This document shows positions 1 to 64,000 of a DNA stretch of 64,000 nucleotides, piece after piece. Both the position numbers and the translations under genes were made by a program. Within the stretch, counting starts at the first letter, position 1. The number at the start of each line of letters is the position of its first letter. The DNA lies in the NCBI GenBank assembly GCA_048885535.1, contig JBHLLO010000006.1, positions 4,314 through 68,313 on the forward strand, read 5' to 3'. Under the pieces are notes generated by a model. It was not told where the DNA came from. It did no database searches and saw nothing but the letters and a program-made list of their open reading frames with translations. The stretch comes from Candidatus Hermodarchaeota archaeon (GTDB lineage Archaea; Asgardarchaeota; Lokiarchaeia; Sigyniarchaeales; SOKP01).

Positions 1-2
1 TC

Positions 3-848
3 TGTCATCTTCGTATGGTAATATAGCTAGAATACATGTTTCTGAATCAGCTAAGGTTATGGGACCATGTGGAAATTCTGCTGTCGAGTATGCTTGTCCA
101 AAGATTCTAGCACCCTCTTTTAGTTTGAGAGCAGCTTCCATAGCTGTAGCATATTCAGGACCGCTCCCTAAAATAAAACAATATTTAATAGTTTTAAAAT
201 GTATAGCATATTCCTTAACTTTTTCCTGTATTTGAGGAAGTGCTGAATAAATTCTATCGGGTATACGTATTATTTCAACCCAAATCTTGTTATATTCTTC
301 ATTAGAAACAGATTTATTTTCTTTTGCAATTTCAAGTGAGAGCATAGCTAATACTGCTAATTCTGATACGTATGTTTTAGTTGCTAATACCGACTTCTCT
401 TTACCACATTTTAACTCAATGATGAAACTACATTTTTTTGCTAAAGTAGATTTTGAATTATTCATTATTCCAACTGTGAAACAGCCTCTTTTTTTCGCAA
501 TACCTATAGAATCAATCGTATCCTTTGTTTCACCACTTTGAGATATTGCTATTACACAATCATCTTCCTTCAAAATAGGTTCTATTAAATATTGAAATTC
601 CATTGAAAATTCAGTAAATGTGGGAATTTTTGTTAAACGATTAAACATGTATGACATTGCAAAACCAGCATGATATGAACTTCCCGATCCAATTAAATAA
701 ATATGCTTAACTTTCTTAATAATCAATTCTTTAGCAATTCTACTAATTAAATCCTTTTGTTGAGTCGCTTTATTTAATGCCGTTGGAATTTCAAAGATTT
801 CTTTCTGAGTAAACTTGCCTAAATTATCTATATTAATTTCTTTTTGTC
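3..848 (-). CDS. SIS-domain sugar-phosphate isomerase (GlmS isomerase-domain-only paralog), 3' end truncated by window edge
   Basis: Not in the ORF track; translated by hand from TTG at 848: LSEGQKEINIDNLGKFTQKEIFEIP...HIYLIGSGSSYHAG...IAISQSGETKDT...AMEAALKLKEGARIFGQAYSTAEFPHGP. These are both SIS-domain motifs of GlmS, with no N-terminal glutaminase domain. Confidence 0.88.
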
Positions 849-1048
849 CTTCACTCAAAATTTACACTTTTATACGTTTTTAGAGATTATTTCATTCAAA
901 TCTAAGATACTCATTAAATACTTAACATTGTTTTTTAAGTTATTTACATTAAATTTATTAGAATAAAAAAAAATAATAAAAAATTATTAATCTATCAAAA
1001 ATTATTGAACAATAAATATCCTAATTCACTCCCAAGAGAGGATTATAA

Positions 1049-2905
1049 TTGTGTGGTATATTCGGAATCATTACTAATCAGAATCTTTCAATTGGTAAAA
1101 TAGCCCTCGAGGGGATTAAACGTTTAGAATATCGTGGCTATGATTCTTGCGGTATTGTAACCCAATTTGATTCAAAGTTATATATTAAAAAAGATGCTGG
1201 TAAGATTGATGAGATTCATAAAAGACTAAAATTAGATGAGTTTCCGAAAGGATCTAGATTAGCATTAGCACACACAAGATGGGCAACCCATGGAGCTCCT
1301 ACAAAAGTCAATAGCCACCCACATCTAGACTGTCAATCTAAAGTTGCTGTAATTCATAATGGAATTTTAGAAAATTTCATTGAGTTAAAAGAAGAACTAC
1401 TATCTAAAGGCCATGTATTCCTTTCTGATACTGATACCGAAATAATCCCTCATTTAATTGAAGATTATATGAAACAAAACTTGGATTTCAAAAATGCAGT
1501 GGTTAAAGCCGTTCAAAGATGTAAAGGTGCTTATGGTGTTGCTATTTGCCATGCCGATTATCCAGACACTATAATTACCGTTAGAAAGGAATCACCAATA
1601 GTAGTTGGAATAGATAAAAATAATACTTCTTTTTGTGCCTCAGATATACCAGCTTTTTTACCGTATACTCGTAATTGTTTCATATTAGAGGATGATGAAA
1701 TGGCTGTTTTAAACCCTGGGTCAGTTAAATTCTATGATATATACGATAGTGATGTACCCAAAAATAAAGAAATGCAAAAAATTGAATGGACAATTGATGC
1801 TGCAGAAAAAGGAGGTTATGAGCATTTTATGTTGAAGGAAATTTATGAAGAACCTTTAGCTTTAAGAAAAACTATGAGAATCTCGAAAGAATTGCTTAAA
1901 ACCTTTGCAACAATTTTATGGGGCGCAAAAAATATATATATCACTGCAGCAGGGACATCTTTTTTTGCCTCTTTGGCAGGTAAATTCGTTATCACAAAAT
2001 TTTTAGATAAATATATTGAGGCAATTGAATGTTCAGAATTTAAGGTTCAGCTAGGTAATGCTTTAAAAGAAGATTCTGTAATTATTGCTATTTCTCAATC
2101 AGGAGAAACTATAGATTTAATTGAAGCTATAAGATGGGCAAAGGAAAAACTCGGGAAAAAACTCAAAGTTTTATCAATTACGAATGTAATAGGTTCTAGT
2201 CTTACTAGGTACTCAGATCATGTGATCACTACTCAAGCAGGACCCGAAATTGGTGTGGCTGCAACAAAAACTTATTGTACTCAAGTACTAACTCTCTCCT
2301 TAATTGCATTAGAAATAGCTGAATTAAGGAAAGTATTATCTGATGAGGAAATAAAAAATTATTACAATGCACTAAATAGAACACCAGATATTATAGAAAA
2401 TTTCTTAAAAGACAATATCGAAATAATAAAAAATCTTGTAGAAAGTCTCGATAAAAGTCATAACTTTTTCTATTTAGCCAGAGGAATCTCAATTGCTATA
2501 GCTAAAGAAGGAGGTTTAAAATTAAAAGAAGTAGCCTGCCGGTTTATAGAAGGCTATTCAGCAGCTCATGCTAAGCATGGTCCAATATCATTAGTAAGAG
2601 AGGGTTTCCCGATTATATTTATCGCTCCTCCTGATGAGACATACGAAAGATTAATAGGAAATGTTATGGAATTTAAAGCAAGAGGCGGTAAAATTATTTC
2701 ACTTGTAGTAGATGACGATAAAAAAATAACAAATTTAAGTGATATAACAATTAGAATTCCTCAGCCAAGCGACAGATATCACAGTATTTTCAGTCCAATA
2801 ACATTTGTTCCAGCATTACAATTGTTATCTTATTATGCGGCATTAAAGCATGGATTAGATCCAGACCAACCTTTAAATCTAGCAAAAACAGTTACAGTAC
2901 ATTAA
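1049..2905 (+). CDS. glmS: Glutamine--fructose-6-phosphate aminotransferase (isomerizing)
   Basis: N-terminal Ntn nucleophile MCGIFG; RGYDSCG, HTRWATHG, HNG, DTE; SQSGET; KHGP; C-terminal NLAKTVTV. Confidence 0.97.
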   Translation: MCGIFGIITNQNLSIGKIALEGIKRLEYRGYDSCGIVTQFDSKLYIKKDAGKIDEIHKRLKLDEFPKGSRLALAHTRWATHGAPTKVNSHPHLDCQSKVAVIHNGILENFIELKEELLSKGHVFLSDTDTEIIPHLIEDYMKQNLDFKNAVVKAVQRCKGAYGVAICHADYPDTIITVRKESPIVVGIDKNNTSFCASDIPAFLPYTRNCFILEDDEMAVLNPGSVKFYDIYDSDVPKNKEMQKIEWTIDAAEKGGYEHFMLKEIYEEPLALRKTMRISKELLKTFATILWGAKNIYITAAGTSFFASLAGKFVITKFLDKYIEAIECSEFKVQLGNALKEDSVIIAISQSGETIDLIEAIRWAKEKLGKKLKVLSITNVIGSSLTRYSDHVITTQAGPEIGVAATKTYCTQVLTLSLIALEIAELRKVLSDEEIKNYYNALNRTPDIIENFLKDNIEIIKNLVESLDKSHNFFYLARGISIAIAKEGGLKLKEVACRFIEGYSAAHAKHGPISLVREGFPIIFIAPPDETYERLIGNVMEFKARGGKIISLVVDDDKKITNLSDITIRIPQPSDRYHSIFSPITFVPALQLLSYYAALKHGLDPDQPLNLAKTVTVH

Positions 2906-2913
2906 ATATATTA

Positions 2914-4398
2914 TCAGACTTTTCTTACTTGAAAGATGTGCCCTTTCCATGGATCTAGTCTTACAAACAATCCCTTTTCTTTCAGATCCTGACCATTATA
3001 GGAATACTTTTTCTGGTTAAGTACATCATTAAAGCTCCAATCTGCGATGCCATAATCTAATTCTTCCAAAATAATATAAGCTCGCGAAATTTGTAGACTA
3101 TAATTAACCACAACCAATAATCTATCTTTTTCAGTCCACCATTGGTATGCTATGATATTCTCATGAGTATTATCATCTCCTGGATTTACCTTGCATAATT
3201 TCCAGTTTCCATTTTCAAATTCCTTTCCAGGAATAATCTCCATTAAAATATCATAAAATAGCATGATATCAATATTATCTGATTCAGTAGGGTATTTTCC
3301 TAATTGAATAGGCAATTTCTTCTCAAAACCATGCATTTGACCTTCAAAAACAAGTCTAGCACCTGGTAACGTTAAAGTGATTAAAGCAGCTGCCATGGAT
3401 GCTTCTTCTCCAAAAACAGACACAGATCTCTGTTCATCATGATTTTCTATGAAGCGTAATAACTTCTTCTGGTAATCCCAATTGGCTTGTAGATGTTCTT
3501 TTATCGAACGTGAATCTTCCTTAGCTAAACGTTCATATAGCTTTTTATCGTAACAATAATCAAATCCTTGTTGTTGAAGTTTCCATTCTAAATCCCAATA
3601 TACTTCTGCAATAAATTTAAAATTTGGATACTTTTCTTTTACTTTAGGTATAATTTCTTCCCAATATTCGCGTTCTGGAAGTGTTCCAGCTTTTTCACCC
3701 CAAGTATTGCTAAACACATCATTAATCATTAACATAGCCATGTCACAACGTACTCCATCACACTGAGCAGCAATTGAGAGGATTGTGTTAGATGCTTTAG
3801 AACGTGCATCTGAAGAAAAAGCATTAATTTGTACTGTATCTGTCCAGGGAGGAAAGTTAGGATCACGCCCATGAGCATAAATTGTATTACCGACAGAGAA
3901 GTATTCAAAAGGTTTTTTCATTAAATCATCAAGTGTACCTTTAATAAAAAAATCAGACTTTTCTAATGTCCATAAATGGTCAACAGCAACATGATTGGGA
4001 ACATAATCCAATATTAACGTTAAGCCACGATCATTTAACAGTTTACGAAAACTAGCTAATGCTTCAGTACCACCTAGATGTGAATCAACATGGTAATAAT
4101 ATATCGCATATGGAGAACCTATAACGTCATCTGTGTTATAATAATCTAATGCCTTCTGATATTCCTTTTGTAATCCTTCATGGTTAAGCGCAATATCTCT
4201 CCCTCTCGGACTTCTTTCCCATATTCCCATTAGCCAAACAGCATCAAAATATTTATATTCTTGGTCAATTAATTCAACAGGTACATTACTTAAATCAATT
4301 TTATGTCCATATATTTCAGATAAAGAATGCAACCAAGGCCATGTGTTTATTTCTATAATTCTGGGATGTTTAGACCAGTTAAAGTCTTGATTCAACAT
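2914..4398 (-). CDS. GH13 alpha-amylase family glycoside hydrolase
   Basis: Conserved regions LDYVPNH, DGVRCDMA (nucleophile Asp), FIAEVYW (acid/base Glu) and RFIENHDE. Confidence 0.9.
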   Translation of the reverse strand: MLNQDFNWSKHPRIIEINTWPWLHSLSEIYGHKIDLSNVPVELIDQEYKYFDAVWLMGIWERSPRGRDIALNHEGLQKEYQKALDYYNTDDVIGSPYAIYYYHVDSHLGGTEALASFRKLLNDRGLTLILDYVPNHVAVDHLWTLEKSDFFIKGTLDDLMKKPFEYFSVGNTIYAHGRDPNFPPWTDTVQINAFSSDARSKASNTILSIAAQCDGVRCDMAMLMINDVFSNTWGEKAGTLPEREYWEEIIPKVKEKYPNFKFIAEVYWDLEWKLQQQGFDYCYDKKLYERLAKEDSRSIKEHLQANWDYQKKLLRFIENHDEQRSVSVFGEEASMAAALITLTLPGARLVFEGQMHGFEKKLPIQLGKYPTESDNIDIMLFYDILMEIIPGKEFENGNWKLCKVNPGDDNTHENIIAYQWWTEKDRLLVVVNYSLQISRAYIILEELDYGIADWSFNDVLNQKKYSYNGQDLKEKGLFVRLDPWKGHIFQVRKV

Positions 4399-4602
4399 AG
4401 AAAATCTTCCTAAAAATATATTTTCTTGATATAATGAATATATTGTATTTAGCTTTATTTATAAAATAACTTCATTATAGCTCCTCTATAAGAGCCAAAA
4501 ATATCAGTTAGAACAATGTAAGATTTATTTAAAGATAAATACATATATATTTTAGCATCATCATTACTATAATAAGAAAATAAAAGAGTTAATTATGGAA
4601 AA

Positions 4603-5175
4603 ATGAGTGAAGAGAAGGAAGCCTTAAGGAAGTTAATTATGTTGATTTCAGACTTACGTGCCAAAGATGAAGAACGATATGAAGCTCATGTCAATTTCAT
4701 GAATGAAACGATTAAAATGATTAGTGCCATCGAATCTCAAATGAATAAACATTGGTCTACAGTTTTAGATTCACTGAAAGAATTAAATGAAAATATTAAT
4801 AATAATCTGGATTCATTACTTACAGGTATTAATCCTAAAGGTTTAAGAGAAACATCTAAATCTTTACAGGAAATAATGGATACAATGAATAAAAGTGTTC
4901 AAACAATGAATTTAGAAAAAGTTTTAAGTGAATTAAAAGTGCTTAAATCTTCAACTATTCAATCGACAGGAGGATATGTCCCTCCAGTCCCAGTAGGACA
5001 GCAACCTGAACAAATTACTGCAGATATTAATTTGATTCCCCCCACTGGAGCTAAAACAACTCCCACACAAGAAACTGAGTTATATGGTTATATACCTCCA
5101 AAAAAGAAGAAAAAAGAGGAGGAGGAGGAAGAAGAGCCTCATCTTATGAAACCTTCAGATCTATTTAAGAAGTAG
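4603..5175 (+). CDS. Hypothetical protein: helical/coiled-coil N-terminus, Pro-rich linker, K5/E7 tract, C-terminal HLMKPSDLF peptide
   Basis: 190-aa ORF with a plausible upstream purine tract; composition read from the translation. Confidence 0.75.
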   Translation: MSEEKEALRKLIMLISDLRAKDEERYEAHVNFMNETIKMISAIESQMNKHWSTVLDSLKELNENINNNLDSLLTGINPKGLRETSKSLQEIMDTMNKSVQTMNLEKVLSELKVLKSSTIQSTGGYVPPVPVGQQPEQITADINLIPPTGAKTTPTQETELYGYIPPKKKKKEEEEEEEPHLMKPSDLFKK

Positions 5176-5179
5176 TATT

Positions 5180-6532
5180 TTATTGAGTAAACATATCCAT
5201 GAAAGGTTTTAAACGTTCTTTTACTTCTTCAAGATTATCCCCTATTTTTCGGAAAGAAATTCCAACAGCAGGAATATCAAGATCATCCTTAATTTCTTGT
5301 TTCAGACTGTCATATATATTAGAAATAGAAGGGCATCCAAAAGCTTGATTAAAAATTAATCCATCAATCTCCATCTCCTTCGCGATTTTGAAGTAAGAAT
5401 TCTTTAAATTCACAAGATTACACCCTATTCCTTCCATTGAGGCTTTTAAAAGAAATTTAGCATAATCTTCTATAGGATCTGAATTGTTTGATACAGGGAT
5501 TTCTTCAAGTAATCCTAAAAGTTCCCAATCAGCATAAATTACCCTTCCTCCAAGTTGGGATACAATCTCATGAATCTCAGGTTCCCAACCTGTAAACATT
5601 GGGGAGAAGAGCAGACGAGGTTTATTTGAAACATCCATTCCAACGCCCTTTTTAATTCTTTCTCTCATTTCTTTCACCAATTGACTTAAATTCTCTAAAT
5701 ATCTTTGCGCATTAGAATTATAATCTTGAAATGAAATTGTAAGTAATGCTAGAATCTCTGAAAAGACAGCAGGATTACATGGATAGAAATCACCCATACT
5801 AATCTCGTATAATATTGTTTTATAGAACCTTTTTACTTGATTTCCAATTCTAAATTGCTTTCTTAGACTATCATCAGAGACATAATTTCCTGTTATATTT
5901 TCTAATTCTTTAATGGCTTTTTGTACATTCCTTTTCATTATTTGGAGTGTTTCTGTTTTATCCTCGATTTCTTTTGGAGGGATATCAATCCACACCTGAT
6001 TAGGCACTAATGCATTTAAAGACTCCGAATATTTATTCCATTCTCCACATCGCATAGCAAAATTCAAGTTTCCATCAATTTGTGTACCGACTGATTTATG
6101 CATTCCATAGAGAGCATTAACTCCATAACATAAGTCTGATGGAATTCCATTTTCAGATCCCAAATCATACATTTGGTTATATTTTTCATTTACAGAGCCT
6201 ATTACATCATCTAGGATTTTATCGACAAGTTTTAATACATCAAATTTTTTAGCAATATCTAACACTTTTGAGGTTAAATCCCATCCTAATACACTCGTAG
6301 CAGAATTTAATGCTATTAAAAGAGTATTAATTTTGAATGATTCCATCCTAATTGGAAAAACAGGAATCGCATTAGCTGCAAACACTAAATCAGGAAATCC
6401 TAACGCTACAGAGATCAATTTCTTACGTTCTCGAGTTTTTCGTGTCTTTAGGTAATCCTTACCAGATAAGAAATTATAGGACATCTTCAATACAGAAGTA
6501 AAGCTAAGTACATCCTCGGCATAAATGCTCAT
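5180..6532 (-). CDS. 2-hydroxyacyl-CoA dehydratase family subunit (HgdA/FldB/BcrB-like), paralog 1
   Basis: Putative Fe-S Cys motifs DLCYG, MRCGEW and AFGCPSIS; EI..QLGGRVIYAD; clearly paralogous to 10556-11911. Confidence 0.8.
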   Translation of the reverse strand: MSIYAEDVLSFTSVLKMSYNFLSGKDYLKTRKTRERKKLISVALGFPDLVFAANAIPVFPIRMESFKINTLLIALNSATSVLGWDLTSKVLDIAKKFDVLKLVDKILDDVIGSVNEKYNQMYDLGSENGIPSDLCYGVNALYGMHKSVGTQIDGNLNFAMRCGEWNKYSESLNALVPNQVWIDIPPKEIEDKTETLQIMKRNVQKAIKELENITGNYVSDDSLRKQFRIGNQVKRFYKTILYEISMGDFYPCNPAVFSEILALLTISFQDYNSNAQRYLENLSQLVKEMRERIKKGVGMDVSNKPRLLFSPMFTGWEPEIHEIVSQLGGRVIYADWELLGLLEEIPVSNNSDPIEDYAKFLLKASMEGIGCNLVNLKNSYFKIAKEMEIDGLIFNQAFGCPSISNIYDSLKQEIKDDLDIPAVGISFRKIGDNLEEVKERLKPFMDMFTQ

Positions 6533-6863
6533 TTTTTAGAGTACTCCTTAGATTTGAAAAAGCTATCAACTTTTTAATAATTATAATTTAAAAATAATCA
6601 TAATTTTATAATAAAATTTATGAGAGCTTTTTTAAAGGGATTAAACATTGTTGATTTAAAAAAAGATTGACTTATTATAGTTAATATTTGAGTTCTAAAC
6701 TCGAAATTTGACTCCCAAAGCATTTAAATGAACCAAAGATTTAAGTATAAAGATCGATGTATATGACCTAGAATATATTTTTGCAAAGGACTCCAAAATT
6801 TAGAAATTATATCAAAGAAAAAAATTACAAACGTTAAATAAATCCGATATAATTTAAATGGTT

Positions 6864-6887
6864 GTTTTTAACCACAGTGGTAAAAAC
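6864..6887. promoter_or_regulatory. Imperfect palindrome (putative operator or 5' leader hairpin) upstream of the B12-enzyme operon
   Basis: GTTTTTAACCAC-A-GTGGTAAAAAC: 11 paired positions with one bulged A, just downstream of a TATA-like ATATAATTTAAAT. Confidence 0.4.
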
Positions 6888-6953
6888 CTTAAACCAAAAA
6901 TCATCCACTATCCATTTAATAATCGGTTTAATGAAATCCATTTCGAATGCAAA

Positions 6954-6960
6954 GAGGTGA
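6954..6960 (+). promoter_or_regulatory. Shine-Dalgarno site GAGGTGA
   Basis: Archaeal-type SD 5 nt before ATG 6966. Confidence 0.75.
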
Positions 6961-6965
6961 AATAA

Positions 6966-8714
6966 ATGATAAATCAAAGAATGATAAATAATAGAAGAAA
7001 TGAAAATAGTAAAATTATTTTGACAGCAAGCATAGGTCAGTGTGTTCATATAGCAGGTGCCTATAATTTTATGCAAATTGCAGAAAATTTAGGTTATAAG
7101 TGTACTTTTTTAGGGCCTGCTATTAGTATCTCAACTGTTATCGATAAGATCAAAGAAATTGGTCCAAATATTGTTGGAATAAGTTATCGATTAACTCCTG
7201 AGACTGTTATACCTTTACTTAAACAATTTTTCATAAAGTATGAAAAATTGAAAGAAAAGCCTGAAAGATTATTCTTTGCTGGAACTCCAGATGTTGTTAA
7301 AATTGCTAAACAATATAGAGAATTTGATGAATTTTTTATTGGTGGAGAACCCCAATTTGAAGTAATTTCAATTTTAAGAAAAGAGAAACAAAAATCAGAG
7401 GGTTCTTTAGAAATTCCAATGGATTTATTATCTCGAATAGAATGGAAAAAACCTTACCCCATAATTAGAACCCATTTTGGATTACCAAATTTAGACATAA
7501 CTATCAAGGGAATAAAGAGAATTGCTAGGGCAAAAATTTTAGATATTATTTCTATTGCTCCAGATCAGAATACTCAAGCAAATTATTTTCACCCCGAAGA
7601 TCAAATAGATGAATTATCTGGTGCGGGCGGAGTAACTCTAAGATCTAAAGAAGACTTTATAAAATTACACCAAGCTAGATTAACTGGAAATTATCCAATG
7701 TTAAGGATTTATGCAGGAACTAGAGACATTATAAAACTAGGAAATCTTTTTAGAAAAACTATCCAAAATGCATGGGCTGCTATTCCGATATTTTGGTTTA
7801 ATCAAATGGATGGTAGAGGTCCTCTCTCTTTGAAAGAATCCATAAAAGAACATATACAAGCTATAAAATGGCATGCTAAAAGGAAAATTCCTGTAGAAAT
7901 TAATGATCCCCATCATTGGAGTCTTAGAGATGCACCTGATGCGATTACAGTGGCAGATATGTACTTATGTGGTAAAATTGCTAAAATTCTTGGTGTTAAA
8001 GATTTTATTGCACAATACATGTTTAATACTCCCCCTTCAACCAGTTTTGATATGGATTTAGCAAAAATTTTAGCGAAAGATGAATTGCTTCATACTTTGA
8101 TAGATGATAATTTTTCAATCATTCGACAAGTTCGTACTGGATTAGCCAGTTTTCCATTAGATTTAGACAAGGCAAAAGGTCAATTAGCAGTAGCCACTAT
8201 GGTTCAGTTAGTAATTAAACCAGATATTGTTCACGTAGTAAGTTATTCAGAAGCAGATCATGCTGCGCAACCTGAGGATATAATTGAAAGTTGTAAAATC
8301 GTTGATCAAGTAATAAGTAAAGTATATTCAAGTAATTTAAAGATAGCTGATGAGAAAATCCAACAAAGAAAAGAAGAGTTAATAAAACAAGCAAAATGGA
8401 TCATTGATATTATACCTTTTTTAGCTAAAAATAATAAAGAGTCTAAGAACCCATATATAAATCATAAAGTTTTAAACCGAGTTGTAAAATTTGGCATCTT
8501 TGATGCGCCACATCTAAAAAACAATAAGTTTGCATTGGGTCAAATAAAAACTAAAATAATAGATGGTGCTTGCTATTCTTGGGACCAAAAGCTACTAAAA
8601 AAGTATAACGAAATCCAAAGAATTCAGGATTTGATTTCAAATATTAAAGATATCACATTACCCAAATCTTTATGGGAACAGGGAATGTCAATTAATGAGG
8701 TGATGACTCATTGA
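6966..8714 (+). CDS. Cobalamin-dependent mutase-like protein: N-terminal B12-binding domain fused to a glutamate mutase epsilon-like TIM barrel
   Basis: Base-off/His-on motif variant GQCVHIAG...VGISYRL...FAGT. C-terminal segments (PMLRIYAGTRD, LGVKDFIAQY, ASFPLDLDKAKGQL, SYSEAD, FGIFDAP) match GlmE/MutE segments in order, as recalled from memory. Confidence 0.72.
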   Translation: MINQRMINNRRNENSKIILTASIGQCVHIAGAYNFMQIAENLGYKCTFLGPAISISTVIDKIKEIGPNIVGISYRLTPETVIPLLKQFFIKYEKLKEKPERLFFAGTPDVVKIAKQYREFDEFFIGGEPQFEVISILRKEKQKSEGSLEIPMDLLSRIEWKKPYPIIRTHFGLPNLDITIKGIKRIARAKILDIISIAPDQNTQANYFHPEDQIDELSGAGGVTLRSKEDFIKLHQARLTGNYPMLRIYAGTRDIIKLGNLFRKTIQNAWAAIPIFWFNQMDGRGPLSLKESIKEHIQAIKWHAKRKIPVEINDPHHWSLRDAPDAITVADMYLCGKIAKILGVKDFIAQYMFNTPPSTSFDMDLAKILAKDELLHTLIDDNFSIIRQVRTGLASFPLDLDKAKGQLAVATMVQLVIKPDIVHVVSYSEADHAAQPEDIIESCKIVDQVISKVYSSNLKIADEKIQQRKEELIKQAKWIIDIIPFLAKNNKESKNPYINHKVLNRVVKFGIFDAPHLKNNKFALGQIKTKIIDGACYSWDQKLLKKYNEIQRIQDLISNIKDITLPKSLWEQGMSINEVMTH

Positions 8715-9817
8715 AATTTGCTGTTATTGGAGCCGGAAATGGAGGTAGAGCATTCGCTGCTTATTTAGTATCGAAAGGATACACTCTTAATCTTTATAAT
8801 CGTTCTTTCACAAGAATTTGTGATATTAAAAAAAAACATGGTATCAAATCAAAAGGAGAAATTAAAGGTTTTTTTCCGATAGATTTAATAACGCAAGATT
8901 TAAAATTGGCAATTAGCGATGTCGATATTATCATAATTGTAACTCCCGCTTCAGCACATAGAAGTATTGCTAAAAAAATTGCTCCACATTTATTCCAAGA
9001 TCAAATAGTATTGTTAAATCCTGGAAGGACATTTGGAGCTGTTGAATTTAGAAAAATTATCGAAGAAGAAAGAGGTTCTTTTCCAATATTTATAGCAGAA
9101 ACTCAAACCATGCTATTTACTTCAAGACAATTAAAAAAAAATAAAGTAGAAATATTGAAAGTAAAGAATTCAGTTAATTTCTGTGCATTTCCTGAAAAAG
9201 ATAATTTCTTTATTTATGATACTCTAGTAGATATTTTTCCTCAATTAAATATTATAGATGATTATTTGGAAGTAACACTGAACAATATTGGAATGTTACT
9301 TCATCCTGCTCTTTCATTAATGAATGCAGGCGCTATAGATGGGAGAAGAGCCTTTAAATTTTACAAGGAAGGGGCTACTCCGAGAGCCTGTGAAGTTCTT
9401 GAAACAATTCAGTTCGAATTAAATAAAATCTTTCAAAAACTGGGGCTTAAACAAATAAAATTCTGTAAATGGGCCAATAGTTCATATGGTACTAAAGAAA
9501 AAAATATCTATGAAACAATTCAAAATATTGATGCATATCGAAACATTAGTGCTCCGAAGACATTAATGATGAGATATCTAACTGAGGATGTGCCTACAGG
9601 ATTGGTTCCAACTGCTTCCCTAGGAGAATTCTTACAAATAGACACACCCGTTTTAAATTCTATAATAAAATTATCATCTATTCTATCTGGTATTGATTTT
9701 AAAAAAGAAGGGAGAACTATCGAGAATTTAGGTTTAGAAGATTATCTTACCAATAGGATTAAATTAGAAGAACCAATAGAAATCTCAGAATTAGAAAGTA
9801 AAAAAGTCAAAATCTAA
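8711..9817 (+). CDS. NAD(P)-dependent opine (octopine/nopaline) dehydrogenase family protein
   Basis: Rossmann motif KFAVIGAGNGG; LNPGRTFGA; AET; LNNIG..LHP; RYLTEDVPTGLVP family motif. Overlaps the upstream gene by 4 bp. Confidence 0.88.
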   Translation: MKFAVIGAGNGGRAFAAYLVSKGYTLNLYNRSFTRICDIKKKHGIKSKGEIKGFFPIDLITQDLKLAISDVDIIIIVTPASAHRSIAKKIAPHLFQDQIVLLNPGRTFGAVEFRKIIEEERGSFPIFIAETQTMLFTSRQLKKNKVEILKVKNSVNFCAFPEKDNFFIYDTLVDIFPQLNIIDDYLEVTLNNIGMLLHPALSLMNAGAIDGRRAFKFYKEGATPRACEVLETIQFELNKIFQKLGLKQIKFCKWANSSYGTKEKNIYETIQNIDAYRNISAPKTLMMRYLTEDVPTGLVPTASLGEFLQIDTPVLNSIIKLSSILSGIDFKKEGRTIENLGLEDYLTNRIKLEEPIEISELESKKVKI

Positions 9818-10530
9818 CTTATATTTTGTTGTTTATGGCAACAAAATCGTATAAAATTTTCAATTATTTCACTTCCAATGCTTATAGTCTTTTTTATTAT
9901 ATGTTCATTAAGGGAATTAAAAGATTGAATATTATGTGTTTCTGGATGGAATTGGAGTGAAAAAATTGGTTTTTTAATGTGTTGCATATATTGGATAATA
10001 TGATATCCCATAATCCTTGAGGTTGCTTTAATATTAAACTGCTGTTGAATTTTGCAATCATTAGGAGAAATAAAATCAAGATGATGGGTGTTTACAGGGA
10101 TCTTTTTCTGGTTTATCAATTCATCTGTTTTATTAAACTTTATAAATATTATATTACCTCCTGAGTCTGGTAACCCCATTCTACATATTTGTGCTCCATA
10201 AGTATAGGCAACAAGATGATGTCCAAAACATATTGCAAAGATTGGTATTTCTATTGAATTTTGAATTATATTTATTTGAGAAAGAAACTTTTTCTTTAAT
10301 TTTTCATTGTAATAAAAACTTGATACATTAAAACTTGAGCCTGAAATTATAATTCCATTAGCTTTTTCCATCTTTTCATATATAAATTGAGAAAAATGAA
10401 TTGTTTTTAGTTCAATTTCAACCCTCATACAGTTAACAATTTCTTGTATTCTAGCTATTCGGTCAGTTTGAGTTCCCTTAGGATAGTTATCGATAAGAAG
10501 TATTCGAGTATTTTTAGTATGATTTCTCAT
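9814..10530 (-). CDS. Class I glutamine amidotransferase domain protein (stand-alone)
   Basis: GIIISGS, AICFGHH (nucleophile Cys), QFHPE (His-Glu). Confidence 0.85.
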   Translation of the reverse strand: MRNHTKNTRILLIDNYPKGTQTDRIARIQEIVNCMRVEIELKTIHFSQFIYEKMEKANGIIISGSSFNVSSFYYNEKLKKKFLSQINIIQNSIEIPIFAICFGHHLVAYTYGAQICRMGLPDSGGNIIFIKFNKTDELINQKKIPVNTHHLDFISPNDCKIQQQFNIKATSRIMGYHIIQYMQHIKKPIFSLQFHPETHNIQSFNSLNEHIIKKTISIGSEIIENFIRFCCHKQQNIS

Positions 10531-10555
10531 AAGAATCCTTAATTATTACGAAATT

Positions 10556-11911
10556 TTAATTAAACATTTCCATAAATGCACCCAAACGGGTTTTTACTTG
10601 CTCAACATTTTCACCAATTTTATTAAAGGTTAATGCTATAGAAGGAATTTCTAAATCTCGCCGAATCTTTTCTTTAAGCATGGCATAACAGTTTGAAATT
10701 GAATGACAACCGAATAACTGGATAAACACAACTCCATCCACATTAAGCTTTTTTGCAATTCTCATATAAGAATTGGTTAATATATCATTATCACAACCTA
10801 CTCCCTTCTCTGTAGCATTCATTAAAAATCGAGCATAGCTTTCGATTGGATTTGAATTAGGAGATACATCAATTTCTTCTAAAAATAATAACATATCCCA
10901 ATCAGCATAGATTGCTCTCCCCCCCAATTCATAAATAATCTCATGTGACTCTGGAGGCCACCCTCCAAACATAGGGGTAACTAAAATTTTTGGCATTTTA
11001 GATACATCCATCCCAATTCCCTTCCTAATTCTTTCCCTCATTTCATCTACCAATGAATTTAAATTTTCTGCATACCTCTTGGCATAAGAATTATAATCTT
11101 GAAAGGTAATATTCAATAAAGCCAAGATTTCACTAAATGTAGCTGGATTGCATGGGTAAAAATCAGAGGTGCTAATTTCGTGTAATACAATTTTATAAAA
11201 TTTTTTTATTTGATTCGCAATTTTAAAATGATTTCTTAAATCATTATCTGTTACACTATTGCCAGTTATTTCTTCTAGTTTACCAATAGCATTAGTAAGA
11301 TTATCTGTTAAAAGATTTATAGAATCTCCTATATTTCTGGGTGGTATATCAACCCAGATTTGTTGAGTGGACTCTGGAATCGTTTTTAGAGACTCAAGAT
11401 ACTTATTCCATGCGCTACATCGAATGGTATAATTTAAAGTGGCATCTACATTTTTAATTTTACTAACATGCATTCCGTACAAACTTTTTATACCATAACA
11501 GAAGTCAGTAGGAATACCGCTTTCTATTCCTAAATCGTACATCTCATTATATTTATCGTTTATAGTATCAATTACCTCCTCAATTATTTCGTCTATAAGC
11601 TTGCTTACTTCCCCTATACCAAGATTTTTTACAAAGCCTAGAAACTCAGAAACGCGATTCCAGCCAAAAATATTGGATGCGGAACCTAAATACCTCAGAT
11701 ACTTATTTATTTCAAAAATTTGCATTCTAATTGGAAAAACAGGTATTGCTCCGGCTGCAAAAACTAAGTCTGAAAAAGGAAGTGCAACAGAAATTAATTT
11801 TTTCTTTTCTCTAAATTTTTTTCTTTTTAGATAGTCTCTTCCTCCTAAAAAGTTATATGCTATCCTTAAAACAGAAGAAAATCTAATTAACTCATCGGCG
11901 ATCAAACTCAT
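10556..11911 (-). CDS. 2-hydroxyacyl-CoA dehydratase family subunit (HgdA/FldB/BcrB-like), paralog 2
   Basis: DFCYG, IRCSAW, GVGC and LFGCHSIS; C-terminal QVKTRLGAFMEM typical of the family. Confidence 0.82.
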   Translation of the reverse strand: MSLIADELIRFSSVLRIAYNFLGGRDYLKRKKFREKKKLISVALPFSDLVFAAGAIPVFPIRMQIFEINKYLRYLGSASNIFGWNRVSEFLGFVKNLGIGEVSKLIDEIIEEVIDTINDKYNEMYDLGIESGIPTDFCYGIKSLYGMHVSKIKNVDATLNYTIRCSAWNKYLESLKTIPESTQQIWVDIPPRNIGDSINLLTDNLTNAIGKLEEITGNSVTDNDLRNHFKIANQIKKFYKIVLHEISTSDFYPCNPATFSEILALLNITFQDYNSYAKRYAENLNSLVDEMRERIRKGIGMDVSKMPKILVTPMFGGWPPESHEIIYELGGRAIYADWDMLLFLEEIDVSPNSNPIESYARFLMNATEKGVGCDNDILTNSYMRIAKKLNVDGVVFIQLFGCHSISNCYAMLKEKIRRDLEIPSIALTFNKIGENVEQVKTRLGAFMEMFN

Positions 11912-11913
11912 TT

Positions 11914-13047
11914 TTAAATCATCTCCAAGAAAGCTTCAATTCGAGTTGAAAGTTGCCCTCGATTTGCTTTTGAATAATCCCGTTCTAAATTTAAAACGTA
12001 TAATCCCTCCTTTTGTAGTTTGTCTTTAAAAAAGGAAGCTACAATGGAAAAATGATCACAAAATTTAATTATGTGGTTAATAATTGCTAACTTTTTACCT
12101 GTTTTTTCCTCATATTTTCTATATGTCTCTAGAATTAGTGCTATTTTATTTTCTAAAAAATTAGGAACAGAGTGGTCTCCATATATATTATCTTTGAATC
12201 TTTGAACCAGAAGTTTTAATGGATCCTCCCCCTCATTGATAAGTTTTTCATCTATAATTTGTAAATAATTATTCCCTATCCAAGTATCATAGAAAACAAT
12301 ATTTCCGCCGCCCTCCTCTATTAAATCTACCAAATAATCGTTAATAAAAATTGAACATCCTGTTAATATCAGATCCCTTGAATTACTTTGATAATTTGAG
12401 GATTCTTGTTCGTGTTCTTGAATTATCCTTTTTAATTCAGGCATGAAATCAGGACCGAATAACAATGCCTTTTGTAATAATTTTAATTTCTCTGACCCTT
12501 TTAAGCTTAAATCATTTAATTCATTGAGCTCTTTCTTAAATATGTTATATTTTTTTATGCTGTTTAATAAATCCTCATCTTTAATTTCATGACCTATAAG
12601 TTCTTCAAGTTGATTTTTGAAATTTTCAAGTTCTATTCTTAAATATGTCAAACTATTTTCATTTTTAGTATATGAAATGTAGAAGTTCAATCGAGGAATA
12701 TTGAAATATCTAGATATAATTTCTGAAGCACATATATCAGATACACAATGATTTGATACAATAAAATAATCAATCAAATCTAGAAATTGAAAGAAATTTG
12801 GTTTTAAAGAAAATAAACCAATACATGACTGTGCAAATGCACAAGTAGATGGAGGTAAATAATCATGACTCGCATTCATTAGATCATCATTTCCACCAAA
12901 CATCAATCTAAGTGGAAAAAAGCCAGCAGCGTCAATTAATTCCTCTGGAATATTATCATGTGAAATAAATCCTACAATTTTCTTGCCCTCTTCTTTTTTT
13001 TCTCTAAGAAATAAAGAAAAGTCTGATAATAGTTCTATATCTTCCAT
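11914..13047 (-). CDS. 2-hydroxyacyl-CoA dehydratase family subunit (HgdB/FldC/BcrC-like)
   Basis: IPEELIDAAG, STCAF, NHC, KFCDH, LERDYS...GQLSTRIEAFLEMI. Confidence 0.85.
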   Translation of the reverse strand: MEDIELLSDFSLFLREKKEEGKKIVGFISHDNIPEELIDAAGFFPLRLMFGGNDDLMNASHDYLPPSTCAFAQSCIGLFSLKPNFFQFLDLIDYFIVSNHCVSDICASEIISRYFNIPRLNFYISYTKNENSLTYLRIELENFKNQLEELIGHEIKDEDLLNSIKKYNIFKKELNELNDLSLKGSEKLKLLQKALLFGPDFMPELKRIIQEHEQESSNYQSNSRDLILTGCSIFINDYLVDLIEEGGGNIVFYDTWIGNNYLQIIDEKLINEGEDPLKLLVQRFKDNIYGDHSVPNFLENKIALILETYRKYEEKTGKKLAIINHIIKFCDHFSIVASFFKDKLQKEGLYVLNLERDYSKANRGQLSTRIEAFLEMI

Positions 13048-13111
13048 TGTTTCAATTTTAAAGATATCACTTATTGATTAAAAATGAGGTAATCCAGCAA
13101 AGGATTTAATT

Positions 13112-13891
13112 TTAATTGTTATAATTTTCTTGAGCTATTAGTGCAGCGCCAATAGCACCTGTTAATTGGGGATATTCTGGTACTACAATTTCATATCCTA
13201 ACTCAACTTCTAAATACTTTTTAACAGCGATATTTTTTGCAACACCACCACAAAATACAAGTTTTGGTGCAACGCCAATACGTTTAGCCATACCAGCAAC
13301 TCTTCTTGAAATGGACTTATGAATTCCAGCAGCAATATCTTCTTTAGATGATCCTCTAGCAAAAAGACTAATTACTTCACTTTCAGCAAAAACGGTACAT
13401 GTAGAACTAATAGAAGCTATATTCTTTGAATTTAGGGCAAGGTCACCAAATTGATCAATAGGAACTTCAAGAGCGTGTGCCATTACTTCTAAGAATCTAC
13501 CAGTTCCAGCAGCACACTTATCATTCATTTGGAAATCAATAACGTTTCCAGTCTTCCTAGAAATTAGTATAGCTTTACTATCTTGCCCTCCAATATCAAT
13601 TACTGAATGGGCATCATTAAAGAAAAATTGTGCTCCCTTAGCATGTGCAGTTATTTCAGTAACTCGATCATCAGCAATATCAATGGTATTTCGACCATAT
13701 CCGGTACTCATAACATAAACATCAGATCTGTTTAACTTGTTCTTCAATAATATATCATCGAAGAGATTGTGTCCAACTTTTTTAAAGTTATAAGTTGATC
13801 TCTCTGTTCTATGATCAACTAATTTACCATCATTTATGAGAACGATTTTTGTTGCTAATGATCCAATATCAATACCAATAAAAACTTTCAA
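13112..13891 (-). CDS. 2-hydroxyacyl-CoA dehydratase activator (HgdC/FldI-type ASKHA ATPase with [4Fe-4S])
   Basis: GIDIGSLATK, TGYGR, TEITAHAKG, DIGGQDSK, MNDKCAAGTGRFLE, STCTVFAESEV, GGVAKN. Confidence 0.93.
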   Translation of the reverse strand: MKVFIGIDIGSLATKIVLINDGKLVDHRTERSTYNFKKVGHNLFDDILLKNKLNRSDVYVMSTGYGRNTIDIADDRVTEITAHAKGAQFFFNDAHSVIDIGGQDSKAILISRKTGNVIDFQMNDKCAAGTGRFLEVMAHALEVPIDQFGDLALNSKNIASISSTCTVFAESEVISLFARGSSKEDIAAGIHKSISRRVAGMAKRIGVAPKLVFCGGVAKNIAVKKYLEVELGYEIVVPEYPQLTGAIGAALIAQENYNN

Positions 13892-13964
13892 TTTTCCATT
13901 ACCTATTTGCTTTAGCTTTAAAAATGTTCTATGGAATATTAAATTTATTCTTTAATTGACTCTC

Positions 13965-14672
13965 TTAATCAACGCCTAAAATCAGAAGTGAAATTGTTAG
14001 GGTTAAAGAAAATGCAATCAGTAATTGTAGGATATTTTTAATAATAGATTCACGGGATATCACTCCTAAGAAAGCTCCTAGTAGAACTATAGATATAAAT
14101 ATAATTAAAAAAGATATCATAAATATTTCAAAGCCTGCTTGTGAAACAAAGAAAAATGGAATAAGCGGTATAATACCACCAAAAAAAGGGGCTAAACCAT
14201 TCACTAAAGCAACTAGAATGCTTGCAAATAATTTAGCTTTTTCTTGTATTGTTTTCTTTCTAATCTCTTCTTCCTTTCCATTTTGGGAATTGTTATTTTG
14301 AGTTAAATCAATATCTTTTAACATTGCTTTTTCTAGATCATCTTGAGTTAATTGTTCTCCTTCTTCTTCCTCTTCTTCAACAATTACCATTGCTTTATCT
14401 AATTCTAATTTTAATTTTCTTTGTTCTGCTCTCTCAGATAAATAAGACCCTGAAATACCTGACATCAACATGGATATTGAAGTTGCAAAACCAGTTAAAA
14501 GTACAATATTACTCTCAATAGCATGATCAGAGCCTTTAATTATTAATATAAAGAAACCTAAAAGAATTCCTAAAACCGTTAAAAGCCCATCATAGAAATT
14601 ATTTACAAAATAACGTCGTGCTATTGCTCCCAGTTTCGTTATTTTTGAAAAAAGTTTATACTTTTCAAGCAT
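13965..14672 (-). CDS. VIT1/CCC1-like (TIGR00267-type) membrane protein, paralog 1
   Basis: RRYFVNNFYDGLLT..G; SGISGSYLSERAE; P.FGGIIPLIPF; five hydrophobic segments. Confidence 0.75.
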   Translation of the reverse strand: MLEKYKLFSKITKLGAIARRYFVNNFYDGLLTVLGILLGFFILIIKGSDHAIESNIVLLTGFATSISMLMSGISGSYLSERAEQRKLKLELDKAMVIVEEEEEEGEQLTQDDLEKAMLKDIDLTQNNNSQNGKEEEIRKKTIQEKAKLFASILVALVNGLAPFFGGIIPLIPFFFVSQAGFEIFMISFLIIFISIVLLGAFLGVISRESIIKNILQLLIAFSLTLTISLLILGVD

Positions 14673-14718
14673 TTTACTAATTTTTTTAAAAAGGGTAATA
14701 AACCCGAAATTATATTCA

Positions 14719-15492
14719 TTAAATTCCCAATAATAATGAAACCAATAGAGTAACTATTCCTGCTGTCAATAAATGCAAAGCGTATTTTATACGTCCTCCT
14801 CCTGATATATTTCCTAGAAATATTCCTAAATATACTAGTAAACCTCCTAAAATTATATAAGAAAAAATGAAATGAAATATAGTTAATGTAGTTCCAAAGA
14901 AAAAGGGAATTAAGGGGAGAGATGATCCCAAAACTGGAGCACCTCCATCTACTAAAGATGCAACTATTGTTGCAAAATGTTCAGCTTGTTCTATTAAAGT
15001 CTTGTTATTTTTATTATTTTTATCTTTTTTTCTAATTGGTATTAATATATTTCTTTTCTTTTTTGATCCTTTTACCTGGACAGGGATGACCATAGCTTTT
15101 TGGATTTCTTTTTCTTCAAGCATTTTTTTAGCTAACAGAATTTTTTCTATCTCTTCCTTAGTATAATCATCGAAATTTTCTTCAATAATAACCATATCTT
15201 TCTTGAGATCGATTATCTTTTTCTTTCTTTCAGCCTCTTCTGAAAGAAAAGCTCCCCATAAACCACTAATGCCTATAGCTAAAGCAGTTGCAAAACCAGT
15301 TATTATAATAGTAGAAGGAGTATATGCTGAATTAGTTCCAAATAAGAAAATCATAAACATTCCACTTACAATACCAGCACATGTTAGAGCCCCATCAAAA
15401 CAATTATTAAAAAATTTTCGACGAGAAATAATCCCCAAATCAGACATCTGGGAGTATTTTCGCCATTTTTCAAATCTAGATTCTTTTCCCAT
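14719..15492 (-). CDS. VIT1/CCC1-like (TIGR00267-type) membrane protein, paralog 2
   Basis: RRKFFNNCFDGALT..G; SGLWGAFLSEEAE; DGGAPVLGSSLPLIPF. Confidence 0.75.
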   Translation of the reverse strand: MGKESRFEKWRKYSQMSDLGIISRRKFFNNCFDGALTCAGIVSGMFMIFLFGTNSAYTPSTIIITGFATALAIGISGLWGAFLSEEAERKKKIIDLKKDMVIIEENFDDYTKEEIEKILLAKKMLEEKEIQKAMVIPVQVKGSKKKRNILIPIRKKDKNNKNNKTLIEQAEHFATIVASLVDGGAPVLGSSLPLIPFFFGTTLTIFHFIFSYIILGGLLVYLGIFLGNISGGGRIKYALHLLTAGIVTLLVSLLLGI

Positions 15493-15720
15493 TTTGTTAA
15501 GTGTACACCTATATTAGATAAATTAAGCAAAATGTAAAAACTTTATCTTTGCAATAAGATTTTGTAATATAACGAGACACCATTTAACCAAATTATTGGT
15601 ATTAATAATTATATTTAAACGACGATTATATATATATTATATTTCTCTAAAATCTGATGATTTTTATTGATCTAATCATATAATATTCTTAGATTATTAA
15701 AAATTTAGTGAAAATGAAAA

Positions 15721-16374
15721 ATGGCATTGAATAGTAAGACAAAAGAAGAAATTATTAGTTTGCTGGTTGAGCATTCGAGAATAATATATGACGTTCTAAG
15801 CGATATGGGTGTGTACTATAATAGTTGGGCTGAAGATTATGAAAAAAATAAGGACACCTTACAAAAAAAAAAGAATAAAATGCAATTATCCGAGGAAGAA
15901 GCAGATGAATATAAGATCAAATTAATTCAAGACTTCTCTGAAGCTGGAACCCAAGGTTTGGGTGATTATGTTGCTTTAATTTTAAGAATGGATAATTTAA
16001 TCAATTACCCTTTGGAATTCGTGGACATGCTTGAAAAAATTAATCTAAAAGACAAGAAGTTTAAGGAAATTAAAAAACGTTATTATCGATTGATAAATCT
16101 GATAATGGAAATGGCGGATATTTTAAAGCAAACCATCAAAAATCTTAGAGATAACCGAGATAAAGTATATGAAAATACAGTTAAGATTCATGAAATGGAG
16201 AATGATATTGACACAACTTACAGGCAATTTCTTGATTTTCTTTATTCTACATCTAATGAGGAATTAGATATAAGATTATTATTAAGATTGAGAGACAGCA
16301 TAGTATTATTAGAACAATTAGCAGACAGAATCCATGACATTGGTGATGTCATTAGAGTTATTCTTTACCAATAA
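15721..16374 (+). CDS. DUF47/PhoU-like phosphate transport regulator family protein
   Basis: All-helical, with repeated motifs EEEADEYK, IHEMENDID and LEQLADRIHDIGD. Confidence 0.75.
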   Translation: MALNSKTKEEIISLLVEHSRIIYDVLSDMGVYYNSWAEDYEKNKDTLQKKKNKMQLSEEEADEYKIKLIQDFSEAGTQGLGDYVALILRMDNLINYPLEFVDMLEKINLKDKKFKEIKKRYYRLINLIMEMADILKQTIKNLRDNRDKVYENTVKIHEMENDIDTTYRQFLDFLYSTSNEELDIRLLLRLRDSIVLLEQLADRIHDIGDVIRVILYQ

Positions 16375-16525
16375 GAAAATAAAACTTCTCTAAATTTCAT
16401 TAATAAACCATCAGCTTCTTTTTTTGGATAGAGTACCTTTAAATAAAAAAATTAAGAAAACTTTTTACGCAATTATTTATATCTTCTTATTTAATTATTA
16501 CAAATTGTTTTGATGTAATGTTAAA

Positions 16526-16891
16526 ATGAATGGAAAAAAGAAGTTTTTTATATTACTCGGTTTATTTCAAATAATTCTTGTATTTACGGTATTTTTCTCT
16601 GTAAATGGACTAATAACACTTGTAGTTGCCCAACCAACATCTTATGATTATTATAATTCGATAACTTCAGCAATCCTAGCAATTTCAGCAGCAATTTCAG
16701 TTGGTGCGTCTGTATTAGGGAGCGCATTAGCAATAAAAACTGTAGGAACTGCCGCAATATCATCACTTGCAGAGCGCGAAGAATCCTTCTTTAAAGCATT
16801 CTTAGTAGTGGCCTTAGCAGAAGCTTTAGCAGTCTATGGATTGATTGTTGGAATACTATTATGGACAAAAATTCCGACACCACCAGCATAA
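16526..16891 (+). CDS. atpK: A/V-type ATPase proteolipid subunit K (c)
   Basis: Single hairpin with the ion-binding Glu in ALAEALAVYGL; extra N-terminal hydrophobic segment. Confidence 0.92.
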   Translation: MNGKKKFFILLGLFQIILVFTVFFSVNGLITLVVAQPTSYDYYNSITSAILAISAAISVGASVLGSALAIKTVGTAAISSLAEREESFFKAFLVVALAEALAVYGLIVGILLWTKIPTPPA

Positions 16892-16925
16892 TCTAACAAG
16901 AATATAAAGTCTTTATAATTAAAAT

Positions 16926-17990
16926 TTGGTGTTGTTTACGAGTACATTAATTCCTTCATATGTTTATACATACATAAAAATCAACTTTTTAAAACAGCTC
17001 ATTATAAGAGACGAAAGTTTGTCAGAGTTAAAGGAATTTAATGATATAAGAGAATTTATTGAATTTATTCAGCCCTATTACCCCGAGATAAACATTACTA
17101 ATTACGATATAGTAGAAATTGAACAAGCTCTGTTTCACATTTTAATTAAAATAATTGGTAAAATTCTACATTTTTCACCAGAAAACATGCGATTGTTTTT
17201 AAGATCCCTATTTTTAAAGTATGAAATATCTAATATCAAGCAGATTATCCTAGGATCTATAGTAGGAATGAGTAAGGCTGATAAGTCTCAAAGAGTTAAC
17301 TTTTTAGTAGAAGAGTATTTGGAGCATTCAGAATTTATTAATAATTTAATTGAAATTGACAACTTAGATGAGATTCAGTTATATTTTAAAAAAACTAGAT
17401 ACAATAAAGCGATTCGTGAAGGAATTCTTTATTTTAAAAATACTAATGAAATTTTTGTGTTAGAGGCGTTTTTAGATAAATTATTCTATGAAAACCTGAT
17501 TTTAACAAAACCAATTTATAGTAAAAAAGAACTTGCTATGATTTCATTATATATAGCTTATTCAACAGAAGTATATAATTTAAGGATGTTATCAAGAGCA
17601 ATTATTAATAATTTTGATAAAAATCTAACTTCTCAACTTTTAGTTGATGAATATTTATTTCTAGATCGTAATAAAATTGATATATTGTTAGAATCCAAGA
17701 ATATCAATGATTTTAGTTCAAAACTAGAGAATTTTTTAAGTACATCAAAAGAGTTAAAGAATTTTTTTGTACCCATTATAATAAATGTAAGGCACTTAAG
17801 ATGGTCTTTCGAAGGAATATATCAAAATTATTATTTTAAAAAATTCCAATTAAAAATTGATGATTTTGAGTATTTTACGATATATCGAATATTAGAATTA
17901 ATAATTAAAAAGGAAAGGGAAATTAAATTTAATATAATGCCAAACGTGATTAGAATAATTCACAATAGGTTTGAGAGGTTAAAAGAATAA
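16926..17990 (+). CDS. atpC: A/V-type ATPase subunit C (AC39/d-like)
   Basis: 354 aa; KYEISNIK, FVLEAFLDK.FYE and TEVYNL..L.R motifs; operon context. Confidence 0.75.
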   Translation: MVLFTSTLIPSYVYTYIKINFLKQLIIRDESLSELKEFNDIREFIEFIQPYYPEINITNYDIVEIEQALFHILIKIIGKILHFSPENMRLFLRSLFLKYEISNIKQIILGSIVGMSKADKSQRVNFLVEEYLEHSEFINNLIEIDNLDEIQLYFKKTRYNKAIREGILYFKNTNEIFVLEAFLDKLFYENLILTKPIYSKKELAMISLYIAYSTEVYNLRMLSRAIINNFDKNLTSQLLVDEYLFLDRNKIDILLESKNINDFSSKLENFLSTSKELKNFFVPIIINVRHLRWSFEGIYQNYYFKKFQLKIDDFEYFTIYRILELIIKKEREIKFNIMPNVIRIIHNRFERLKE

Positions 17991-17991
17991 A

Positions 17992-18309
17992 ATGAAGATT
18001 TTCGATTGGGTAAAAGATTTGGAAAATATCTATGCTAAATTAATAGAAGAAGCTAAAAATGACAATCTAAAAGAACTCGAAGAAATTAAAGCTGAAAATG
18101 AAAAATCTATTAATGAGAATTTACAAAAGAAACAACAGTTCGTTAATCATATATTGAAATCGACAAGTGAAGATGTAAGTAAGAAGATTAGTGAATTTCA
18201 AGAGAATCTAAAAACAATTCTTCAAGATTTTGAACTATATTATAATCAAAACAAGAAAAGTATAACAAGCGAAATTATATCAAAACTAGGTTTGGATTTT
18301 ATTGCCTGA
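17992..18309 (+). CDS. atpH: A/V-type ATPase peripheral-stalk subunit H (G-like)
   Basis: 105-aa charged coiled coil (IKDLE..Y.KLIEEAK pattern) within the ATPase operon. Confidence 0.6.
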   Translation: MKIFDWVKDLENIYAKLIEEAKNDNLKELEEIKAENEKSINENLQKKQQFVNHILKSTSEDVSKKISEFQENLKTILQDFELYYNQNKKSITSEIISKLGLDFIA

Positions 18310-18622
18310 ACAAAAAATATTTGTAATTGGGGAGGAAGAAACTGTATTAATGATGGGTTTATTAGGTATTGAGGGGCTTATACTCGATAAACCAGGAGAA
18401 TTCTTAAAGGAGTTTAATATCTTAATCCAGGATCCATCTATAGGTATGCTTATAGTTGCAATGGAGCTACAAAATGAGGATACAAAATACTTATTAGATT
18501 ACAAATTGAATAGAAAAAAACCATTTGTGTTTTACCTTCCTGATGTTTTCAAACCTAAACTTGGAGAGCAGGTTGCTTTTTTAGAAGAAATTATTAAATC
18601 TATAGGAAAAATTATAAAATAG
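18302..18622 (+). CDS. atpF: A/V-type ATPase subunit F
   Basis: KIFVIGEEETVLMMGLLGIEG, typical N-terminus of subunit F. Confidence 0.85.
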   Translation: MPEQKIFVIGEEETVLMMGLLGIEGLILDKPGEFLKEFNILIQDPSIGMLIVAMELQNEDTKYLLDYKLNRKKPFVFYLPDVFKPKLGEQVAFLEEIIKSIGKIIK

Positions 18623-18637
18623 GACGCTGAGGTTAAG

Positions 18638-19360
18638 ATTTCAGAAAAAAAGAAGATTAAAGAACAGTTTGGTCAATTAGGCCTTTACTTAACTAATAAG
18701 GCAGAAGAAGAGATAAAAGAAATTAACCAACAAATGCTTTTTCAAAAAGCAGAGATAAAAAAGAGTTATATAAAAAGAGTTAATGAAATATCTATTAGAA
18801 TAAAAAATCAATTTGTCGAAAAATATAATCAATTTTTAAATAAATCCTTATCTTCGAACTTATTACAAGCTAAAGAATCAATCTTAAAGTTAAAAAACAA
18901 ATTTTTAAAGGACCTAAACCGGGAACTTATAAATCAAATTGAAAAAAATATATCTGATAATTATAATAATTATTTAAATTTCCTTATAACTTACATAAAG
19001 AACTCAATCCATCTTATCGATAAGCCTCCAAAGCTTATCCTCATATTAAATAGCAGGGATTTTAGTAAAGCTAAAAATAGAATTCTTAGCATTAAAAATC
19101 TTTTTAAAAGTGAAATAGAACTGATTTCTAGCAAAGATAGCTTTATTGGTGGATTTAAAGCGATCATAGGAGATAGCGAAATTACTTATAATTATAGTAT
19201 TGACAATTTATTGACGAAAAACCTTATTAAGATTGAGAATCAATTAACAAAGATTTTTTCTGAAGCTGAAATGGAAAATGTGCAAATTGAATTTGAAAAT
19301 TATATTAAACATAAAAAAAATGGGATAGAGGAGTACATAAAAGAGTATGACCAGCTCTAA
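18638..19360 (+). CDS. atpE: A/V-type ATPase subunit E (probably starts at ATT 18638, upstream of the ORF-track ATG 18734)
   Basis: Frame open from 18623; upstream part encodes NKAEEEIKEI. C-terminal IGGFKA...YNYSID motif of subunit E. GAGGT at 18629-18633. Confidence 0.75.
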   Translation: MSEKKKIKEQFGQLGLYLTNKAEEEIKEINQQMLFQKAEIKKSYIKRVNEISIRIKNQFVEKYNQFLNKSLSSNLLQAKESILKLKNKFLKDLNRELINQIEKNISDNYNNYLNFLITYIKNSIHLIDKPPKLILILNSRDFSKAKNRILSIKNLFKSEIELISSKDSFIGGFKAIIGDSEITYNYSIDNLLTKNLIKIENQLTKIFSEAEMENVQIEFENYIKHKKNGIEEYIKEYDQL

Positions 19361-21185
19361 GCAATCACTTCAAACAGGATATATAACAGCAATTTATGGT
19401 TCAATAATAGAAGTAAAAGGAATAGAAAAAACAGTTAAATTAAATGATTTAATAAAAATTACAGAACAAAATATTCTGGGAGAAGTAATTCAAATTTACA
19501 ATAATTATATTATTGTTCAATGTTATGAAAATACTTATAATTTAAAATTAAACCAAGAAGTTATTAGTCTTCAAGAACCATTATCTATGGAATTGGGGCC
19601 TGGACTTATTACAAGTGTGTTCGATGGGATTCAGAGACCTTTAAATCAAGTCGATGAACAGTTAGATAGTTCATTTCTGCAACGTGGAGTTGAATTACCT
19701 TCACTCTCTAGAACTAAAAAGTGGCATTTTAAACCTGAAAAGAAAATTGGAGAGAAGTTAGAACCAGGAGATATAGTTGGTTCTGTTCAAGAAACACCAT
19801 TAATAGAGCATAAAATCTTGGTTCCAGTGCAGTATTCAGGGATATTATCATTTATTGTTGATGAGGGTGATTATGTTATAACAGATGAAATCTACGGATT
19901 GAAAGAAAATGGAAAGGAACATTCCCTTAATATGTTGCAAAAATGGCCAATAACAATTAGTAGGCCTTATAAAAAGAGAATATCTTTAGAAGAACCTTTA
20001 ATTACGGGAATAAGGGTAATTGATTTACTTTTTCCTATAGCAAAAGGTGGAACAGTAGCAGTTCCAGGAGGCTTTGGTACTGGAAAAACAGTTATTCAAC
20101 AATCATTAGCCAAATGGTCAGATGCTGATATAATTGTATTTGTTGGATGTGGTGAGAGAGGAAACGAAATAGCGGATGTATTAAAAGAATTTTTAAAGAT
20201 AATTGATCCAAAAAGTGGACGTCCTTTAATAGAAAGAATTATAATAATCGCTAACACATCTAATATGCCCGTTTCTGCGAGGGAGGCAAGTATTTTTTCT
20301 GGAGTGACTATAGCAGAGTATTACAGGGATATGGGTTATAATGTTGCAGTTTTAGCTGATAGTACTTCTAGATGGGCAGAATCTTTAAGAGAGATTTCAG
20401 GTTTATTGGAGGAAATGCCCGCAGAGGAGGGATATCCTGCTTATTTGCCTTCGAAAATTTCAAGCTTTTATGAAAGAGCTGGTAAAGTAGAAACATTAGG
20501 AAATCAAGATTCAAAACATAAAAGAATAGGATCTATTACTGTAATTGGCTCAATTTCACCTCCAGCAGGAGACTTTAGTGAACCAGTAACAGCTACAACT
20601 AAGCGATTCGTTCAAGCATTTTGGGCATTGGACGCAAATCTCGCATACTCAAAACATTACCCTGCTATTAATTGGCTGAGTTCATATTCTAATTATTTAG
20701 AATATATCTCTCAATGGTGGTATGAAAGGGACATTCCATGGCCAGAGATTGACATAGATTGGTATCAATGTAGAGAAGAAATAAATACAATCCTATCAAA
20801 AGAAAATGAATTAAGAAATGTTGTTCAGTTAATTGGAGAGGAAAATTTACCTGAAAATCAACAATTAATCATTTTTATTGGAAAATTAATTAGAGAAAGC
20901 TTTCTTGTTCAAAACGCTTTTGACAATATTGATAACTATACTGACACTATCAAGTTGTTAGGTCATGTAAAATTATTATTACTTTTATATTACCAAGCCA
21001 GAGACCTTCTAACTCAAGGATTTCTATTAGAAGATATTAAGACTCTTGAGATTTTAAATGACCTAAGAAGATTAAGTCACACTATTCCTAATAATGAATT
21101 TGATAAAATAGAAAAAATAAAAATTCGATTATTATCAGAGATTCAATCAATGAAATTAGTACGTGGAGGACGAAGAATAAAATGA
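19347..21185 (+). CDS. atpA: A/V-type ATPase catalytic subunit A
   Basis: Walker A GGFGTGKT; GCGERGNE; [13 protein letters not shown]; [16 protein letters not shown]; [10 protein letters not shown]; [11 protein letters not shown]. Confidence 0.96.
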
Positions 21186-22570
21186 GTGTCATTTATAAAA
21201 ATATTCAACAAATCGTGGGACCATTAATCTTTTTGAAAAATGAACATCAGGTACAATATGGAGAAATTGTTCATATTCAATCTGAAGATAAAGTGTTTAG
21301 AACTGGTCAAGTGGTAAAAATAAGTGAAAATAGTATTGTTATTGAAGTCTTCCAAAATACTAAAGGGTTATCTAGTGAAAATTCAAAAATATTCTTCACA
21401 GAAAGCACATTCAAAATAAAAATTTCCGAAAATGATATGTTTGGGAGAACTTTTAATTCTTTGGGAAAACCATTTGACATTTTTACTAAAAAAATTTTAG
21501 ACACAAATATGATTTCAAACGTTGAGTTAGATATTTATGGAACTCCTATTAATCCTTATTCCAGAGAATACCCCTCAGAAATTATCCAAACAGGTATATC
21601 TGTAATAGATGGTCTTTTTACCTTAATTAGAGGGCAAAAATTGCCTATTTTCAGTGCACAGGGGTTACCTCATAATAAATTAGCTACACAAATAGTAACT
21701 CAAGCAAAAGTGTTGACTGAAGAACCATTTTTAATTATATTCTGTGGAATTGGAATTATTGAGGATGAAGCAATAAGTTTCTTAAAAGCATTTAGAGAAA
21801 GCGGAAATATTCAAAATATTATTTCCTTTATAAATTTAGCATCTGACCCCATAATGGAAAGGTTAATTATTCCTCGTGTTGCGTTAACAACAGCAGAATA
21901 TTTTGCATTTGAAAAAGATATGCATGTTCTTGTTGTATTGATTGATATGGCGAGCTATGTCGAAGCCCTACGAGAATTAAGTTCTGCAAAAGAAGAAATA
22001 CCTAGCAGGAAGGGATATCCAGGATATTTATATTCTGATTTGGCTTCAATTTTTGAAAGAACTGGTAAATTAAAGGGAAGAAAGGGGTCAATTACGCAAA
22101 TTCCGATTTTAACTATGCCCAATGACGATATTTCACACCCCATTCCTGATACTACTGGTTATATTACTGAAGGACAACTAGTTTTGAACCGAGAGTTAGA
22201 CAAAAAAGCTATTTATCCTCCTTTTGAAGTATTAGCATCAATTTCAAGGTTAATGAAAGACGCGATTGGAAAGAACACCACTCGGGAAGATCATGGTGAT
22301 CTTAGCTCTCAACTGTTAGCATCATATTCGGAAGCTCTTGAAGCAAGAGATTTATTATCAGTGGTAGGAGAAGATGGTTTGACTTTAGATCAAAAATTGT
22401 TATTAAAGTTTGGGGAGGATTTTGAACAAATATTCCTAAATCAAAATCCAAATGAAAACCGCAGTTTTAATCAAACTTTTACAAGAGCATGGAGAGTTCT
22501 TTCAAATTTATCTAGAGATCAATTGTTTAGAATTCATCAAGAATTTATTGATAAATATTACGTTAAATAG
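21182..22570 (+). CDS. atpB: A/V-type ATPase subunit B
   Basis: LIRGQKLPIFS, ERLIIPRVALTTAEY, PSRKGYPGYLYSDLA, MPNDDISHPIPDTTGYITEGQ. Confidence 0.96.
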   Translation: MSVIYKNIQQIVGPLIFLKNEHQVQYGEIVHIQSEDKVFRTGQVVKISENSIVIEVFQNTKGLSSENSKIFFTESTFKIKISENDMFGRTFNSLGKPFDIFTKKILDTNMISNVELDIYGTPINPYSREYPSEIIQTGISVIDGLFTLIRGQKLPIFSAQGLPHNKLATQIVTQAKVLTEEPFLIIFCGIGIIEDEAISFLKAFRESGNIQNIISFINLASDPIMERLIIPRVALTTAEYFAFEKDMHVLVVLIDMASYVEALRELSSAKEEIPSRKGYPGYLYSDLASIFERTGKLKGRKGSITQIPILTMPNDDISHPIPDTTGYITEGQLVLNRELDKKAIYPPFEVLASISRLMKDAIGKNTTREDHGDLSSQLLASYSEALEARDLLSVVGEDGLTLDQKLLLKFGEDFEQIFLNQNPNENRSFNQTFTRAWRVLSNLSRDQLFRIHQEFIDKYYVK

Positions 22571-22579
22571 GTGTTTATA

Positions 22580-23242
22580 ATAAGTTTTAAAGAATTGAAA
22601 CCAACAAAAACAAACCTAATTAGCTTAAAGAAAAAGCTAATCTTTGCTAAAAAAGGGGAATCATTTTTAGAATTTAAGCGTGAACAATTGATAACTCAAA
22701 TTAAAGACAATTGGAATTTATATCAAGAAAAATTAAAAAATTTTATAAAATCATATCAAAAGAACTTAATATTAATTAATGATGCATACAAGGAAATGGG
22801 TAAACGAGACTTCGTCTTAATTAGCAATTTAAGCAAAATTCAGTATAATCCAACAATAAACATCAAATATATAAAAAATATTGGCATTACCTCGCATAAT
22901 TTAGAATACGATTTAAATCGGATGGGTAAACTTCCTGCTTATTCCTTCGAAAATACAAGTCACTTTATAGATGAATTAATGCCTTCTTTGGAAAACCTTT
23001 TTAAAATTCTAATAGATTTTGCAGAATTTGAAGACTTTTTTTTCCAGTTAGCTTTAAATTTCAAAAAAATAAATCGAAGAATCAATGGATTAAAGAATTT
23101 GATTATACCTTCCCTCTTAAAAGATATTAAAAAAGTAAAAGAAATTCTAGAAGAATTGGATCGTGAAAATTTTGTGAGACTAAAAAAAACAAAAGAATTA
23201 ATTAATAAAAAGGAAATTAAACAACTTGGAGGGCTTATTTAA
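22580..23242 (+). CDS. atpD: A/V-type ATPase subunit D (start probably ATA 22580; ORF track uses GTG 22571)
   Basis: KPTKTNLISLKKKL...LEFKREQL; RRINGL..LIIP; LEELDRENFVRLKK. AGGTG SD at 22569-22573. Confidence 0.9.
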   Translation: MSFKELKPTKTNLISLKKKLIFAKKGESFLEFKREQLITQIKDNWNLYQEKLKNFIKSYQKNLILINDAYKEMGKRDFVLISNLSKIQYNPTINIKYIKNIGITSHNLEYDLNRMGKLPAYSFENTSHFIDELMPSLENLFKILIDFAEFEDFFFQLALNFKKINRRINGLKNLIIPSLLKDIKKVKEILEELDRENFVRLKKTKELINKKEIKQLGGLI

Positions 23243-25572
23243 TGACTCTTAAAACTCAAATGAGTCTATTCAAGATAGGAATCAATAGACATGATAAGGA
23301 TAGTCTTTTAAATGTACTTTCGTCTATTCATAATATTCATATTAAAGCACAGGAAAAATTTATTCCTGGTAAAAAAATTGAAGAAAAGGATCCATTCTTT
23401 AAAGTAGTAAAAAATCTGAGACAGAATTTAGACTCTTTATTTAAAAAACTTGATGTTAATGAAACTGATTTTCAGGATATAAAAATAATTGACCCTGATA
23501 AAAGATTTGAATTTATAGTAAAAGATCTTCCTGAATTGGTGGGTAAATCCTTAGAGGAAATAAACTTTTATAATAATAGGATCAATGAATTGGATAGATA
23601 TATCACAAAAGCAAAAATAGAATTAGAAAACATACAAATAATTAAATCTAGTTATACATTTTTGGAACAGTTTAACTTAACGAGAGACAGCCTCTCAAGT
23701 TTCAAAAGTTTAACTTTTAAAGTCTTTACTACTTTTAAAAAGAACATTGAAAATTTTAAAACCCTTTTTCAGTTTGACTCATTTCCTAATGTACACCAAA
23801 CTGATGAACTCTTTCCAAATGCATATAGATTAGAAGACAGAGTTACCTTTTATGTAATTTTTCCCAGAGATCAAGAAGATAATTTACGAGAGAGAATAAA
23901 TCTTATTCATGCTGAAGAGGTTCCCATTTTAAAGAAATACTTAACTCAAGACACAATAAACTTTACGCGAATTAATAATGAAATTGATATAATTAATACA
24001 ACTCTCATGAAATACGAAAAAGAGAGGGCTTCATTAAAGGATCAAAATTTGAATAAATTTGCAGCTTTAGATGAAGTAGTTCAAAATATTGAAGATTATC
24101 ACTGGGCAGAACAACAATTTGAAGAAATCTCAAATGAACAACTGACTATTAATTTCTTTCTTCCTTCAAAAAGAAAGAAAGAGGTAGAACAACTATTAAT
24201 TAATTCTTTTAAAAATAAAATAATGATAAAAATATTTGATATCCCTAGATTTCATGAAATAAAGGATTTAGATCGAATAGAACCTAAATTCGAGCAAGAG
24301 AATTATTTAAAAGATAGAAATAGAGAGATAGAAGTTAACGAAGAAGAAAAAACAGAAAAAGATTTAAGAGCAACAGTTCCAACAATTATGAGAAATCCCT
24401 GGTTTATCAGACCTTTTGAATTAATCACAAGAATGTATGGGATTCCTTCATATTCTGAAGTTGATCCTACTCCTTTTTTAGCTTTTACATTTCCTTTTAT
24501 CTTTGGATTGATGTTCGGAGATATTGGTCATGGTTTTTGCTTAATCATTGCTGGTATTTTAGGAGGTATAATTTTTAGAAAAAAGAATACTGGTAAATTT
24601 AGTTGGATAATATTTTATTGCGGGATAGGGGCAGTCTTAGGGGGGATATTTTATGGTGAATTTTTTGGATATGAAGAATTCTTTGGTATACCTTTAGAGC
24701 CAATTTTTATTCCCATCCCCTTTTTAGGACCTGTGAATTTGTATAATCCGATTGAAAATATTCAAAATGTTTTTAAATTTGCCCTTTTTGTTGGAGTAAT
24801 CCATATTAATTTAGGTTGGTTCCTTGAGTTTATTAATTACGTTAGACAAGGAAAGAAGTATTTAGCATTTTCAAATTCATTTATGAAAATATGTTTATTA
24901 ACTGGAGGTACATATTTGATTTTTCAATATGGCATAAATCTTACGATTTGGTTATCGCCAGCATATATACCTACCTTTTGGGGCACAATATTGCTCCCAT
25001 CACCTATCTTATTAGTTATTATTCCAGGTATTATGTTAATAATATTAAAACCGTTTGGTAAAATATTACGGATTTCTTATCTAAAAAAGGAATCATACTG
25101 GGCATTGATGGGTGAGGGCACTCTGGAAACATTTGAAACTGCTTTATCAATACTAAGTAATGTAGCATCCTATATACGGTTGTTAGCATTAGCACTTGCT
25201 CATATTGCTTTAATGATTTCTATACAGGCATTATCAAGTTTGTTAATAGGTGAGGGAACCCTATATGAAATATTCAAATTTTTAGGATTATTATTAGGCA
25301 ATATTATCGTAATCTTATTAGAAGGCATCCTGGTTTTTATTAACACAATTCGACTTCACTTTTATGAATTTTTCTTTAAGTTTTATAAAGGTACTGGTAC
25401 AGAATTTTTTCCCTTTTATTTAGATAATAATTATTCTAAAATTACTTTTAGAGCATATCTTGAGAAAGATTTGATTTCTGAGGAAATAGAAAAGGAAATC
25501 GAGCCTGAGAAAGCAAAACAAGATATCGATGAAGCTATAAAATATATTGAAAAAAAATATTTCAAAAGTTGA
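23242..25572 (+). CDS. atpI: A/V-type ATPase membrane subunit I (a)
   Basis: P.YSEVDPTP; FGLMFGDIGHG; SNVASYIRLLAL (essential Arg); IRLHFYEFF.KFY.G.G. Confidence 0.95.
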   Translation: MTLKTQMSLFKIGINRHDKDSLLNVLSSIHNIHIKAQEKFIPGKKIEEKDPFFKVVKNLRQNLDSLFKKLDVNETDFQDIKIIDPDKRFEFIVKDLPELVGKSLEEINFYNNRINELDRYITKAKIELENIQIIKSSYTFLEQFNLTRDSLSSFKSLTFKVFTTFKKNIENFKTLFQFDSFPNVHQTDELFPNAYRLEDRVTFYVIFPRDQEDNLRERINLIHAEEVPILKKYLTQDTINFTRINNEIDIINTTLMKYEKERASLKDQNLNKFAALDEVVQNIEDYHWAEQQFEEISNEQLTINFFLPSKRKKEVEQLLINSFKNKIMIKIFDIPRFHEIKDLDRIEPKFEQENYLKDRNREIEVNEEEKTEKDLRATVPTIMRNPWFIRPFELITRMYGIPSYSEVDPTPFLAFTFPFIFGLMFGDIGHGFCLIIAGILGGIIFRKKNTGKFSWIIFYCGIGAVLGGIFYGEFFGYEEFFGIPLEPIFIPIPFLGPVNLYNPIENIQNVFKFALFVGVIHINLGWFLEFINYVRQGKKYLAFSNSFMKICLLTGGTYLIFQYGINLTIWLSPAYIPTFWGTILLPSPILLVIIPGIMLIILKPFGKILRISYLKKESYWALMGEGTLETFETALSILSNVASYIRLLALALAHIALMISIQALSSLLIGEGTLYEIFKFLGLLLGNIIVILLEGILVFINTIRLHFYEFFFKFYKGTGTEFFPFYLDNNYSKITFRAYLEKDLISEEIEKEIEPEKAKQDIDEAIKYIEKKYFKS

Positions 25573-25591
25573 TAGAGTAAGGTCTTAGTAA

Positions 25592-26035
25592 GTGGACAAA
25601 ATATCCCAAAAAAGAAAGATGCTTAATAAAAAAGCAATAATTATTCGTTTGATTTTCATTGTTTTTTATATAGTAATTCTTTTTTTTATATACTTATTTT
25701 TAGTTAATATTAACATTCAATATTGGATTATTATTATTATCCTCCTTTTTTTAATTCTAGTAGTTGTTGGACCTCTTATCACTGGAATTTCAAAATCAAT
25801 GTATCGTCAAAAGTTTCCAAAAAAAGAAAAAGGAAAGAAATCAGATTATCAACTTTATAAAGAACAGTTGCAAAGTAAATCTAAAGATAACGAATTAAAA
25901 GTTAAAGAAATAACGACAGTTAATTTAGATTTCAAATATAAAAAATCCATTATTAGAAGATGCACAAGTTGTGGAATAACAATTCCTAATTTTGTTAAAG
26001 TTTGCCCTTATTGTGGAAAAACTATATTGGATTAA
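25592..26035 (+). CDS. Two-TM membrane protein with C-terminal zinc ribbon
   Basis: Two hydrophobic helices; C-terminal CTSCG...CPYCG. Confidence 0.7.
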   Translation: MDKISQKRKMLNKKAIIIRLIFIVFYIVILFFIYLFLVNINIQYWIIIIILLFLILVVVGPLITGISKSMYRQKFPKKEKGKKSDYQLYKEQLQSKSKDNELKVKEITTVNLDFKYKKSIIRRCTSCGITIPNFVKVCPYCGKTILD

Positions 26036-26634
26036 GGTTTAAACCATTCAAAGAAATAGTAACTTTTTGTTAATGGATTTGCAATTACAAATTTTTTTCT
26101 AACTGATGTTGCCAAGCGTCCTGCCCTTACCATGTCTACTGCAGTTATTTTAGCATCATGAGGTAAAACGTGAACAATAAAAGGAGAATGTTCTAAGCCT
26201 GGTCCTTTCTTATATACTACAAAATCTGCACCAAACTTTAATCCTGGTCTTGGAATATATCCTTTCTCCCTTAAGTCTTGATATATTATCGATTTTTCCT
26301 CAAATTTGTGATGTATCTTTTTTGCGATTTCACCAAATTCTTCTAATGTTAGATATTTGTCCTCCAGAGGATCAAAAATAGATATCTTTCCTTTTTGCAA
26401 TAAATAATATGCTTCTTCTATTGATAATTCAGAAGGTTTCGAAAAATATTCTAAACGTGGTTTACTAATTCCAAGTGGAGAACCAAAAAATTTTTGCTTC
26501 ACATATAAATATGAGGCATGAACTGGGTCAAAAACAATTATTCTTGAATTTATAAATTTAGTAGGAATTTTTTCGGGTAAGTCGTCTTCATTAATATCAT
26601 CTAGGGAAATTTGGCTTTTCTGTTCTTCATTCAT
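26032..26634 (-). CDS. endA: tRNA-intron endonuclease (single-unit catalytic subunit)
   Basis: LSIEEAYYL; YQDLREKGY; GLKFGADFVVY, PGLEHS and RKK (Tyr/His/Lys triad). Confidence 0.93.
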   Translation of the reverse strand: MNEEQKSQISLDDINEDDLPEKIPTKFINSRIIVFDPVHASYLYVKQKFFGSPLGISKPRLEYFSKPSELSIEEAYYLLQKGKISIFDPLEDKYLTLEEFGEIAKKIHHKFEEKSIIYQDLREKGYIPRPGLKFGADFVVYKKGPGLEHSPFIVHVLPHDAKITAVDMVRAGRLATSVRKKFVIANPLTKSYYFFEWFKP

Positions 26635-26760
26635 TAAGATAGAATCATTAAATATACTTTAATAAATCTTTCAATTTCATAAAAAGAGTATTAACAATAA
26701 AAATTTTAAAAATGAATAATCTTAGTTTTAAGTATAAAAGAAAATTAAATGTGATTAATA

Positions 26761-27645
26761 ATGACTATCAGACAAGCTTCAAATGCTGGCCAATTTTATC
26801 CAAGCAACAAATCAGCTTTGCTTGAGATCATAAAGCAATCATTTTTAGATAACCAATTTGGTCCAGGTAAGGAAATTCAAACCCTAAATCAGGATACTAG
26901 AACAATTATAGGAGGAATATCCCCTCATGCGGGATATATATATTCTGGCTGCTGTGCTGCCTTCACATTTTTAAATCTATTTAAAGAAAAAATCCCAGAT
27001 ACTATTCTAGTTCTCGGTACTGATCATATTGGTTATGGTGGAGTTGCTCTAATGGATGAAGGAGAATGGGAAACTCCATTGGGTAATTTATCTATTGATA
27101 CAACATTATCTGGAAAAATATTAGATATTAGCAGTGAGATTAAAAAAGATGAATCGGCATTTGTTGGATATCCATTTAGAAGAGAACATAATATTGAAGT
27201 ACAACTTCCATTTATAAAATATTGTTCGGGTGATAAAGACATAAAAGTAATTCCAATAGTAGTATCTACAAGAGATTATACCGTGCTAGAGAATTTAGCA
27301 GAAGATATATCCAAAGCAATTAAAACATATGATAAAGATGTAGTTATTATAGCATCATCTGATATGACTCATAGGGAAATACATGGCACGGATCAGTTGA
27401 AGAAATTTAAGGAAGGAGATCAAAAAGTTATTGATTCATTTGTAGAGTTAAATCCTTCAAAAACATTTAAGGCTGCATTAGAAACCACTGTATGTGGTCC
27501 TCAGACAATTACAGCACTAATGCTAATTTGTAAGAACCTAGATGCAATTGAGGGTAAGTTATTAAAATATTATACTAGCTCTGAAAAAACTGGAAATTTT
27601 TATGGATACTGTGTTGGATATTTTTCTGGGATAATTATTAAATAA
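26761..27645 (+). CDS. MEMO1 family protein (AmmeMemoRadiSam protein B-like)
   Basis: AGQFYP, PHAGYIYSG, GTDH, REHNIEVQLPF, SSDMTH, CG. Confidence 0.92.
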   Translation: MTIRQASNAGQFYPSNKSALLEIIKQSFLDNQFGPGKEIQTLNQDTRTIIGGISPHAGYIYSGCCAAFTFLNLFKEKIPDTILVLGTDHIGYGGVALMDEGEWETPLGNLSIDTTLSGKILDISSEIKKDESAFVGYPFRREHNIEVQLPFIKYCSGDKDIKVIPIVVSTRDYTVLENLAEDISKAIKTYDKDVVIIASSDMTHREIHGTDQLKKFKEGDQKVIDSFVELNPSKTFKAALETTVCGPQTITALMLICKNLDAIEGKLLKYYTSSEKTGNFYGYCVGYFSGIIIK

Positions 27646-27688
27646 GGGATTATATTATTATTATGATTAAAATATTTTTTTAAGAGTT

Positions 27689-28768
27689 ATGCCCGACGAA
27701 AATGATGAAAAAGTAGAAGATTTTATTAGTCTTTGGAAGAAAAAGATGGATTCTGATAAAAATCCTTCTGTTATTGGAGACACGCTAAATAAAATAAAAG
27801 CACTTGAGAAAGAAAATGAAGAACTTAGGAATAAAATCTCTCAAAATATAGATTTGATAAGTAGATCAGAAGAAATTATCAGAAAAACTGTTGAAGAGAA
27901 TGAAAGATTAAAATCAGAAAGAAACAACGCCGCCTCAGGATCCAGCACAAGATTAAAGGAATTAGAGAGTGAAAATCTTGAATTAAGTAATAAAGTAAAG
28001 AGTATGGTAAAATTACTCCTTGAAAAGGATGAAGAAATTAAAACTAAAGAAGATGAATTATCAAGATTGAAAGCAACTGGCGTAAGTTCAGACTCTACTG
28101 TAAATGAAGCACTAATCAATGATTTAAGAACAGAATTGGCTAAAAAAACTTCTCAGATTTCAGAATTACAATCAAAAATCATAGAATTGACTGAAGAAAA
28201 TGAAGTTATAAATCAACAGTTAATTGAGAAAATTAAAAGTCTCCCAATTGACTATGTAGTACCAGTAGAACAAGTTGAAACTCCAGTAATTAAACCGAAA
28301 CCTCCTGTTTCTTCTTCTCAACCCTTAGAACAACTTTGTCAAGACTTACAGACAGAATTAAATAAATATAAAAGAGTTGTTGAAAAATTAACTAAAGAAA
28401 AGTCTGAACTTAAGGAGCTGGTGGGAGAAAAAGGATTAAAATTCGATCCAGCAGAAATCATGAATTTAAAGTCTGAAAATGAGACTCTAAAAAACGAACT
28501 AACCGAATTACAAAAATCTTTGCAAAAAGAAATAAAAACTCCTTCACAAGAACCATCATTGGAAATTGAGGAAAAGATTAAAGAACTAGAAAGTAAACTA
28601 AGAGAAAAAGATGAATTGATTACACAATTAAAATTAACAAAATTAGCAGAGGAAGGATCTGGACCTGGACCCATGGCTAACCTTGTAGAAGAACTGCAAA
28701 AAAATATTAACAAGTTAAAAACCACTATTCAAGAAAAAGATCAGAAAATAAAAGAATTACAAAAATAA
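27689..28768 (+). CDS. Long coiled-coil protein with Pro-rich hinges
   Basis: 359 aa, E/K/L-rich heptad pattern broken by PIDYVVPVEQVETPVIKPKPP and GSGPGP. Confidence 0.75.
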   Translation: MPDENDEKVEDFISLWKKKMDSDKNPSVIGDTLNKIKALEKENEELRNKISQNIDLISRSEEIIRKTVEENERLKSERNNAASGSSTRLKELESENLELSNKVKSMVKLLLEKDEEIKTKEDELSRLKATGVSSDSTVNEALINDLRTELAKKTSQISELQSKIIELTEENEVINQQLIEKIKSLPIDYVVPVEQVETPVIKPKPPVSSSQPLEQLCQDLQTELNKYKRVVEKLTKEKSELKELVGEKGLKFDPAEIMNLKSENETLKNELTELQKSLQKEIKTPSQEPSLEIEEKIKELESKLREKDELITQLKLTKLAEEGSGPGPMANLVEELQKNINKLKTTIQEKDQKIKELQK

Positions 28769-28883
28769 ATCGGTCTTTAATTTCCCCTCTTAAATAAGAA
28801 AAAATTTTGCCTAATTACTTTTTTTAGAATTATGAATTCATTACAAAAGTTTTTTCAATAATAAGAGATTAAAAATAGAAAAC

Positions 28884-29879
28884 ATGAGTGAAAAAAAACA
28901 CTTAACATTTTTATTTATTGGTCATTTAGCTGTCGACTCAATAATTCGTTTTAAAAAAATAAGAAAACCCACTCTGGGAGGAAGTGTATCTTTTGGCTCA
29001 TTAGCATTAAGGAAATACGATCAAGATGAATCTATTAGAATAGTATCCAGTTTGGGGATGTTAAATTTTAATGTAGAACTATTAAGTTTATTAAAAGATA
29101 ATAATATTGATTTAAGAGCTATTAAATCATTTGAGACTGAAAATACAAAATTTGTATTGGATTATGTTAATCATTCAAGAACCTTAACCCTTAAAGCTAA
29201 GAGTCCCGACCTTAGATTTGAGGATTTTCCTGAGGATATTATTGCAAATAAACCTGATGTGATTGTATTAGTTCCATTATGTAACGAAATATCTTACGAT
29301 TATGTGTCTAAAATCGTAGAAGCCTTTCCAGATGTATATATAGGTTTAGACTTACAAGGTTTTATTAGATATATTACTAATGGTGGCATTGTTTCATATG
29401 TATGGAACGAGGATTTAATACAAAATATGAGTGCAATTATTGATTTAATTGGAGATAGAATAATATTGAAAGGATCAGAAATAGAAATGAAGTTATTATC
29501 TAAGAATGATAACTTAGATGAAGTTATGTATTACTTTAACAATTTTAATAATAATGGGATTTTTATCATGACTCTTGGTGAAGCAGGTTCAAGGGTTATT
29601 AAAAAAGGACAAGAAATAATGAAAATTCCCGCATTTAAAGCTAAAAAAGTTGTTGATGAAACTGGAGCAGGAGATGTTTATTTAGCAATCTTTTTACATG
29701 AATTTCTTAATTCTAATATGTCTTGGGAAGCTATTAAGAATTCTGCTTATTTAGCATCAGCAGCAGCTTCATTTCTAGTTGAAAAAAAAGGTCCTGATGG
29801 ATTTCAATGTAAATCAAAAGTATTAAAACGAGTAGAAAAAAAAAATTATATCAATTCAGGTGATTTTAAATACATATAA
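28884..29879 (+). CDS. PfkB/ribokinase family carbohydrate kinase
   Basis: GH..D, GGSVSFG, MTLGEAGS, VDETGAGDVY signature. Confidence 0.88.
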   Translation: MSEKKHLTFLFIGHLAVDSIIRFKKIRKPTLGGSVSFGSLALRKYDQDESIRIVSSLGMLNFNVELLSLLKDNNIDLRAIKSFETENTKFVLDYVNHSRTLTLKAKSPDLRFEDFPEDIIANKPDVIVLVPLCNEISYDYVSKIVEAFPDVYIGLDLQGFIRYITNGGIVSYVWNEDLIQNMSAIIDLIGDRIILKGSEIEMKLLSKNDNLDEVMYYFNNFNNNGIFIMTLGEAGSRVIKKGQEIMKIPAFKAKKVVDETGAGDVYLAIFLHEFLNSNMSWEAIKNSAYLASAAASFLVEKKGPDGFQCKSKVLKRVEKKNYINSGDFKYI

Positions 29880-30460
29880 ATTCACATTTTGCTATAGGAG
29901 TTATTTTTTGTTCAATCCTAAATTACTTTTATAATTTTGCTTTTATAGAATTTCTCTTAATTGTTGTTTTTTCTTTCATTTGTGATTTTGACGTATTTTT
30001 CTCTAAATTCGCTAAAGATCATAATCACAGAATGTTGATCTCTCATTCAATCATTCCTAGTATCATTATGATTTTTGTGGGTATTATATTTAATTGGACT
30101 ATATTAACTTTTAGCGGAACAGCATATTTTATACATATAGTTATAGATACGTTTGATTGGGGTACAAACGTGTTTTATTTGCCAAAAAAGCAAATTGGTT
30201 TCAAACTTTTAATCTCAAAAGAGGAATTTAACAATCTATCACAATATTTATCTAATTATAAGAAGCCTGAATCATTTTTTGATGAAAGATATTATAGTAA
30301 TAAACTATGTTTAGCAATTGAAGCTCTGTTATTTATCATTATGTTAATATTTCTTATTTTATTTGCCTTTCAATTTTTTTTGATAATTATAATATATTTC
30401 CCATTCTTGATTTTTCATTTACAACGTCATTATTACCTAAAAAAAGTTGAGGCTTCCTAA
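29870..30460 (+). CDS. Membrane-bound metal-dependent hydrolase-like protein (YdjM/DUF457-type); true start upstream of ORF-track ATG 30032, probably ATA 29870
   Basis: Open frame 29870-30031 encodes HINSHFAIG...CDFD...HNHR directly before MLISHS; later HIVIDTFDWG. AGGTGA SD at 29858-29863. Confidence 0.7.
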   Translation: MHINSHFAIGVIFCSILNYFYNFAFIEFLLIVVFSFICDFDVFFSKFAKDHNHRMLISHSIIPSIIMIFVGIIFNWTILTFSGTAYFIHIVIDTFDWGTNVFYLPKKQIGFKLLISKEEFNNLSQYLSNYKKPESFFDERYYSNKLCLAIEALLFIIMLIFLILFAFQFFLIIIIYFPFLIFHLQRHYYLKKVEAS

Positions 30461-30566
30461 TCTTAAATAATTAACTTATTACCTTATAATCTAAATAAAT
30501 AAAGCTTAAGAATCTTATAAGGATTTAAAATTATATAATTAAATTTAATATCATTAGGTAAGAATT

Positions 30567-31004
30567 ATGGCAGAAACAATAAAAACCAAAGTGGGACTTT
30601 CATTGGAGGAAGAAATGATATTTAAATGTGATTTAGGAGAAATGAAGGTAAAGGATTGTTATATCGATGAAACCAATAAAGATGAGGTAAATATGTTAGG
30701 ACCAAATCCTTCAAGAATGTTAGCGTTAGCGGTTATGGGATGTCTTAGTGCTAGCTTTATCTTTTGTCTTAAAAAGAGGGAATTCAAGTTGGAGAATTTA
30801 AAAGCAGAAGCAGAAGTTACAATCACTCGTAATGAAAAAGGATTTTGGAGGGTTAAAAAAATTAATGTTGATATCAACTCAAAGATAGAGGATTTAGAAA
30901 CCCGTAAGAGAGCAGATCAGTGCAGGAAAATGTTTGAAAACTATTGTATAGTGACTCAAGCTGTAAGAGAAGGAATTAATGTAGAAGTAAATCTTAATTA
31001 TTAG
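30567..31004 (+). CDS. OsmC/Ohr family protein
   Basis: GPNPSRMLALAVMGCLS and the second Cys in NYCIVTQAV. Confidence 0.85.
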   Translation: MAETIKTKVGLSLEEEMIFKCDLGEMKVKDCYIDETNKDEVNMLGPNPSRMLALAVMGCLSASFIFCLKKREFKLENLKAEAEVTITRNEKGFWRVKKINVDINSKIEDLETRKRADQCRKMFENYCIVTQAVREGINVEVNLNY

Positions 31005-31077
31005 AAACAAAACATTTTTCAAAAATCTATTCTAATCTTTATCATCTTCTAAAGGATTAAAGACATTTTTTTGCATA

Positions 31078-32079
31078 CTAATCTGTTACCCCATCTTCAG
31101 TAATCGAAAAAACAGCTTCTTCCTCGGGTAAATGTGGAGCATCAATTACTTTGGCTATTCTTTGCTCTCCTTTTCCTTTTCTTAATCGCACTCTAATTGT
31201 TGCTCCATGAGCTACCACATTTCCCCCAGTTGCTCTAAGCGGGTCTCCATAGAATACATCAGGTCTAGCAGAAACCTGGTTTGTGAATACAACAGCTAGC
31301 TCATCAAATATTTCAGTTAATCTTAGAAGATCATGGATGTGACCATTTAATATTTGCTGTCTATTGGCTAAAGTGCCTCTTCCAATATATTCACTGCGAA
31401 AATGACCAATTATTGAATCAATAATTACTAATTTAATATTTTTTTCTTCAATGATTTTTGGTGATTCTTTCACCAATATAACTTGGTGATCACTATTATA
31501 TGCTCTTCCATAAGTAATATTTCGTAGTATTTTATTATAGTCTAAATCTTTTGCAGAAGCCATTTGTACAATACGTTCGGGTCTAAAAGTTCCTTCAGCA
31601 TCGATATATAAGGCATTTCCTTCAATTCCCCCCTCTTCATAAGGTAATTGTACATTCACACATAACTGATGAGCTATTTGCGTCTTTCCTGTTCGGTATT
31701 CCCCATAAAGCTCTGTCACCGCCTCGGTTTCTATACCTCCTCCCAATAAATCATCTAAATTTTGGCTACCTGTTGATAGTTTCTTTAGAATCTTTCTTTT
31801 TTCCCAAATAACATCTGCAGATTTAAACCCCATTTTTTCAATTTCTTGGGCAGCTTTTATAATTTTTTGAGCTGTTTTTTCTCCCAATCCCGCATCCTCA
31901 ACTAATTTTGTAAGAGGATAAACAGCTAAGATTCGAGTCGATATGATTCCTGCTTCCTTAAGTTTTTTTAAGGTAGCTTCACCTATTCCAGGAATATCTT
32001 CTAATTGGAATTGCACTTTATCTTGTTCTTTTTCAGTTTTGGAGTCCTCATCTTCTTGATTATTTTTTTTTTTAGCCAT
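31078..32079 (-). CDS. radA: DNA repair and recombination protein RadA
   Basis: N-terminal HhH (IPGIGEATLKKL); Walker A GEYRTGKTQ; YIDAEGTFRPER; LVIIDS; FRSEYIGRGTLANRQQ; DAPHLPE. Confidence 0.96.
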   Translation of the reverse strand: MAKKKNNQEDEDSKTEKEQDKVQFQLEDIPGIGEATLKKLKEAGIISTRILAVYPLTKLVEDAGLGEKTAQKIIKAAQEIEKMGFKSADVIWEKRKILKKLSTGSQNLDDLLGGGIETEAVTELYGEYRTGKTQIAHQLCVNVQLPYEEGGIEGNALYIDAEGTFRPERIVQMASAKDLDYNKILRNITYGRAYNSDHQVILVKESPKIIEEKNIKLVIIDSIIGHFRSEYIGRGTLANRQQILNGHIHDLLRLTEIFDELAVVFTNQVSARPDVFYGDPLRATGGNVVAHGATIRVRLRKGKGEQRIAKVIDAPHLPEEEAVFSITEDGVTD

Positions 32080-32183
32080 AGGATTTCTAATCCTTTTATG
32101 ATTTAATTGTTATTCTATCAATTTATTATGATTACAATATAAAAATTATAATAAAATATTATTTAAGATTACAAAACACAAGT

Positions 32184-32894
32184 TTATTTTTTCTTTTGTG
32201 GAGTAGTTTTTATTGGAGCTTCTTTCCCGCTTCTAGTTATAAGAAGTAAAATAATAAATAATATAACTGAAAACAGCACAGTCAGTACAGCCATCGCTTC
32301 TGGTAACCATATATAGCTTAAATAGAGGAAAGGCAATACAAATAGGGCAATTATTACTATAAAGACAGGTATAGGAACTTCTTCACCCTTTAGATCGATT
32401 AATAATGGAATAATAACCAATCCAACACTCATGGTTGCGGCAATTCTAAAACCCATTAGAATTCCAAAATCAACCCATGGTTCAATTTGAAATGTAGCTG
32501 TGTAGATATCAGGCATATAGAAAAACCAATACGGCGTAGTATTAGTTTGCATTGGAGGAATAGAAACCGGTAGAATTCCAGTTAGAATAATTTGGATAAT
32601 AATTGCTAAAACAAAATAAAGAATAATTTCATTAATTTCTTTTTTTTCTGAGGCTACTCCAAATAAATCACGAATCAAACAAATGTCCCAAAGGATGAAT
32701 AATATTAAATAAACTCCAAGAACATCAAAACCTAAACCCCAAAGATAATCCGAAGGTAAAAGGGCTAAGATATAGGCAAGGTATCCATATCTCTCGTTTC
32801 TTTTAAATACATCGAATATTAAAAACACTCCATAAATTATAAAACATATTACTAAAAATATGATCGTATCAATAGTAAATGCCATATTTAACAT
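32184..32894 (-). CDS. Hypothetical multi-pass membrane protein
   Basis: About seven hydrophobic segments over 236 aa. Confidence 0.7.
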   Translation of the reverse strand: MLNMAFTIDTIIFLVICFIIYGVFLIFDVFKRNERYGYLAYILALLPSDYLWGLGFDVLGVYLILFILWDICLIRDLFGVASEKKEINEIILYFVLAIIIQIILTGILPVSIPPMQTNTTPYWFFYMPDIYTATFQIEPWVDFGILMGFRIAATMSVGLVIIPLLIDLKGEEVPIPVFIVIIALFVLPFLYLSYIWLPEAMAVLTVLFSVILFIILLLITRSGKEAPIKTTPQKKK

Positions 32895-32969
32895 TCCTTT
32901 TTGTTTTTAATTTTCATTTATTATTATTAATATAAAATCTTATTTTTTAAATCTTTAATAGATCAATTA

Positions 32970-34364
32970 TTATTTTTCATATAATAATTCTAATTCTGAT
33001 ATAATTTTTGATAAAGCTTCAATCATTTTTTTAGATTTTGCGGGATCAGCTGATTCTGCTGAAAGAAGGACGGCATTTCTATTCAATGCAACCTTAATAT
33101 TCGTATAAACGTTATCACCAATTATTTTAAGCTCATTAATAATATCTTGATACTTTAAATTATTTTCTTCAGCAAATTTTATCAAACGGTTATGGATATT
33201 ATCAGTTAATTCGGCAGAAATAGGTATTGTCTTACTAACTTTAATACCCTTTGGAAATCCCCTAGTTAGTGAGCTTAAAAGATCTTTCTGAGAAGTCATA
33301 ATTTCAAGAATTTTCAATAAAATGAAATTTCCGTCACTAAAGGGACTATATTGAGGGAAGTAGAATTTAAAAGTATCTGCTGCGGCAAAACATGCTCTTT
33401 CTTCTCTAATTTGTCTTGATATTTCCCCAGGCAGGTTTTCAACAAGTTTTATTGGAAATCCAGATTCTTGAATAAAACTTTTTACTACTAAAGAAATTGA
33501 AGGAGTGAGGATTATTGTATTAGATTTAGATCTTTGAATTCGATCATCATAGGTTATAAATAGCATCAATAAATCTTCATAGTTTAATTCTAAACCATTT
33601 TCATCTAAAACTAAGATTCTAGAACCATCAACATCAAAACAAATACCTATATGGCTATTTGAAGCCTTTACTATATTCGCGGTATTTCTAATTGTATTAA
33701 TACTTGGAACAGGAATGTGTTCTCTCTGACGATAATGTGTGTTTAAAGCAATAACTTCCACACCAATATCGTTAACCAAAATAGGAGTAATCTTTCCTGT
33801 TGGACCGTATGAACAATCCACCACAATTTTAAGATCTGCTCCCTTAATTCTCTTTTTATCTACAAATTGTTCTAAAGACTTGATATATACATCTTGAGTC
33901 TGAGGGATAGCTGTTATTTGCCCTATTTTACTGGGTTCTACTCTTCTTACTTTTTCAGGGTAAATATTATAAGATTTTATTATCTTTTCAATTTCTGTCG
34001 GTGCAAATTCTATTCCTCCTGCATCAACAAACCTAACGCCTACATCCTCACTAAATAAATGACCACCAGAAAAATATGTTCCTCCCGTAGCTCCAAATCT
34101 TCTTATTGTAAACTGCAAAAGAGGATATGTACAATCAGATAAGTTCAATATATTAACACCAGTACTCATAAGACCAGAAGTATAAGCCCTCTTTAACATC
34201 CTACTGTCGTTATGATAATCTCTTCCTATTACGACAGTTTCATTTTCCTTAAACATACTTCCATGAATAGAACCAATTGAGCTTGAAACCTCAGGAGTAA
34301 AAATATAGTTTGCACGTCCCACTATTCGGCCGCTTTTCTTTAAGGTTTCAAGATCTTGAACCAT
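32970..34364 (-). CDS. Alpha-D-phosphohexomutase (PMM/PGM)-fold protein, catalytically degenerate
   Basis: VIGRD, KIVVDCSYG and LNT domain motifs are present, but TASHN reads SGGHL and DGDGDR reads DVDGSR. Confidence 0.8.
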   Translation of the reverse strand: MVQDLETLKKSGRIVGRANYIFTPEVSSSIGSIHGSMFKENETVVIGRDYHNDSRMLKRAYTSGLMSTGVNILNLSDCTYPLLQFTIRRFGATGGTYFSGGHLFSEDVGVRFVDAGGIEFAPTEIEKIIKSYNIYPEKVRRVEPSKIGQITAIPQTQDVYIKSLEQFVDKKRIKGADLKIVVDCSYGPTGKITPILVNDIGVEVIALNTHYRQREHIPVPSINTIRNTANIVKASNSHIGICFDVDGSRILVLDENGLELNYEDLLMLFITYDDRIQRSKSNTIILTPSISLVVKSFIQESGFPIKLVENLPGEISRQIREERACFAAADTFKFYFPQYSPFSDGNFILLKILEIMTSQKDLLSSLTRGFPKGIKVSKTIPISAELTDNIHNRLIKFAEENNLKYQDIINELKIIGDNVYTNIKVALNRNAVLLSAESADPAKSKKMIEALSKIISELELLYEK

Positions 34365-34540
34365 CTAAATCACTTGAATTTTGAAATTTCAATTGGAAAT
34401 TATATATTATATAGCTAGTTATAAATTTATAACTTTAACTGTTTTAATAAATTAAAAAAAGTTAATTGCTATAGAAAATTTGAAAATTTAGTATTCTGAT
34501 TTTCAGAACTGTTAGATTGCTGTTATGAGAGTTGTAAATC

Positions 34541-36259
34541 ATGTCAGAAAAATTAGGTTCATTCGTATTAGTATTACATTCACATTTACCCTGGGTTCTT
34601 AATCATGGGATATGGCCTCATGGTATGAGTTGGGTTAATGAAGCAGCGGCAGAAACATATCTCCCATTGTTACAAGAATTATATAAACTTATGGATGATG
34701 GATACCATCCAAAATTAACTATAGGACTTACACCAGTTTTGTGTGAAATGCTCAGACATCCAAGCTTTATCGATGGTTTTATTGGATATTTAGATGAAAG
34801 AGTTGCTGCAGCCCTTCATGATTATGATAATTTCACAGAAAACAAATATCACGACGGAAGAATAAAATTAGCGAAATGGTGGGAAGATTTTTATGAACGT
34901 GTAAGAGATGATTTTGTACATAGATTTAATAGGGATATAATTGGAGGATTTAAAAAACTTCAAGATGATGGCTTGCTAGACATCATTACATGTGGAGCAA
35001 CACATGGTTACTCACCTTTACTCTCAAAAGACACATCAATTGACGCTCAATTTAAAACAGCCATTGATAATTATGAAATGCACTTTGGAAGAAAACCCAC
35101 TGGAGCTTGGCTTCCTGAGTGTGCATACCGCCCTGGTTATCGATGGAAAAACCCTATTACAGGTGAAGAGTATAATCGCCCTGGAATTGAATATTTTCTA
35201 GCTAAAAATGGTTTGAAATACTTTTTTGTGGATACTGCTCTATTATTAGGAGGAAAATCTCAAGGTGTATATGCCGCAAGATTTCCCTTATTAAAGGAAT
35301 TATGGAAACAATTTGCTGATCAATATGAAGAAATTCCTACTTCATTCGAAAAATCTCAGTATGAACCGTATTTAGTATCTACAGATCCATCAACTAGATC
35401 ACCTGTAGCTTTTTTTACGCGTGATGAGAAAACTGGAATCGTCGTATGGAGCGGTGAGCATGGATATCCTGGATGTGCTGAATATCTAGACTTCCATAAG
35501 AAGCACTGGCCCTCGGGAAATAAATATTGGAAGGTAACCCATGCAAAACTTGACCTCGGAGCAAAAATGTTATATTGGCCTGAGGATATTCCAGGAAAAT
35601 TAGATGAAAATGCAGGACATTATGTACAACTCATTAAGGATATTTTGAGGGATTATAATGAAAGATTTGGGAATAACGGAATTGTAGTAGCCCCCTACGA
35701 TTGTGAACTCTTTGGACATTGGTGGTTTGAAGGGAATTGGTGGTTAGCAAGAATTTTAAGATGGATAGAGGATGATCCAGCAATTGAATTAACAAACACT
35801 AGATTATTTGTAGAGCAAAATCCCCCTAATAAAGTTGTACAAATCATTGAAGGAAGCTGGGGGCAAGGATCAAGTCACTGGGTTTGGTTAAATGAATGGA
35901 CAACTTGGACATGGGAAAAGATTTACGAATGTGAGGCTAAAAGCGAAGATATTATGGCTAAGTACAAGGATTCTACAGATGAGAATCTAATTAAAATCTT
36001 AAAACAAATGGCTAGAGAATTGCTCCTCTTAGAAAGCTCAGATTGGCAGTTTTTAATAACAACATGGTCCGCACGAGATTACGCTGAGAATCGTATTGCA
36101 CTACATTATGAAAATTTTAATAGGTTATATGATATGGCTTCAATGTATGGGCAGGGTGAGCATATTGACGAGGGAGAATGGCATTTTCTTGGAATTCTTG
36201 AAGCTAATGATGGCATCTTTATGGATATTGATCTTACTCCCTTTGCAAAGGGAGAATAA
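34541..36259 (+). CDS. GH57 1,4-alpha-glucan branching enzyme (DUF1957-type), paralog 1
   Basis: LHSHLPW; WLPECAY (nucleophile Glu); PYDCELFGHWWFEG (acid/base Asp); ARELLLLESSDWQF. Confidence 0.92.
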   Translation: MSEKLGSFVLVLHSHLPWVLNHGIWPHGMSWVNEAAAETYLPLLQELYKLMDDGYHPKLTIGLTPVLCEMLRHPSFIDGFIGYLDERVAAALHDYDNFTENKYHDGRIKLAKWWEDFYERVRDDFVHRFNRDIIGGFKKLQDDGLLDIITCGATHGYSPLLSKDTSIDAQFKTAIDNYEMHFGRKPTGAWLPECAYRPGYRWKNPITGEEYNRPGIEYFLAKNGLKYFFVDTALLLGGKSQGVYAARFPLLKELWKQFADQYEEIPTSFEKSQYEPYLVSTDPSTRSPVAFFTRDEKTGIVVWSGEHGYPGCAEYLDFHKKHWPSGNKYWKVTHAKLDLGAKMLYWPEDIPGKLDENAGHYVQLIKDILRDYNERFGNNGIVVAPYDCELFGHWWFEGNWWLARILRWIEDDPAIELTNTRLFVEQNPPNKVVQIIEGSWGQGSSHWVWLNEWTTWTWEKIYECEAKSEDIMAKYKDSTDENLIKILKQMARELLLLESSDWQFLITTWSARDYAENRIALHYENFNRLYDMASMYGQGEHIDEGEWHFLGILEANDGIFMDIDLTPFAKGE

Positions 36260-36277
36260 AATAATGATTAGAAAGTC

Positions 36278-36796
36278 TCATACACCTTTTAATTGGTACC
36301 CACAATGAGGGCAGATTGAAACTAATGAATCAATTTGACCCCCACATTCAGGGCATATTGGTTCTTTGACCAATTTAAGAAATGCATCTTTTTTTGTTTT
36401 GAGTTCTACTAATAATTCAGATTTACTCCTTGAGCTAGATTTAGTTTTAAAAAAACTAAATATCAAGCATGCTAAAATTATTCCGAGAATTATGGGAAGA
36501 ATTATATTAATAATTGGAAAAGGATAAGTGAATACAATACTGATAATTAAAACAATTGTAAAAGATATGATAAAAATTAAGCATACAATATTTAAAGGAA
36601 CATTTTTAGTTGCTAATTCTATCTGCTTATCATAATAACAAACTTTGCAGATTTCATGATGAGTAGAATAAGTATCATCTTTTCCTCCATGAATTGCATG
36701 AAATATTTCTTTACACTCAACACAGATTGGCTTCCCACACATCTCACACTTAGTAATAGCATCCCTTTTCGGGTGATAAAAGCAAATTAAACTCAT
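36278..36796 (-). CDS. B-box-like zinc finger + two TM helices + C-terminal zinc ribbon protein
   Basis: CFYHP...CEMCGKPICVEC...H.EIC..C; two hydrophobic helices; CPECG...CPHCG. Confidence 0.75.
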   Translation of the reverse strand: MSLICFYHPKRDAITKCEMCGKPICVECKEIFHAIHGGKDDTYSTHHEICKVCYYDKQIELATKNVPLNIVCLIFIISFTIVLIISIVFTYPFPIINIILPIILGIILACLIFSFFKTKSSSRSKSELLVELKTKKDAFLKLVKEPICPECGGQIDSLVSICPHCGYQLKGV

Positions 36797-36923
36797 CTTA
36801 TTGGATTATATTTAGACAATTTTTTATAAAAACATTATGTAATCTCAAATTTAAAAATTAGAATGAAAGATTTTTATAGGTACAAATTTCAAATATTGTT
36901 TAAAAAAACTATAGGTTTTAATA

Positions 36924-37406
36924 TTGAATACGAATAATATTACTGAGATTGATTTTGGGACTCTGAAAGTAGACCATATATGCTTTATTTATAAGAAGGC
37001 TGAAAAGCAAGCAAAAATAATGGAAACTTTATTTAAAATGCCAAAATTCAGCTTTTCAGAAGTTATCGATAACCCTGCTATTTATAGGGGGAAAGAAACA
37101 GAGTTTTCTTTGAAGATTGGAATCAGTAGATGTTTTAATACATCAATTGAGATCTTTCAATGGCTCAATGGCGATGGCATTTATAAAGAATTTGTAGATG
37201 CTAACAAGGAGGGATTACATCATTTTGGTTGTTATGTTGATAATCTTGAAAATTATATTAATCACTTTCAGAACAAGGGTATAGAGGTTATACAAACTGG
37301 TTTTTTTAATTTTGGTAAATTACACTATATGTATTTGGATACTGAGAAAATCTTTGGCACTATAATTGAAATTTTGGAAATAATTAAGAGAAAGAGATCT
37401 AAATAG
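36924..37406 (+). CDS. VOC/glyoxalase family protein (methylmalonyl-CoA epimerase-like)
   Basis: Metal-ligand pattern VDHI, IEIFQ, GLHHFG, IIEILE. Confidence 0.82.
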   Translation: MNTNNITEIDFGTLKVDHICFIYKKAEKQAKIMETLFKMPKFSFSEVIDNPAIYRGKETEFSLKIGISRCFNTSIEIFQWLNGDGIYKEFVDANKEGLHHFGCYVDNLENYINHFQNKGIEVIQTGFFNFGKLHYMYLDTEKIFGTIIEILEIIKRKRSK

Positions 37407-37420
37407 CAATCTAATTATAT

Positions 37421-39013
37421 TTAATCCTTTTTTTTAAAATATTCAATTTTTATATCCTTGAAACAGGAATCAATGTCCTCAATATTTTCTAACTCACTTA
37501 ATGAAATTCTTGATTTATCGTTAAAATCTTTAGCTGCCCATATTAATTTTAGAAATCTTTGGTGATGATGATGGAACCTTTGGTTTGCATAATCTTTTGC
37601 TTGCTTTGTATAAAGAAGAAAAGGCCAATCACTACCTTCCATTAAGAGAAGCTCTCGAGCAATCTGTTCAAGAATCCTTCTTTCCTCACCTGTAGGAGTT
37701 AGAAACTTTTGCAAGAGCTCTTCAAATTCTTTAATTGAACCATTGATATAGGGCCAAATCCAACCATGCTCAGGGTTTTTCCAGACTCTAAAATCACCCC
37801 CTTCTCCCCAACTGCTTTCCTTCATTTCAATTATTGAAAAATTCTCTTTATATTTCGAAATGTATTCGGAAATAGTGATCATTTCTACTTTATCACTGGA
37901 ATTAATTAATTTTAAAATACTGTTTAACCAATTGACACCTTCGCCCCACCAATGCCCATATAATTCAAAATCGAATGGTGAAACAATGATTCCTGGAAAA
38001 TCCCATTCTTTAGAAAAATGAGATAACTCTGATTCAATTAAAGATATGAAATGATTAGCATGAGACTGAATGACCTCAATAGCTTTATCGATGTCATATA
38101 ATAGTTTTTTACCATTTTCTATTCTTTTACCGGTTACCCTCCAATAATGCAGACCAGATTCAGGATCCTTCCTATGAAACTCTCTGTAATATTCATTTCC
38201 GGGATATCCTATTCTAGCGTCCCATACTTGTCTACTTGTCTTCTGATTTCGCCCAAAAGCAGAGACTCCTGTTTTTAAGGAAAATCCAATATTAGTATTC
38301 AAACCGACCTCATTTTTCTGTTCTAAGATCTCAGCATTTAAGATTCCCTGGGAATCTACAAAAAAATATTCAATTCCAGAATTATTCAGCCAATAATCAA
38401 TACTTTCCCTAATTTTTCCTTGAAAAACTAATTTTGGACGATATGCGCATTCTGGAAGCCAAATACCTTTTGGAGGCTTCCCAAAATGTTTTTTATGGGT
38501 ATCTACAGCCATTTGAATCTGAGAAAAAAGTCCTGAATCACTCTCGAACAATGGTAAAAAACCATGAGTTGCCGCACAAGAAATTAATTCAATCATCCCT
38601 TCATTTTCTAACCATTTAAAACTTCCTAAAAGATCTCGATAATAATTATGATAGAAGGTATGTAGAATGTATTCAAAATTTTTTAAATGGAATTCAGCAA
38701 TTTTTTTTCTTTGAGGCTGATGCTCAAATCTTTGAATATCAGATTTCGCTCTTTTTATTAAATCATATATATATTCAGAGAAACGTTGTTTCATATACTC
38801 ATCAGCCATAAGTTCTGCTAAGATGGGAGTTATATTGATTGTAATCGCTGTTTTAATCCCTCTTTCCTTAAGTTCTCTCAAAACATTTAATATTGGAATA
38901 TAAGTTTCTAAAGCTGCTTCGAAATACCAAATTTCGCCTGCAGGCCAAACCCCACTTTTCTTACACCAGGGCATATGCCCATGTAAAACTAACCCAAAAA
39001 ATCCCAGACTCAT
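37421..39013 (-). CDS. GH57 1,4-alpha-glucan branching enzyme (DUF1957-type), paralog 2
   Basis: LHGHMPW; WLPECAY; PFDFELYGHWWGEG; ARELLLMEGSDWPF. Confidence 0.9.
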   Translation of the reverse strand: MSLGFFGLVLHGHMPWCKKSGVWPAGEIWYFEAALETYIPILNVLRELKERGIKTAITINITPILAELMADEYMKQRFSEYIYDLIKRAKSDIQRFEHQPQRKKIAEFHLKNFEYILHTFYHNYYRDLLGSFKWLENEGMIELISCAATHGFLPLFESDSGLFSQIQMAVDTHKKHFGKPPKGIWLPECAYRPKLVFQGKIRESIDYWLNNSGIEYFFVDSQGILNAEILEQKNEVGLNTNIGFSLKTGVSAFGRNQKTSRQVWDARIGYPGNEYYREFHRKDPESGLHYWRVTGKRIENGKKLLYDIDKAIEVIQSHANHFISLIESELSHFSKEWDFPGIIVSPFDFELYGHWWGEGVNWLNSILKLINSSDKVEMITISEYISKYKENFSIIEMKESSWGEGGDFRVWKNPEHGWIWPYINGSIKEFEELLQKFLTPTGEERRILEQIARELLLMEGSDWPFLLYTKQAKDYANQRFHHHHQRFLKLIWAAKDFNDKSRISLSELENIEDIDSCFKDIKIEYFKKKD

Positions 39014-39047
39014 AATTTATGTATAAATTAGTGTTTGATTTTAGAAA

Positions 39048-40196
39048 TTAAATTTGTTCACCAAGATCGATTACCTTATCTCTCAATTCTAAATCATCAC
39101 TTACCTTACTAGTTGGAGCGACAATTGTATTATATAAAACTACATTATTACCTATTTCGCAATTATCACAAATGACGGATTCTATAATTTTGCAACCTGC
39201 TCCTATTTTAACATTATCCCAGATTACACTTTTTTCTAATATAGTATCTTCTCCAATCTTAACTTGATTTCCTATTGAAGTCAATTCTTTTATTTTAACC
39301 CTATTTCCAAGCTCTACAAATTCTCCAAAACAGGTAGGTTTTTCAATGGTTACATTTTGTCCAGAGTCAATAATACCCATAACAAAAACTTCATCATATT
39401 CCTCTCCGTTTGGAGTAATTGGCCATGCATACTTACGTAACAAATCCCAATTTGCCCATTTATAGGTTTGGGCATTTCCACAATCTAACCAATAATAATT
39501 TTTTACAAACCCATATAGATCAAATTCATTTTCGAGTAAAAATGGAAATACTTCTCCCCCAAAATCCATCAATTTAGTCTTAGTAAGAACGTCTGCTATT
39601 TCTTTTTTGAAACAATAGATACCCGTATTTATAATATTTGTATGTAAAAATAAATCTGTTCTCTGAGCCATACTACTTAAATATAATTCCATTGGAGCAG
39701 GTTTCTCTAAAAATAAGTATATCTTTCTATTTTTATCTAGCAATACTACCCCATACTGACTGGTATGACTTTCACTAGTTTTCATCGAAATGGTCGCCAT
39801 ACCTCCTTTTTCAGTGTGGAATTTCATAAAATCTTTCATTGGAAGATTAGTTACTATATCTGCCATACTAACTACGGTTTTTTCAGAATCTATTTTATCA
39901 ATTGAAAGTCTATATGCATCAGCGGTACCCTTACTTTCCTGAATTAAACATTCTAGTTCAACATCTCCTAACTTATCTGGGGTCCACGTTTTTTTAATAT
40001 GCTCCTTTATTAATTTTCCTTGCCATGCTAATGCTAGAATTATATACTTGATATCTGCATATATTAAATGTGCTATAGAATAGTCCACCATCGGCTTATT
40101 TGTGACCTTTACTAACGGTTTTGGAATTTGAGATGTCAAGGGCATTAATCTAGTGCCCCTACCACCAGCTAATATAATTGCTGACCATTCTCTCAA
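39048..40196 (-). CDS. Sugar-1-phosphate nucleotidyltransferase with C-terminal left-handed beta-helix
   Basis: ILAGGRGTRLMPLT...PKPLV; GTADA; EKP; NTGIY; YWLDCG; hexapeptide repeats. Confidence 0.9.
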   Translation of the reverse strand: MREWSAIILAGGRGTRLMPLTSQIPKPLVKVTNKPMVDYSIAHLIYADIKYIILALAWQGKLIKEHIKKTWTPDKLGDVELECLIQESKGTADAYRLSIDKIDSEKTVVSMADIVTNLPMKDFMKFHTEKGGMATISMKTSESHTSQYGVVLLDKNRKIYLFLEKPAPMELYLSSMAQRTDLFLHTNIINTGIYCFKKEIADVLTKTKLMDFGGEVFPFLLENEFDLYGFVKNYYWLDCGNAQTYKWANWDLLRKYAWPITPNGEEYDEVFVMGIIDSGQNVTIEKPTCFGEFVELGNRVKIKELTSIGNQVKIGEDTILEKSVIWDNVKIGAGCKIIESVICDNCEIGNNVVLYNTIVAPTSKVSDDLELRDKVIDLGEQI

Positions 40197-40331
40197 TGAA
40201 TCTTCCTCAAATAATAATCATTATTTATATGGATAATAGCAGATATAAATCTAGTTTTATTTGAAATTTAAAAGTTATTAAAATGAATAGAAAGGTTCGT
40301 TTTTAAAATAAATTTAAAAACATGTACAAAT

Positions 40332-49164: not shown

Positions 49165-51516
49165 ATGAGTAAAAAAGGCGCAAAATTAAAGATTGAATCA
49201 TATAAAGGACCACTAGGAACGATAAAAGGCTTTGAATTAACAGCAGGCAAGGTTATTAGTGAAGGAGATGAGACGGAATGGGAAGAAATGGGTCCAACTC
49301 CTAAACCTACTATTCCCACACTAAGAAACTGGTTTTTTAAATTAATGGAAAGATATAAGCCCTTCTATATGCCTATATGTGATATGTGTTGCTTATGTAC
49401 ATTTGGGAAATGTAATCTTTCAAAAGGTAGAACAGGTGCCTGTGGAATCAATATGGAAACTCAACAAGCGAGAATAGTTGAGATAGCATGTTGTATTGGA
49501 GCCGCCTGTCATAGTGCACATGGGGGGCATCTTTTACACTGGCTTAAGGAAAAATATGGTAATGTACCTATTAATTTTGGAAATAATATTGCCGTAGAAA
49601 TGCCAATGACTCGAATGATTATTGGAATGAAGCCACAAGACCTAGATGATTTAGAAACCGCAATGGAATGGGTTCAGTATACAATCACTCACTTATTAGC
49701 AGCAGGTCATACTGGTCAAGAATCAAATTACCTTGATTATGAATCAAAATCTTTTCTTGCAGGATTAGCTGATGCAGTTGGGATGGAAATAAGTGATGCT
49801 GTTCAAATGTGTGCATATGGATATCCAATAGGGGAACCTAATGTACCGATTGTAGAATTAGGGATGGGTACTATGGATACCACAAATAAAGCGTCGATTT
49901 TAATGGTTGGTCATAACGTAGCTCCTGGAGTTGAATTAGTGGATTACATTAGAGAGAAGGGATTAGACACTAAAGTCGATGTAGGTGCAATTTGCTGTAC
50001 TGCTCATGACTTAACAAGATATTATGATGGTGCAAAAATTATTGGTTCAATTTCAAGACAACTTCATTATATCCGTTCTGGATTAGCGGATGTAGTTATG
50101 GTTGATGAGCAATGCGTAAACCTCAGAAATCTTGAACAAGCTCAGCTTGTAGGTGCTCCTTTTATTGCTACTAATGAAAAGAATATGAGTGGACTTCCTG
50201 ATAGGACAAACGATCCAATTAATGAAATTGTTGATGATTTAGTAAGTTATAAAATACCAGGTGTACTGATCTTAGACCCAATTAAAGCTGGGGCTGTAGC
50301 AGCTGAAACCGCAATAAAAATTAAACCAATTAGAAAGTCTAAAAGCGCTGTTCCTGATGAACAAGGTTGTATTGACATGGCATACAAGTGTAATGGTTGC
50401 GGAAATTGTCAGAGAAATTGCCCAAATGATCTGCCTTTAGTAGAAGCTGTAGGATTAGCTAAAGAAGGTGATTTTTCCTTATTAGCAAGTCTTTTCGATG
50501 AATGTGTTGGATGTGGAAGATGCGAAGCTGATTGCATGAAAGATGTCTCTCCATTAAGTTTAATTATGTATGCTGCGAGAGAGCACATCAGGAGCGAAAC
50601 TTATAACTGTCGCGCTGGAAGAGGTCCAATTCAAGATTCAGAGATTAGAAATGTAGGGGCACCCATAGTATTAGGAGAAATTCCTGGAATTGTGGCGATA
50701 ATTGGTTGTGCTAACTATGCCCATGAAATTCAGGAATTATACAAAATGGCAGAAGAATTTTTAAGAAGGAACTACATTGTTTGTGTTTCAGGTTGCGGAG
50801 CAATGGATATAGGTTTAGTTAAAGATGAAGAAGGTAAAACTTTATATGACAAGTATCCTGGTGATTTCGATCGAGGAGGTTTAGTTAACGTTGGGAGCTG
50901 TGTAGCGAATCCTCACATTGTGGGAGCCGCGGTAAAAGTTCCAAACATTTTTGCTAGACGTTCTATTAGGGGTAATTTTGAAGAAATTGCAGATTACATC
51001 TTGAATCGAGTTGGGGCTGTAGGAGTAGCATGGGGTGCTTATTCTCAGAAAGCCGCTTCAATTGCAAGCATGGCTAACGGTTTAGGTATTCCCGCAGTAA
51101 TCGGTCCCCACTGTGCCGAATATAGACGAATGTATATTGGTAGATCTGATGACGAAGAAACATGGAAAGTATGGAATGCAAGAGATGGTTCAGGAGATCA
51201 TTTGGTAGGTCCAGGTCCAGAACATTTACTAACTACTGCAGAATCAATTGAACAAGCGATCTGTTTGGTTGCTAAATTAGCAATACGTCCTGCTGATAAC
51301 TCAAAGGGAAGAATGATAAAGCTTTCCCACTGGATTGATTTAGAACGTAAGTATAAAGGTGTTGATTTTCCAGAAGATCTCGAAAAATATATTCGAGTTG
51401 AAGCTGATATTCCAATTAATATGAAAGATGAAATTTTAGAATATATAAAAGGAAAAGGTTGGCAACCAAAAGAGATTGTGGATCCAACTCTTTTAAAGCG
51501 TTTATGTAGGACATAA
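49165..51516 (+). CDS. cdhA: CO dehydrogenase/acetyl-CoA synthase complex alpha subunit (archaeal CODH)
   Basis: CDMCCLCTFGKC; ACHSAH; GHN; CCTAHD; DEQC; two ferredoxin-type clusters CNGCGNCQRNCP and CVGCGRCEADC; GCA, SGC, GSC, YSQKA. Confidence 0.95.
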   Translation: MSKKGAKLKIESYKGPLGTIKGFELTAGKVISEGDETEWEEMGPTPKPTIPTLRNWFFKLMERYKPFYMPICDMCCLCTFGKCNLSKGRTGACGINMETQQARIVEIACCIGAACHSAHGGHLLHWLKEKYGNVPINFGNNIAVEMPMTRMIIGMKPQDLDDLETAMEWVQYTITHLLAAGHTGQESNYLDYESKSFLAGLADAVGMEISDAVQMCAYGYPIGEPNVPIVELGMGTMDTTNKASILMVGHNVAPGVELVDYIREKGLDTKVDVGAICCTAHDLTRYYDGAKIIGSISRQLHYIRSGLADVVMVDEQCVNLRNLEQAQLVGAPFIATNEKNMSGLPDRTNDPINEIVDDLVSYKIPGVLILDPIKAGAVAAETAIKIKPIRKSKSAVPDEQGCIDMAYKCNGCGNCQRNCPNDLPLVEAVGLAKEGDFSLLASLFDECVGCGRCEADCMKDVSPLSLIMYAAREHIRSETYNCRAGRGPIQDSEIRNVGAPIVLGEIPGIVAIIGCANYAHEIQELYKMAEEFLRRNYIVCVSGCGAMDIGLVKDEEGKTLYDKYPGDFDRGGLVNVGSCVANPHIVGAAVKVPNIFARRSIRGNFEEIADYILNRVGAVGVAWGAYSQKAASIASMANGLGIPAVIGPHCAEYRRMYIGRSDDEETWKVWNARDGSGDHLVGPGPEHLLTTAESIEQAICLVAKLAIRPADNSKGRMIKLSHWIDLERKYKGVDFPEDLEKYIRVEADIPINMKDEILEYIKGKGWQPKEIVDPTLLKRLCRT

Positions 51517-51571
51517 TTTGCCTAATTTTATTCTTTTTTTAATTTTTAATTTTTTTAAAAAGTGAAGTTAT

Positions 51572-51793
51572 TTGCACAAACATGATAAGGAAATTTTAAA
51601 ATTGTCTAAGTTATGTGAGCATTGGGCAACTCACAACGATAACCATATGGAAAGTTTCGAAAAATGGAGAGCAATTGCTGAGGAAAAAGCTTTAATAAAT
51701 ATTGTAGAAAAACTCGATAAGGCGATTAATATGATGAAAAACTGTAATGACTATTTACTTGCTGCGAAAAAAGAATTAGATAAATTATTATAA
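51572..51793 (+). CDS. CooJ-like small nickel-binding helical protein
   Basis: HWATHNDNH fits H-W-x2-H-x3-H; N-terminal HKH; helical hairpin; 55 bp after cdhA. Confidence 0.68.
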   Translation: MHKHDKEILKLSKLCEHWATHNDNHMESFEKWRAIAEEKALINIVEKLDKAINMMKNCNDYLLAAKKELDKLL

Positions 51794-51800
51794 GAAAAGT

Positions 51801-53009
51801 TTAGAGAAACATATTTATTAAAGGTAGTATTTGTTCTCTGAAATAGTCCAGCTTCTCATACATCATTTCAGGATTTTCTGAAAGTATCCATAGATATACT
51901 GGAATTTTTAGTTCAGAGTAATCAAATAATTTTTCACCTTGAATAGTAAATCCATTTAATGGGAAATTTAGGGTAATAGATGATTCTCTGAGTAATCCAA
52001 TTGAGTTATGAAAATTTGACAAGGTCTGCATGATTAAAGCTGTATTATTTAATAAAGCCTCATCAATATTGGAATCATTGTAGTTTCCAAAAATCAACCC
52101 ATCCATCGAAATTAAACTTGAAGATTTTGCTTCAATTGTGTGAGAGAAATCTTCCAAAATGTTTTCAATAATTTCTGATGTGTCAGAAACCTTCTTAAGT
52201 GCTATACTAAACATTTGCATAATAGTTTCTTTTTGATAAATAGTAGTGTCTGAGAAATCTACAGAAAAATTTTCAAATTCACTTGTTATCTGATTAAATT
52301 TATTCTTAACTACATTTATATTATCCTGCCATTGGATTGTAGATCGAAAATCCTGATCACTTTTACTCAAAACAACTAAAATGGGGGGATATTCATTTAA
52401 ATCATTTAAAGCTTTAAGAACTTGGCGAAAGTAATTCGCAGATTCTGGAAATCTATCCGAATCGTAAGTATCTACGACATATAAAACTAGATCAACTTCA
52501 GTGAAGAATAATTCAGGTCTGTTAAAATATAATTTTTCTCTATATTGAACTTGACCACCCAAATCCCAAGATATAATTGGGTAACCAAAAAAGTCTAATC
52601 GCTCTCTCTTTACACCTCTAGTAGGTAATAAAGATTTAATTATTGAGAATTTATCTTGAAGAACTGCTAAAATAGATGTTTTTCCTCCATTATCAAGTCC
52701 TATCATCAATAGTTTTTTATGGGATTTCAATTGTTCTTTAATAGCTTTTACAACAACCTGTGCAATCTTTATCCATTTAATCAAAATAGAACTGGGAACT
52801 TCTTTAACATCTGGTGGATTGTCTAACGAAATTTTAGCTAAATCTCCAATATTTCTAATATTGTAGTCAGATAATGTATCTGAAGATACTTTATCAATAC
52901 CAATGAGAGTTTCAGGTTTGAAATTTAGTACATCTTCTAGTTCATTAATAATAACATTACTTTTAAAAAAGTCTTTTACTTTTAAATTTTTAATATCATT
53001 CTCTGACAT
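51801..53009 (-). CDS. Arf/Rag-like small GTPase with N-terminal HhH-like domain and C-terminal roadblock/longin-like domain
   Basis: G1 GLDNGGKT, G2 PTRG, G3 WDLGGQ, G4 SKSD. N-terminal LIGIDKVSSDTLSDYNIRNIGDLAK; C-terminal SSLISMDGLIFG. Confidence 0.82.
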   Translation of the reverse strand: MSENDIKNLKVKDFFKSNVIINELEDVLNFKPETLIGIDKVSSDTLSDYNIRNIGDLAKISLDNPPDVKEVPSSILIKWIKIAQVVVKAIKEQLKSHKKLLMIGLDNGGKTSILAVLQDKFSIIKSLLPTRGVKRERLDFFGYPIISWDLGGQVQYREKLYFNRPELFFTEVDLVLYVVDTYDSDRFPESANYFRQVLKALNDLNEYPPILVVLSKSDQDFRSTIQWQDNINVVKNKFNQITSEFENFSVDFSDTTIYQKETIMQMFSIALKKVSDTSEIIENILEDFSHTIEAKSSSLISMDGLIFGNYNDSNIDEALLNNTALIMQTLSNFHNSIGLLRESSITLNFPLNGFTIQGEKLFDYSELKIPVYLWILSENPEMMYEKLDYFREQILPLINMFL

Positions 53010-53216
53010 GGCACATCTAAGATTTACACAAATTCTCTTTTCTCTATAATATATTTGTATTTAATTAATTAAAAAGAGTTTTATAAAATATGAAAAAACT
53101 ACCTTATAAAACTTTATTTTTGTGAAAAAAACATAATTATTTATTCTTTTTGTAACATATAAAAATTAGAACTATTATTTAGGGTTTAAAAAAAAAATAA
53201 CTGGGTAAATCTGAAA

Positions 53217-54416
53217 TTGAGTGAAAGAGTACCAGAAAATATTGTAATTTGCATTGATACTTCAAGATCCATGTATCGATCAGATTATCCTCCGTATCCA
53301 AGTAGATTAGATATCAGTATTGAAGCAGCAAAAAAGATAATAAATGAGAGATTGATGGAGGATAATATGTCTTCTTTCGCCATAGTTATATTTTCTGATA
53401 AACCCAAAAAGGTTTTGGATTTCACTAGTGTAAAAGAATCCCTTTTCCAATCTTTAGGTACATTGAAATTTTCTGGAACATCAGCAATGGGAGACGCATT
53501 AGCATTTTCCATAAAATTGATTATTTCAGAGTTAAGAAAAATCGCGGCTAAAATCCCAAGAGTTCTTTTAATATCAGATGGAAAGTTTACAAAAACTTCT
53601 ATTGATCCTATAAAGATGGCTCGCCTTGCCCAAGGATTAAATATTAAAATTGATTGCTTCCGTTTAGGAGATTCATCTTCTCTTAATATACTAAAGCGAT
53701 TAAGTGATATTACAGGAGGACGATATTATTATAATAATGATTCAGATTCTCTCTTACAAGCAGCCTTTAATTTTGCTAATTCAAATATTAAAACTTATGG
53801 AGAAACATCTAAATCCCCCATTGAAAATCCTAGCTTTCTTAGAAAAATTGCTGCCGATCTATTAAGGGTTCAGGATCTCACAAAAGATCAAGAACAACGT
53901 TTACTGCAAATGAAAGGATTAGCTGATTATAAAAAGTGTTCAATCTGTTTTTCTGATAAAAATCCCTATACTAAAAGCTCCTTTTTTGTTAGTGGTCGTT
54001 ATTGTCCAAATTGTCAAACTCCATATCATATACATTGTTTAGCATCTTGGGCAGACTCCCAAAAGGATGGAAAAATGAGGAAAGCGGGGACAGTCAGATG
54101 TCCGCATTGTTTCTACCTATTAAAAATACCCATTGAAGTATCACAAATAAGAAAATTAACTTCTTTGGTAAAACCACGAATTCAAGCGAATTCGACTAAT
54201 CAGAAACCTGAAATTGCTGCAGCTGAATTGATTAACTTTGGAGATGTTGAAAAGGATGCGCTATTTGATTCGTGTTTAGTATGTAATCTTATATTTGAGC
54301 AAGATCAAAAACTTGTTAGATGTGAAAACTGTAAGACACTTTATCATCAAAACTGTTTTGAAGAATTAAATAATAGTCAATGCAAAAGCTGTGGTGTAAA
54401 ATTGCATTTATATTAA
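53217..54416 (+). CDS. vWA (Rpn10/Ssl1-like) protein with two C4HC3 RING/PHD-type zinc fingers
   Basis: IDTSRSM (MIDAS), DYPPYPSRL, LLISDG; C.IC...CPNC...H..C...CPHC; CLVC...CENC...HQNC...CKSC. Confidence 0.82.
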   Translation: MSERVPENIVICIDTSRSMYRSDYPPYPSRLDISIEAAKKIINERLMEDNMSSFAIVIFSDKPKKVLDFTSVKESLFQSLGTLKFSGTSAMGDALAFSIKLIISELRKIAAKIPRVLLISDGKFTKTSIDPIKMARLAQGLNIKIDCFRLGDSSSLNILKRLSDITGGRYYYNNDSDSLLQAAFNFANSNIKTYGETSKSPIENPSFLRKIAADLLRVQDLTKDQEQRLLQMKGLADYKKCSICFSDKNPYTKSSFFVSGRYCPNCQTPYHIHCLASWADSQKDGKMRKAGTVRCPHCFYLLKIPIEVSQIRKLTSLVKPRIQANSTNQKPEIAAAELINFGDVEKDALFDSCLVCNLIFEQDQKLVRCENCKTLYHQNCFEELNNSQCKSCGVKLHLY

Positions 54417-54466
54417 TTAATAGTACTTCTTTCTAAAAATTATATATTAGTTAATTTGAGTTAATT

Positions 54467-55351
54467 ATGACTATAGAGAATTATTATAATTATAAAAATT
54501 TCAAATTAGGATTCGGAAATTTCAATTTACCTCCAGTTCTAATTGGTACAATGTTTTATCAAGGACAATCCATTGTCGAGAGAAAAAACAGTCAAAATTT
54601 TAATAAGGAAAAAGCAAAAAAAAGAATTCAGAATCAACAAGATTTATCTAATCAATATAAAATTCCAAACCTTATTGAAATATCAGCAGACAACCCTGAC
54701 TCTATGATCAAATATCTTGAATTTTTCCTAGATAATTTTGAACCACCTTTTGTTTTGGGAGGTTCAATTGAAGCGAGAATTTCTGGTGTTGAATATCTAA
54801 TCGAAAGAGGTGTTAAGCCTGAGGAATTCATTTACAACACCATTTCAAATCTCAAGAATAACAAAGAATGTGACTTGATTAAAAATTATAAAATAACTAA
54901 CCTTGTTGTATTAATACTAGGCTCCAATAATATGACATCTACTCAGAGATTTAATTATTTAGTCGAAAAAAGCCAATCAGATAATTCAAGTTTACTTGAA
55001 GGAATAAGAAAGTTAGGTGTAGAAAGAATATGGATTGATGGCGGTTTGTTTGACATAGAGAGTCTAGCTCATATTCTAGAAACTCAACAATTAATAAGTA
55101 CATCTCTAAAATTACCTGTGGGAACTGCTCCTAATTTATTTTTATATAAATATTCATCTCCAAGATTAAATTTAAAATTTCATACTCGCTATCGAAGAGC
55201 TAGCATTATGTTTATTGCATCTTGGTTTTCTAATTTTATTTTTTATGGAGCAATTGAAGATGCTAAAGAATGTTTTGCATCTACTTACCAAGCTGTTGAA
55301 TTTAAAAAAATTTTAAAAGCTAATAATATCAAACTTTTAGATAAGTTTTAG
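54467..55351 (+). CDS. MtrH-like pterin-binding methyltransferase (divergent)
   Basis: PPVLIGTMFYQGQSIV resembles the MtrH N-terminal P.VL.GT.FY motif; IYNTI; LPVGTAP.N; FIFYGAIE. Confidence 0.72.
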   Translation: MTIENYYNYKNFKLGFGNFNLPPVLIGTMFYQGQSIVERKNSQNFNKEKAKKRIQNQQDLSNQYKIPNLIEISADNPDSMIKYLEFFLDNFEPPFVLGGSIEARISGVEYLIERGVKPEEFIYNTISNLKNNKECDLIKNYKITNLVVLILGSNNMTSTQRFNYLVEKSQSDNSSLLEGIRKLGVERIWIDGGLFDIESLAHILETQQLISTSLKLPVGTAPNLFLYKYSSPRLNLKFHTRYRRASIMFIASWFSNFIFYGAIEDAKECFASTYQAVEFKKILKANNIKLLDKF

Positions 55352-55441
55352 CTACAAAATATTATTTTGTTGATCAAAACTTAAATAAACTTTCTTTCTT
55401 TAGAATAGTATTATTAGTTAAAAATTAGATTCTTCTAATTA

Positions 55442-56596
55442 TTGGACATAGGAAAAATGTATGCAAATCAATATAAAGATGAATTAGAAATTGAAGCAAT
55501 TAAACTAATTGATCGGGCTGAAGAACTCATTGATAAAGGTAAAGGGAATGAAGCTATAAAATTATATGAAAAAGCAGCACAAATTTATCTAGATCTAGGA
55601 AGTTACTTTAAGTTGGATGAATTATTTATCCGTATAACTCGTGTAATTTCGCAGTTTAAAAATAATATTCAAGCAGTATACAGATTAAAATCAATAATTC
55701 GGAAAACGGAAGAATTAAAATTATACGAAATTTCCGCGAAGTTATTAGTTCAATTAGGAAATATTTCATTTCAAATGAATGATTGGGAAACTGCGGGTGA
55801 TAGCTGGAGTAAAGCATCTGAGTACTTTCTTGAAGCAGATCCAGAAGAATATAATAAATTAGCATCTATTCTCTTGTTAAAAGCAGGTCAAACTTATGAA
55901 CGTTCCCAGCTTACGAAGGATTTAGGCAAACGACTTATACTAAAAGCAGTTATGATAATTAACAAGTTTGATGAACTTTATCAACAAGAAGAAAAAAAAG
56001 CTCAAATATTAATAGAAAATAAAGAATTTGAAGCAGCTGCAGATAAATTTCATACTATATCTACATATTTTAGAAGATCCCTAGATAATATGGGAGAGCT
56101 ATTAGATGAAGCAGATTCTAAAGATACTATACTCAATGCAAAAGCAAGATTCATTCATTTTATTGCCGAATATCAAGTTTTGTCGGCAATCTGTTTAACA
56201 GCTTTAAATAATCCTGATTTTAAAGAAAAAGTTCAAACTCTTGGAAACGATTCAATAAATCTTTTTAAGGAATCTATTTCACTCCTTAAAGATTATTTAT
56301 TTCCTATAAGAACAGAATTTGATAGAGAGATAATCCTAAGAATTACATTTGATACTATGTTACTAACAATTATTCAAAAAATTATAAATGTGGAGATAGT
56401 TAACAGTAGAGAATATCTGTTTAACTCAATAGAAACAAATAATGCTTTAGTTGCAAAATTAAAAAAAAGCCCTTATTTTAAAATAACAAAAAAAGTTGAA
56501 AAAGCTGGTCTTACTGAAGCTCTAAATGATTTGTTAAAAGTTAACTTAGGTCATTTTGAAAAGATAAAAAACACTCTAATCTCTCACTTTTTATAA
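55442..56596 (+). CDS. TPR/alpha-SNAP-like alpha-solenoid protein
   Basis: Repeating helical pairs EAIKLYEKAAQIY, WETAGDSWSKASEYF and FEAAADKF. Confidence 0.65.
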   Translation: MDIGKMYANQYKDELEIEAIKLIDRAEELIDKGKGNEAIKLYEKAAQIYLDLGSYFKLDELFIRITRVISQFKNNIQAVYRLKSIIRKTEELKLYEISAKLLVQLGNISFQMNDWETAGDSWSKASEYFLEADPEEYNKLASILLLKAGQTYERSQLTKDLGKRLILKAVMIINKFDELYQQEEKKAQILIENKEFEAAADKFHTISTYFRRSLDNMGELLDEADSKDTILNAKARFIHFIAEYQVLSAICLTALNNPDFKEKVQTLGNDSINLFKESISLLKDYLFPIRTEFDREIILRITFDTMLLTIIQKIINVEIVNSREYLFNSIETNNALVAKLKKSPYFKITKKVEKAGLTEALNDLLKVNLGHFEKIKNTLISHFL

Positions 56597-56638
56597 CTGA
56601 ATTAATTGTCAAGAAGAAGATCAATATTTTCTATTTAA

Positions 56639-56995
56639 TTAGAATTTGATATTTATCTGACTATATTTCAATTTGCTTATCTTTCTTACTCCATGATTTC
56701 CTGAACAGTAAATACAATCTATTAAGCCAGCTTCTTCAAGCTTTTTGATCTGAGCAGAAATATTTGCTTCAGTCATATTTAAATTCGCAGCTATGTTAGA
56801 TACATCCATTCCATTGTTATTTAGCTGAATCTGTTGAAGAATTAATCGTCGAGTCTCTGATGAAAGTGCTTTTGCGATTAACTCGATTTTGCCATCTGAC
56901 TCAATTGTAATTGATCCATCATCACTGCGGACTAATTCTAATTTAAAAGAAGAATCTAATTCTGGATTTTGACCTAAATTTTCCGTTAGCTCCAC
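56639..56995 (-). CDS. ArsR-family HTH transcription regulator
   Basis: AKALSSETRRLIL...VSNIA..LNMTEANISAQIKKLEEAGLI. Confidence 0.88.
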   Translation of the reverse strand: MELTENLGQNPELDSSFKLELVRSDDGSITIESDGKIELIAKALSSETRRLILQQIQLNNNGMDVSNIAANLNMTEANISAQIKKLEEAGLIDCIYCSGNHGVRKISKLKYSQINIKF

Positions 56996-57606
56996 TATCT
57001 CATTCAGCCCTTAATACTAGCAATTTTTTATTATTTGGGTACAAAAATAGTAAATCTAATTAGGCTTTTAAGTCTGATCTTATATTCATCATATTACTTT
57101 TGATAATATTAGTTACTATATATTACATTTGCTATCATTTTTTTGAGATAGGATTAAATTTAAGGTATAAACAAAAGCTCATAAATTATAAAAGTAATGT
57201 GCAATTAGGTAGTGAATTCTCTAACTTTTTTTAAAAATCTCCCGTATTTTAAGAATAACAATTTTTCTAGGGTACATATTTTAGTTAGAACATTATTTAT
57301 TTAATATATTATGTTTTGAACAGAAATTATATTTATTTTTTTTTCAATTTTTGTAAAAAAAAATTCATAAAAAATGTTATAAAGTTCATTTTATCTTCTA
57401 GAATCATCTTACTTAATAAGATTTCCATTAATCTCATAACAATTATCTAACAAGATCTTCTTAATTTTATGAGATAGAATTTATTATTAAGATCAATATA
57501 TTTAGAAAGCAAAAAAAAATTCATAAATAGTCGTTAAACTTTTTAAGTTACTTTGATTACATAATATTACAAAAAAAACAATTAATAATTAAGGTTGATA
57601 TAAAAG

Positions 57607-58215
57607 TTGAGTCAAAAGAAGGGTTCAAATCACTCTCAAGATGTGATTACAATCAGAATTGACCATGATTTGAGCGATAATTTAAACAAAATAAAGGAAA
57701 GGTTGGGAATTTCGAAAGCTGACCTAATAAGGAATTATTTGGATATGTCAAAATTCATGATAAAGCAGAAAGGATCAATTAAATCATTAAATAATCGTGA
57801 CTTTATAATTGTAAAAAGAAGTTATGTAAAAAAATTGATCGAAAATATGGATGAGGATGAGCAGATAAGATTAGGAGATAAATTGGCTCGTTTTATTAAT
57901 GATATTGCCCGCATAAATGGGAAAGAAGAGGATATTAAATATAAATTAGAATTTTGTGATAATTTAGGATTTTTTACAAACTTCATTGATGAAGAAAATT
58001 ATCTTTTAATTACAAAAGAATTTGGGCCACAAAAGTTTGTAGAATCATTTTTATGGAGAATTTTTAATAATAAGGAAATGAATCCAAGTTATATTGAAGA
58101 AGAAATGAAAGGAAATAAAAGTTTAAGAGCAAAATATAAAAGTGAAATTCAACCAATTACCAGATCATCATCACATTATTCCTTTGAATTTGCAAAGGTA
58201 ACTGAATCAGAATAA
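57607..58215 (+). CDS. Ribbon-helix-helix regulator with uncharacterised C-terminal domain
   Basis: VITIRIDHDL...L..IKERLGISKADLIRNYL. Confidence 0.75.
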   Translation: MSQKKGSNHSQDVITIRIDHDLSDNLNKIKERLGISKADLIRNYLDMSKFMIKQKGSIKSLNNRDFIIVKRSYVKKLIENMDEDEQIRLGDKLARFINDIARINGKEEDIKYKLEFCDNLGFFTNFIDEENYLLITKEFGPQKFVESFLWRIFNNKEMNPSYIEEEMKGNKSLRAKYKSEIQPITRSSSHYSFEFAKVTESE

Positions 58216-58229
58216 AACGAATAATGCTA

Positions 58230-59975
58230 CTAATATTTATCTATAATTTCTTTTAAACCCAAAATTGGCACAATTGTTTTATTTGGTCTAAAGAGTAATT
58301 CATAATCTAATTCATGTAGAGCTCTCTCTATCGTAAAATAATTGATTAATGTAAAATGTAGTTTTTGTCCTTCTTCAAAAAGTTTTCCCATTAATTTATT
58401 TTCCCAACTATTAAGTAATTTTAAAAGGATTTCGAGAATTTTATGTTTTTGTGTAATTTTTGAGGCTTTTCTAAAATATGTGCTAAACAGAAATTCTTCA
58501 GCTACTTCAAATTTATTGGGATCAATTATCTTGTCTTCAATGAAATTAAGCAATGAATTAAATTTGATATAACTTAAAGATCTTAAAAATGAACCCAAAT
58601 CTTTCTCGATAGGAAATTTACCCTTTTTTTCCTTAGGAGTCAATTGAGGATCACCCTCAAAATCAATAAAGAAAAATTGGTATACTCCATTTATCTTATT
58701 ATAGAGAATTTGTTGCATATGCAAATCTTGGTGCACAGGTTGAATTTCTATCTGAGGAATTTTAAATTCTGATCTAAATTTCTCGATGATATCTTTAATA
58801 TCTATTAATATTGAACTTACTTTAGGGGATTTAAAGAATGAATCTTCTGATTTTTCCTTCATTTTGGACTGAATTGCTATGATCATAGAATTTAATTTAT
58901 TTGTGTACTGTTCAAGAAAAGTCTCACTATCAACTATTTCTTTATCAAATTCTTTTTGATCAGGTAGGATAAGAGATTGATGCATTTCTTTTATATGAAT
59001 CCCAATTTTTTCTGAAACTTTTAGAGATTCAATACAATTTTGATTTATTATATTTGCTATAGTTTCTTTCTTTTCAAGATAATTATAATCCGCATTAAGA
59101 TCCTTGAAAACTTTATAAATCATATTATTAAGCTCGTTCCAATAAATATCTCCCACATTGCCTATATTAGGTACATTTTGGAGGATTCCTATTGTATCTT
59201 TTTCATGGAATTTCAAAGTTCCATATATTTTTGGAGCATTAGGGAATTGATTCTTGACTAAAACAAATAAAAGTTTTGGCTCAAAACTCACGAGGAATTC
59301 CTTATAGGATTTCACTACATATGAGGTTGGATCAGAATTTGGGATATTGAGATTTTTAATGCTCAATAGAAATAATAGATTAGTTGTATTACCTCCTCCC
59401 AATTGCTCCAGTGAAAGTTGATATCTATCTCGATATAAACTAGCTTCTATAAGATTCTGAACTTGTCTCATATTAACCTCATCTTGGAATTGTTCTATAT
59501 ATAAAGTTAAATCTAAAGACATGGAGGGAAAAAGTTCAGAAATCTGTTTATCAAAGAGAATTTTTTTCCAAAAAAATAGACAGTATTCAGCTTCAATTAA
59601 ATTAACCGGAAAGACATTACTCTTACCCTCTTCAGGAATACTTCTAACTAACATCTTACTAAATGTCTTTTCTGTTAATCTAACTATATTTTCTCTAACA
59701 TTTTCGACAGGGTCGAGAATATCAGTTATTTTATGGTAATATATCAATGGTAAAAAATAGGATTTAGAATAATTATCCTTCACAATAGTTATTACAGTAA
59801 TGAAGATTCTTCCCAATATAAATTCAAAATGTTTTAATACAATTTTAAACTCCAAATTTGATAATAATAATTTATCTCCGAACCATCTTTTAGAAATTAG
59901 CCACGCTTTAAATTCATTAGAATCTATAACTTGCTGGATTAAATTTTTATCAAAATCCGATGACATAAGGATCAA
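58230..59975 (-). CDS. Maltokinase (Mak/Pep2)-like kinase
   Basis: Cap motif WLISKRWFGDK; VKSY; VHQDLHMQQIL; FIDFEGDP; DLGSFLRS..Y; ERALHELDYEL. Confidence 0.8.
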   Translation of the reverse strand: MILMSSDFDKNLIQQVIDSNEFKAWLISKRWFGDKLLLSNLEFKIVLKHFEFILGRIFITVITIVKDNYSKSYFLPLIYYHKITDILDPVENVRENIVRLTEKTFSKMLVRSIPEEGKSNVFPVNLIEAEYCLFFWKKILFDKQISELFPSMSLDLTLYIEQFQDEVNMRQVQNLIEASLYRDRYQLSLEQLGGGNTTNLLFLLSIKNLNIPNSDPTSYVVKSYKEFLVSFEPKLLFVLVKNQFPNAPKIYGTLKFHEKDTIGILQNVPNIGNVGDIYWNELNNMIYKVFKDLNADYNYLEKKETIANIINQNCIESLKVSEKIGIHIKEMHQSLILPDQKEFDKEIVDSETFLEQYTNKLNSMIIAIQSKMKEKSEDSFFKSPKVSSILIDIKDIIEKFRSEFKIPQIEIQPVHQDLHMQQILYNKINGVYQFFFIDFEGDPQLTPKEKKGKFPIEKDLGSFLRSLSYIKFNSLLNFIEDKIIDPNKFEVAEEFLFSTYFRKASKITQKHKILEILLKLLNSWENKLMGKLFEEGQKLHFTLINYFTIERALHELDYELLFRPNKTIVPILGLKEIIDKY

Positions 59976-60144
59976 CTATTATGATATATATTCAAAATTA
60001 CATATTAAAATTATATTTAATTAATTTATTCTTCTAATCCTAAATTATTTAGAAATTTTATAAGCGACTTTGACTTAGAAAAATCATAAGTTTTCATTTA
60101 TAGAAAAAAAGAGAAAATAAAGATAATAAGAGTAGGATTAAAAT

Positions 60145-60693
60145 ATGTCATCTCGAAAGATAAAAAAACAAAAATATGGGAAAGAACGTATACTTTATGA
60201 AATTAAAGAGAGCTTAGAACATAAAATCGTTTTAAGGCTTGAAGCCCCACTTCTTGGTTTAATCGCATTTAGTGTTGCGTTATGGGGCTCAAAAATTTTC
60301 ACAGCACTCTCACCAGGAACAAGTCTAATTTTTCAAATAGGGGGTTATAATATTCATTTCCACCACTTTCATTATGGCATCATTGCATTAGCAATTGGAT
60401 TGGTACTTACTTTTTTTGAAGGACGTTGGTTTGTAAGAATTGAACATCTTCTATTTGGTGCGGGTTTAGGTTTCATTGTCGATGAATATTGGTTACTTTT
60501 AATATTCGATGATTATGCAGCAACGTATTTCGGTCCAGAATCACAATTCATTTCTGCAATGATTGGGCTAGTAATTACTATCATTTATATCGTAATAATA
60601 ATAGGAGTATATTTCGCAACAAAAGAAGAAAGAAAAATTTGGCGAGAATTATATGATGCCGTTAAGTCAGATAAAGTCAAGCTAGATTTATAA
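60145..60693 (+). CDS. Hypothetical membrane protein with HFHHFHYG motif
   Basis: Four hydrophobic segments; GYNIHFHHFHYGI; FGAGLGFIVDE. Confidence 0.72.
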   Translation: MSSRKIKKQKYGKERILYEIKESLEHKIVLRLEAPLLGLIAFSVALWGSKIFTALSPGTSLIFQIGGYNIHFHHFHYGIIALAIGLVLTFFEGRWFVRIEHLLFGAGLGFIVDEYWLLLIFDDYAATYFGPESQFISAMIGLVITIIYIVIIIGVYFATKEERKIWRELYDAVKSDKVKLDL

Positions 60694-60950
60694 AATACTC
60701 CCTCTAAAAAATTTTTTTTAATATCTTTTCTTTTACCTTTAATTACCATCTTTAAGAATGGTTATCATTTTTGATTAAAATTTTTCTTTTAAAAAATATA
60801 TTTTAAAAGAAGAATAATGTTCGGGTACTCCTTAAAGATCGATTTGATTTTTTTTAAGAAACAAATATTTTAAATAATTTCATTATTTATTTTTAATTCT
60901 TATTGTTATTCAAGTAATCATTTTACACAATAAAAGAGGATTAAGTAGAT

Positions 60951-63128
60951 TTGCCAAGAGAAAAAATAATATACCTCCCAATTGTCTTTCATTTTCATCA
61001 GCCTATCAATAATTTTGAATTTGTAATTGAAGACGCATACCAAAAATCATATAAACCGTTATTGGAGAGTCTTTATGAATACCCTCAAGTAGAGGTAGCT
61101 TTACATTTCTCTGGGAATTTATTGGAATGGCTTATCATCAATAAGCCCGATTTTATTAAGATGCTAAAACAAATGGCTAAGCGGGGTCAAATAGAGATAA
61201 TTGGAGGTGGATATTACGAGCCAATTTTTTCTATTATCCCATATAGGGATAAAATTGCTCAAATTAATAAATTATCTGCCTTGATTAAAAAGGAGTTCAA
61301 TTTAGAAGTAAAAGGAGCTTGGTTATCGGAAAGAGTATGGGAGCCAAACTACCCCTCATTTTTGAGTGATGTTGGCTTAAAATATGTTATTGTAGATGAT
61401 AATCATTTTCGATCAACTGGTATAACTAAAATTGACACATTTTATTCTTACAATACTGAAGATGAAGGAAAGACATTAAGAGTTTTCCCTATTAATGAGG
61501 AGTTAAGATATCTAACTCCTTGGAAACCTACTTATCTATCAATTGACTATCTAAAGAAACAGGCTGATGAAAAAGGAGACAGAATGGCATTATTAATATC
61601 TGATGCCGAGAAAATGGGTGTATGGGGTACAACTCATGAAATATGCTATGTGGATGGAAAAGGGCATCAAGACGGAGATAATGGCAAACCGTTCATACCG
61701 GCTTTTTTAGAACAAATTATTAATAACCATTGGATAAAGTCAATCACGCCTTCAGAATATATGGAGAAGATTCCTGCGCGAAGTTTAGTATATCTTCCAA
61801 CCGCAAGCTACGATAAAATGGAAGAATGGGTGTTATTAACACCTATTAGAAAAAAGTTTGAAATTCTTAGAGAGACTATTAGGAAAGACCCTCAAAGGGA
61901 AGATGAATATCTATTCTTGAAAGGGGGTTTCTGGCGTTATTTCTTAGTAAAGTATCCCGAATCAAACAATATGCATAAGAAAATGCTCTACGTTCGAAAG
62001 AAACTTATTGAACTAGAAGAGAAATTAAGTAAAAATGAATTGGAGCAATATCAATCTAGAATTGATGAAGCTTGGGAAGAGATCTATAAAGCTCAGTGTA
62101 ATGATAGCTATTGGCATGGGTTATTTGGGGGCGTATATTTGCAATTTTTACGATTTTCAGTTTACACACATTTAATTACTGCTGAAAAAATTATTGATGA
62201 ATTAAATGCAGAAATAGATAAGATACCCAATAAATACATATCTATCCTTCCCTTTGATTTTAATAAGGATAGCAAAATGGATATTCTTATTGAATCAGAT
62301 CTTATAAATTTGTATGTTAACACTTCTGATGGAGGAACTATTTTTGAATTAGACTTTAAACCTAAATCATATAATTTATTAAATACATTAACTCGATGGC
62401 CTGAAGCTTATCATGATAGTGAAAAAGTAAATAAAGAAGAGGTCATGGTTGATAGGTTTAAAAGGAATATGCTAAGAATAAGAATTCTCCATAAAGATGT
62501 CACTCTAAAACAGATTGAACAAGATACTTATTCTGAGCTTGGGACTTTTATTGATAGTGACTTTAAAGTTATTCGAAATGAGAAAGATGGGAAATCAGCA
62601 ATTTTGGAATTGGAAAGCATGGGTTCAATTAAAGACCCTAATTCAAATGAGCAATATCCTTGTTCAATAATAAAGAAAATTATAGTTGTAGACAATAAAA
62701 TAAATATAATTCTGAAGGGTAACTTTAAAAAGGAACCCAGAAAGGAAGATTTAATTGGAATAATCTTAGATAAACTAGAGCTAGGAATAGATATACCATT
62801 TTTCTTTAATGGAGATCCTAATAAGTTCTCTTGGGAAAGCAATCAGGTATTATTTGCAAATGCTAAGAAGAATGAACTTATTAAGTCGTTCGAATATGAG
62901 GGTTATCACTTCAAAGCATTTGATGAAACTTATGACTTAATATTTGAATTTGAAATCTCTAGCTCCTCAAAACTAGATTTAGAAAACGTAAAAATAAGTA
63001 AATTCCCAATTATTGCATATACGTATACAGATGAAGGATACAAAAAAATATTTCAAGGAATTAATGTACTACCTCGATTCAAACTGTCAAAAAACTTTGA
63101 ATATAATATTGAAATGAAGGTATATTAA
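60951..63128 (+). CDS. GH57 4-alpha-glucanotransferase / alpha-amylase (AmyA-type, DUF1925/DUF1926)
   Basis: HFHQP; GGYYEPI; WLSERVWEP (nucleophile); SDAEKMG (acid/base); WRYFLVKYPESN; AQCNDSYWHGLFGGVY. Confidence 0.93.
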   Translation: MPREKIIYLPIVFHFHQPINNFEFVIEDAYQKSYKPLLESLYEYPQVEVALHFSGNLLEWLIINKPDFIKMLKQMAKRGQIEIIGGGYYEPIFSIIPYRDKIAQINKLSALIKKEFNLEVKGAWLSERVWEPNYPSFLSDVGLKYVIVDDNHFRSTGITKIDTFYSYNTEDEGKTLRVFPINEELRYLTPWKPTYLSIDYLKKQADEKGDRMALLISDAEKMGVWGTTHEICYVDGKGHQDGDNGKPFIPAFLEQIINNHWIKSITPSEYMEKIPARSLVYLPTASYDKMEEWVLLTPIRKKFEILRETIRKDPQREDEYLFLKGGFWRYFLVKYPESNNMHKKMLYVRKKLIELEEKLSKNELEQYQSRIDEAWEEIYKAQCNDSYWHGLFGGVYLQFLRFSVYTHLITAEKIIDELNAEIDKIPNKYISILPFDFNKDSKMDILIESDLINLYVNTSDGGTIFELDFKPKSYNLLNTLTRWPEAYHDSEKVNKEEVMVDRFKRNMLRIRILHKDVTLKQIEQDTYSELGTFIDSDFKVIRNEKDGKSAILELESMGSIKDPNSNEQYPCSIIKKIIVVDNKINIILKGNFKKEPRKEDLIGIILDKLELGIDIPFFFNGDPNKFSWESNQVLFANAKKNELIKSFEYEGYHFKAFDETYDLIFEFEISSSSKLDLENVKISKFPIIAYTYTDEGYKKIFQGINVLPRFKLSKNFEYNIEMKVY

Positions 63129-63413
63129 AATTTTTTCATTTAAAATATTTTTGCTTTTATGTGAATAGATTTAGTCGGTTTTATGAAGCTTTAAATATAA
63201 TTTGCTCATATTATCAACTAATAAATATTTTTTTGTATGGTTTTTGTATGGATTTTTACAAAAATGGCAAACGTAATGGCTTTAATTATGCTAAAAATTC
63301 AGCCAAACAAAACATTGAGAATAATGAATTCATAAAAAAAATCCGTAAAAAGCTAATGGAAGAAAAAATGAAAAAGAAAACCCAGAATTAGATTTCTTCT
63401 TTTTTTTAAAAGG

Positions 63414-63998
63414 TTATTCTGACCAACCATATTTTCCAATAAGGCTTACAAACCTGACTCCAGTAATGTTCTCAGACTTGAAATTATCTCCTTTTCGGCG
63501 AATGATATAAAGAGTCTGACCCCATTCCCGAGATCCGGCAGGAATGCAGAGAATCCCTCCATCCTTTAATTGTTCTTTATAAGGAGGAGGTATTTTTTTA
63601 GGTGAAGCTGCAGTTACTAAAATTTTATCATATGGTGCGTTTTCAGGATATCCTAATGTACCATCACCACATATAACTGTCACTCTATCTCCATAACCAG
63701 TATTATTAAGAGCCTCCCGTGCATTATCTGCCAACTCTTTATGCCTTTCTATGGTATAAACATGACCTGGATTTTCAGAGTTATCTGGTGCTACTATTTC
63801 GGCACATAAAGCAGCGTGATAACCGGAACCTGTTCCGATTTCTAATACATTATCTCCCTCTTTAAGTTCTAAATATTCACACATCATGGCATTCATATGA
63901 GGAGCGCTTATTGTTTGCCCCAAACCAATGGATAGTGGTGAATCTATATAAGCAGAGGATATTGCCCCCTTTGGCAGAAATTTATGTCTTGGAACTTT
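63414..63998 (-). CDS. pcm: Protein-L-isoaspartate O-methyltransferase, 5' end truncated by window edge
   Basis: Frame extends upstream of the track start (KVPRHKFLP...AYIDSPLSIGLGQTISAPHM); VLEIGTGSGY; GDGTLGY; YDKILVTAA; VRFVSLIG. Confidence 0.95.
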   Translation of the reverse strand, partial: KVPRHKFLPKGAISSAYIDSPLSIGLGQTISAPHMNAMMCEYLELKEGDNVLEIGTGSGYHAALCAEIVAPDNSENPGHVYTIERHKELADNAREALNNTGYGDRVTVICGDGTLGYPENAPYDKILVTAASPKKIPPPYKEQLKDGGILCIPAGSREWGQTLYIIRRKGDNFKSENITGVRFVSLIGKYGWSE

Positions 63999-64000
63999 CA

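Follow-up and report, generated by a model that had tools for sequence, protein, structure and literature searches.

Introduction

The TFIIH subunit p44/Ssl1 (GTF2H2) has an N-terminal vWA domain followed by two zinc-binding modules, all within about 400 amino acids. The zinc modules are a C4 finger, which comes first, and a C4C4 C1-like domain (PF07975), which is the last; in TFIIH the fingers of p44 make contact with p34. Structural connection is the role of many RING-like fingers, among them those of p44 and of the GATOR2/HOPS subunits of eukaryotes. Rpn10/PSMD4 sits in the 19S particle and has a compact intracellular vWA with a degenerate MIDAS, together with UIMs and no zinc fingers. The BatA/BatB-type vWA proteins (PDB 4rck, 3ibs, 4jdu) have a complete MIDAS, including the SDG Asp, and are membrane-anchored, without RING fingers. 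To our knowledge, the E3s of the archaeal ubiquitin systems investigated to date are small and have a single RING. The Caldiarchaeum srfp and the Helarchaeial RING E3 are small RINGs of archaeal E1/E2 cascades that are active in vitro (PMC5654768; bioRxiv 10.1101/2023.07.25.550441). In plants, RGLG1 and RGLG2 carry a cytoplasmic vWA with a metal site and a RING in one polypeptide, and the vWA of RGLG1 is the substrate-binding part of the RING E3 (PMC7155146). The eukaryotic cpRAS-vWA proteins combine a small GTPase, a zinc finger and a vWA, with a C-terminal RING in Naegleria (PMC2430557).

The window, the whole stretch of 64,000 nucleotides of Candidatus Hermodarchaeota archaeon DNA analysed here, encodes a protein in which an N-terminal vWA with a complete set of MIDAS residues is followed first by a helical linker, which is conserved, and then by two C4HC3 fingers of the cross-brace type. 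The protein resembles p44 in its size and its domain order, but the C1-like domain of p44 was not detected in it, its gene has no TFIIH-like context, and its family is limited to one Asgard class. Its vWA is of the same compact intracellular subclass as that of Rpn10, and the start D-x-S-x-x-M...D-[YF]-x-P-[TN]-R-[LF] is common to both. The UIMs, the lack of zinc fingers and the degenerate MIDAS set Rpn10 apart, and no 19S-type gene context is found at the window locus. The BatA/BatB-type vWAs share the complete MIDAS and give the best profile match, but their structural fit (TM 0.70, RMSD 5.6 Å) and their Pfam Ssl1 scores are lower. Unlike the archaeal ubiquitin-operon E3s, which are single small RINGs without a vWA, the window protein is a multidomain one; the likeness to them is that its sister-order homologues sit in or beside such operons. 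By architecture, RGLG1 and RGLG2 may be the closest model for how the window protein works, although they are eukaryote-only proteins with a copine-type vWA and one RING-HC instead of two C4HC3 fingers. The cpRAS-vWA proteins, also likened by architecture, parallel the window's pair of a GTPase gene and a vWA-RING gene, but they fuse the parts into a single polypeptide, with a circularly permuted GTPase and a vWA of Sec23/24-trunk type.

Results

The vWA-RING-RING gene is complete and is the sole ORF at exactly its coordinates (Table 1). It is a 100% match to the gene at C6:57530-58726 of the window's own genome. The TTG start is right, because the N-terminus MSERVPEN is conserved across homologues of 397–401 amino acids. 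The protein collection holds 380 homologues of this length, and the mean column identity is 70% in an alignment of 34 family representatives, so the ORF did not arise by chance. The family was found in 159 of 160 genomes of Lokiarchaeia and in none of 240 sampled Asgard genomes outside this class. Most Lokiarchaeia genomes have two paralogues, and the other orders of the class have a single homologue of about 394 amino acids. These are Lokiarchaeia-specific cytoplasmic vWA-RING-RING proteins, and the window gene belongs to clade A. No description of an Asgard vWA-RING protein was found in the literature searched; the protein is strongly conserved and previously undescribed. The sequence-only reading of this DNA had described a vWA fused to two C4HC3 fingers, and both Pfam and the exact ligand patterns bear this out.

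Table 1. Positions of the vWA-RING-RING gene, its domains and the adjoining features within the window.
Feature	Position	Strand	Remarks
Rag-like GTPase, divergently transcribed, conserved partner	51801..53009	-	Pfam Gtr1_RagA and Arf
Intergenic region between the divergent genes	53010..53216	.	207 bp, AT-rich; several TATA-like runs by direct reading
vWA-RING-RING gene, complete	53217..54416	+	399 aa, TTG start; clade A member
vWA domain, residues 7-190	53235..53786	+	Rossmann-like alpha/beta fold; Pfam VWA_2, VWA, Ssl1
MIDAS motif D14-x-S16-x-S18	53256..53270	+	completed by S89 (53481-53483) and D121 (53577-53579)
Conserved helical linker, residues 203-235 (FLRKIAADLLRVQDLTKDQEQRL)	53823..53921	+	nearly invariant in the window's own family
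RING finger 1, residues 241-298	53937..54110	+	C4HC3 cross-brace with I243, W278, P296; conserved ligands
RING finger 2, residues 353-392	54273..54392	+	C4HC3, RING-H2-like; Pfam, profile, Foldseek
MtrH-like methyltransferase, between the vWA-RING-RING and TPR genes	54467..55351	+	Pfam MtrH
SNAP-like TPR protein, conserved partner	55442..56596	+	384 aa; Pfam SNAP

The N-terminal domain matches Pfam VWA_2 (53.4 bits) and VWA (51.0 bits). Ssl1 (PF04056) also matches at 34.9 bits, over its cut-off of 27 but below the VWA_2 and VWA scores, while Tfb4, at 24.4 bits, falls short of its cut-off of 27. AlphaFold predicts the vWA with a pLDDT of about 90; the inter-domain geometry of the full-length model is unreliable (pTM 0.52). 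Foldseek gave 481 PDB matches at E ≤ 1e-3, and among the matches listed all except the p44 chains are vWA domains. At full length, p44/Ssl1 chains take the first 16 places, with E-values from 3e-17 to 1e-12 over about 410 aligned columns; the RMSD is 25–28 Å because the domain arrangement differs. For the vWA, the TM values are 0.84–0.85 with p44/Ssl1, 0.77–0.82 with Rpn10 and 0.70 with BatB. In the alignment, clades A, U and long show little or no variation at D14, S16, S18 and D121 and have S or T at position 89, which is degenerate in clade B. The domain is thus a vWA fold with the full set of metal-site residues, a candidate metal site. A p44-like architecture had been suggested from the sequence; the top PDB structural match and the domain order agree with it, but no TFIIH C1-like domain was detected.

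The start of the vWA had been likened to Rpn10 and p44. IDTSRSMYRSDYPPYPSRL does align with Rpn10 (IDNSEWMINGDYIPTRF, VDNSEYMRNGDFLPTRL) and with p44 (VDGSRTMEDQDLKPNRL), but it aligns equally well with a bacterial BatA-like vWA (VDLSGSMAEEDMK..DRL), so that the motif is not specific to Rpn10 and p44. When the vWA profile was compared with the PDB, the BatA-like 4rck was the top match (1.1e-11) and S. pombe Rpn10 the second (2.7e-10); the Rpn10 E-values range from 3e-10 to 6e-8, and that of p44 is 1e-7. One of ten BatA-like vWA controls reached the Pfam Ssl1 cut-off. The same MIDAS residues are kept in 4rck, whereas Rpn10 and p44 lack the SDG Asp, the last MIDAS Asp. A maximum-likelihood tree was made from 33 family vWAs, 54 other prokaryotic vWAs, Rpn10 from two species, p44 and 4rck, with sequences taken from the tool alignments. 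Rpn10 from the two species groups as a separate clade in a polytomy, away from the family, which has no supported sister relation and does not separate from generic prokaryotic vWAs. The backbone is unresolved, p44 lies on a long branch, and the tree gives no support either way.

The TFIIH C1-like domain PF07975 gave no match at E ≤ 0.1 and does not occur among the Pfam matches precomputed for 120 homologues; the top 60 profile matches of the finger region do not include p44. HMMER aligned GRYCPNC of finger 1 with GYFCPQC of p44, and finger 2 with the C-terminal C4C4 module of p44. Since the scores were 2.9 bits or negative, this link is not significant; we have set it aside, and it serves as a lead only. 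The window's genome has an XPD-like helicase, encoded at C7:75910 and unlinked to the vWA-RING-RING gene. The sequence and model comparisons support a link with Rpn10 and p44 only in part, and they do not show descent from an Rpn10/TFIIH-p44 stock. The specific kinship with Rpn10 and p44 that had been proposed from the sequence is not shown, given the better BatA-like profile match, the tree, the complete MIDAS, the lack of a detected UIM or C1-like domain, the absence of p44 from the top finger-region matches, and the confinement of the family to one class. Measured against the refuting outcome named with that proposal, the result is split, since the vWA does not stand apart from generic prokaryotic vWAs but the fingers do have E2-binding features.

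Both fingers fit C4HC3 exactly, finger 1 as C241-x2-C244-x18-C263-x2-C266-x4-H271-x2-C274-x20-C295-x2-C298, and finger 2 as C353-x2-C356-x12-C369-x2-C372-x4-H377-x2-C380-x8-C389-x2-C392. Finger 1 keeps each of its eight ligands in 132 family members, and they are likewise invariant in a set of 133 sequences. The ligand set of finger 2 is complete in 115 members; about 13% of members have a degenerate finger 2, and in the long subfamily the finger has been replaced. The E2-contact positions, a hydrophobic residue after C1, Trp or another hydrophobic residue after C6 and Pro after C7, are also conserved in finger 1, with I/V243 and W278 in 133 of 133 sequences and P296 in most, and finger 2 has V355 and L384 only. 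Neither finger has an Arg/Lys linchpin after C8 (F/Y/L299 in finger 1, G393 in finger 2), and finger 2 lacks a Pro after C7. The linchpin is a trait of highly active RINGs and is not obligatory for E3 activity.

The fingers had been called RING/PHD-type. On finger 2, Pfam Prok-RING_1 (PF14446) scored 28.0 bits against a cut-off of 29.1, and zf-RING_2 was also matched; PF14446 matches are precomputed for many homologues. Pfam PHD scored 23.9 bits on the same finger, against a cut-off of 24, with further weak matches to PHD_NSD and C1_1. Over finger 2, the family profile matches the catalytic RING-H2/HC ligases Arkadia (5.6e-7) and RNF4 (9e-7), as well as RNF165, RLIM, RNF38, RNF13 and synoviolin (6e-7 to 1e-5 across the RING ligases). 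The KMT2D and PHF matches to the finger region are at 2e-4 to 1e-2, and RING-H2 ligases outscore PHDs by two to three orders of magnitude. On finger 1 the profile matches, to SLX1, FANCL and KMT2D, are weak. The model of the C-terminal half has a pLDDT of 84 overall and 86–94 over finger 1. In Foldseek it matched RNF13, RNF38, Ark2C, RMR1, RNF12 and APC11 with a probability of 0.94–1.0, and tandem PHDs with a probability of 0.2–0.57; RING-H2 domains were found at TM 0.5–0.63 and RMSD 2.6–3.5 Å. Nothing reached E ≤ 1e-3, as is expected for such small domains, and only the ranking and the probabilities were used. Furthermore, two RING traits are present, a CPxC knuckle and a Trp that follows C6 by four residues. 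The RING ligase matches and the Foldseek probabilities indicate that the fingers are RINGs rather than PHDs, so the RING half of the earlier label is retained, together with E2-contact residues, and PHD is the weaker part by both profile and fold. An eight-ligand cross-brace binuclear zinc fold is predicted for the fingers.

Between the vWA and the fingers, AlphaFold predicts linker helices at 205–218 and 223–232 with low pLDDT. The linker helix was considered as a UIM and ruled out: Pfam has no UIM match in the protein, and the linker does not have the Ala-x3-Ser core.

The Rag-like GTPase encoded by the divergent gene has an N-terminal extension, an Arf/Rag G domain and a roadblock-like tail, and its top PDB match is the Asgard GTP-binding protein 8yl2 (1e-34). 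Its gene adjoins the vWA-RING-RING gene in 78 of 81 species loci. The same holds for 9 of 11 loci of the order's other families, where all are reciprocal best hits. The gene for the SNAP-like TPR protein is adjacent in 72 of 74 species loci, and also in 9 of 11 loci of the other families, there without an intervening MtrH gene. Pfam SNAP was matched in 16 of 18 orthologues of the TPR protein (best 1.6e-9), and the alpha-SNAP matches in the PDB are weak. In the window's order, the clade A paralogue is therefore linked with the GTPase and TPR genes. These two genes keep their adjacency at 36–42% protein identity and in at least three gene orders, whereas the MtrH and CdhA genes do not. Within the window's own family the MtrH gene occurs at 80 of 83 loci, and the loci of the other families all lack it. 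Because the synteny of MtrH and CdhA is confined to the window's own family, we rejected both as functional partners; the MtrH gene is a matter of local synteny and probably lies outside the module.

Homologues in sister orders lie among ubiquitin-system genes. The gene order is UEV/RING, E1, E2, JAB, ThiF and then vWA-2RING at locus L092, E2, JAB, ThiF and vWA at L097, and JAB, ThiF and vWA at L094, and two more loci, from metagenomes, also have a ThiF gene directly beside the homologue. Seven loci, all of a sister subfamily, provide the operon link, and its transfer to clade A depends on an assumed rooting. With these ThiF-type E1-like, JAB and E2 neighbours, the earlier suggestion of a candidate E3 ligase or ubiquitin-system adaptor gains real support from context. 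With another RING E3, E1/E2/RING cascades of Asgard archaea function in vitro (bioRxiv 10.1101/2023.07.25.550441; PMC5654768). The window's genome has two E1/E2 sets, at C23:11759-13621 and C15:28075-33154, and its C23 operon includes a Ubl. No E1, E2, Ubl or JAB gene is near the vWA-RING-RING gene in this genome, which counts against an E3. Genes for E2 are present in 159 of 161 Lokiarchaeia genomes; since E2 is universal in the class, its co-occurrence is uninformative, and we dropped it as evidence.

Discussion

We suggest, with modest confidence, that the window protein is a multidomain E3 ligase of the RING type for ubiquitin or a ubiquitin-like protein, or at least an E3-like adaptor, and that it is coupled to GTPase signalling. 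The vWA, with its complete MIDAS, would bind a substrate or partner by way of an acidic residue bridged by the metal. Finger 1, the invariant RING with the Ile243/Trp278/Pro296 surface, would be the likeliest dock for E2~Ub from either E1/E2 set. Finger 2, which is RING-H2-like and more plastic in evolution, may serve as a surface for a second E2, a partner or dimerisation. The clade A paralogue probably acts with the Rag-like GTPase and the SNAP-like TPR protein as a GTPase-linked ubiquitylation module. If this is true, a near-universal Lokiarchaeial E3 has a built-in binding domain, the MIDAS vWA, and its conserved pairing with the GTPase and the SNAP-like protein makes a concrete three-protein module. 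Such an E3 bears on how substrate-selective multidomain E3s arose in eukaryogenesis.

The protein could instead be a non-catalytic scaffold, its fingers acting as connectors, like the RING-like domains of p44 or of GATOR2/HOPS subunits, and its vWA as a docking platform, in a complex around the GTPase and the TPR protein that transfers no ubiquitin. The tight, rearrangement-resistant linkage with the GTPase and TPR genes fits such a role, as do the absence of nearby ubiquitin-system genes in the window's genome, the lack of a linchpin in either finger, and p44 as the top full-length structural match. We nevertheless regard it as possible rather than probable, since the conserved Ile/Trp(/Pro) surface of finger 1, the significant similarity of finger 2 to active RING-H2 ligases, and the ubiquitin-system genes that adjoin the sister-order homologues speak against it. 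Even as a scaffold only, the protein would point to a GTPase-associated complex, so far uncharacterised, in the archaea most closely related to eukaryotes. That the fingers are PHD-type readers, which bind modified peptide tails, nucleic acid or lipid in the manner of PHD or C1 domains and engage no E2, seems very improbable. The C-x2-C-x(12-18)-C-x2-C-x4-H-x2-C spacing is that of PHD fingers, and the Pfam PHD, PHD_NSD and C1_1 and the KMT2D and PHF matches point the same way, but the RING-H2 ligases score far better, the Foldseek probabilities favour RINGs, and the Trp and the knuckle are RING traits.

A true archaeal counterpart or ancestor of p44/Ssl1 would regulate an XPD-type helicase through its vWA and pair with a paralogue as p44 does with p34. 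The p44/Ssl1 chains at the head of the Foldseek results, the best vWA TM, the Ssl1 score above a cut-off that one of ten BatA-like vWAs reaches, the order vWA, zinc module, zinc module, the XPD-like helicase in the genome, and the two paralogues in most genomes all speak for it. We consider it unlikely, because the tree has no supported grouping with p44, a BatA-like vWA outscores p44 against the family profile, PF07975 was not detected and p44 is outside the best finger-region matches, the MIDAS is intact, the linkage is with GTPase/TPR or ubiquitin-system genes and not with XPD, and the sampled Asgard genomes outside the class lack the family. There is even less reason to see an Rpn10-like ubiquitin receptor that docks through its vWA on the proteasome or on a PAN/Cdc48 unfoldase, and we give this hardly any credence. 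The second place of S. pombe Rpn10 in the profile search, its vWA fit and the common N-terminal motif speak for it; against it, no UIM was detected, the C-terminal half consists of RINGs and not of ubiquitin-binding helices, the MIDAS is intact, no proteasome or lid genes lie nearby, and the backbone of the vWA tree does not bring Rpn10 and the family together.

For the E3 that we favour, a tentative history, which we put forward as a speculation, is that the vWA-RING-RING family is an Asgard invention by which small-GTPase signalling is coupled with ubiquitin-type tagging. The gene of the ancestral ligase would have stood beside an E1-like ThiF gene and near Arf-like GTPases, in some lineages together with E2 and JAB genes. 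After duplication, one copy would have become the dedicated partner of the Rag-like GTPase and the SNAP-like TPR protein, and the result would be a GTPase-gated E3 module, eukaryotic in style, in an archaeon. More boldly still, p44 and p34 of TFIIH, eukaryotic proteins that combine a vWA with zinc fingers, may have come from the same stock. The family offers a rare comparison of the p44/Rpn10-type intracellular vWA with a prokaryotic relative that has its zinc fingers still attached. The C23 operon of the window's genome encodes its own membrane-anchored RING, so the vWA-2RING protein would be an additional, larger candidate E3.

Domain architecture

The TTG start of the gene is right, since the same beginning, MSERxPEN, is common to the homologues of 397–401 aa. 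Pfam finds a vWA domain in residues 8–180 (VWA_2, 53.4 bits; VWA, 51.0 bits), which also scores 34.9 bits with Ssl1 (cut-off 27) and 24.4 bits with Tfb4, under that family's cut-off, and residues 351–392 match RING, PHD, and Prok-RING_1. In an alignment of 34 homologues, finger 1 (RING1, 241–298) and finger 2 (RING2, 353–392) each have a complete C4HC3 pattern; the alignment also contains the residues of the vWA metal site (MIDAS; D14-x-S16-x-S18, S89, and D121) and a linker helix that hardly varies. In the full-length AlphaFold2 model, the pLDDT is about 90 for the vWA domain and 70–84 for the fingers; the C-terminal region modelled on its own, with a 43-sequence alignment, gives 84. These results bear out the sequence-only reading of a vWA domain with two C4HC3 fingers.

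Features of the window, of other contigs of its genome (C), and of homologue loci (L)
Feature	Location	Strand	Description
vWA-2RING gene	53217–54416	+	Sole ORF there; 399 aa
Insertion site	53286–53303		Residues 24–29
DUF8180 gene	51572–51793		73 aa; between cdhA and Rag-like GTPase gene in 72 loci of family
Rag-like GTPase gene	51801–53009	−	
MtrH-like methyltransferase gene	54467–55351	+	
SNAP-like TPR gene	55442–56596	+	384 aa, helical repeat; Pfam SNAP (alpha-SNAP-like) in 16/18 orthologues
Clade B paralogue	C81:8403–9581 (L002)		392 aa; 37% identity to window's protein
Two tandem degenerate vWA-RING1 genes	C4:18257–21013		About 433 and 442 aa
Ubiquitin operon	C23:9115–15608		Two Ubl, E1 (410 aa), E2 (175 aa), JAB (276 aa), membrane RING
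Second E2/E1 pair	C15:28075–33154		E1 524 aa
Sister-order locus	L092		UEV/RING, E1 (ThiF, 409 aa), E2 (UQ_con), JAB, small ThiF (275 aa), vWA-2RING
Sister-order locus	L097		E2, JAB, ThiF, vWA-2RING
Sister-order locus	L094		JAB, ThiF, vWA-2RING
Sister-order locus	L096		JAB gene 1 kb off
Large Arf-like GTPases (440–618 aa)	L092:12793–14370; L097:7264–9120; L137:109–1737; L138:10260–11582		

Distribution and paralogues

Of the 380 homologues in the protein collection, those with names come from Lokiarchaeota/Promethearchaeota MAGs and are annotated merely as 'VWA domain-containing protein' or 'YegL'. When 400 genomes of the phylum were surveyed at E ≤ 1e-20, matches were found in 160, namely the window's own genome and 159 of the 160 others of its class, Lokiarchaeia; the 240 genomes from outside it gave none. 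The double-finger profile gives ≤1e-43 within the class (with a single outlier at 1e-22) and ≥5.6e-11 outside. We found no description of the family in the searchable literature, and the papers on Asgard ubiquitin systems that we read treat small RING E3s and nowhere mention a vWA domain. This is a real, conserved, and uncharacterised Asgard protein family.

Most genomes have two copies. In the window's genome (3.09 Mb, 92% complete), the second belongs to clade B, with a degenerate fourth MIDAS residue. The clade B gene (loci L002, L101–L113, L115) adjoins a methionyl-tRNA synthetase gene at 13 loci from three families of the order, and inside the window's own family, SOKP01, it has two roadblock/LC7-like genes some 5 kb upstream. 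The products of the tandem C4 genes have a vWA that has lost the MIDAS, a RING1 without the conserved Trp, and a helical tail that ends in a zinc ribbon; similar proteins of 387–473 aa (P0182, P0190, P0202, P0205, and P0238) nest within the family in the vWA tree. A subfamily of 612–724 aa in sister orders (loci L011, L126–L131) keeps the vWA and RING1, but RING2 gives way to a large C-terminal domain, rich in Cys and Trp, for which Pfam has no match. The MAGs of loci L018, L019, L035, L073, and L078 bear Odin-, Hod-, Hermod-, or Thorarchaeota labels, their orthologues being 57–81% identical and in the same syntenic block, and protein P0040 is labelled Nanopelagicaceae bacterium; all these labels look out of line with the Lokiarchaeial gene content.

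Gene neighbourhoods

Local synteny was sampled in 80 species-level loci of SOKP01, with homologues at 57–89% identity. The gene is flanked by a divergent Rag-like GTPase gene (78 of 81 loci), MtrH (80 of 83), and the SNAP-like TPR gene (72 of 74), and the wider region is also largely syntenic. The DUF8180 gene also stays at loci that cdhA has left. In the order's other families (36–42% identity), MtrH and CdhA are gone from the loci, and the GTPase and TPR genes are each kept in 9 of 11, their linkage persisting across at least three gene orders. The GTPases of these families are reciprocal best hits (9/9) of the window's GTPase, which has the Asgard GTP-binding protein 8yl2 as its top PDB match (1e-34). 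The SNAP-like TPR protein, single-copy in the window's genome, is itself uncharacterised.

The other orders of the class have a single homologue of about 394 aa, which adjoins ubiquitin-system genes. At two further metagenome loci, its divergent neighbour is a small ThiF gene, and a VTT membrane protein and an Arf-like GTPase are also encoded. A VTT-domain membrane protein is often directly downstream of the operon-linked homologues, and all of these in sister orders have a large Arf-like GTPase within a few kb; thus, GTPase proximity recurs in the family, with another GTPase type. In the family tree, clade B lies apart from the remainder, and the operon-linked group and the long subfamily together form the sister of the clade A group, which includes the window's protein. 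This is compatible with one ancestral gene linked to the ubiquitin operon and duplicated in the window's order, the root being assumed to lie on the sister-order branch.

E2 genes occur in 159 of the 161 genomes of the class. The C23 operon of the window's genome is a canonical archaeal ubiquitin operon; both Ubl products end in IPASTAG, and the multi-pass membrane RING protein (376 aa) has a C-terminal RING-like finger. The C15 E2 shares 67% identity with the E2 encoded in a sister order's operon. The two conserved halves of its partner E1 are separated by an insertion of about 100 residues, many of them charged. Neither the operon nor this pair is near the window's gene.

Relationships and proposed function

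The C-terminal family profile matches finger 2 to Arkadia (5.6e-7), RNF4 (9e-7), and further catalytic RING-H2/HC ligases (RNF165, RLIM, RNF38, RNF13, RNF24, synoviolin, and AMFR); p44 is outside its best 60 matches. In a Foldseek search with the C-terminal model, a p44 chain ranked first (E 7e-3, 133 columns), followed by the RING-H2 domains of RNF13, RNF38, Ark2C, and RNF12, solved with E2~Ub, plus RMR1 and APC11. A PHD-type reader, which the Pfam PHD match might suggest, is highly improbable, since by profile PHD fingers match two to three orders of magnitude less well than RING ligases and tandem PHDs reach a Foldseek probability of just 0.2–0.57, against 0.94–1.0 (TM 0.5–0.63) for those RING-H2 domains. 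Although its sequence diverges more, finger 1 is the invariant element: W278 and all eight ligands are the same in 133 of 133 sequences, residue 243 is always I or V, and most retain P296. I243, W278, and P296 stand at the positions through which canonical RINGs touch E2. With the ubiquitin-system neighbours in sister orders and the RING-ligase similarity, these positions strengthen the earlier suggestion of an E3 ligase or adaptor as a candidate function. From the observed domains, conservation, gene linkage, and similarity to active RINGs, we consider it somewhat probable that the protein is a multidomain RING E3 or E3-like adaptor. The vWA MIDAS would hold a partner or substrate, presumably by metal-dependent ligand binding, and finger 1 would dock E2~Ub for ubiquitin transfer; in the window's order, the protein would be functionally tied to the Rag-like GTPase and the SNAP-like TPR protein, perhaps in a physical complex. 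The linchpin position of finger 1 is aromatic, not basic. About 13% of members have a degenerate finger 2. The main rival, a non-catalytic scaffold of a GTPase complex, is possible but rather unlikely.

The sequence-only reading had also proposed a relative of Rpn10 and p44. With the full model, the 16 top Foldseek matches are p44/Ssl1 chains (E 3e-17 to 1e-12, about 410 aligned columns), and the best TM-scores for the vWA alone are with Ssl1/p44 (0.84–0.85, RMSD 2.0–2.3 Å), those for Rpn10 (0.77–0.82) and BatB (0.70) being lower. Pfam Ssl1 scores are about 35 bits in the family; only one of ten neighbouring BatA-like vWAs reaches the cut-off of 27, scoring 28 bits. However, the top PDB match of the family profile is the bacterial BatA-like 4rck (1.1e-11), ahead of S. 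pombe Rpn10 (2.7e-10), human Rpn10 (6e-8), p44 (1.2e-7), and BatB (1.4e-6). The N-terminal motif cited for Rpn10/p44 fails as their mark, since 4rck and BatB have it as well as Rpn10 and p44. The SDG Asp of the MIDAS is kept in the family and in 4rck, unlike in Rpn10 (VGSP) and p44 (FSSL), where it is absent. An ML tree of family vWAs, Rpn10, p44, 4rck, and 54 other prokaryotic vWAs gave no supported sister relation, and Pfam finds neither a UIM nor a TFIIH C1-like domain in the window's protein. Thus, in architecture and fold the likeness to p44 is real; membership of its family, or descent from it, is not demonstrated, and Rpn10/p44 ancestry is a lead. True p44 orthology is improbable, and an Rpn10-like receptor still more so. 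The protein is a predicted RING ligase that carries a vWA domain and is laid out like p44. The Y-x-P-N/S-R-L motif that directly follows the MIDAS loop is otherwise fixed; in the window's protein and in P0002, the relative closest to it, an insertion lengthens the motif by two residues (YPPYPSRL).
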